Shown: in pieces, positions 1-64,000 of the stretch | How positions within the stretch are numbered: the first letter of the stretch is position 1 | Layout of the letters: each line of letters begins with the position of its first letter | DNA from: Selaginella moellendorffii | Lineage: Eukaryota; Plantae; Lycopodiophyta | Length of the DNA stretch: 64,000 nt | Reading direction: 5' to 3' | Assembly (NCBI RefSeq): GCF_000143415.4 | Contig: NW_003314318.1 | Location: forward strand, 930,001-994,000 | Notes under the pieces: model-generated | The model's input: the letters and a program-made list of their open reading frames with translations, nothing else | What the model was told of the DNA's origin: nothing | The model's database searches: none | Position numbers and translations under genes: made by a program

Positions 1-660
1 ACCCCATACAGGGTTCAGCTGGAGGAGGAGCAAAGGCTTGCAGTATCGCGTGGGGCCCCATGCCATCCCAGTGAATATGTTGGCCGTCAGATTGTAGGGT
101 TATCACGTGAGGCCTCATGCCATTCCGACGAGGCTGGTCGCCCGGTGAATGCACAGCCTCATCCAAACGAAGCAAAATCTCAAGGAAGTTCTTGCGGCCG
201 ATGTGGCCTTCCACCCCATCTTCTGCTCCAAACAGACAATGCTGGTAGTGAGAACAAAAACATGTACGTCTTCGCGTACTTGGCGATGCTTGTTGCCAAA
301 GGCATATTTGAAACGGTTACACTTGGCTTTCTTATGGTTGGGCACACTCATGAAGACGTCGATGCCATGTTCAGTCACCTGGCAGAGTCCCTCCGGCGAT
401 CCAATGTCCTCACCCTCCCACAACTCTACGATGAATTCCAAAATTGCATCAAAGGCACTGTTGAAGCTGCACTTCTGACAGAGGTTCCAGACTTCCAGAA
501 AAGAGATGGGTGCTGAATCCAAGGGATCCCAGCATGAGCATATCGGTGGATAATGTTGTGCATGGTTGGATGCGGAAGCAGAGTGCCACCATCACCTTGC
601 CAGACCATGCAAGAGATGCAGCAAGAGCATTCATAACCCGGGTTCAAGGTGAGATTCATT
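1..660 (+). mobile_element. Degenerate DNA-transposon transposase fragment (DUF7869/Sola-like DDD motif)
   Basis: ORF 145-516 has LQTDNAGSENKN...FLMVGHTHEDVDAMFS, the DN-x3-NKN / GHT-x4-D signature of this transposase group. The frame is interrupted downstream. Confidence 0.6.
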
Positions 661-2629
661 AATATTCCTTTACTAAGTTTCTAATGTATTTTATTTCAAA
701 GTGAACAATCCGAATCTGAATCAGAGGAGGCCTGATATAGTGTGTGAGGTAAAACAAAGATGATGTGACATATGCATTTACCAATCACACGTGCATAAAT
801 CTAATAATATGGCGTGTGGCCCATATTAATGGCACATAAACCCATATTGTGGGCTTACGTACTTTATGTACCATCATTCCCTTGCAGCGTGTGTGTTGGT
901 TTCCTTTTATAACACAACGAACTCCATATTTTAGGGTGAAGAGCATTCTCATGGCAAGCACAAAATCTGTAAGTGAGGCAGAAAAGGAGACGGAGAAGGA
1001 GATAGGTGAAGATGTAGAATATATAAGTCTTCCAAACTCCCCATACTATACTCCAGGTGATCATTTTTCTGAACAAACGGCAATATTAACAACTATCGAG
1101 AATGCCCCAGTAACGTCAGAGACAACAATCCAAAGCAAAACAACTGACCCGGAGAAGGATGATAGTACCGCTGAGAGTACCAAAAAGGAGGTGTCCACTA
1201 GCGCTTAGGCTTATAATGGCGTGTGCCCTCATGCCATTTACTTGATCACCAAATACCTTTTTCCCTTTGCACTAGTATATCTTAATACCGGTATGAGAAA
1301 TAGAATGGCATGTGCCCTCAGGCCTTTTACTAAATCACCTTTGAAAGAAATGCAAGCCTCTATGTCGTAAAAAAAAGGTACTAGAGAAATTCCTTAATAA
1401 TATGAATGTTATTTAGTTTCATGAAAATACACTAAGGGTGGTCAAATGAGTTAAATGACTTCTCCAGACTAGCAATGCCTCTTGCTACACCTTCACAATT
1501 AGATTCGTTAGAAAAAGATAACATTGAATAATATCTAAATGTTCTAATCATTAAGTGATATGTCTGGCTAATAGGAATGATGTTCATCTTGGAAAGCTCA
1601 CCACATGCTCAATGAACAAACAAATAGTGTGTGCGCGCATGCCATCGCTCTTCTTTAGCTTCAGATTCGGTTTGTTCACCTTGACAATGAGATTTATTAT
1701 ACAACCAGATGGACTCAGTCTGGACATAAAGTCACCGCGCTAGTCACCATGCCCCAGATATGTCTAGCCCCTGGACAAAAAACATATAATTTCACGTCAT
1801 TTTCAAATACTTGAAAATTTGTACCTAATCCCATTTTACTGAATAAATCCCACTTTAACGAAATAGAGCTTAAAGGTTGAATCCTTGGGTCGCCAGTCCA
1901 ATTCCGGCAGATTGAACTACAGTTTTTCAGGCCTCTCCAAGATTTTTGTGCCGCTTCTTACAAGCATGGATGGAGCATTCTAGTAGAGAAATTTTTGGAG
2001 TGATTTCTCTCTTGCGCCATTCCAGATTTTAGTCGAGCAATCAATATTTTGATAGAGCAATGTGATCCTGGGATAGGGTTTTGGCCTAATCCACCAACAA
2101 TCTCACGTCAGGTCCAGCTGATCGACATCACAAGGTTCCCAGGCCTCAACACGCAAGGGTCCATTGGGAGTGAATCGTCCCCACGTCCATCCCCGATCAT
2201 CTGAGGTCATCTATTGTCTCCAGGGACGCATCGACGCTGGGTTTGTGACGACTGCCAACAGGCTGTTCGAGAAGGTTTGATATCCCGGGGACTTGTTTAT
2301 CTTTCCTCGAGGGCTGGTCCACTTCCAGCGGATGACCCGGTCAGCGCTCCCGCTATCGTCACTCTTGGGCCTGGTCGCACGGATGTGGCTAGGGCTTTTT
2401 TCCAGACTCAAGAATCTGATAATCTGAACGAAGTGATTGAAGCAGCTCTCCAAGTTGACGGAAGTGATTGATAAGCTTCGCACCAAGAGTATTTGTTAAA
2501 GGTAAGAATTAGATTTATATAAATTACGTTTTTTTAAACTAAATCTAAAAACCCTAAATGGATAAGAGCCCAGGGATGAATCTACCTCCCTCTGGGGATA
2601 GGTATTAACTGCCAACAACAAATTGATTG

Positions 2630-2632
<3 letters not shown>

Positions 2633-2716
<84 letters not shown>
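2633..2716. repeat. (AT)n microsatellite
   Basis: Uninterrupted TA run of about 84 nt. Confidence 0.95.
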
Positions 2717-2719
<3 letters not shown>

Positions 2720-4768
2720 TATCAAATTTTATCATTAGATAACTTTCTAGAGTAATTATGAAAGAAGCAAATTTGTTGTTTTAGGAATGCCATGACAGCA
2801 AGAGCACTTGATAAATAGATTAGTTAATCCATTTAATTCTGGAAGCAGGCTCTCAACTTTAATTATCTTATTTAAAAGTGACCCATGGATGATGAGTTGC
2901 TGACATTTCTAAAAGGGCACCTACGACCAGTAATAGTCTTTTGCCATCAACAAATTATCGACTGAAACATACTATTCGTTAGGGATATACTTGAGTTTTC
3001 ATGTTTTGCACACTTCATTATGGAGGTCATAAGTTGTTGAAGTGTTGTCCTCGTCATTTGAGCGGATAGGAAGTCAAGAGAAGAAAATTCCAAATAAAAT
3101 CCTTTATTATTTTCCTTTAATCTTGTTATTGTTTACAGCTAAATACTATAGCTATTGAATTGATGCAGTGGTTTTCAAGGAACAAGTTTTTAGATAGCAA
3201 ATAGAGAAGTGTCATGGATAGTCTGATATAGCAACAAGCTAATAAAGTATTTCTAAATTTTGCTGAGGAGAGTAGGAATGTTTGGTTTAGTTTTTCCATT
3301 GATGGTATCAATCCTTATGGAAATCAGCACTAAGCACAATACATGGGTGGTGATGATTTAGATTCTTAATCTTCCACCATGGCTTACTACAATAATAATA
3401 TTTATTAAAGAATGTTTTATATAAAACACTATTTAATATGATAAACATTATAATTCAAGTTTAAAACAACAAAAAATAATGAAGCTTGATATTTGTTTAA
3501 CTCCACTTATGAAAAGTGTTGATTGTTGTAAATGTTCGTAGATATACTTATTGAGTAAATCTAGATACTTACCATAAATAATATATGAAACCAATATAGG
3601 ATCAACACATAGGGTATGATAATGAGGGTTATGAAAAGGTATTTTGTATATCTTCTCAAACAAAATAGAAGAAGAAAACTTAGGTGAAATAAAGTTATGT
3701 TTAAGCTTAGGCATCTAAAAAAAAAAGACCCCACCTAGGGAACATCTGTTATTGACAAGCGAGAAGCAGTTAGGAATGATTACAAAATCATGTAGTATAT
3801 AAATTTTTTCTCCTGCTTATAACTATTTATGTAAAGTAAAATTGAGAGAGTGATATATATATATATATCCTTACTTACGTTTTTAGGGTTCGAGGCTCAA
3901 TGCTCTTATATTCTCTTCTCATTCTTTTTATCCTATTCTCTTATCTACATTCTTGTCTTTATTTGTTTGTCATTATTTTGCAAGCAGGGGTAAGAACACG
4001 AGTATAGGCAGAAAAAGCTTTATTCACTTTTAGGATAAGTTGTTACTTTTTGGTTTGACAAATAGTTGGGAGAAAATCACTTATGAATTCCAAATGTGTC
4101 TAATACTAGGAATTACAAGTAAATATCTTTAGTGATTGCAAAAGCCCTGAATTTAGACAACACTGGATGAAGGAGATTTTTTTGCGATTATAGTGGTTTA
4201 GTGCTTAGACAATGCAAGAAAAATAGTTTTTCAACCGTCACTTAAACTATAAAACATGGGATAAGTTTGAAATTGGAGCAATTTCATGAGAAAAATCCAA
4301 AAAAAAAAAAGGAATGGAATTTGTTTGATATAGAAAAGATAATTAACTACTCTAGAATTCTTTCTTTTTGAACAAATTCTCACTTGGGCTTTTAGAGGAC
4401 ACATTTTTTAATAATGTGTCACAATTTTTCTAGGCATATACAAGCATGAAAACTAAGCATTTATAACTCTTGTTTTTTACTACAACTTGAAAAAAGTTAA
4501 AGTCAAACCTTAGTGAAGAATAAATTAGAAAATTAAATCCACTAGCTTTTTTTGGCAGACTCACAAAAAACAGGAGGGTGGGGAGGATCTGATTGAGTGG
4601 GAGCAATAGTGCATAAAAGGGAGCAACAAAATCAAGGATTTCTTTTTAGAAATGGTCACCTTGACTGGCAATTTCTTAATGGTATTGTCCCTGTTTCATT
4701 TAAAGTGTTTTTAACACGGGGGTCAAAGACTCTATTTAGGGTTCTTCATTTGAGGAGATAGGGTGGCA

Positions 4769-6202
4769 ATGGGATTCGGGCAATCTAAAATAACGAGTGG
4801 TGGAGGATCTGCACCAGGGATCCCTGACCATGGATCGGGAGGGCAAAGGAAGCTTCCGCTTATGATGGTCAGTGTTGTTATTTAGAGAGCGAGCTGATTG
4901 ATGGCTCTCTTGTAGGTGAGCACTTACTATAACAACCATATTTCGGGGAATGGGCCGAATAGGGTTCTGATGGGCCCTTTCGAAACTGCTGTGGCTCGAA
5001 AGAATCCAGAAGGCGAGTTCAAGTATACCGTAAGCATTTCTTTCATTTTTTTCATCTCTTTGATTTTAGTAATTTTTTATTTCCAGTATGGTTTTGAACT
5101 CCTCCACCTTGAAGACGAAGGAGATTTTCTGGTTGCAGTGGTTAACACGGCACGCACAAAAAACTTGGGTAAGTTTGTGTTGTGATTCTTGTATCTTTGT
5201 TTCATCTCTGTTTGTCTCCCAGCGTCTTTGAACCTTTATCTCTGGAATGTTTCTTCGTTCGATAAGCACTGCGTGCGTATTCTTTCAAACGAAGACCGGC
5301 TAACTGAAGCGAGGATTCGGTACCTCATGGAACAGTATGCGTTGCTTTTCCTCCATTTAGACCGATTTGATGAGATTACTCGTTGCAGCGTCGACGAGCT
5401 AGTACCTCCAAGAATTGAGGAGGCACGCATCAAGGCACTGTCACGAAAGGAGAAAGCAAAAGAGGAAAAGGCAAAAGCGGCAAAAGAGGACCCATTTTAC
5501 TCATCCTCCGATGAGGAGGAGGAGGAGGAGGAGGAGGATCGATATTGGAATGAGAACATCAAGGTTTGGTTGAGTTGGTTATATCACATTTGGGATTCCT
5601 TGCTGTGATTACAGCCAGAAGAGTGGCATGTTTGCAACAACACAACTCTCGTGGCCATCGCTGAGCAGCGGATATTTGTTGCTGGTCCAGGACGCTTCTC
5701 AGTTGTTATTGCTGGACCTGCTGGTGCTCGGGTAAAGCCTTACATTCTTACTTGAATCTCAGGGGATCACCCAAATCTTTTTGTAGGTGCTGTCTGAGGC
5801 GGACCCGGAAGCCTTGGATATCCAGATTTTTGAGTATGAGGTACATTTTGTCCTTGTCTTGTTTCTTAGACCAACTTTCTTTGCATGCAGCACCGGCTTG
5901 CACCCAACGAGTTTCTAGTCATGCTTCCTGAGACTTTGCATGTGTCAAAACTTGACACTGTGGCCTGGAACGAATGGGTTCAGGTTTGTCATGACTGAAT
6001 ACTTCTTGGCAGTGCTAATGACAGTTTGTCATTGCAGAGAGGATATTGGGAAGTGGCAGACAGATTGTGTGAAATGGATGACGCTAGTGAAAGCTCAGTT
6101 CTGGTGCTTCACAAGGAGGAATCTCGAGCTACCAACTCCAATAAGGTGATCAATGGGGAAGCATCATCGACGAGCCTTAGCAAGTTACAGAGCGGACATT
6201 GA
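4769..6202 (+). CDS. Multi-exon protein, probably a highly diverged PP2C-fold protein with an acidic insert
   Basis: Telo-box-like TAGGGTT upstream, ATG 4769 (MGFGQSK), and a chain of short introns keeping one frame to TGA 6200-6202 (first junction uncertain). TTLVAIAEQRIFVAGPGRFSVVI and DIQIFEYEHRLAPNEFLVML...SSVLVL resemble PP2C core strands, but the catalytic Asp motifs are absent. Confidence 0.5.
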
Positions 6203-6349
6203 AGTTGCGGGTATTGTAGACCGCGGTATATTCGTTTTTTGAGTACCGAGTATTCGATTTTATCTTTGAACAACTACGGTAGCTTCAAAGCCCTGACACG
6301 TCAGCATGTTTAAGACACGTCATCACGTTTAAGGCAACCCCACTCCTCG

Positions 6350-7165
6350 TCAACCTCCTGCTGGATGATCGCCTCCATCTCGGCATCGTAGGCGCATGAG
6401 ATTGTGGTGGAGGGCGATGAGATGGTACCTAATTAATCCCCCAGCGCTCCCACTCGCGATCGGCAGTCTCCACACACCCGCCGTAAATCTCCGTCGTGTG
6501 CGGGTGCGAGCGACCGTGTTCTTGATGCAGATCACTCTTGCCGGGCTCTTTCTTGATCCCCCTGTCCGTCATGAGCTTCCTCACCCGCTTGGCCTCCTCC
6601 CACTCCCTGTGAGCTCCGGTTCCCAGCGGATCAAGCTTGTTTTTGATCTTCATGATGATCTCTTCCACGCGCTGCGTCCGCGGAGCATCGTTCTGAGACT
6701 TGCAGCAGCGCCAACCACGTTCACCTGGAGCGGCACCATCCACCCCAATGTCGTTCGCCCCCCTGTACTGATTGAGAGCCAGGTATCCCTTCGTCGTCGC
6801 CTTGTCCTCGATCGCGTCGTAGCACACCCGAGCAAGGATCATACTTCCAAACTTCTCCGCGAACATCCCAATCTTCTCCTGGACTAGCCTCTGCGGTTTC
6901 TTGGCTTCGTCCACTGTGATGTTCCTGGATTTCTGAGCGACGAGAACGTAAGTGTCCACGTCCGGCGGCGCTGCTTCCTTGGCCAGGCGCAAGAGCATCG
7001 TCGTCCAAGCCTTCATTCTCGAAAGCATTGGATGCTGCCAACTTTTGCGTACATTCTCATCACCGCAAACGTCAGGAACGAGGGGATTTTTCTCGCCTCC
7101 GGTGCAAGCTGCTGCCCAGGCATCCTTGTTGAGGAGTTTTAAGAACGCGTCGATCTTGGGAACAT
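6350..7165 (-). pseudogene. Rearranged PPR (E-domain) gene fragment
   Basis: WEEAKRVRKLMTDRGIKKEPGKS...HPHTTEIY is a PPR E/E+ motif. MYAKVGSI and AWTTML PPR fragments lie upstream in shifted frames. Confidence 0.6.
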
Positions 7166-7366
7166 AAACCCTAAACCCTAGGCTATTCTTCCAGGCTTTA
7201 AGTTCAAAGTTTTACTTCCAAATAAGTGGCACTAGGGTCGGATTTTCTTTCGCTTGTGTGGATATAATACAGGTCTCGATTGGATCAAACTTCCTGAAAA
7301 ACAAGAGAACAAGCTTAGGCTTTAAGAAGTTAAGCTATAGTCTTTACCATGATCGAGTAAATCTCT

Positions 7367-9170
7367 TCAAACTCTTTGGCACGAGCTATGGAATTCATCG
7401 ATGGGAACGCCGCAGATGCTTACTCGCCGCCTTGCTTCTTCTCTTCTGCATGAAACAAAGCTCGCCAAAGTAGCAAAAGGAAAACAGGACGACTTACCTT
7501 CGCTCTTGCTGCTCTCCTCGTCGTCAGAGAGGACGGTCTTGTTCCTCTTCTTCTTCGCAAAAGGGAGTGGCTCGTAAAACAAGTTTGCTTGCCTCCTCCC
7601 CCTCCCCTCTGTGATGATATTACCTACATCAATTCCTTCGAGGTCCTTTTGCTTGTCTTTCTTTTTTCTCACGGCCTTGAGCTCTACAAACAAGGGACAC
7701 AACTCAGATAAGAGACATGCGTAGTCTTGGATTTGATTTACCTTTCTCCGATGAGTTCCTGTTCAATCCCTCCTTTTGCAAAATGCTCTCGAGCTCTTTA
7801 ATCAGCGAACTCTCCCGCTTTGACTCTGGCACTTGCTTCACCCGTTTGTAAACGGAAGGAGGGATACTGCGAAGAAAACAAAAAAAAATTATTACCCGTG
7901 TTGTTTGAGCAGCACAAACAAATGACTTACTTTATTCCAGAGGCCTTGATCATCTGCTTTAGTTGCTCCACGACCTTACTTACAACCGGTTTTGATTCCG
8001 GCGGTTTCGCAGCCTTCTTCTGCAATAGATGAATGATCACAGCTGAAGCGAGAGACGAGTAAAAATGTTAACTATACCTTTGGCGTCTTCTTCGCAGGAC
8101 TCTCATCACTATCGGCATTGTATTCCTTTGTATCCTCGGCCTCGGTTTCCTCTGGTTTCTTTGCGTGTACTTCATCCTTGCTCGATTTTGGGTTGCTTGA
8201 TTTTCGCTCATCCTCGTCCTCGTCCTCGGAATCCTTTACAATTGCTTTCTTCTTTCCTGACTTTCTTTTGCGGGGTTTATCCTCCTCTGAATCCTCCCTT
8301 TCAGATTCATCGGTTTCCTCCAGCTTTTTAACGAGTCTTTTCTTCTTTCTCGACTTTTCCGCGCTTTGTAGCTTTCTTTTCTTCTCTTCCTTAACTCCTG
8401 CGGCTGTCCCTGTCTCCGTCTCCAGCGCTTCCACTTCGGAAGCACTAGGCTCTTCTTCTTTAGTAACATCCGAAGTATTGAGAACCTTTTGGAAAAACAC
8501 AAATTATCAAGCCACATTGAGAAAAGGGTCTTACAAACCTCGTCAAGGAGAGACTTTACGAGTTCCTTTTTTGTGTCAAGAGCAAAATTTTGTAGACCCA
8601 AATCTTCCTCCAAAAGACGTCTAACTCGTTCGAGCTTCATGTTCCTGCAAAGGAGTCACAAGAAGGATAAGAGCAAAGGAAGAAAACCACGCGAAATAAA
8701 CGTACCGTGAGTCGGTTTTGAGATAAGAACTCCTTTTAGCGAGAGCATCTCTGATTACAGCTTCGGTGACTTCTGGATCATCAGCATTCATGATCTGGGA
8801 TGAGCAAAAAAAAAGAATGACGATCCGTCGAAACAAAAAACGAAAATAAAACTTACGTGATCCACTAGCTCCTTGATCTTCTTCTTGTGAGGATCTAGCG
8901 CAGTGGTTTCCATGCCTAGATCCTCCTCCAGCAGGCGCCGGAAGCTAACCATCGTGAGCGACCTAGATCATCGCTAAACAAATGAAAAAGAGGGTTTCCA
9001 CAGACAAGAGAAGCTTACTCGGCGTGCTCCTTGATGTAAGTCGCGCGGGCAGTGACCGCGCTCTCGACCCGCTGCGTTAGATCAAGCTCCAGCTCGCCAT
9101 CCCTTTCTTTCTCGCTTTTCTCGGCCTCCATCGCCGCGGCCGCTGCTTCCGCCATGGCCGCCATAGCCAT
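7367..9170 (-). CDS. HIRIP3-like / CHZ-domain histone chaperone
   Basis: Spliced gene with two DEK-C-like helical repeats ([11 protein letters not shown]; [11 protein letters not shown]), a K/E/S-rich linker and C-terminal [19 protein letters not shown]. The 3' end is approximate. Confidence 0.75.
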
Positions 9171-9555
9171 AGCTCCTGATTGACGGGCTTGACGGGCTTG
9201 ACGGGCCCTCCTTCCATTTTTTCAAAAGTGGCGGGCTGGGTATATTTTATAGCGCACGGAATATCCAGCCTTCTTTAACAGTAGCCCAACTTGGACGAGG
9301 ACGATGGCGCCACGTGTACCGTATGTGGCCCCCGGGCTCTCCCACATTGGTGCTAAGCGCGCTAGGGTTTTAGTTCTTCGTGGAGCGTTGGGGCGTAGCG
9401 GCGATGGCGATGCCGCGCGTGGTGACATGAGAGCTGCATCGGTGATTCCGGCTGTGTAAGTTGCGCTCCTTCTCTTCGGGCAATTGCCGAGGAATCGAGC
9501 TTCGTCCGGGCGCTGATCTTGCTGGATTGTGGCATCAGATTCTAAGGCTGGATTG

Positions 9556-11555
9556 ATGGACACGGATACGTGCAGTGGAGGGACGAGTCCTAGCTTCGCA
9601 TTTGCCTTCAATGACAGTAATTTCTCGGATCGGGTCCTCCACATTGAGATTGTCGCGGGGGCGTCTGGAGAGGCGAAGTCCTCCGGAGAGCCTTGCTCCA
9701 CAGTCGGTGCTTGGGCACGGCAGAAGAAGCGTAGGCGTGGAGCCGATGCCAAGGATAAAGGTACTCTATTTTCTTGCCTTTTTTTCTGTCTTTCGTTTGG
9801 TGTTTGTTAGTTGTGGATTTCTCGTTGATGGTTGTTTTGTTCTTTGTCTTACATTGTTTTCTCTTCTTCTCTTCTACAGCATTCGAGAATGTTTGCGTGA
9901 TGGTGGGTCTTGGTGGTGGTCAAGAGGAGCAAATTATGACCGGAACCCAACCAGAGCCAGACGACGCGGAAGAGGAAGGGGACGTCATGATCGAGGAGTC
10001 TCCTACGTCAATGGCTGGAAGTCCACCAGGTAAGTCTTGGTCCTTTGATCTTGACATGAACCAAGAAGCTATGGTTTCTTACAGCGGAAGACCAGGATCA
10101 GATGCAAAGCACCTCTTCCTGGAATTCAGAGAGTTCAACTGTGTTGCGGGTCAAAACGATTCATATCAGCTCGGCAATTCTCGCTGCTAAGAGTCGTTTT
10201 TTCTACAAAGTACGTTGTTGGGATTGCTGTTTTGAATCCTTTTCTCCTCTCTTGTTCTAAGTACCTTATGGCAGCTCTTTTCCAATGGTATGCGTGAGTC
10301 GGAGCAAAAGGCAGTTACTTTGCGCATTACCGATTCAGGTACATTGCTCGATGACCTGCGCACCACGGCGTTCTATAAGCTGGCCATTATATTGCAGAAG
10401 AGGTGCCAGTAATGGACATGTTGCAATTTATGTACACTGGCGGCTTGCAGGCAAACACAGCTCCGGCATTGCTCGACGTTTTGGTTGCGGCCGATAAGTT
10501 TGAAGTCGCAACGTGCATGCGGCACTGTAGCAGATTACTACGAGAGTTGCAAATGACTCCCGAATCGGCACTCGTGTACCTCGACTTGCCGTCATCCGTG
10601 CTTCTGCCTGATGCGGTTCAGTCACTCACAGACGCTGCGAAAGCATTCCTGGCAGATCGGTACAAAGACATTGGAAGGTTTGGAGTTCATCTTCGCTATG
10701 GTGTGACTATAAGTTACTACTGTTCGCAGGTTCCATGAGGACGTTATGCATTTACCGCTGGCCGGTTTGGAGGCCGTGCTATCCAGTGATGACCTCCAGG
10801 TTGCGTCCGAGGATGCAGTCTACGACTTTGTGCTAAAGTGGGCGAGAGCACACTACGCCAAGATAGAGGAAAGACGGGAGATCTTCCGGAGCAAACTCGT
10901 GTGGCTCATTCGCTTCCCAATGATGTCCAGCCGGAAGCTCCGAAAGGTTTTGGTTTGCAACGACATCGAGCACGACCTGGCGTCGAAGCTGGTGATGGAG
11001 GCGCTGTCTTTCAAGGCCGAGCCGCCTCACCGCCAGAAGCACATCATGGTGGAGGAGATCGTGCACAAGCGTTTCAGCGAGCGGGCTTACAAGTACAGGC
11101 CAGTCAAGGTGGTGGAGTTCGACGCACCGTATCAGCAGTGCCTGGTTTTTCTGGACCTCCGCAAGGAAGAGTGCCTGACGCTGTGGCCACAGGGACGAGT
11201 CTACTCTCAGGCATTTCATCTCGGGGGCCAGTGCTTCTTCCTCTCGGCACACTGCAGCGTGGATCAGCAAACCGCGGCTCACTGCTTTGGATTGTTCCTG
11301 GGGATGCAAGAGAAAGGCTCGGTGAGCTTTGCGGTGGAGTACGAGTTCGCGGCACGGTCCAAGCAGGAGGAGTGGAAGTTTGCTCCCAGAGTGAAGGGGA
11401 ACTACGTCTTCACCGGAGGAAAGGCTGTAGGATACAGGAACCTCTTCTCGTGCCCGTGGCAAGAGCTCATGAAGGACGACAGCGATTACTTCCATCAAAA
11501 CGTCCTCCACTTGAGAGCCGAGCTCACCATCAAGCCTCAGGGACAAGGTATGTAG
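9556..11555 (+). CDS. POB1: BTB/POZ-BACK protein, POB1/LRB family
   Basis: [15 protein letters not shown]; [22 protein letters not shown]; [18 protein letters not shown]; [13 protein letters not shown]; [13 protein letters not shown]. Short GT-AG introns. Confidence 0.92.
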
Positions 11556-11733
11556 CGAGTGATTGATTGATTGATAGAGCTACAAACCATAGAGAAAAAT
11601 TTTCGCTCTTCTTTTTCCTTCTTGACAGGAAAGATCGATACTATAGCTACGAAGAGCTTGACTTGAGAGGAGAAACTCTTCTGTGAAGTGTCTGTTATAA
11701 AGATAAAAGGCAAAACAATGAAAGGAAACTTTA

Positions 11734-12698
11734 ATGGATTCTAGGGTTTATGGCAGTGAGTGGATGGATACGGAAGGTGATCGTTCCGGCGGTGGAGAGG
11801 AAGGATCTGGGAGTAACAGATTGGAAGAAAAGGGGGATTTGGATTCCATGGCTTTGAATTCTAGGGTTTACAGCGATCCCAATGTGGAGATCAGCTCAAT
11901 ACAGAGAAAGGAGGGAGATTTTGATCACGAAGGCGCTACTGCGTTGGAATCAGGAGGAGCTGGGGACGATGGATCTTCCGCTGGTGTTTTCGCGCGAGGG
12001 GAGAGCAGTGGAACTAGTCCGGTTGAGATTATCGGCAGGGGGCGAGCGGCGGTGCTCAAGAGCGTGATCCACGACGCTGATTCCAAATTCGAGGCGGCAT
12101 TGGCGAGCCAGGACTCGCTGGCGCTCAGCATCGATCGCCTCACTCGAGGTGTGCCCTTCGATCAACTTTACCTTTGAAAAGAGGTGATGCATTGCAATTC
12201 CTTTTCGTCTCTTCTTTCTCATCGCTCTAGCTTTTTTCTTGTTGCCTGTCTCTTTTCGTTTGCATTGCTTTTGTAGTCTCTCGAGTCACAAAGTCCTTTT
12301 AACTGTTGTTTTCCTTTTTCTAGTGCTCGACAAGTTGCTAGAAGATACACCGATGCCTTTTCTCGCTCAAGACTCGGCACGAGTACACGGCCTTCGGAAG
12401 AGAGTTTTGTCACTCTCGTCCACCTTGCAGATCATCCGGGTCCGGATGAAGAACATTGAGAGCGCACTCCTCCACCAATGTAAGTTCTTTCACAGATTTC
12501 TTCTGCACTGGATCTTACATGTTTTGGGCGCTCATTTGCATTGCAGCATCCAGAAGCACTTCTCCAACCGCTGCCAAGAACTCTCCATTAATTTCCCCAA
12601 GGATCCACTCAAACTCGCCGCCCAAAGTCGCTCAAAGAACCTCGCCAAGAAGAACGCAAAGCTCATCTTCTCCAATTCCTCATTACCATTTAATTTGA
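11734..12698 (+). CDS. Snapin/BLOC-1 subunit-like coiled-coil protein
   Basis: Spliced SQDSLALSIDRLTR|VLDKLLEDTP...LRKRVLSLSSTLQIIRVRMKNIE resembles plant SNAPIN/BLOS7. The last exon is inferred. Confidence 0.7.
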
Positions 12699-12744
12699 AT
12701 TTAATTCTTAAGCCTTAGATTTATATTTCTTGGACAATCAAGAA

Positions 12745-15118
12745 TGTCTGCGTTAGAATATAGAAAATATTAATTAGCCCAAAAACTTTAGATTATATAT
12801 AAAAGTAGGTGAAATCACTTATTTCAAATAGAAACTTTAAACCCTAGTAAGGCTAGATGCAAAAATTTCCAAATGGCTACCAAAATCCAATTACACTCAT
12901 ATTATATAGCATTATAGCCATACACTTGGATTTCACATTATCCCCTCCTTTCAAAATAATGATCATCAATATTTTCTTGTAGATGAGCTAAAATTTGGAG
13001 GAGGCATTAGTGGATTTATAGGTGGTATTAATTGTTCCTAATCCCTTTATATAAAGCATTTTAACCGTTACACATATACAATTTATGGAGGATTACTTTA
13101 TTGAACATTATGTTAAACCTCATAAACTTGCGATTCAACTTGCCATAACATTTGATATAGTCCTTTCCACTGAATAAAGAGCCCTTTAGATAAACCACAT
13201 ATTGTAAGATAAGGAAAATAAATTAATATTAAGTCATCCACTTTATACTCTATAAGTGAACAATGATGAGAGTTGTAGTGCTATTGTCCCACTTGTATAT
13301 AGCCTAAGTGTTCGGTAGATTTTGCTCGGACAAATGGAAGAGTAATCCTATGACTTAGAAATAGCAACTCATAACAATTGTGAAGGTAAACCCAACTCTG
13401 ATGGTAGTATTGGATAATGGCCATATAAAAGTTTATATAGTGAAGCATACACCCCTATAACATATACATACTAAACAATGGTAAATAACCATCTCAATCC
13501 AAATACTGAAAGTTTATATACTTTGTGATTATCCCTTTGAATGTTTGAACGAGCCATTCCACTAAACTGTCTAACTGTGGATGATAAGCACTTGTGAAAG
13601 TGTGGCATATCCCCAACCAAGACGTCAAAACATGAAATGCCTTAGTCATAAATGCAAGACCATTATTTGAAAGAATTCACTTCGGACAAAAATGTTAAAA
13701 CGTCACTCAATTAAGGAGGAAATATCCAACAATAATTGTAAATGTGCTAACAAAAGCACCAATTTCCACCCAATAAGTCAAATAGTCAGAAGCAATAATA
13801 ACATACTCATTGCATAATTGATCGTGGAAAAAGTCTCTTAAGATCAAATGCTACCAACTTAGATGAATGGGAAATTACAATTGACTCTAACCATTTTTTT
13901 GCAGCACAAGGGAGAATATCACAAGCTTCGCATTAAACGTAATTATGCATATATTGGATAACATCAAGTTGCATTTCTGGCCAATAGAAAAATCTATACA
14001 ATTTCTTAGTCACACAACAATGTCCCATATATCCTCTTAGAACAGAAGAATTATGGTAAGTATGGAAAAACTGTGGAATAAAGATTGAAGGCACCACTAG
14101 CAGTAAATGATCATTAAGATCCATCTCCACAAACTAAATAAAGCAGTATTCAAAATGATATTGAGAATGTAAATGCCAGAATGGCAAGTCATCAGCAAGT
14201 GATGCAGGATTCTTAAACCCATTTAAAAGTCTTTGAATCCACGGCTCAATTTTTTTAGCCTTGCGAACCTTATCAAGAGAAAGTAAATCTTGCTCTGCAC
14301 CTTGTGGACAGTAAATGTCAAGTATAACAATGGCCGATAGCACAAAATCCTTCTCTAAAAAATCTATAAATGTTAAAATAACATGCATTAATAAAATTCT
14401 TCAGGTGATGAACAACATCAAAATCATATATCTGAAGCTTCAAAGCCTATCGAATAGTACGATCAACTAAGTTTTTGCACTTCAATAATGAAGTAACGGC
14501 AGCATGATCATTTTTTAATAACATCCGAGAACCATGTAGATATACATGAAGTTTATTGAAACGCTAAACTGCAACTAAATACTCATTTTTTGTCATGGAG
14601 TAATTCACCTCCGTTAGTTGTTATATGATTTATATATGCAATGGGATGGCACTGACCAAGCACAGTCATGCTCTTGCATCAACACACCTCTAAAATCAAT
14701 ATCAGATGTTTACAATGATAGTATATCTAAATTTCATCCCATGATTACATACGCTACAGTCAAAGAAGAAAGAGGTTATTACTCTACCATGAAAATGAAT
14801 GAAATAAAAAAAGAGAAAAAAAAAAAAGTTAAAGAAAGTATAAGAAAAAGGAAATCTAAACAATGCAAAAGCTAGATCTAAACCAAAATCCTAAATCCCA
14901 ACACACTTAAAAGACAATTGAAATTGCCTCTCATTTCCACCCATGTGAGTGTATGGAATATAGAAATGAAATACAAAAATGTGCATATCAATTAACCCAA
15001 AAACTTTAGCTTATATATAAGAGTGAGTGGTCTTGATTGAAATCAATCGGACGGGTATCAAAATCCCATTACATTAATATTCGTATACAGCATTATAACC
15101 ATACATTTGGACCTCACA
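12745..15118 (-). mobile_element. Internally deleted Ty3/gypsy LTR retrotransposon
   Basis: Related LTRs at 14944-15118 and 12745-12937 (TG...CA on minus), PBS-like TGGGTGGAAATGAGAGG, PPT GAAAGGAGGGGATAA, and decayed RNase H/integrase peptides (GHCCVTKK...FFYWPEMQLDV). Confidence 0.85.
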
Positions 15119-16042
15119 ACCAGATTTAATCTTAAGTAGCTAGTCTAAATATTATACAAATATAGATATATATGTATTTATAGATTTATACCATCCACCT
15201 CTCCAAATGATGAGAAAACTTGATGAAGGTAAACCCTCGCTATGAGTCGCTGGAGGATGCTTACAAGCCCGAGGAAGAGCAGGCAGGACGTGGACGATAT
15301 ACAAATGAAGCGCAATATGAACAAGGCTGTCTACTCAAGGAGAAGGCCTCGCAAAGTTGCGACTAAGACCGAGTGTTATGAGGCCGACGAGCACGCTTCA
15401 GGTGGCCACAGGAGAAGTACACAGCTGGCACAGGGTTCGCGTGGTTAGTCTCTCCAACAGCAGGCCAGAGAAATTTCTTTCCACTCGCAAAATTTGATTT
15501 TGCGCATTGCCATCATCCAAGAGGTGAGCCCCCTTGCTCTCTGTGTGTTTTCCAACCTCTCTTTGTAGGCCAGGGTGGAGAACGGTTTGGCAAGCTTCTG
15601 CATATGGTACGGTATTTGCTCAGTAAGATCTTCGACTTTTCTCTCTAGCCAGGATGCCGCAAGATACACATTGTCATCATGTCTGGAAAGGTTGTTCGTT
15701 TGGTACATGTTTCCAGTACATCAGTGCCGTAAGTCGCGATCCCGAACAGTTTGTTTATCTTTTTCCCTTCTCATGCACAATGTTCCAGAGACGTAAAGGC
15801 TGCAGTTGATACTGTGATCAACAGAAACAAGTAAAAGCTTAACTATGCTGCCTTTAGTTTTCGCTTTAATAGTCTCCCTTCTGCAGCGGCATTGGATTCC
15901 ACAGCGGCAGCCGTGCTGAGTACTGATCAGAGAGATGCTGCTGCCATATGGCATTAGCTGCCTTCAGATGGTGAAAAGGAAAAAGGTAATTACTTGTTGG
16001 CTTTAAATAAACTGTTTTTGCTGACAACCCTAAGGGCAGGGT

Positions 16043-17338
16043 ATGGGAAAGCAAGAGTCAACGTTCAAGATTAAGTATACACACATCTTTTGTAGGATGT
16101 TTCCAGAGCGCGTTTGGGATGTTTTACAGGAGAAGCTAAATGCTTCAGATCTTATCGGCTTCTGCTTGGCGTTGGACTGTGAGTATGATAGAGTGGTACG
16201 CGCTTGTCTTAGAGAAGGATTCCCCAATAGGGCAGCCTCCATGCTTTTGGAGCCTAAACTTTATAGATGCAAGGAGGAAACATATGCAGAGTTCATTCAG
16301 AGCCCAATGATGTGGATGGCCATGGTTGAGTTTATACAGGTGTTCAGACTAATGAAGGATCTGGGCTACAGGCGCACCAAGGAGATGTTTGAGAAGCTCA
16401 TCATAGAATTTGATGTGCTCCTCCCGGCAGAGGATGAAAGATATACCAAGAGAGTCAGGAGGGGTGATATGAGTGATGGCTTGAATCGCTTGGGACTGTA
16501 TAGGATGGCTGGTCGCAAAGGGGAATACATAGCAGAGCTTGCTGATGAGATGGTGAAAGAAGGATATGTCCCAAGCCCCAGAATTGAGAGCATTGTTGAC
16601 AAGCGCCATCAAAGCTGCCCGTATCTTAACGATCTCCACTTGTTGAGAGAGTTCTCCAGATTGGAGAAAGAGGAGCGGTATTTGCTGACATTCATGGCGC
16701 TGGCAGGGGGAGCGAGAAGTGGGTTGCTGCGGATCACGTCGTATGTTGAGCAAAACAATTGCAACGAGGACACCGTCAAGGCCATGCTCGCTGTCGTCGA
16801 CGCACACCTCATGTCGACGTCCTCAACCGGCGAGTCGTTGGTCTTGTATCTCAAGATGAAGGCCGACTACAATCGCTACCTCGTCGATTTGAAGACCGGC
16901 CAACAACGCGAGGAGGCCGAACAAGCCACCCTCATGGCCTTCAAGATCGCCCAGGTATTTTTTTTTATTTTATGGTTTTCATAGCTCTTTTTCTTTTGGT
17001 TTTGACAACATCTGGTTTTGAATGTGTCAGGAGCATGCTTTTGCGGAGCTTCCTCCGACGCACTCCTTCCGACTGGGACTCGCGCTGAACTTGTCGGCGT
17101 TTTGCTTCGAGCATCTCAACTCTCTGGATCGGGCTTGTTTTGTGGCACAGCAGGTATGCAAGCGTACGTTGTTTCTTGCGCTAATCCTGCTGCATTGTTT
17201 TTTCAGGCTATTGATGAGGCACAGGCCAAAGTGGAGGCGTCGGGGAAGGAGCCCCGGAGGGAAACCAGCCGGATCATGGAGCTCCTCCGGCAAAACCTCG
17301 CGGTTTGGACGAGAATGAGTATTGAATCATCCCTCTAA
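16043..17338 (+). CDS. Chimeric protein: PPR-like helical N-terminus fused to a divergent 14-3-3 domain
   Basis: [34 protein letters not shown] and [15 protein letters not shown], with introns 16955-17030 and 17154-17206 at conserved plant 14-3-3 positions. Extra 5' exons may exist from about 15242. Confidence 0.8.
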
Positions 17339-18050
17339 GTTGTGAATTCTAAGACCTGTGCCTAGGTTTGCCGACAATTGCCTAGTGTTGCAACTCGGAT
17401 GATTCCAAGGGAAACTCAGCAGTGATAGAACTCGGTTTGACATTGAAACTCAGTTTCAGGCTTGGTATTGGAGAGAATTCATATATATAGTTTCCTGCCG
17501 TACGCAAGACGAGCCACCAGGAACAGAACGTCCCCGGCTCGAATCCAAGCCCTGAATGGACAGAAGAAGGGATTCACGCACATTGTTTTCTCAAGGATAT
17601 GTATTCTAGCCTGATAAGTTCTTCCCAAAGCTTGTAAATGCGCATCGTGTAGCGTCATTATTTTTGAGCTTATCTCATTGCCGATTGTTCGTGCGTTAGT
17701 AGAGAAGATCTTTTGAATAGAATTATTGTCTCATGGCCTTAGTGTGATACACTTGTCCCTTTGAAACAATCTCACAATCTAAAATGAGCACTTTGTTTAG
17801 GCAAAAGTTTATATAGGAAGATTAAAGGGTGTGTTAATGACGATAATCAAGTGATTTAAATTTCAAGTAATGACGATAATATAGACAAAATATTATACTA
17901 TGTTATACGAAGGTAATCACTCCAAATATTATACTGTATATTATAACGAAAGTTCAGGTAAACTTTACATTTTGATAAAATTTACTTATGCCGAGTGAAA
18001 ACACTAAACCCTGAACACTAAGTGTTTTGGCGCAGAAATATCATTGAGGA

Positions 18051-19274
18051 ATGGCGAGGTTGAAAAGAGCAGATTTGCGTGAGGCCGTGATGCAAATCGA
18101 GCAGCAGCGATGCGATCCGGATGGAGATCTCTGCGCGTTTCTCTTGCGGCAGTGCGGATCCAAGGCGCTGCTCGAGGGGCGGCGAATCCATTCCGTGCTC
18201 GCCGATCATGGCATGGATTCACAGGCCCTGTTGGGCAATCTCCTCGTTCACATGTACACCAAATGCGAGAGGTTTCAGGAAGCTGGAGCGATGCAATGTC
18301 TTCTCGTGGAATAACATGATCGTCGCCCGCCGGCATGGTGGATTCGGCGAGAGATCGAGAGCACGCCACAGAGATCTGCGGTCAACGATGATCCAAGCGT
18401 ATACTTGAAACGGGCATATGGATTGCTGCCTCTGGCTTTTAGACAGGATTGCCACGCGATCTCGACCACGCCATCGATTTCTTCCTCACAGGGATCACAT
18501 GAACGTCCTGATAAACGCTTTTGTGCGGAGCGGGCAAGAGGATCGCGCGGGACTTGTGTTTGAGAGGATGGCACAGCAAAGCGTTCTCTCCTGGAACATT
18601 GCTATCCAAGGCTATGCTCTAAAGGGCATCTGGAAGAGGTCAAAACGCTGTCCGATCGAATGCCCGAAGAAGACGTTGTGGCTGGAAACGGGAGGATCGG
18701 CACATATGCCCAGCATGGGCATCTAGGTGAAGCGATTGCGGTGTTTGATCCCATGGAGCAGTGCAATGTTATCACTTCCACTTCGATGATGGTGGCGTTA
18801 ATTCACGGTGGCGAGCACGATCGAGCTCGGTGGTTCTTCGATTCCCTGGCAGAGAAGAGCGTCGTGACTTGGAACTCTATGATCCACGCTGATGTCCAAG
18901 CCGGGCATATGGACCACGCGAGCAAACTCTTTCACGAGATACCCGTGCTCTCTTGCAACGCCGGCTATGACCTTTCGTGCGACGCCAAGAGCGCCCTCCA
19001 GATCTTCGAGAGAATGCCGCAGCGAGGAACTTCGTCTGGCAACGCAATGTTTCGAGCATTCGCCCAGAACGGTGCTCGAGAGATCTTCCACTCGTTCATG
19101 CGACACCGCGACGTCGTCTCCTGGAACATCGCGATTGCGTCTTATGCCCAGAGCAGCGACAATCGCCCTTTTCGGCAAGATCCTGTCCAGGAGCGTTGTC
19201 ACCTGGAAAGGCTGGCGAAATGCACAGGTAAGATGCTTTCTTCCTTGTGTTCGTTTCTAGATTTCTATGGATGA
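18051..19274 (+). pseudogene. PLS-class PPR pseudogene
   Basis: LLRQCGSKALLEGRRIH...LGNLLVHMYTKC, NVFSWNNMI, SVLSWNIAI and RDVVSWNIAI fall in different frames with stops. Confidence 0.85.
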
Positions 19275-19310
19275 GAACATGAAATTGTAATGGGGTCTTG
19301 ATCCAAGCAC

Positions 19311-20113
19311 CGGAGATTTTCAGCGGGTATGGCTTGCTGGACGTTGTGTTCTCAAGCTTTTCTATGATTATTGTCAGCGAGGTAACGTTTGCTCTTCCCG
19401 GAACTCTCCGTTGCTAATGCTTGCTGCTTTAGGCCTGATGCGTGCTCCTCTGGTAGATTGGAGACGAGACTTTCATCATCGCAGCTCTAATGGCGATGAG
19501 GCATCCGCGAGCCATAGTTCTTTCTGGAGCTCTCACCGTGCTTGCTCTCATGACTGTAAGTTCTCGTAAGCTTTCTTTCCTGTTTACTCAGGTGCTTTTA
19601 TTCTTTTGCTAACAGGTTTTCTGCACCGTTCTTGGAAGAATCTTATCTCACGAAGGCACATCAATAGTTTTGCCACTGGTATGGATTTCTCTTCGTTCCT
19701 TTCTTTTCCTCAGTTTTTCCTTGTTGCAGTGTTGTATACTTTCTTTGGATTGCGGCTATTGTATATAGCGTGGAAGTCGGGCTATATACAAGCTTTCCTT
19801 TTTCGTTCCCGCAGGTCGAGGAGAAACTGGAAGGCAGCACGCATGGAAAGTCAAGAATCCGAAAATTTTTCTGCGCTCCAATCTTTTTGGAGGTATACTC
19901 ATTTCCAAGGTTTCATTTTCTGGCTGATCAAAATCAAGCCTTCACCTTTTTGGCGGAATGGGAGATAGAAGCCGGATCGCAACGATTGCCAGTAAGTTTA
20001 CATTTTTTTGCTTGATCCAACTTAGAAATTTCTTCCTTAGATTTCTAGCTTGCTGCTCACAAAAACGCTGTGGGATTTACGCTGGGAGCAATCGTTGGAC
20101 ACACCTTGTGTAA
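19311..20113 (+). pseudogene. GDT1/TMEM165 (UPF0016) family gene, frameshifted and truncated
   Basis: SMIIVSE|IGDETFIIAALMAMRHPR and VLYTFFGLRLLYIAWKS are present. The second motif (FLAEWGDRS) is broken by a 1-nt deletion near 19960, and similarity ends after GAIVGHTL. Confidence 0.75.
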
Positions 20114-20267
20114 TTCTGGCCATGAGAATATCACAGAGAACCGATTGTTTCTACCGTTAATTGACCAACGCACACTTTGACGGCCACGATTCTTTTACGT
20201 GTACTATCGTTTTCCCGCCCAGTCCAGGGTATTTGAGCTAGCTAGGGTTTTTCTGGATGAGTGCGCG

Positions 20268-23200
20268 ATGGAATCGCCACGGATGGATCCGGCTGCCGGG
20301 GATGTCGAAGAGATTATCAACGCATTGGATCCGAATTCGTCGGTGGAGCTGGACCTCGCGTGGCTACGCGGCGTCCTGGAGAATGTGAGTGTTTCTTGGT
20401 ATAGGCGATTCTTTTTCACAGTAGCTGTGGCCGCTCTTCAGGTCCAAATCCATAGCTTCCAGCGGCGGCACTGTGGGCGTTTGGAGGAATTGCTGACGCG
20501 GCTCCAATCTATTCAGCGTCCTGAAATTCTCGTGACTGAGGAGTTTTTCGAAGCGCTGGCGAAGCTCTATGATAATCTTGTCACTGGGGATTTCACTCGG
20601 AGGGAGGTCTTGTCGTTGAATTTGCAGCTTTTGTTTGTCATCGAAGATCTAAGCGATCATCCTCAAGGTGAGCGGTCGTATGTAGAGATGAGGCCTTAGT
20701 GATTTTCCTTTTTCTTTCGTTACACAGGCAAAGTTCTTTCTGGGAAGCACTTCATCACCAGGCTTCTTACGTTGGCTTGCGCTAAGTCGGGGTCTTTAAA
20801 ACTCAAGCGGGCTTCTGTGGAGACTCTTTGTGCCTTGATTACTCGATCGGCCGAGAACCAGAAGTTTCTGATACTTCACGTGACTGGATGGTGAGTTCGG
20901 CTATGCATTCCAGTTTACGTTTCTAACGTTTTCATGCAGCTACAAGCTTTTCAAGGTTTTTCTCCCGAAGTGTGGAGACTTCCAACTTCAAGCTAGTGCT
21001 GCGGAGATACTTTTTCGATTAACAAGGAGACACAAGAGGCTCCTGGATATAGTCGATGACGATGCTGCGAAGAGGGCAATGCTATCCATGCACGAGATGA
21101 AAAGGCCAGATGTCAAGACCGGCATTAGGAACTTCGTTAACTTGGTCAATGAGTCCCTGGGAGCATCGAGAAGGTGAGAGCAGAGTGCTGACTTTCTGAC
21201 TCACTGTGCGGATTTTTCTATGCTGTAGCGTTCATTCCTTTCGAGCCTTACAAGTTTTCATCGATGGCAACGAACATACTCCTCACGAAGAAGTATGGGT
21301 GCATATCGGAGTGGATCATATCAGCTACTACACAAACTCACCAAGCAAAGTAAGAGAGTGCAATTACAATCAAAGTTGTTTCTGAGGTCAAACTTAACAG
21401 GAGTTTGAAGGCGCTGCAGAGATAATGGATTTTGATTTTAAGAATATCAAAGAGATCAAAGGTGAGTTACACTCACAAGTACGGCTAAGCTAGCTATGAT
21501 GATTTAGTGCTCTCCTCGTCATCTTTGGAGCTCGTTATTTGGAAGCCTCAGGACGATGCTGCCGTTCCAACAAGAACTATAGCACGCTTTCGGTTTTCTT
21601 CAGAAGGTATGCGTTGGTTTATCGAATGAGCGGTTCTAAAGTCTTTTGCCTGGATGAAGATGCAAGGCTCGCTTATGAGTGCTGCAGGGCAAGGCTGTCC
21701 TCGCTAAATGCAACAGTTCCACCATCAAGTAGTCAGATTCCTTGGACGGGCAAGACATCAATAGGAATTGCGGTGCCTCTGCCAAGAATTACAGACTTCC
21801 CAATCATGTCCGGTTGCGCAGACGACAAAACTACAAGAGGTAGCGGTTTTCTCCGAGAAAGGTTTTCTTCTAAATTCTCAAGTTTCTATTTGTAGATGTA
21901 CTTGTACCAACGACTATCGACAACGTAGTACCAGGGCTTGATACGGACACTAAAGGTAGAGGTCTTTTGTAATATCCCTGTTTGGTGCCAGCGGCTGTTG
22001 ACTTACCCTTAGACAACGTGAAAGTTCCGCATTCGCCGGAGGTACCCTCTCATTCAATTCCCGATGTAGCAGAGGTTGAGGAAAAAGAAAACGTTGGCCA
22101 CCTTCGTAGCAAGTTGAAGGCTATGCTTGATGGACCAACAAAGAAAGCGATCGACAAACTCAAGGTCATCCAAGGTATCAAAGAAGTTCTGTAATACATT
22201 GGTAATTCTGTTTTTTCTTGTGGCAGAGAGAAGTCCCAGCGTGCAAAGGCAGATCCAGGCCCCGATTCACACTAGAGCACGAGGTACTACGATGCCAGCT
22301 TATTATCATTCTTTAACAGCACTATTTGCAGGTCGGCCGAGGAAGAAAGCGGCGCCTAAAACACAGAAGCCAGGTAGGCGAATCAGGTACCTATTGATAG
22401 TGCTGAATGCTTTACATTGCAGAGGAAAAGGTTTTATGTGCAGTCGAGCTATCAGAAAATGACAAACCCACCAAGCTGTTTCGTGAGAGGAAGCTTCCTC
22501 CAAGACCAACCAAAGAGGCTGCAGCACCACTTAAGCCATTGTTTAGCGCCACGAAAGAGATGATAGCAGAAGGTAACCTCTGATTATTATTCTTGACTTG
22601 TCGTTAAGGTTTCATGTGCAGTCGAGCTATCAGAAAACGATAAACCCGCCAAGCTGTTTCGTGAGAGGGAGCTTCTTCCAGCACCAAACAATGACGCTGC
22701 ACCACCGCTGGAATTTGGCAACCCATTGGTTAGCGCCACGAAAGGGATTATAGCAGAAGGTAACCTCTGATTATTATCCTCGATTTGTCGCTAAGGTTTT
22801 ATGTTCAGAATATGACAAACCCGCCAAGCTGTTTCGTGAAAGGGAGCTTCCTCCAGCACCAACCAATGACGCTGCACCACTTGAATTTGGCAAGCCATTG
22901 TTTAACGCCACGAAAGAGATGGTAGTAGAAGGTAACCTCGGAGTACTTGTCTTTAAGATCGCTAAGGTTTTATGTGCAGTCGATCTCTCAGTAAATGACA
23001 GACCCGCCAAGCTGTTTCGTGAGAGGCCAGCACCAAGCAATGACGCTGCACCACCACTTGAATTTGGCAAGCCATTGATTAGCGCCACGAAAGAGATGGT
23101 CGTAGAAGGTAATCTTGGAGTACTTGTCTTTAAGATCGCTAAGGTTTAATGTGCAGTCGAGCTCTCAGAAAATGACAGACCCGCCAAGCTGTTCCGTGAG

Positions 23201-24229
23201 AGGGAGCTTCCTCCAGCACCAAGCAATGACGCTGCACCACCAGTTGAATTTGGCAAGCCATTGTTTAGCGCCACGAAAGAGATGACAGAGATCAAGACCC
23301 GGCGGCGCAGGCGGTATACACTTGCAGAGTTGACAAGCGGCATAGAACACGTGAATTTGGCTTCAGAAACAAAGCGTCCAAAATTTGAGAAGGACAACAG
23401 TGTTACTCCAGAGTCTCCAATTTGCGATCCCTGCGATGATGATGACATGGATCGGTAAAAATTCTTTGCACCTCAGGATTTGTACTGATCGAAACTTCTT
23501 TCAGGGTCGTTGTGCTCTTTGCGAACATGCTGAACAAGTTCAAGAAGAAGTTGCAGTCTCGAGTTCGTGATAAAACTGCTCATATAATAACTTCCACCTC
23601 GGAGGCGATCAAATCGGAGGCAGCCTCTGTTGAGCTACAGATTAAGAAGGGCACGTACGTAAGCTCTTCATTTGTTGTTGGTAAGGTTGTGTAACTCCTT
23701 TAAACTACAGGGATGATTATGCTCAACAATGTAGAGACAAGCTTGGTCGGATAGAACTGGACCTGCATGGTATGTTAATGTGGAGCAAACCTGGTTTAGG
23801 CTCGCTTCTGATATCATTTTCAGAGAAAGCCAAGAGCTTCAAGAAGCTCTGTGAAGATTTTGACAACTTGTTCAAGCACCACAGCGAACAATTAGAGCAA
23901 ATCCAGACTCAGATGGAATGTACTGACGACGAACTCAACGCCTTGTCGGAAAAACGAAGTAGGCTCTTTCTCTCTGTTGCATGTTTTTACCAAACGAGTG
24001 TTTTCTTGGATCAGAGCTAACACAGAGAAAATTGATTGCGCAAATGCAAATGAGGGGCGAAGAACTTCTCAGCGAAGCAGAATCCAAGATTCTTGCCGTC
24101 CGAAAGGTTTGTTGAATGTAGCCGGTTTTAAAACTGCGAGTGTATTAACACTGCTCACAGGCTGCCAAGCACATGCAGGGCTTCAAGGAAATACTCCAGC
24201 AACTGGTAATGGACACTGTAGAGTTATAA
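20268..24229 (+). CDS. ASY3: Meiotic chromosome-axis protein, ASY3/PAIR3 ortholog with a SYCP2/Red1-type ARM-PH N-terminus
   Basis: About 20 short-intron exons. GDFQLQASAAEILFR...IRNFVNLVNESLGASRSVHSFRALQVFID...VWVHIG is SYCP2-like. SSQ...KTSIGI, LRSKL and the C-terminal coiled coil LFANMLNKFKKKLQS...QRKLIAQM...ESKILAVRK are ASY3-like. Confidence 0.78.
22444..23285 (+). repeat. Five tandem exon copies (four with their following intron; period about 175-185 bp) inside the ASY3-like gene
   Basis: Exon copies start at 22444, 22622, 22809, 22980 and 23157. The first four end GAAG|GTAA and are followed by a 48-49 nt intron ending TGTGCAG or TGTTCAG. Confidence 0.93.
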
Positions 24230-24770
24230 ATTGCGGGGTCGTTTAGCATCCGTTAATAAGAAAAAAATTGTAGTGTACTTGAAAATCTTCTTCTGAGTGT
24301 ACAAGAAAAACTCACTTGATAATCTTCTAGAGTTCATGTAAGACCCTCGCAATTGACTTTCAAAGCTCACATTTGGCAACCCAAACCATACTTCATCATA
24401 TTAATTAAATGTAATAGTCCTATACTCATCTAACCACTCTTTGTCATATCTACATCTAAATTGTTGGATTCCTCACCATGAGATCATACATTACCTAGTT
24501 GAAAGACAAACCATCAATGCACCAGAATTGCTGACAACTTTCTATTAAAAACCTACTGAGCAAACTAAGGGTGAAAACTTGAGTCGAGTGCAAAGAATTT
24601 CTATCTGCACTGTGGATTGTAGTAAATTAATAATTGAAAAATATTTTTTCTTTTAATATATTTCTTTCTTAATCTTTTCAAAGATCCTCCAAACACTACC
24701 AAATGTCATATTTATATTGCATTTATTTGCAAAATTCAAGATTTGCGTTTCTAACTTTTTTTAATAGAAG

Positions 24771-37765: not shown

Positions 37766-40120
37766 ATGGCGGCGAAAGAGGATCATCAGCACCTTGTTCA
37801 CGATCAGCTGCCAGATATCGACTACTGCCCCAACGATAGCCCCGGCATCGGTAATCTTTGCTTGGGGATTCCTTTTTCTCTTGTTTCTTCCAGGGGTTAA
37901 CGAGCTTGTTCTTCTTGCTTCTTTCTTGTTGCATCGCAGCCGAGGCCGTTCTCTTGGGATTCCAGCATTTTGTCACTATGATCGGGACAACCGTGCTCAT
38001 TCCCAGCTTGTTTGTATACGAAATGGGGGGGAACACGGTAATCGAACAGTGCTTTCCTTTGTTTTTTCTCTTTTTTATGATTCTTCCACTCATCCTCGCT
38101 TCTCTCGCAGGAGCAGCTCATTCGAGTGATTCAAACGCTCCTCTTTGTGAATGGAGTTATGACTCTCGTGCAAAGCTTCTTTGGCACGAGGCTGCCAATT
38201 GTTATGAATGCGTCCTTCTCGTATGTGATACCAATATGGAGGATTGTGAACTCGCCGAGGTATCGCTCCATATTTGAGGATTACGAGGTGAGACCACCGC
38301 CTAAAGAGTTTCTTTGTTTCTATCCTTTCGCTCACTTTGCTTCTGTGTGTTCACAGAGGTTCTACCATACACTCCGAGCTATTCAAGGGGCTTTGATCTG
38401 CGCATCGATCATACAGATCATCCTTGGCTTCAGTGGTCTTTGGGCAGTTTTGTTGCAGTAAGTGTGATTAACTTCTGGCCTCTCAACTCCAGGGTTATGA
38501 CTTGTGTGAGATCTTGCTTGACAGCTACCTTTCACCTCTTTCTGTTGCGCCAGTCATTGCTCTAGTCGGCCTCGGACTGTTCGAGTATGGGTTTCCTGGG
38601 GTCAGCAACATTGTTTCCCATAATAATCGCTAGAATAACCTGTTTGTCAGGTTGCGAGCTGTATCGAGATTGGACTTCCCGAAGTTATTCTCCTTATAAT
38701 TATTTCCCAGGTTGCTTTCTAAGCGTGTTTTGGCTTCTGATGATCACTGCCCTTTTTTATGTAGTTCCTGGGGAGGCTAACCGCTAAGAAAAAACTGCCT
38801 TTTTTTGAGCGCTTTCCAGTGCTTATAAGCGCGGCCATTATATGGGCTTATGCTCATCTACTGACCGTCAGTGGTGCATATAAACACGCGACAGAGCTTG
38901 GAAAAGATCACTGTCGAACAGACCGAGCTCACTTCGTGAAAACTGCCCCCTGGTATGATTTGAAGTTTCTGATGTTGGAGTTAAATCAAGCCTGACTTCA
39001 GGGTGCGACTTCCATTTCCTCTTGAATGGGGTGCTCCAACATTTAATGCCGGTGATGCATTCGCTTTCCTTGCATCGGCTTTTGTTTCACAAGTTGAGGT
39101 ACGCTCAAAAGTGTAGATTGTAAACCTGCAACTAACGTGCTCATGGACGAACAGTCCACAGCGACAATATACGGTGTGTCAAGGCTGTCGAATGCAACTC
39201 CGCCACCGCCTTTCATCGTGGGCCGAAGTATCGGTTGGCAGGTTTGTAAAGTGTTTTCCTTCATATCTTGATTATCGCGTTCTGGTTTGCAGGGTATCGG
39301 TGTTCTTTTGAATGGTCTTTTTGGAACAATCACGGGGTCCGCTGTTTCCGTGTAAGTAGAAAGCTAGAAATTTGTGAAAACGTTTTTCAACACATCTGTT
39401 GTCCTCTTCCAGGGAAAATGCTGGGCTTGTTGGTCTTACCAGAGTTGGCAGTAGGCTTACTGTTCAAATTGCAGCACTGTTTATGATAGTTTTGTCTATC
39501 TTTGGTACCTTCAGACAACCTCGCGATCTGTTACACTCATTTGTTTTTTCATGCAGGAAAATTTGGAGCTATTGTTGCTTCAATTCCCCAGCCGATCGTC
39601 GCTGCTATAAATTCTGTTCTTTACGCTGTCCTTGGTAAGCCTTACAAGTATTTCTCACAACCTTGTTTTACTTTCCTTCCTCAGCTGCCGTTGGACTTTC
39701 ATATCTTCAATTCACGAATCTAAATATCATCCGCAACTTATTCATTCTGGGCTTCACGCTTTTTATGGGGTTCTCAATTCCACAGTACTTCTACGAATTC
39801 ACTATCTCCAGTGGACACGGCCCTGTACATACTGGAGCAGGCTGGGTAAGGTTTTCATGTCTGGCTGTGCCAGAGAGCGACACTTCGCTAACTTGTCCAC
39901 CGTGCAGTTCAATGATATCCTCAACACAATATTTTCATCGAATGCCATGGTGGGGTTCATCCTTGTAGTCATCCTCGACAACGCGCTCAAGACTCATAAG
40001 AAGAACAGGGGATACGGCTGGTGGAAAAAGTATCACAAGTGGAAGACGAGTGCCACCAACGAGGAGTTTTACAAGCTGCCATTCAACCTGAACAAGTACT
40101 TCCCGCCGCCACAGGTCTAA
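37766..40120 (+). CDS. NAT: Nucleobase-ascorbate transporter (NAT/NCS2)
   Basis: LGFQHFVTMIGTTVLIP, FGTRLP, signature ENAGLVGLTRVGSR and C-terminal EEFYKLPFNLNKYFP. Many short introns. Confidence 0.95.
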
Positions 40121-41354
40121 GCAAAGGCTCAACTCAGACGCCAGGCGGAGAGAGAGAAAACACAAGAACCGCATGACACTCAGACACACATACGTCTCTT
40201 TTGCGAGAAAAGCTGCCGCCTGCGATCACTTCAGTGTTCCTGGTTTCTTTCCATCCATGTACATCGAGACCTGTGCCGCTGCACCGCTGCCCCGCTGCTG
40301 GGCGACGACGAGTAGGAGGGAGGAGGCGGTAGGCATGAACTTTACATCAACAGTCTTGCTACACAGCTAGTGTTCCGCTGCTACTAAAGCTCTTTTGTTC
40401 TGTTAACTACATTGGAGAGAAGCTGTGAACGCAGATCTGTCACTGTAGTAGCGGTTCGATAATGCTGCTGCTCTTGCAGGCAGCTGTTCCCAGATTTTGT
40501 TCCTCCTTTGGTGCTGCTGCTGGTGCTGGTGTTATCAAGGTCCACTCCTCTCTCTAGGTACTTATTTGCATTCCAGCATTTAGAGGATATGAGCTTTTTG
40601 CAGCAGTGGCAACCTGCTGTGTGAGCTCAGCTCACCAGCCATGTAGGTGGTAACCCTCCCCAAAAGTGTGTGTCAGCCACCACTGCCTGCCTGCCTGCAG
40701 TCTAGGTGGATGTTGACCATAGCCAGATGCCAAACATGATGCCAGTCCTTGCTTTGTGTTGGAGCATTATGTGTTACAGCATGATTGTGTTGGTAATGTG
40801 TATGGAGGAGAGGCAACACAGGTCTTGGACAACTGGAGAAGAAAAAGCATTCCTTGAGTTGAAGGAGGGAGGCTGTATGTTTGAAGTGTCACATGGCTAG
40901 CTAACATGATCATAAAGAAAGAATCTGTGCATTTTTCTGTGGTTTGTGGCTCAAATGATGCCAGCCAGGCCCCATGTGAGCAGGGGCAGGACAGCCATTT
41001 AGGCCAACAAGAAAATAAAAAAGAGAACATCACAGAGTCACATGTTTGTTTTCTTGGAGGTTTTCCTTCTCTCTCTCTCTCTGTTGTTTTTTTTTTCCCT
41101 CTGTTTTTGTCATTGCCAGAGGCAACCCCTGGTGCCCATTGATTGATTGATTGATTTTGATGGGCCGACTGTTTTTTGGTTGATCATGGTATTCCATGGG
41201 CTACTAGGTTCAGAGAGAGCTCTGCTGGACCAAGGTTTCAAGCAATGTACACTGGCTGGATCTGATCACCTAGCTATCACCTTTTGATTTTACAAGTTGG
41301 TGATGCTCTGTTACTCTGGTGTGTTTGTGTGTCTGAAAAGATGAAGTTGGTGTC

Positions 41355-41997
41355 TCAGCTGCCTCCCATTTCTGAAATGCTGTAGAGAGATGGCCTCCAT
41401 TGCCCAGGCCGGCTGTTGAGAGGTTTGAGATCCGTGGCGGCTGCAGGTGCAGCTTGCTGCGGCTGCTGATGAAGAGAAGAAAAGTTTCTGTGAAGCTCCT
41501 TTCTAGAAAAAGATTACAAGTGGTACCTGAAGTAGTACATTGCTGAACTTGAAAGTCCGGGTTGATTCAGGGGTGACTTTGGACGCGGCAATGCTTTGCT
41601 TGATCGCATCCTTGGGTATCTTTATGTTTCCTTTGCCTTCAGTGAGATCTCCAATCACTTCTGCAAACCGATTTATAAGATCACTTGTCCCACAAACACT
41701 CTGCCTATCGTGCCATCAGAGGAGAAAAACACGAGTGTAGTTACCTTCATACGTGACAAGGCGATAGCATTTCCCAATGCTGAGCATCGCTGCCGGCGGA
41801 AGCAACTTGAGCTTGGGCTTGAAAGATTGCGAGCCGGAACTGGGCGATGCCTTCGGCCACACGAACATTCCAACGTAATGACCCGGATTTTGCAGCATCA
41901 GCTGCCTCGCAGTCACACTCCAGTAGATTTTCTCGATTCGTCCTCCTGGGTACTCCACCACTGCAGCCACTGCATCCGATGCATGGCAATTCCCCAT
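41355..41997 (-). CDS. PADRE/DUF4228 protein
   Basis: MGNC (N-myristoylation/palmitoylation-type start), EYPGGRIEKIYWSVTARQLMLQNPGHYV, LLPP...LSIGKCYRLV and terminal WRPSLYSISE. Confidence 0.9.
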
Positions 41998-43027
41998 CGC
42001 CAAAACCACACCAAGAAGGAAAACAGTGGCACCGAAAGAAACGCTTTCAAGCTCTCGATCGACCTCGCCTCGAATTGCGAGAGAAACGCTCACACGCTAG
42101 CTTTTCCACACGACCTTGACAAATTCTGTGAGTTCTATCCCAATGTAAAGTTGCGGAAGATCTCTTTCGCGCTACTGTTTCGTCCACTCAAGATTGTCGA
42201 GCGTCGCGAAACTAAACGATGAAACGAACTAAAGGCCCACAGATCGACAAGACAGGGAGAGAATGAGAGAGATGGAGAGACAAAGCACAGAGAGCGCAGT
42301 GCAGCCTTACAGGAGAAGAGCTCGCTTTGAGAGAAAGAAAGAAAGAAAGACAAAAACAAAAGAAAGCAGCCAAATGCTAGCCCTATGATCGATTGATGCG
42401 TGTTGTGTCGTTTTATTCCTTTGCTATTTGCCCCACTGCTCCATCTCCATCTGTTCTTCGTCGATACAGACACACACCACCACCAAAAAACGCTCCCCTT
42501 TAAATCCCCATTTCACATCCTCTGATCGTCTGGCTGACTTGTAACTCCGGATCCATCTTTGCTTGCTCGCTCGATTGCCTGTGTGTGAGGAAATCTCGCG
42601 GATATCAAGAACAAGAACCACATAAGGATGGATTTTTGCAGTGCCGGCGATTGGATCGACCGATTCGATTCTTGGGCGTAATTTGGATTGCTGGGTCGAT
42701 TCGTTGGGCTGAGCGTTGATCGCTCGCACTCAATCATGCTACCGCCGACAGGCTCTGCGAGAGAATGGGTAAATGCCCGCTGCTGGGCATCTCAGGATTG
42801 GAGCGATCGAGAGAAAGAAAATGGTTTCGTGGGTCCCTTGTACCGCAACAACCCTACTACTTTCATTCATTTCGATCCACCAGCGAAGTCGCCAGTCGCC
42901 ATAGCCAATGCTTCCCTCACCCCCTGCTCTTTCATTTAATGCCCAGGTGGGCGAAGAAGAAAGGTGAATATACCAGCGCACATTCCACCGCGGGGAACTA
43001 TGCCAGGAATATGCCTCGTCCTGCTCG

Positions 43028-45919
43028 ATGCGAGGGAAATTGGAGGCGGGCGTCTTGGAAGCGATCAATCGCCTGGACAATGCCGCGGCGCCCAGCTCCT
43101 CCGATCGCTACGCCTCGCTCCTCCGGCAATGTGGCAAGGCGCGGGCGCTCGCGCTGGGCCGGCGCGTCCACGCAGACATGGCGCGATGGGGCGTTGGGCA
43201 GGGCCCTTTTCTCGCGAATTTCCTCATCCAGATGTATGGAAGCTGCGGCAGCATCGAGGAGGCGTGCGCAGTGTTCGAGAGAATGCCGCACAAGGAGCCA
43301 CACACCTGGAACTTCATGATCCAGGCATATGCCCAGAACGGGCATCCACAACAGTCGTGGAAAACTTTCCATGCAATGCAAGGGCGAGGGATTGTGTCGT
43401 GGAATCTGCTTATCGCCGCGCTTATCAAGAACAATCTTGTTCACGAAGCAAGACAGACGCTTGATCGCATGCCTGCGCGGGACACTGTCTCTTGGAACGC
43501 GATTATCACCGCAAATGCCCAAAGCGGGCAAATATTTGAAGCGCGCAGGGTCTTCGACGAGACGAGGGACAGGAGTGTCGTAACTTGGAACGTGATGATT
43601 CATGCATACGCGCAAGATGGCGATTTGGATCGCGCTAGAGAGATGTTTGAATGGATGCCGGAGAAGGACGCAGCGTCATGGAATGGGCTGATCGAGGGGT
43701 ACGCGCGGAGTGGCAATCTGGAGGAGGCGAGAAAAGTGTTCGACGAAATGCCAGAGAAATCGACACTGTCATGGAACACCATCATCGCGGCATACGCACA
43801 GCGGCAAGGCTACTTGGAGCAAGCCAAGGATCTCTTCGATCGAGCTCCAAATCCGGACGCTTTCACCTGGAACACGATGCTCTCGGCGTATGCCGCAAAT
43901 GGCTACCTTTATGAGGCTTGTAAAATATTCGAGGAGAATCTCATGGGAGATCCGGTGTCGTGGAACGCTATGGTTGCAGCAAATGCGGAGAATGGGCATC
44001 TGGAGGAAGCATGGAGACTCTTCGTTCAGATGCCGAAACGGGACGAGGTGTCGTGGAACACCGTCGTGTCCGCCTACGGCCAGGACGAGAACATAAGTCA
44101 CGCAAGAAAAATCTTCAAAAAAATGCCACAGTGGAACACTGTTTCATTCAATGGCTTCCTCCAAGGCCTGAGCCAGCAGTGTACCAAAGCAGGCGTCACA
44201 GCGATGGACGAAACGAAGGAAGTCTTCGCTGCAATGCCCCGCCGGGACGTGATCTCCTGGACGGTGTTCATGTCCGCCTTCTTCCACTCCCGTGATCCCA
44301 CCCAAGCCGCCAAGATCTTCGACAAAATGCCGCTAAGAAGCTCCATAACCTTCACCGCTATGATCACCGGATATGCCCAACTCGAGCATCTGCTGCAAGC
44401 TCGCAAAACCTTCGATCAAATGCCTCTCAAGAATACCCACGCCGCCAACGCGATGCTCCAGGCCTACGCACTAAACGGCCGCATCGCCGACGCCACCGCA
44501 GTCTTCGCCACCATCCGTGATCGCGATACCTTCTCCTGGAACCTCCTCATCACCGCAAATGCCCAGGCCGGGGACGTCGCCCACGCTGAGAAGCTCTTCC
44601 ACTCCATGCCCCGCCCGGACGTGGTGTCGAGGAACACCATGATCATGGCCTACTCGCAGCAGCCATCGCTTCTGGATCGAGCTCGCAGCCTCTTCGACTC
44701 CACCGCGAGCAAAAACGTCGTAACTTGGAACTGCATGCTCGCTGGGTACGTCGAGCACGACCGAGATGGCGACGCTCTTCGCCTGTTCGCGGCGATGGAG
44801 CAGCAGCAGAGCTATGGCTGCCGCCCCAACCGCGTCACCTTCGTCATCGCTCTCGACGCCTGCGCTCGTCTCGCGGCTCTTACTCAAGGCCAGAGGATCC
44901 ACTCCACGCTCGCCGCCATAGACAGCGAGCTTGCATCCGACGTAGTGCTCAACACCGCTCTCATCAATCTCTACGCAAAGTGTGGCCGACTGGAGCAATC
45001 AAAATCGGTTTTTGATGCCATGGCGAGGCACGACACCGTCTCCTGGACTGCCATGCTCGCGGCGTACGCGCAAAACGGGCACCCCGGGGTGGCGGACGAG
45101 CTCTTCCTGGTGATGTGCCTCGAAGGAGTCGGGCTCGACGACGTGACGCTCGTCAGCTTGCTCGTCGCTTGCAGCCATGGCGGAACGCTGCGTCGGGGCC
45201 GGGAGAGCTTCCTCCTCGCGAGAGGCGAGTTTGGGATCGTCCCGACGATGGAGCACTTCCTCTGCATGGTGGATCTTCTCGGGAGAGCCGGGCAGACGCA
45301 GCAGGCCGAGGAGCTCATCCAGACCATGCCTTTCGACACGGACGCCATCGCCATGCCGTGGATGTCGCTGCTGGCGGCTTGCAAGAGTCACCGGGACGAG
45401 GAGCGAGGAGCTCGAGCGGCGGAGAGGCTCTTCGTGCTGGATCCTCACGGTGCAGCTCCGTATCTCCTCCTGTCGAGCATCTACGCGGCGAGCGGGAAGA
45501 AGGACAAGGTGGCCGAGCTGAGGAAGTTGATGGAGCTGCGAGGAGTGAAGAAGGAGCCCGGTTACAGTTCCATCGAGATTGATGGAGCTCTCCACGTCTT
45601 TGTGGCTGGGGACAAGACGCATCCTCTCCAGGATCACATCCACGCCGAGCTCCAGATGCTCGAGAGCAAGCTCGGCATCCATGGTGTCCAGGAAGAGATG
45701 GTGGCGCACCACAGCGAGAAGCTGGCGATGGCGTTTGGACTGATTGCCACACCTCCCAGAACTCCGCTGCTGGTGACCAAAAACCTCAGAGTTTGCGTCG
45801 AGTGTCACACCACGATCAAGCTCGTCTCGAGGATCGTTGGGAGGAGGATTGTTGTGCGGGACAGCGCGAGGTTTCATCACTGCGAGGATGGTGTTTGCTC
45901 CTGTGGTGACTACTGGTGA
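43028..45919 (+). CDS. PLS-class PPR protein with E and DYW deaminase domains (organellar RNA-editing factor)
   Basis: 963-aa intronless ORF with many xDxVSWN repeats, a PG box (KKEPGYS), HSEKLA, CVECH and terminal CSCGDYW. Confidence 0.96.
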   Translation: MRGKLEAGVLEAINRLDNAAAPSSSDRYASLLRQCGKARALALGRRVHADMARWGVGQGPFLANFLIQMYGSCGSIEEACAVFERMPHKEPHTWNFMIQAYAQNGHPQQSWKTFHAMQGRGIVSWNLLIAALIKNNLVHEARQTLDRMPARDTVSWNAIITANAQSGQIFEARRVFDETRDRSVVTWNVMIHAYAQDGDLDRAREMFEWMPEKDAASWNGLIEGYARSGNLEEARKVFDEMPEKSTLSWNTIIAAYAQRQGYLEQAKDLFDRAPNPDAFTWNTMLSAYAANGYLYEACKIFEENLMGDPVSWNAMVAANAENGHLEEAWRLFVQMPKRDEVSWNTVVSAYGQDENISHARKIFKKMPQWNTVSFNGFLQGLSQQCTKAGVTAMDETKEVFAAMPRRDVISWTVFMSAFFHSRDPTQAAKIFDKMPLRSSITFTAMITGYAQLEHLLQARKTFDQMPLKNTHAANAMLQAYALNGRIADATAVFATIRDRDTFSWNLLITANAQAGDVAHAEKLFHSMPRPDVVSRNTMIMAYSQQPSLLDRARSLFDSTASKNVVTWNCMLAGYVEHDRDGDALRLFAAMEQQQSYGCRPNRVTFVIALDACARLAALTQGQRIHSTLAAIDSELASDVVLNTALINLYAKCGRLEQSKSVFDAMARHDTVSWTAMLAAYAQNGHPGVADELFLVMCLEGVGLDDVTLVSLLVACSHGGTLRRGRESFLLARGEFGIVPTMEHFLCMVDLLGRAGQTQQAEELIQTMPFDTDAIAMPWMSLLAACKSHRDEERGARAAERLFVLDPHGAAPYLLLSSIYAASGKKDKVAELRKLMELRGVKKEPGYSSIEIDGALHVFVAGDKTHPLQDHIHAELQMLESKLGIHGVQEEMVAHHSEKLAMAFGLIATPPRTPLLVTKNLRVCVECHTTIKLVSRIVGRRIVVRDSARFHHCEDGVCSCGDYW

Positions 45920-46008
45920 TCGAGTTCTCTTTTGTTTATCGGAGCATGGAAAAGAAACGTCGATTTAGAGACTGACAAGGAAAGATGGATCGAAGGTACC
46001 TCTTCCAC

Positions 46009-46848
46009 TTATGTGTTCTTGATGGCTTTGCCTGGAGATTTGGAAGAAACTCCAAGGCTCGAGAACTTGACTGGACCAGGGCCTTGCACAGCTTTCAAGC
46101 CTCCCACGGATGCTGATGCGATCTGGAGAGAGAAACGTAAAGGAAAGAAGTTTTTTCAATCGATCGACGCTGTTCTTGATCTTACCTTCTTCTCGAGATT
46201 GTAGATGCCTTGCCACCCACGCATTTGGAATGGGATCACCAGCTTCTGGAAGTGGTAAAACCATGAGCCATGAACAGGAAAGAAGCATAAAAGAGGAAGA
46301 AAAATCCGTTAAGTACTCACTTGGGGATCTTCACAGAGCCAGCAGTACTCACTCAGCGCCTCCATGCGTATCTGTACAGTCGAAAGAGAAAAACTAAGCT
46401 TCAATCGAGAAAAAGCTACTCTCTTACACTTTGAGGAAGTTCTTCGCGGCTGACGAGCTTTTCGAGCTTCACACAATCCACCACATTGACGCAACCTGGA
46501 CAGTTCTTGTCAAGAAGTTCTAACGATCTTTTCGTTGCTCACCGAGCAACACCGACGTTGGATAAAACTCGGGAAATTTGATGTCTTTGATCCCTTGTGC
46601 AGCGTAAACCTCAGTGTAGAAGTGCTCCAGCTCTCGAATTGTCTCTGCCTCGGGCACCTTTGCCGCTGCGTGGATCCACAAGCGGCCTAGGAAATTCAAG
46701 AGAGAGTTTGGCAGAAATTCAAGAGCAATTGGCGCTCACCGCGCACCGAGGAGCTCCAAGATCGGCCTTCGATCCTCTTGATCCCATGGACGAGCAGCGA
46801 CGCCCAAGGCTGATGCATTGTCAGGCACACCTCCTTCTTGTCCGCCAT
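46009..46848 (-). CDS. ASCH-domain protein (ASC-1 homology)
   Basis: CLTMHQPWASLLVHGIKRIEGRSW, GRLWIHAA, YPTSVLL|GCV, PFQMRGWQGIYNL. Spliced. Confidence 0.9.
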
Positions 46849-47925
46849 TTCTCGCCCAAAATCTAGGTCTAAGAATCCTGTGAGCATATTCTTTTAGCAT
46901 CTCTTGGTATATTCTTTTCAAGAAATGCTGGTTTTTAATGAACCCTAGTTGCGGCTAGGGTTCTTGGGGTTTTGGGGAAAGCATTTCTTCGTTGAGTTGT
47001 GGCCGGCATCGATCTCATTGCCGGCCACAAATTCTAGAATGCGAGAATGGTTCCATGGCCTTGTGATCACTGCCGATTCGATTGCGCCAATCTCCAGTGC
47101 CCCACGAGGCCGATAATCGATTCACAGCTTCAAAGGATTCTAATCGGCGAAATTTCTCTCTTGACACGAGCGCTGCGCTGGTATGTGTACTTGCTTTGTT
47201 CTTGGAAATTTCTGCCGAGAGGAACTTGGGCCAGGCTAAGTTGGGGTCTCGTCTCTGTGGCGTGTGCCTTTATTTGCTTTGGAATTCTCCTCTTTCTTTT
47301 TGTAGTTTTTACGCATACTAGTCAGGCTGTTGCCAAGGAAAAAAAGTCTTCTACGATGGTTCTCAGCCGTTACACGTATGGAAGATTGATCTGGTGAGTT
47401 CTCGCTGTGGAGCTCTGTGGTTTTCACTTGGCTTTTCATGCGAGGTCTCTCTCAGAGGATTTAATCGTAGCTCCTTGTGACTTGTTACGTTCATCGAGCT
47501 CCATTCGAATCCAACAGCAGCGAGTGATGCTTTTCGATCGGCCTGTGATGACATCTTAATACTTGCTACTCTTGATTGCTTAGATGATGACGCTTTGTCC
47601 ACCAAGATCTCTGAGGCCTTGTTTTGTGATTCTTGGTCCAATTTTGTCCAGGTTTTTTTCGCAGCTCGAAGTGCAGATGATGATTCAATCGTCTAGATAG
47701 GGACAGCTGAAAATCTCTTTCGTGCTGATCACTTAAAAATGGGAATCTCTCTGATGCACTGCTGCTATTGTTGCCCATGTTGCCCAATTAGCAAATACCG
47801 TTTTAATTGTCAATAGCTTTACTGCATATTTAAAAGGTTAAAAATGGATATAGTATTTTAAATATATTCATACTTTAACTTTTTAAAGTAGTATTTTGTT
47901 CTTTTTTCACTTTAGAATATATTAG

Positions 47926-50186
47926 TGATATGGTCTATATTCTATATATATATATATAACTTTAGTTAAGTAATATATTAATTATAGTATCATAGCATAT
48001 ATATTGTTCATTTGGGATTGAATCTGGTCAATTTATTTTTGTATATAAGCAAGGGTGTAAACTCTAATTAATATATTTATTTCTATATCCTGATCACTTA
48101 AATTGGTGGAAGTAAAGGGTATTGCAATTTGTCTTTGAAGGGCAAAGCATTTTATGCTTTGCTTTAGTGGTTAGTATTATGCTTTTTTATTCTTATTTCT
48201 TCATTTTCTTTTAGATCTAAATCTGTATTAGTTTTTTCACAAGATTTAGAATTTCAACTATCGTTGTGCTCTTTTTCTTTTGATCTTTATTGCATTCTTT
48301 TTTTCTACCATGCCATGCCATCATCAATCAAGGAGTATATCACTTGAGGTTGCTAATGCTATTCTGTTGGATCGAATTTTTGGTGCTGTGGGGTGTGATT
48401 ATATTGGTGTTGCACCCATCCTTGGTGTGTTGTTATCTCCAGCTTTTGTGGGACAGCTTGTCCTATTCTCAGCGTTCTATCCATATCTCTTATTGATATA
48501 GAATGTGATCATGATATTAATTGGCAAGCTATAGATGATGTGAAAAGAGTGGCAGCAGTGGCAGCTTTTGTTGGTTCATCAAGTAAGTGCTCCTCAAAGT
48601 TGATAAGTCTCATTTTGTGCCTCTTTTGTGCTGTGCTATTTGTGATTTTGGTACAAAATCTGTGCAAAGGGATCTAGAGATACATTTCATTGCAGGAAGA
48701 ACAAAAAAAACAAAGAAAAAAGAAAAGAATAACAAAAACCAAAGCTTGGTCACCAAAAGACGAAGTCTTAGAGAATGTTTGAGGATCAAGTTTATAGCAA
48801 AACGATGTGTACAAGTTTGAGTGGATTTCAATCGATCATTTGTGACTTTCATGATTCTCATTCTCAGTCCAGTGTTGAGTTGAGTGTTTTCTATCTTCCT
48901 CATACTAAGCTAAATGTTGAGTGTATCTATGAAATTGAGAATCTTGCTTTTGTTTCATTGGCAAAGTCTTTGATTAGTTTTGGTGTTGAGTATTCCCCTG
49001 TTACAAGGGTTGAGTCACTTTGGCCAGAGTTTCGGATTGAATATATGTCCCCATTTGGGAGTGCCGTTAAGAGCCTTTGCTTTACTATTGTTGCTAAGGA
49101 ATTTATATATTTACTTTACTATTGTTGCTAAGGAATTTATATATTCCCTTGAGAGTGTGGATGTTATTGTTAATTTTTCTGTCTCAAGTGTTGAATTATG
49201 TGTTGAGGAAGTTGAGTGGTGTGAATCTTTTGCTTATATTGTGGTGGCCGAAGTATTTTATGATAAGAAGTCTTTTATTTTCCAAACTTTAAGCACAGGT
49301 TCTTATGATTTCCCCATTTCTGCATTGTCAATTGCTGTAAATTCCTCTTTCAATGTTTTTTTATCCTTTTTTTCACAATTATTTTTCTTCGATTTTTCTC
49401 ATTTTCTCCTTTTTGCCCTGACACTTCAAACTTCTTTTTCTTCGAAGGAGGGGGTAAAGGGGATGGACAGGAGTCCGGCCCTGATGATGGAGTGAGGACG
49501 AGCGAATATAGTAGTGGAGCAATGACAAACAACATGGATTGTGGAGTGAAAACAAGCATAACAAATCCGAACGGAACATTCAGCCCCGATATAGTGAGGC
49601 TGAACAGATGCAATAGTGGAGTGAGGCTAAAGATAGATAGTAAAGTGAGGATGAGCACAACGAGTTCAAATGGAGCCAATGCTTCAAAACTTTTTTTCCT
49701 TCGAGGAGGGGATAAGGAGAATATGGAAGACAAACAGAGTGAGTCCAACTTTTTTAGTTCAAAGTTATAGTTGCATGGTTAGTTTGAGCATTTAGGAGCT
49801 ATATATAGAATTGCAACTAGTTCATCGAGGTTCTGTAATCGGCTAATGCTTATACCATGGTTTTGGATTTTATTTCAATCATAGTTATTAGCAATTTTGT
49901 TGGTGGTTTTGTGGGAGTTTCAGATTCTTGTGGTAGTTTATAATCCTCCAACAAAAGCTCCAAATGTTCCACTTGATTTATTATCATCACCTTTTCATCT
50001 TCTGGAGAGGAGGATGGTATAAGGTTTGTAAATACATTTATTACCCTAGTTAAGTAATACATTAATTATAGTTTTATAGTATATGGACCATTCGTTTAGG
50101 ATTAAATTTGGTCCATCCATTCATGTATATAAGCAGGGGTCTAAACCCCAATTAATATACCTATTTTTATATCTCGAGCACTCACA
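47926..50186 (+). mobile_element. Non-autonomous LTR element of a related gypsy family
   Basis: Direct repeats at about 47926-48100 and 50018-50186. PBS-like TTGGTGGAAGTAAAGGG follows the 5' LTR and PPT GGAGAGGAGGATGG precedes the 3' LTR. No pol recognised inside. Confidence 0.65.
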
Positions 50187-50208
50187 CACACACACACATA
50201 TATATAAG

Positions 50209-53200
50209 AGATTATGAACATTTGGCACCATATAGATCCATTGATTCCTCCTCATGATGTTCCTTTAGATCCTGGCCTATCCACAAGAGAACCCTGATTG
50301 TTTACATCATTCCGACAGGAGGGGATGATATGAGGTCTAAGTATACAGCTAAAATGCCATATATTAATATTAGCATAGTGGGATTTTAGTAGCTGTCAAA
50401 TTGATTTCACTAGACCACTCACTCCTATATATACACTAGGGTTTTTGGGCTAGTGTATATATAGGAATGAGTGATCTAGATTGAAATCAATTTGATCCCA
50501 ATCTGAATGTTAAAAGTTTATGTACTTCACAATTATCTTTTTGAAGGTCTGAACGAACCATTCCACCAAATCATCTGACTATGGATTATAAACACTCATG
50601 AAAGTGTGGTGTATCCCCAAGTGAGACGTCAAAATGTGAAATGCCTCAACCATAAATATGGGATTATAATTTGAAAGAATTTGCTTCGGAAAGAAATGCT
50701 AAAACAGTATGCGATTGAGGAGGAAGTATTCAACAACAATTATAAATGTATTAGCAAGAGCATCAACTTCCACCTAACAAGTCAAATTGTCAGAAATAAT
50801 AATGACATATGCATTGTCAATAATTGATCATGGAAAAGGCTTAATTAAATCAAATGCCACTAACTCAAACAAATGGGAAATTGCAAGTAACTCTAATCGT
50901 CCTTTTGTAACACAAGGGGGAGTATTATAAACTTGGCACCAAACACAACTACTCATATACTGGATAATATCATATCACATCTTTGGCCAATAGAAAGACT
51001 TACACATTTTCTCAGTCACACAACAATATCCCATATACTTGTCTAAAATAGGAGAATCATGGTAACTGTGGAAAAAGTGTAAAATAAAGATTAAATGCAC
51101 CACTAGCCATAAATGACTATCAGCATCCATCCCCACAAAATAAAGAAGACTGTACTTAAGGCAATATTAAGAATATAAATGCCAAAATGGCAAGTTATTA
51201 TTAAGTGATATATGATTCTTAAACCTATTGCGAAGCTTTCACATCCATAGCTCAATCTTTTGAGCCTCACAAACCTTGTCAAAAGAAGGTAAATTTTGTT
51301 TTGCATCTTGTGGATACTGAACATCAAGTATAATAACTGCCGATGGCACGAAATCCTTATCCAAAAAATCCATAGACACTAAAATAGCAAGCTTGTAAAA
51401 AATATGAAAAAAGAGCAAAGAAGGAAGACTTGAGAAAGGGCATTAGTATCAATTATAAAACTTCTCGAGCGATGAACAACATCAAAATCATATATCTAAA
51501 ACTTCAAAACCCACCAAGCAATATAACCAACAAAGTTTTTTAGCTTCAATTAATGAAGTAATTACAACATGATCACCTTTAGTAATGTTTGAGAACCTAA
51601 ATATGCATAAAGTATTTTAAAACCCCGAATTGCTATTAAACACTCGTTCTTTGTCATGGAGTAGTTCACCTCCACTGGTTGTAATTTACAGCTAATATAT
51701 GTAATGAGATGGCATTGACTAGGCACACTCAAACTCTCTTGCATCAACACACCTTCAAAATTAATATTAGAAACATTCATAAACAAAATGAAAGGTCAAG
51801 TGTAATTAAGATATACTAAAACCGGAGGAGTCATCAATAGCTCTTTGAGATATATAAATGCCCATTCATAATCCACAGACTAAATGAAAGTGGCATTGAT
51901 GAATTTAGCTATGCTTGTAATGGTGCAATGCAATAAAAAATATGATTAACAAAACGATCAAGATATTGCACTTTGCCAAGAAACACTATACATCATTCAC
52001 ACACTTCAAAATAGAGAACTTTAAAATAACCACAAATTTGTTAAAATCAACTTGCAAACCTTTACAAGAAATATGATACCCAAAATAAGTTGTGTTTTTG
52101 GACCTAAATATACATTTCAACTGCTTTAGCTTTAAACCAACTTCCTATAACCGACCTAACACCTTATGAACATCATGGACGTTNNNNNNNNNNNNNNNNN
52201 NNNNNNNNNNNNNNNNNNNNNNNNNNNNNNNNNNNNNNNNNNNNNNNNNNNNNNNNNNNNNNNNNNNNNNNNNNNNNNNNNNNGCAAATAGCATCACCAA
52301 AAATTTGTATAAACAAAGTAATGTACAAAATGCAATTTTATGAATATCTTCCTCGACCATAGGAAGAAGGTACACATTTAGGATTGTAATTTCATTTAAC
52401 AAATGATAATCGATGCAAAAACAAATACTCTTATTATGCTTTATCACAAGATGAAGGTCATATGCCTAAGGACTTTTTGACTTTTGAATAACACTTTTTC
52501 CAACATCTCTTTAATATTTACACATAAAATCTTGATCTCTTTTGATGACTAACAGCAAATAAAAACCTTGATTACACAAGCATTCCCAGTTAGAATAGGA
52601 TAACATATTGCAATCTTGGCCCCAAATGATAAGTCAAATTCAAAGAGATCGATATACTCTTTCATGATACTGTAAATTACTACAACACAAAGACCATCAA
52701 AGGGATTTGAAGAGGGGAATAGAGGAATAAGACGGAAATATAAGAGAAAGTAATGGAGAGACAAAAGTGATAGAAATAAATATAGAAGTAAAAGGATAAA
52801 AAAAAACAGAAGTAAAAAGAATGGAAGAAATATAAATAAATATGAAACAAGGGGGAGAAGCCTCAAATCACACTTGACATAATTGCGCCATAACCAATCA
52901 ATACCAAGGATAAGGTCAAAAGCTTGACTCAACACCATCTGTAACAATTGCAACTCGAGCTCAAGATCACCCACATGCAAAACTAAGTTTGCCTCATCTT
53001 ATACACATACATGCATATAGCCATTGCCATAAAAAATGAAAACTAAGATGCAAATGTAAATGGTAATGTGTGGTAATAGGTTGAACAATAAAAGATAAAT
53101 TTGAGCCTAGGAGACCTCTTCTTATAAAAATAAGCTTAGAAAGTAAACACTAGATGAATTGGTGTCAAATGAACCTTTTGATGATACTCCTAAAAGAAAG

Positions 53201-54430
53201 ATGAAAGAGTTATTGATTTATTTGCAAAAGAACCCTCCATTACTTACATAACTCCTTATTTTCTAGAAGCATCTTATTGTTTAGACTTTCCACTACAACT
53301 ACACCAATAGAATATTATTGATGCCAAAGTTTCCACCCAAGAAATGGAAGTTGTCACCAACAACACCAATAAGTATAATTAACTTCATCACACGCCAGGT
53401 CCTCACCCTTATTTTTGAACTTAGGCAATAATAATATCAATCTCCATTAAAACAGGATCATCTCCCATAGGAAGTGGGGTTGAAGGACATGTAATAAAAA
53501 GTGAAAGAAGCAATGTCTCATAATGTTGTGTTAAGCGAAGAGTATCGTCAAAGGTGGCGAGAACAAGTACATACACAAATTCTTATAAGATTTTGACAAA
53601 ATTCTAGCCACAACATTCCTAATTTAATCCAACTCCGATATATTTAGCTCAACATAGAGCAAAAGGCTTTAGAAACAAACACCAAATTACACCACTAACT
53701 TGATGCAATTGTTGGAAAGCATTATCACAATCGTCAACATATCCAAATATATGTTTTAAGATATTTGGGAGAATGCTCTAATCCTCACAAATGGCTACAT
53801 TTAAGCCATTGTACCACTACAGCACCGTCATTTGGAAACATGTGGGAAACTCATGTAAACACCAAATATCATACTAAGAATGATATATGGCAATCATCGT
53901 GAAGTGATCAAATTAATGGTACACATCATCCCTAAGATTCATAGAAAAAACTGGATACAAAGATTGGCAACAAGAGTAGGAAGAGGTATATTACATTTTG
54001 TGAATACCACTATTAATTAAGCCTAATTGTTCAATTATAACCATATAACATCAAGCAATTGCATCAACTCCTTCTCCAAAGTTAAAGGAAGAGGAAACTA
54101 TTACTCTGCCATAAAAATAAATGAAAAGGAAAAAAACAAAAGAGAATAAATCGAAAAAGCTATAAGGAAAGGGAGATTTAGATAATTCAAAGGCTAGATC
54201 TAAACAAAAATCCCAAATTCAAGCACTCCTCATGTACAATAAAAAACTGCTCCTCATCTCCACCAATGTAAGTGCATGGAATATAGAAAGATAATATAGA
54301 AATATGCATATCAATTAACCCAAAACTTTAGTTTATATGGCAGTCTGGATTGAAACCAATCCAACAATTACCAAAATTCTACTACACTAGTATTAGTATG
54401 TGGCATTGTAACCATACACTTGGACCTCAC
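50209..54430 (-). mobile_element. Decayed Ty3/gypsy element (gag-protease-RT-RNaseH-integrase) with an inverted 3' end
   Basis: 5' LTR 54267-54430, PBS TGGTGGAGATGAGGAG, protease DLILGIDWL, RT FCIDYHLLN and KIAFCTLLCLYKFLVMLF. The integrase region is homologous to 13500-14720. Confidence 0.85.
52184..52283. other. Assembly gap (100 N)
   Basis: N run. Confidence 1.
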
Positions 54431-54725
54431 TATATATAGATACATAAACACACACATAAAGAGATTTTAAAAAAAAAATTGTATAAAATTATTGATTTTA
54501 GGCATTTGCTCCAGATTCAACAAATAACATCTGTCCAATTAGAGGGTAATTGTCAAAGGGTTAACCACATCTTAGTGAATAGTTGTATTGGTGTTTTCTT
54601 TTATCCAATAGGAAGTTGCCAATTACTTGAGGCAAAAGAAAATGTTATGACATATGTTACATGCAATGTGTTGATTGGCATTAACACTCAACCTTTTGCA
54701 ATGTAAATTCATTATCTCATATATG

Positions 54726-55100
54726 ATCTTTATAGTTCCTTCCAAGGAATTTAATAGTTTTTCTTAAGAAAATATATAATTATAGTTTTTTTCCCAATTC
54801 TTTTTTCAAAGTGGCATATAATATCTATTGTTTTGACACTATTCAAATTTAATTTTCAATGTAAATTTTCAATTTTCAAAATTATGACAATCAAAATATA
54901 TATTATTGCTCAGCATATGCTGTTTAGTTAGGAAACACTGTTTTGATTGTTATAGTTTTGTTACATTGAAAACTAAATTGGAATATTATCAAAATAACAA
55001 ATATTATATTCCACATTTGAAAAAAGAATTAATGAAGTAATTATAAGCATGTATTTCCTCAAAGAAAACTATCAAAATCTTTAGAAGAAATTTCAAGATC
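54726..55100. repeat. AT-rich degenerate palindrome (foldback/MITE-like)
   Basis: 54726-54865 mirrors about 54960-55100, inner arms are CAAAATTATGACAATCAAAA / TTTTGATTGTTATAGTTTTG, and the centre is CAGCATATGCTG. Confidence 0.7.
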
Positions 55101-55781
55101 CCAAATGATACTCGAATATATTTAAAATACTAAAATTTTAAGAAACTTCATATGCAAAACAGAAAAAAGTAACAAAAAACTTTCTGAGAATAATGTTTTA
55201 TAGTTATTAGAATATTAATATAGTTAGTACACTCCTAGATTAAAAAAACAAGAATTACTAAAAATAAATTTTTAATTAGATTTTTAATGTAAAGTATGTT
55301 TTACTTGGAATATAAATAAATTTATAATCCTAAAATGTTAAGAAAACTAATATATTACATTCCAGACTCAATAAAAAGTAAAGAAAAAATACTAAGATTT
55401 ATTATCATTAATTTAGAGAAGCATTATTTATTTATTATGTGTTTAATTAGAATATGAATAAATATATAGCTAGGATTTGAAAAAAATATATATTACTCAG
55501 ATCAAAACAAAGTCTAACTTAGAAATAAAAAATTGTATGTAGGCTTAAAGAAATAGAATCTAAATAAATTTGTCTAACATTATGCAATATAGTTATTAGC
55601 AAAGAATTACTTAGCCATATGTTTTACTTAGAATATAAAAAACTAAAATTTTAAGAACACTAATACTACTACCCATACCCAAGTAAAACTAAGGAAAGTA
55701 TTACATAAAAAAATATTATTAATATATGTTAGATACAAAATATAAATTCAAAACCATAGAACTAATAAACTATGCTAAAAG

Positions 55782-55881
55782 NNNNNNNNNNNNNNNNNNN
55801 NNNNNNNNNNNNNNNNNNNNNNNNNNNNNNNNNNNNNNNNNNNNNNNNNNNNNNNNNNNNNNNNNNNNNNNNNNNNNNNNN
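55782..55881. other. Assembly gap (100 N)
   Basis: N run. Confidence 1.
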
Positions 55882-56458
55882 ATCTATATAGATTTGTTAA
55901 ATTGCCTGATCAATACATTAGTACAAACAAAGAATTGCCTTTATCAATTGGTTAGGGGCTACTCTATCTATCAACCAAACCATATACATAAAGAAGAAAA
56001 CTGTATGACAGAGTAAGTGCCATCTTAGTTATATTAATTGATTCAGGAAGTTTATCAAAAAAATTGGGCCAGCAAGAAACATTTTTTGTCGCATGCTGTC
56101 CATGGCTTGTGCCCCAGCACCCAGTCTCCCATATCTGTGCCTACAAATTCAAATGGTAAACACTCACTAGAGAATTAAAAGCAATTGGAAATTGGTCAAT
56201 TTCCCATGGCACTTTGGCTGTTGGAAAGCCATAGCATACTTGGTGCTCCACTACTCTAGAGTGTTGGTTATAGTGCTCCACTGCTAATCCAATCCTAGGG
56301 AAAGAAGTGAGAACTTTTGCAAAAAAGATGGTTAAGCAAGCACATGTTTTGGAGCTCCTAGGCCTCTATCTCTAGTGTTGGATGGCTACTAACCACCACA
56401 AACATCCCCATGCTCGAGTAGGGTCTTTTGCTTCTCCACAATCCCTAGAGCTCCTGGT

Positions 56459-57250
56459 TTGAAGTGGAATTGTAAAAATTGCAATACCACAAGATCTTTT
56501 AGAATTAATATTTTATTTGCAAATAATTATCTCACATTTGCTCAAATGCTTAGAGTGATGTATTGTTTATGCATTAAAATGCCACAAGATCAAACTTGTA
56601 TTGAGTGTAGTATTAAAAGTGAGCATACGACAACAAATTAGTACAACTTTTATCGTAATATTTAATTACAATGAGGTAGTTAAAAAATTGGTGGTCAATA
56701 AAAAATTGTGGAAATTGATGAAAGTAAGTTTAGTAAGAAAAAATATAATCATGGTAGAAAAGTAGAAGGTTAATGGGTTTTTGGAGGAATTAAAAGTGAT
56801 TCAGATCCAATGTTTATGGTTTGGGTTGCTATTGCACAAACTTTAATTGATATTTTTTATATATATATATTGAACCAGGTAAGTTCTATTTCTATTATTA
56901 TTCTTAACTAATAATTATATTTAATTATTTAGGAAGAATTTATATATAGTGATTGTTGGGCTAGTTATGATTTAGAGTGGTTGAATCAATTAAACTTCAC
57001 TCATTATACAGTCAACCACTCCCAAAATTTTGTTAATCCTATGATTGGAGTTCATACAAATTATATTGAATTGACATAGAATGCAGTGAAAAGATCCCTT
57101 CCTCGCTATGGTACAACAAAAGGATTATACAGCTATTACTTTCAAGAATATATTTGGCCAAAAATATATATTGAAAGAAAGGAAATTTCATTTAATATTC
57201 TATGTAGTCATATTAAGCTATACAATCAGAATAATGCTGTTATAGTAGAA
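56459..57250 (+). mobile_element. Merlin/IS1595(IS1016)-like DDE transposase pseudogene with an intron
   Basis: KIVEIDESKFSKKKYNHGRKVEG*WVFGG, YSDCWASY, HYTVNHSQNFVNP, GVHTNYIE and YFQEYIW, plus an upstream CxxC. Stops and frameshifts are present. Confidence 0.85.
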
Positions 57251-57624
57251 TAAATAGTATATTTTATTTTATACTTTTAAATAATTAAAAATAATATACT
57301 AGAACAATCTTTAATTTATAGTAATGAAATGGCATGCCTATGTAACCAATAAGTTGGCATGCAAATCTAAATAAGCAAATAATGGGGACCTATTTGTGTG
57401 GACTTATTTTTATATTGGGGGTCTCTGCCACTAGTCCTCTACCACCTTTATATTACATATTTCATTTCGTGTCGGTTAAATTTATTGGGTTTATGAGAGG
57501 GATTTAACTAGAACAAAAGGCATTTATAAAGTGCGCTTTAAGTGGGGGTTAAGAGGGGCAATTGCAGCCATTGGTGCAGTGGGGTGGTTGACTGGTGGGG
57601 TAGTTTTCATGCCACGACTACTCT

Positions 57625-59195
57625 ATGAAACATTTGAGTTCACTCAATTATACTAGGCCTTATGATAGACACGTAGATGTTATCCACAGCCATGAAATGG
57701 AACTCTATCATCATCGTATAGATGTGGTCGTGTTCCTCCTCTTTGTCTCTCTCATTTCCTCCAGTGGAGTTCCAATCCCATCTCGACCAGTGCAATGCAA
57801 CGTGAGAGACTATGGAGCTCTTGGCAATGGATCAACGCTCGAAACCTCCTCAATCCAGTCAGCAATCAATGCTTGCCACTCTCGCAGCAACAAACTCGGC
57901 TCCAAGAGTGTCGTCTGGGTTCCTCCAGGCTCCTACCTCACTGGAACACTCTTCCTCAGATCCAACATGACGCTCCACATCGACCATGGCGCCAAGATCT
58001 TGGGAAGCTCCAGGCAGATGGACTATCCTCCCGAGAAGGATCGATGGTATGTGATTCTTGCCGAGGGCGTAGAGAATGTGGGGATCACTGGCGGTGGTGA
58101 GGTCAACGGCCAGAGCTCCAAGTTTGTGGTGAGATATGATCCAAAGAAGAACATCATGACGAGCTGGAATGTCACTGGGAACTGCCTAGGCGATGAATGC
58201 CGCCCCAGATTGGTGGGATTTCTACGCTCGACCAAGATTCGCGTCTGGAACATCGATCTCCGGCAGCCGGCATACTGGTGGTAAGAACTACGTTGACTAA
58301 ACGTTTTACTATAGTTGACTATATTTTGACCATAGTTGACCGAGCTGTGACTTTGCGCAGCTTGCATCTGGTCAACTCGAACTTCATACACATCCACGAC
58401 ATCTCAATCTTGGGCGATTTCGACACGCCCAACAACGATGGTATCGACGTAGATGGATCCAACAACACGGTGATCGAGCGCTGCCGGATTGACACGGGCG
58501 ACGATGCGATCTGCCCAAAGACGACGTACGGACCGCTCGTCAACCTCACCGTCCGGGACTGCTGGGTACGGACAAAGTCGTGCGGGGTCAAGCTCGGCAG
58601 CGCCACCTTCTTCGACTTCCGCCACCTTCGATTCTCAAACTTGATCATCGTTGATTCGCATCGCGGACTTGGGATCCAGCTCCGGGACGCCGGGAGTGTC
58701 TACGACGTGATCTTCGCCAACATTGTAGTGTCCACTCGATACTATGATCCGTCGTGGTGGGGGAGAGCCGAGCCGATCTATGTGACGGTGTGTCCCAGAG
58801 ACGAATTCACGCTGGTGGGATCGGTCCACTCGATCGAGTTTCGCAACATCACTGCTCGATCCGAGAATGGGATCTTTCTCGCGGCGTCTGAGAATGGAGC
58901 TGTGATTCACAGCGTGAAACTTGTGGACGTGGATTTGAAAATCGAGAGGTGGACGAGCTATAGCGGAGATGGAGGGATGCAGGACTTTAGACCGGGATGC
59001 CAGGGTCTTATCTCCCACGACAAGAGATCGGGAATGTTTGTCCAGAGGGCGCATGGCCTGTCGCTACAGAACGTCAGCTTTACGTGGGTGACGAGCAGTG
59101 GCGGCGGGGAAGAAGTTCCTATTGAATTTGGTTCCAGGACACCGGAGGACAGTATTTCTCTCGTCAACTTTGCGAACGATTTCCTGGCTTCATAG
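57625..59195 (+). CDS. Glycoside hydrolase family 28 (polygalacturonase-like)
   Basis: VRDYGALGNG, VPPGSYLTG, PNNDGID, GDDAIC, VKLGS. One intron at about 58281-58360. The start may be at 57697. Confidence 0.9.
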
Positions 59196-59376
59196 TAACA
59201 CTCCCAAATCTATTAATAAGTTCGATCGAGCAAGCTTCGACCAAACATCGATGAAAGATCACGCTATAGTTTTAGTCTGCTGGAAAGAATCTGTCCAAAA
59301 AGAACGAGCAAGAACGATCTACACTATCACTACTAGCTAGAGGGTCTCACTCCAAAATCGACCCAAGGAAAGATCA

Positions 59377-61160
59377 TCACCTGGCAAGCATTTCTAGGCT
59401 TCCATCCTCGTCTCCTTCCACCTCGGTCTCGTTCTCTCCAGCGTCGCCCTGCTGCTCTAATAGCCTTCCCATCAGGATCTCCCTCAAGCTCTCGGACAGA
59501 GCTTGCAAAATGTCTGGATGCTCCCGCAAGTACTTCTTTGCGTTCTCCTTCCCGTTGGCAATGTTCTCCGAGTTGTAAGTGTACCAATTGCCACTCTTTC
59601 CCACGAGCCCGTGCTTGAAGCCCAGGTCCAACACCTCTCCTTCTTTTGAGATGCCCCGGCCAAAGTCGATCTCAAACTCGGCTGTTCTGAATGGTGGCGC
59701 GAGCTTGTTCTTGGCAATCTTGACTAGTACTTGAGCGCCTACAGTCTGTGAAATAGCGGTGTTATCTTTGGAAATGACTGGAAGTAAGATCGTTACCTCG
59801 TCTCCTTTCTTGAGTAAGTTTGTTCTCCGAATGTTTAGTCTCACCGATGCATAGAACTTCAATGCGTTTCCACCAGAAGTTACTTCTATGGGAGCTCCTC
59901 CGAAACCTCCAAAGGAGGCAAGTTTGGATCGGATCTGTAGGAAAAACAAGACCCGTGTCTGAGTGATTTAAGCAATGAATTTTTGTAGTACCTGGTTTAT
60001 AAATATCAGAATGGTTTGTGAACGTGATAGAGAATGTGTAAGCTTGCGAAGTGCCTGGCTCATTAGCCGAGCCAGTAACGCCATATGAGAGTCCCCCATT
60101 TCACCTTCTAGCTCCACTCGAGGAACTAGAGCAGCAACCTGCAAAAACGAAGAGTTACACTCTTTCTCAAACTTCAAATGACAACTTACACTGTCCACAA
60201 CCAAAACATCCACTGATCCGCTGCGAACTAGTGTGTCTGCGATTGCGAGGGCGTTCTCTCCACAATCTGGCTGTGCCACGAGCAGCTCGTCAATGTCAAT
60301 TCCGATAGCCTCGGCAAGTGACTTGTCTAAGGCATGCTCAGCATCGATAAAAACACACCTTCCTAGAAGTAAAAGAACACAAAAAGTAACGTAAGTTATT
60401 TCACTTCGCGAGAAAGTGGAAAGACCGACCTCCTTGCTTCTGTGCTTCAGCAATAACATGAAGAGCAAGCGTTGTTTTCCCAGACGCTTCCGGTCCATAG
60501 ATCTCTACAACACGTCCCTGCGCAAAACAGTAAGCTCCAAAGATGAAAAAAAAATGCTCTCGATCGATCACACCTTGGGAAGACCTCCCACTCCAAGCGC
60601 TACATCGAGAGCGAGCGATCCAGTCGAAACCACTGGAACTTGCTTGGACGTGTTCCTTCCAAGCCACATAACAGCCTCGTCTCCAAACGAGCTCTTGATT
60701 TGAGCGAGTGCCGATTGCAATGCTGCTTCCTTCTCGGAATACTCTGACGCTGGATCGGCAGATGTGGAGTTCTTTTGCTTCTTCTTTCCTGTCACCAAAG
60801 GAAGAACAATTAACTCTTTGTGACAAAAACTAGCTTCCATACCTTTCTTAGCATCACTCGCAAACGAAGCGTAAGCTCCACCCAAGCTTCTCAATCCATT
60901 CACATTCTTCGTTAGCTGCGTTCCAGAGGCTGTGATCGCGAAAATATGAGAGAAAATCCACTAACCTGGCAAGAAATCTTGGATTTGCGAGTGTAGCCCC
61001 CCAAAACCGCACCGCTGGAGCTCCAAAGAGAGCGCTTGGACACTCTGATCACCGAGCACACCGATTTCACAGCGAAATCCCGCGAGTAGCGAGCTCCAAT
61101 GCTCTTCGCCATTGCTCTGGAGAGGCACAGCGCGCCGCCACAGCTCGCAACTCTCGCCAT
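59377..61160 (-). CDS. RECA: Organellar (probably mitochondrial) RecA
   Basis: [71 protein letters not shown], with a transit-peptide-like N-terminus. Confidence 0.95.
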
Positions 61161-61261
61161 TCCTCCTGGATCGCTTAAACCCTGCGCTAGGGTATACATT
61201 TCAAGGTGGCCAATGAGAGCTTGCCATGTGGGCAATGCTTTGCTAATTAGGGTTCTTACCG

Positions 61262-62400
61262 ATGGCGCTGTTCCATTATTCGTGCTTCCCGCGATTGGGG
61301 GCAAGCGCCGCCACTCCTTCCTCCGCTTCCTCCTCTCTTCCGTTCTCCAGATCGGCGATTGCCGTGGCAATGGCAGCTCCTTCGGCGGTGGAATCGCAAG
61401 AATGCGGCGAGGCGGCAGCGGCGGCGATCGATCTCTCCAGGTACCCTATTCCAGTGACGCCGCTGACAGGCGCCAAAGAGATCGAGTACGAGCGGGCGCT
61501 AGTAGCAGAGGCGTCCATGAAATCCGGCCCCGCGATCACGATCGACGACGTCGTGTTCCAAGACGAATGGATTCTCGTCATTAACAAGCCTTGTGGAGTC
61601 TACTCCGAGCACGTCCTCGTCTCAGTTCCATCGCTCTTGGGAGATTCCTACTCGCCACAGTACCCGATCGAGAGTAAGCATTCCTTTTTTATCTAGACGA
61701 GAAGCTCACTTTTCATCTTTGTCTTTCGTCCTTTCCGTGAAGAACAGAGAGCCGGGGCTTTTTCCATCTAGCAAATCGACTAGACAGAGATACCAGTGGG
61801 ATCATTGTGATTGCCAGAGACAAAGTTGCGGCAGGGAAGCTCACCAACATCTTCAAGAGCCGGGAGCTGCGAAAGTCCTACGTTGCGCTTTGCGTCGGGA
61901 AAGCTCCCCACTGGAAGAGAGCCGTCATTGAATCGGGGCATGGCAAATCAAGGAGAGGCTGCTGGCGAGTCTACTCCAAGCACGACGTAGAGAGGTCTCT
62001 GCCGGATGGATCGGTCGTCAAAGACATGTCAACGAAGATAGAAGTCATGCCGAGCTCTCTGGATGAAGCGAAAGACAGCGAAGAAGATGATGGAGAGCAG
62101 CGGATCGTTGTGGAGGCGAAGATGGTCGATCCAGAGCCCGGCACTGGCGACGAAGTTTTCATCCGAGCAGTGCCTCTGACGGGACGGACTCATCAGATCA
62201 GGCTCCACTGCCAGTTTCTGGGACTTCCTCTGGTCGGGGACGTCAAGTATGGTGGCCCGCTACACTGGAACGGGGAGAAGTGCCAGAGCCATTTCTTACA
62301 CTCGGAGAGCATAGCGTTCCAACATCCCATGACAGGCGAAGTGGTGGAAGTGATTGCCCCGCATCCATCCTGGGCGGCCTCCAAGAACCCTAAAGTTTGA
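61262..62400 (+). CDS. RluA-family RNA pseudouridine synthase (organelle-targeted)
   Basis: VINKPCG, catalytic HLANRLDRDTSG, TGRTHQIRLH, LVGDVKYG, FLHSESIAFQHP. One intron. Confidence 0.92.
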
Positions 62401-62412
62401 GTTTTGGATAGA

Positions 62413-64000
62413 ATGGAGCTCCGTAGCAGCAGTCCTGAGGCTTCCAGGGAGGCGCTTACGTCGCTCATCACCAGGCGCTATAGGATTGCCGGCCCCAATG
62501 AGACGGTGCAACTCATGGGCGATTACCTTAAGGTTCGTGGAATGGAGTTTTCGATCAAATCAACGCATTTCTCTTTCTTCTTCTAGATCCTTCAGCTGGA
62601 GGAGCCTCTGAAGAAACTCAGTGTCATTCACGTCGCAGGAACCAAAGGAAAGGTTTGTGTGGAATTTTTTTCCCTCTTTCTTTTTCTCATTGTAGGGATT
62701 CTTTTTTCCACAGGGATCGACTTGTGCTTTCTCCGAGAGCATTTTAAGAGCCTGTGGATACAAGACTGGCCTTTTTACGTCGCCACACCTCGTGGACGTT
62801 CGTGAAAGATTTCGATTCAATGGGTTGGTATGCCTGAATGTCTCTTGCATTTTTTTTTTAATTTTATGATCTTGGAGCTTGTTCCAGAACTGAAGTGTCG
62901 GAAACTCTGTTCCAAGAATATTTCTGGTGGTGCTGGGATCGTCTACAGGTGAGAAAACGCTCAAGATATTGTGAGGCTGATTGGTTCTGAGATGATCAGG
63001 AAGGATGCAAATCCAACTTGCCTATGCCCTCGTACTTTCGGTTTCTCACATTGCTGGCTTTCAAGATGTTCACTTCAGAAAAGGTGAACCAAAACATTTT
63101 GATCGTCCTGAAACAATCCTCTAAACATGCAGCTGTTTTTCTAGATTGATGTCGCTATTCTGGAAGTTGGTCTCGGTGGTAAATATGATCCAACAAATGT
63201 GGTATGCTGGGGTTGATGCTAGCTACTGAGCTACACGCAATTTTTCTCAGATAGAAACACCGGATGTCTGTGGTATAACCTCCTTGGGATTTGATCACAT
63301 GGAAATACTCGGTAAGATTCTGTGTCAATTTGGAAAAACTCTCTGATTTGCATTGTCCGTGGTCGTCCAGGACACACGCTCCCCGAAATTGCTGGGGAAA
63401 AAGCGGGAATCCTCAAGGTATTTACTCCACATTTCGGAACTGTTCTTTCTGAGAATGCCTAGAACCTCACAGCCACGGGTTTCTGCTTATACTTCGCCTC
63501 AACGCGAGGATGCCATGGCCGTCCTCCAAGCACGAGCAGCTGATCTATCGGTAAGATCCATTTTTTCCTTCAAAGCTTTGATCTGTGACTCTTTCAGATT
63601 CCACTCCAAGTCGTCCATCCTCTAGCAGACACTGGAAACTTGGAACTTGGGCTCAAGGGCGATCACCAGCTTGTAAATGCGGCTTTGGCAGTGTCACTGT
63701 GCAAGCACTGGATCAAGAAAAGGGGGAGCGACGAGGCTATGGGAAATGTAAGCCTCGCATTTCACTGAAACCACCTTAACTGTTTTCTTGCTTGCATGCA
63801 TTCTAGGATGATCTCCCTGACGCGTTCAAGACCGGCCTAGCAAGCGCGCAACTGTTAGGCCGTGCTCAGATTGAACGCGATCTCGAAAACTTGATGCTAT
63901 ACTTGGATGGTGCGCACAGTCCAGAGAGCATGGAAGTGTGCGGCAACTGGTTCTCAAAGGCTGTAAAGAGTTCTTGCCAAAAAAATCCAAAGCAGGTACT
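62413..64000 (+). CDS. FPGS: Folylpolyglutamate synthase (runs off the window)
   Basis: IHVAGTKGK|[66 protein letters not shown]. Confidence 0.95.

Follow-up and report, generated by a model that had tools for sequence, protein, structure and literature searches.

A Selaginella moellendorffii gene joining an SYCP2-type ARM-PH head to ASY3-type motifs and coiled coil is very probably a full-length meiotic axis core

We analysed a 64,000-nt window of the Selaginella moellendorffii genome (contig NW_003314318.1, positions 930,001–994,000), in which the whole coding region of LOC9654595 extends from 20268 to 24229 on the + strand, the strand of all features described below. The spliced model built from RNA joints contained 22 exons encoding 954 aa, and its product was identical, residue for residue, to XP_024544183.1 (P0013), which RefSeq labels “uncharacterized protein”. 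All 21 introns had GT..AG borders and lengths of 46–60 nt, and the reading frame was open through all 22 exons. Fifteen exon joints were observed directly, both in RNA contigs assembled from three runs and in the raw reads from one further run, most of the remaining joints were bridged by RNA contig pieces, and introns 1 and 9 were set by record-length arithmetic and the RefSeq model rather than by direct RNA. A 1677-nt RNA contig ran from exon 1 to beyond the exons carrying the closure and LRSKL motifs described below, and overlapping RNA joints then spanned every repeat exon up to a contig reaching the stop codon. No single contig among the RNA assemblies covered the whole gene because its repeated exons break assemblies, and continuity was established by the overlapping-joint chain together with the RefSeq model. 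Transcription and splicing were seen in several RNA runs, at low depth. One spliced mRNA encodes the entire protein: the ARM-PH exons are connected with the coiled-coil exons as one gene through the chain of joints. The peptides quoted in the first-pass annotation of this DNA were all recovered after splicing where it had placed them, including GDFQLQASAAEILFR...IRNFVNLVNESLGASR in exon 4 (20940–21173) and SVHSFRALQVFID...EVWVHIGVDHISYY in exon 5 (21229–21349). An older GenBank model of the locus had wrongly taken in part of the GDT1 gene lying upstream; this fusion was rejected for lack of RNA-joint support.

The AF2 model of the N-terminal domain (pTM 0.75) predicted two subdomains. An ARM-like helical subdomain at aa 8–241 (exons 1–4, 20289–21156), with helices mostly above pLDDT 85, aligned with the ARM-like part of mouse SYCP2 (5IWZ), and a PH/Spt16M-like subdomain of seven strands and a C-terminal helix followed at aa 249–359 (exons 5–8, 21233–21715). 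Among 177,635 PDB sequences, the only significant match to aa 1–360 was mouse SYCP2 5IWZ (phmmer E 1e-7), which a 10-sequence profile recovered at E 3e-12. Foldseek against the PDB also placed 5IWZ on top (E 7.6e-11, TM 0.57/0.61), with the runner-up at TM 0.2. VIA superposition on 5IWZ covered 323 residues, through model residues 6–366, with Z 24.3 and 3.9 Å rmsd, whereas generic ARM proteins reached Z 14 over the helical half only. The SYCP2 alignment covered the ARM/PH junction and showed the common motifs GDF/YxLQ, NLVN and RxVxxF, at an identity of about 15–16% over the structural alignment. In AFDB Swiss-Prot, the top six Foldseek matches were SYCP2/SYCP2L (E about 1e-12), followed by Rec10 (E 5.8e-7) and, at rank 18, Red1 (E 6.6e-4), all aligned at their N-termini; the structural match to Red1 and S. 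pombe Rec10 was much weaker (TM 0.43–0.47) and had no counterpart at the sequence level. The SYCP2 resemblance anticipated for residues ~1–330 was thus borne out in both sequence and structure, with Red1 behind, and the SYCP2 strings quoted in the first-pass annotation agreed with the mouse 5IWZ chain (GDYELQV..., FWIDFN). As judged from these matches and the predicted fold, the head has the ARM-like plus PH composition of SYCP2-type axis cores. Pfam SYCP2_ARLD and SYCP2_SLD gave no match on aa 1–345, even at E 10, and precomputed annotation places PF26290 (DUF8079), a family absent from the Pfam copy searched, on the older gene model and related fragments. Exon 4 alone gave a weak hint of SYCP2 in the PDB (E 0.13) and was also matched by three short SRA/ENA-assembly fragments (P0003, P0005 and P0006).

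A candidate closure motif for the HORMAD protein ASY1 was found at aa 362–383 (PSSSQIPWTGKTSIGIAVPLPR; 21722–21787), 3–24 residues past the last PH helix, with the PSSSQ...KTSIGIAV stretch at 21722–21775 in exon 8. In seven non-seed-plant homologues, no other island of conservation lay between the PH domain and the coil; its consensus is R/K-K-x-S-I-G, and in six of the seven it was the best match of the Arabidopsis ASY3 core SRKISIGVM. The K-T-S-I-G-I motif corresponds to Arabidopsis ASY3 residues 17–25, and Selaginella GKTSIGIA stands against SRKISIGV in the core of Arabidopsis ASY3 (Q0WR66). At the level of the family, the sequence resemblance of this putative motif is strong. Motif comparisons with seed-plant ASY3 used the sequences as printed in two papers, PMC9957857 and a 2026 Corbett-lab preprint, in which the Arabidopsis strings PSSQSRKISIGV and LRSKLWEILG cited by the first-pass annotation are printed. 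Mouse and human SYCP2 resemble the Selaginella protein in the two-subdomain N-terminal fold; in SYCP2 a closure motif comes right after this fold, at the place of the Selaginella candidate, and the closure motif of Red1 likewise directly follows the folded domain (sources including the 2026 Corbett-lab preprint).

Further downstream, exon 10 encodes HLRSKLKAML (22099–22128), of which LRSKLKAML (aa 451–459, 22102–22128) is a candidate cohesin (REC8)-interacting motif. The presence of the LRSKL string had been noticed at first reading and holds; its link to REC8 binding had been missed. A REC8-binding motif in Arabidopsis ASY3, described in 2026, requires L196, L200, I203 and L204 for binding (2026 Corbett-lab preprint), and LRSKLKAML keeps all four hydrophobic positions (L, L, M, L) of LxxxLxxIL as well as the LRSKL core. 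It was the best match to the cohesin-interacting motif in the protein, and its score was reached by 49 of 2000 shuffles (p about 0.025), a match that exceeds chance by no more than a modest margin. Diphasiastrum, Calypogeia, Riccia and Marchantia contained no LRSKL-type motif above shuffled controls, and the Adiantum candidate HLQEKILNIL was not significant on its own. The LRSKL candidate of Selaginella resembles the motif of the Arabidopsis ASY3/rice PAIR3 type; its spacing from the closure motif is about 80 aa in Selaginella vs about 175 aa in Arabidopsis. The linker between closure motif and coil is otherwise long and poorly conserved. A weak AT-hook-like basic stretch with an RGRPRKK core spans the exon 11/12 junction (aa 490–501, 22271–22354); it scored 9.9 bits with Pfam AT_hook (E 1), below cutoff, and a regular expression found the GRP core in one other homologue only.

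The C-terminus is predicted to form an ASY3-like coiled-coil helix (aa 782–952, exons 17–22, 23438–24220), modelled by AF2 as a single 171-residue helix with pLDDT 89. Pfam ASY3-like (PF20435) scored 45.9 bits on the whole protein and 50.6 bits on aa 770–954, above its gathering cutoff of 25.7. The match joined aa 778–944 to profile positions 619–786 of 793, that is, to the coil part of the profile only, the part shared with Arabidopsis ASY3 and rice PAIR3; it was colinear with the C-terminus, all nine coil pieces tested matched, and exon 18 alone reached E 7e-4. The kinship of the coil with ASY3, proposed from the sequence at the outset, is therefore supported by a family-profile score above the gathering threshold and by the long predicted helix, which would terminate the protein, as in SYCP2-type cores. 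The comparison with seed-plant ASY3 was made through the Pfam profile. Homologue searches with the coil region yielded close relatives alone at E ≤ 1e-3 and no seed-plant ASY3, a protein-homologue search with length-fitted alignment returned nothing at E ≤ 10, and the coil profile found nothing among PDB sequences. Pfam and PDB sequence searches also gave no detectable match between the Selaginella coil and that of animal SYCP2. SYCP2, a protein of about 1500 aa, uses its C-terminal coil to pair with a small coiled-coil protein, and the coil of Red1 forms homotetramers without such a partner. No candidate for ASY4, the small coiled-coil partner, was found within the 64-kb window. The resemblance of the N-terminal domain and the coil to their respective families is well beyond chance.

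The protein thus runs from the ARM-PH head at once into the R/K-K-x-S-I-G motif, then through a long linker to the ASY3-like helix. The same N-to-C order was found in six other non-seed land plants, namely Diphasiastrum, Adiantum, Calypogeia, two Riccia species and Marchantia. The Marchantia SYCP2-type protein (P0018, 1129 aa) could be aligned through its N-terminal domain, at 33% identity, and through its coil; compared to it, the Selaginella protein is shorter, carries a linker with a five-fold exon repeat and has an LRSKL-type motif of which no equivalent was found in the liverworts. The seed-plant architecture, which starts at the closure motif, does not apply here: about 360 ARM-PH residues precede the motif, and the protein is therefore of the long, ancestral type, in contrast to the short type of seed plants. 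The central proposal of the first-pass annotation, that ARM-PH, closure motif and ASY3-type coil are united in one transcribed gene, is supported by the RNA joints, the 5IWZ matches and PF20435. We consider it highly probable that this gene is the S. moellendorffii orthologue of the meiotic axis core (SYCP2/Red1/ASY3 family) in its ancestral full-length form.

This assignment was weighed against three other readings. The gene could be a diverged paralogue with a role outside the axis, the true axis gene lying elsewhere in the genome. The axis-core architecture has been reused in this way by SYCP2L in vertebrate oocytes and KKT17/18 in kinetoplastid kinetochores, and the two expressed alleles differ at eight coding positions, seven of which alter an amino acid; such mostly non-synonymous variation fits a fast-evolving axis protein, and relaxed constraint would give the same pattern. 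However, only one Selaginella cluster in a 50%-identity library contained the ARM/PH junction exon, and its members were LOC9654595 and a near-identical second locus (14 aa differences). In addition, the closure motif, coil and ARM-PH core are conserved with single homologues in a lycophyte, a fern and liverworts, and we regard the paralogue as improbable.

Lower still, and about equally so, we place two readings that would dissolve the architecture or its ancestry. Annotation might have joined a head-to-tail pair of an ARM-PH gene and an ASY3-type gene, since Selaginella genes are tightly packed, the older model had wrongly fused GDT1, and the repeat region is not covered by any single RNA contig; yet the 1677-nt contig and the overlapping joints reach the stop codon in a frame open across 22 exons, and the one-protein arrangement recurs in six other species, leaving very little room for such a chimera. 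An ARM-repeat plus PH-like arrangement of independent origin would account for the low identity to SYCP2, the Z scores of 12–14 that ARM repeats give with many unrelated proteins and the missing SYCP2_ARLD/SYCP2_SLD match. It would not account for SYCP2 being the sole sequence match in the PDB, for an alignment that crosses the ARM/PH junction with a Z score spanning both subdomains in their relative orientation, or for the family-like succession of closure motif and terminal coil, and it is thus most unlikely. The full-length axis core remains the preferred reading.

According to Tromer et al. 2021 (Open Biol 11:210049), ASY3 lost its ARM and PH domains in Spermatophyta, and their example of a plant with the full-length form is Marchantia; their main text does not mention Selaginella by name. 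The evolutionary idea is therefore not new, as the first-pass annotation had allowed in suggesting that broad SYCP2-family surveys may already include such proteins. Arabidopsis ASY3 has 12 residues ahead of the PSSQ with which its closure motif starts, and 16 ahead of the SRKISIG core (PMC9957857), and is described as having no N-terminal domain (sources including the 2026 Corbett-lab preprint); therefore, loss of all sequence upstream of the closure motif is the simplest reading for seed-plant ASY3. The earlier proposal that angiosperm ASY3 arose by such a loss agrees with this start site, and its timing needs correction, the published loss concerning Spermatophyta and not only angiosperms. 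Since the evolutionary statement is already in print, the value of the present analysis is confirmation and detail: a corrected gene model, motif coordinates and a likely cohesin motif. “Plant ASY3” is still described without the ARM-PH head in reviews and recent structural papers, and a compact transcribed lycophyte gene with both the head and ASY3-type motifs offers a ready-made construct with which to study the role of the head in plants and the reason that seed plants could dispense with it.

By analogy with the proteins of yeast, mouse and Arabidopsis, the HORMA domain of ASY1 would wrap around the K-T-S-I-G-I motif, which would recruit ASY1 to the axis, the C-terminal helix would form 2:2 tetramers with an ASY4-like partner, linked at their ends to build the axis filament, and the ARM-PH head would provide a further chromatin or protein contact. 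Seed-plant ASY3 would then correspond to this protein minus everything upstream of the closure motif. S. cerevisiae Red1 has the order ARM-PH, closure motif, cohesin-interacting motif and coil (sources including the 2026 Corbett-lab preprint), and a REC8-binding motif was not detected in SYCP2. Selaginella, and perhaps ferns, may hold all Red1 modules (ARM-PH, closure, REC8-binding motif and filament coil) in one protein, the motifs being of the plant ASY3 kind, a possibility to which we give somewhat less than even chances. If so, the cohesin-interacting motif would be older than the seed-plant loss of ARM-PH, and that loss may have been tolerated because linker motifs already carried the cohesin and HORMAD contacts. 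The lineage-specific five-fold repeat (PAKLFRER...FGKPLFSATKEM) could in that case be an added multivalent docking array. It consists of five tandem exon-plus-intron modules in the disordered linker (aa 509–730, 22425–23284), identified by TRF (period 177, 3.7 copies, 83% matches; period 349, 2.4 copies) and by exon phases, all repeat exons beginning in phase 1. Arabidopsis ASY3, as far as its printed sequence goes, has no tandem-repeat linker of this kind.

RNA contigs from three runs and raw reads from a fourth, mapped onto window positions 19900-24500 (4601 letters), gave a model of the axis gene LOC9654595 with 22 exons at 20268-24229 on the (+) strand, introns of 46-60 nt and a 954-codon open frame; the short introns lend the region the look of a compact plant genome. 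Fifteen GT..AG joints were seen directly and most other introns were bridged by contig pieces, introns 1 and 9 being placed by record-length arithmetic and the RefSeq model with no direct RNA joint; raw reads over the gene were in one orientation only. A single 1677-nt contig ran from exon 1 past the exon carrying the LRSKL motif, and a second from 23256 to the stop codon. Five repeated exons between the two contigs interrupt the RNA assemblies, and were linked by the overlapping joints 22370>22420, 22570>22620, 22757>22807, 22931>22993 and 23106>23155. The resulting 954-residue protein was identical to XP_024544183.1 ("uncharacterized protein LOC9654595"), and a cluster look-up of the exon-4 matches returned Selaginella moellendorffii as the organism.

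The RNA joints and XP_024544183.1 contradicted the older 1069-residue GenBank/UniProt model (EFJ15601.1/D8SJ34), which was wrong at two places: some 130 residues from the GDT1-family gene upstream were fused in front (19457-20276), and mis-splicing of exons 7-8 (21508-21660) left 31 frame-shifted residues in place of 48 residues of the PH domain. XP_024532214.1, the product of a second locus or haplotype, differs from XP_024544183.1 at 14 residues; seven of these differences turned up in the RNA, and both alleles are thus expressed. Over 21131-24188, seven of eight coding differences in the RNA changed an amino acid, all seven matching XP_024532214.1, a pattern that fits fast evolution of the axis protein or relaxed constraint. 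In RNA run X4, exon 6 carried an in-frame 3-nt deletion at 21422, and comparable minor variants that keep the frame may account for those second-locus RefSeq isoforms that have 950 in place of 954 residues. Intron 6 (21462-21507, 46 nt) was removed in runs X1 and X4 and kept in the contig of run X2, which bears a different organism label; the intron contains two base differences.

The N-terminal domain is the ARM-PH unit of meiotic axis cores, as the first-pass annotation had proposed in assigning it to the SYCP2/Red1 type. Residues 1-400 searched against all PDB sequences returned one significant match, the mouse SYCP2 ARM-like/Spt16M-like structure 5IWZ (E 1e-7, query 100-294 to chain 133-334), and a profile built from ten plant and algal N-termini reached the same entry at E 3e-12 over positions 46-292. 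The AlphaFold2 model (pLDDT 75, pTM 0.75) showed helices at residues 8-241 and seven strands at 249-347, closed off by a helix at 350-359. Foldseek against the PDB placed 5IWZ first (E 7.6e-11, TM 0.57/0.61), the runner-up entry having a TM of 0.2. Generic ARM proteins also aligned to the model in VIA-align with Z 12-14, in the helical half only, whereas 5IWZ aligned across both subdomains (Z 24.3, rmsd 3.9 A, 323 residues); a generic ARM repeat was thus ruled out by the sequence and structure matches to SYCP2. Among AlphaFold DB Swiss-Prot models, SYCP2/SYCP2L took ranks 1-6, followed by S. pombe Rec10, with S. cerevisiae Red1 at rank 18, each aligned at its own N-terminus, and the AFDB clusters gave the same picture. 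Separately, short fragments at three loci of SRA/ENA assemblies (L004-L006) were 45-46% identical to exon 4 and had a weak precomputed match to Pfam PF26290 (DUF8079). In the Atlas this family comprises chiefly PH-like proteins of Euglenozoa, a distribution that fits the published KKT17/18-SYCP2 link.

Across seven full-length homologues (Selaginella, Diphasiastrum, Adiantum, Calypogeia, two Riccia species and Marchantia), conservation was confined to the ARM-PH domain, a brief island immediately behind it and the C-terminal coil. The island follows the consensus [RK]-K-x-S-[IVM]-G-[ILFV], often with PLP[RK] next, and reads G371-K-T-S-I-G-I-A-V-P-L-P-R383 in Selaginella, with PSSSQ in front. 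Arabidopsis ASY3 begins, as printed, MSDYRSFGSNYHPSSQSRKISIGV (PMC9957857); binding of the ASY1 HORMA domain was mapped to its residues 2-50, with the closure-motif alignment at residues 8-35 (West et al. 2019). A scan with the ASY3 core SRKISIGVM found the island as best match in six of the seven homologues, the score being reached by 0 to 187 of 1000 shuffles depending on the homologue. The island lies a few residues past the helix that ends the folded domain, as do the motifs of SYCP2 (395-414) and Red1 (346-362). K-T-S-I-G-I, read earlier as an ASY3-type closure motif, is thus a candidate for one.

A resemblance of the downstream LRSKL stretch to ASY3 had also been noticed, with no function assigned; the resemblance held, with modest support. 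Arabidopsis ASY3 binds REC8 through the peptide EKMDKPGKETNGTTDVLRSKLWEILGK (Kd 0.3 uM), requiring L196, L200, I203 and L204 (2026 Corbett-lab preprint). All four required positions are kept in Selaginella L451-R-S-K-L455-K-A-M458-L459, the best match to LRSKLWEIL within the protein, with a score equalled by 49 of 2000 shuffles. A motif search of the homologues found no LRSKL-type counterpart above background in Diphasiastrum or liverworts. The stretch is a probable cohesin motif.

The linker that leads from the motifs to the coil contains five tandem copies of an exon-plus-intron module, every copy starting in phase 1. It also has an AT-hook-like RGRPRKK core across the junction of exons 11 and 12 (22271-22354, +), a weak match under the cutoff of Pfam AT_hook; the GRP core recurred in one other homologue only, Riccia fluitans.

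The coil is ASY3-like by comparison with the Pfam profile: residues 778-944 matched positions 619-786 of 793 in ASY3-like (PF20435), scoring 45.9 bits where the cutoff is 25.7. All nine coil pieces matched this family (best E 5.8e-17), and any other family was matched by at most three. AlphaFold2 predicted a single 171-residue helix at 782-952 (pLDDT 89); a coil profile run against PDB sequences found no matching solved structure. Language-model neighbours of residues 355-954, treated as leads only, were SYCP2-like, SYCP3 and ASY3-like clusters. Binding, oligomerisation and meiotic expression of the Selaginella protein would be expected from its family.

The first-pass annotation, which had read ARM-PH domain, ASY3 motifs and coil as one gene, was thus confirmed in its observation and supported in its interpretation. 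That ASY3 has no N-terminal domain resembling that of Red1/SYCP2 was termed "a further mystery" by West et al. 2019. SYCP2-type proteins have since been followed across eukaryotes by Tromer et al. 2021 (Open Biol 11:210049), who place the loss of ARM and PH in ASY3 at Spermatophyta. Origin of ASY3 by loss of ARM-PH was therefore correctly deduced, and is already published there; the loss falls at seed plants, not at angiosperms. Exon 4 alone (77 residues), as a single HMMER query against a library of 1.84 billion proteins, returned 12 proteins and no seed-plant protein among them, in agreement with the published loss; the farthest match was a zygnematophyte alga at 39% identity. A literature search found no publication joining SYCP2, ASY3 and Selaginella, and what the Selaginella gene adds is its corrected model, the coordinates of the motifs and a probable cohesin motif.

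Some anomalies were seen upstream. In the interval from the GDT1 gene to the axis gene, 17 raw reads continued before and 15 behind a 32-nt stretch (20112-20143), with loose ends that had no match in the window on either side; a transcript of other origin seems to contain this stretch as well. Every read over the 3' end of the gene upstream had one more G after 19959 and A for G at 19974, and the joint 19989>20049 had non-canonical CA..AG ends with one additional letter, indicating minor differences in the assembly or between alleles, or else unusual splicing. Farther upstream than the GDT1 gene, 18051-19274 held ORFs with PPR-like repeats (e.g. SWNIAIQGYA, VVTWNSMIH).
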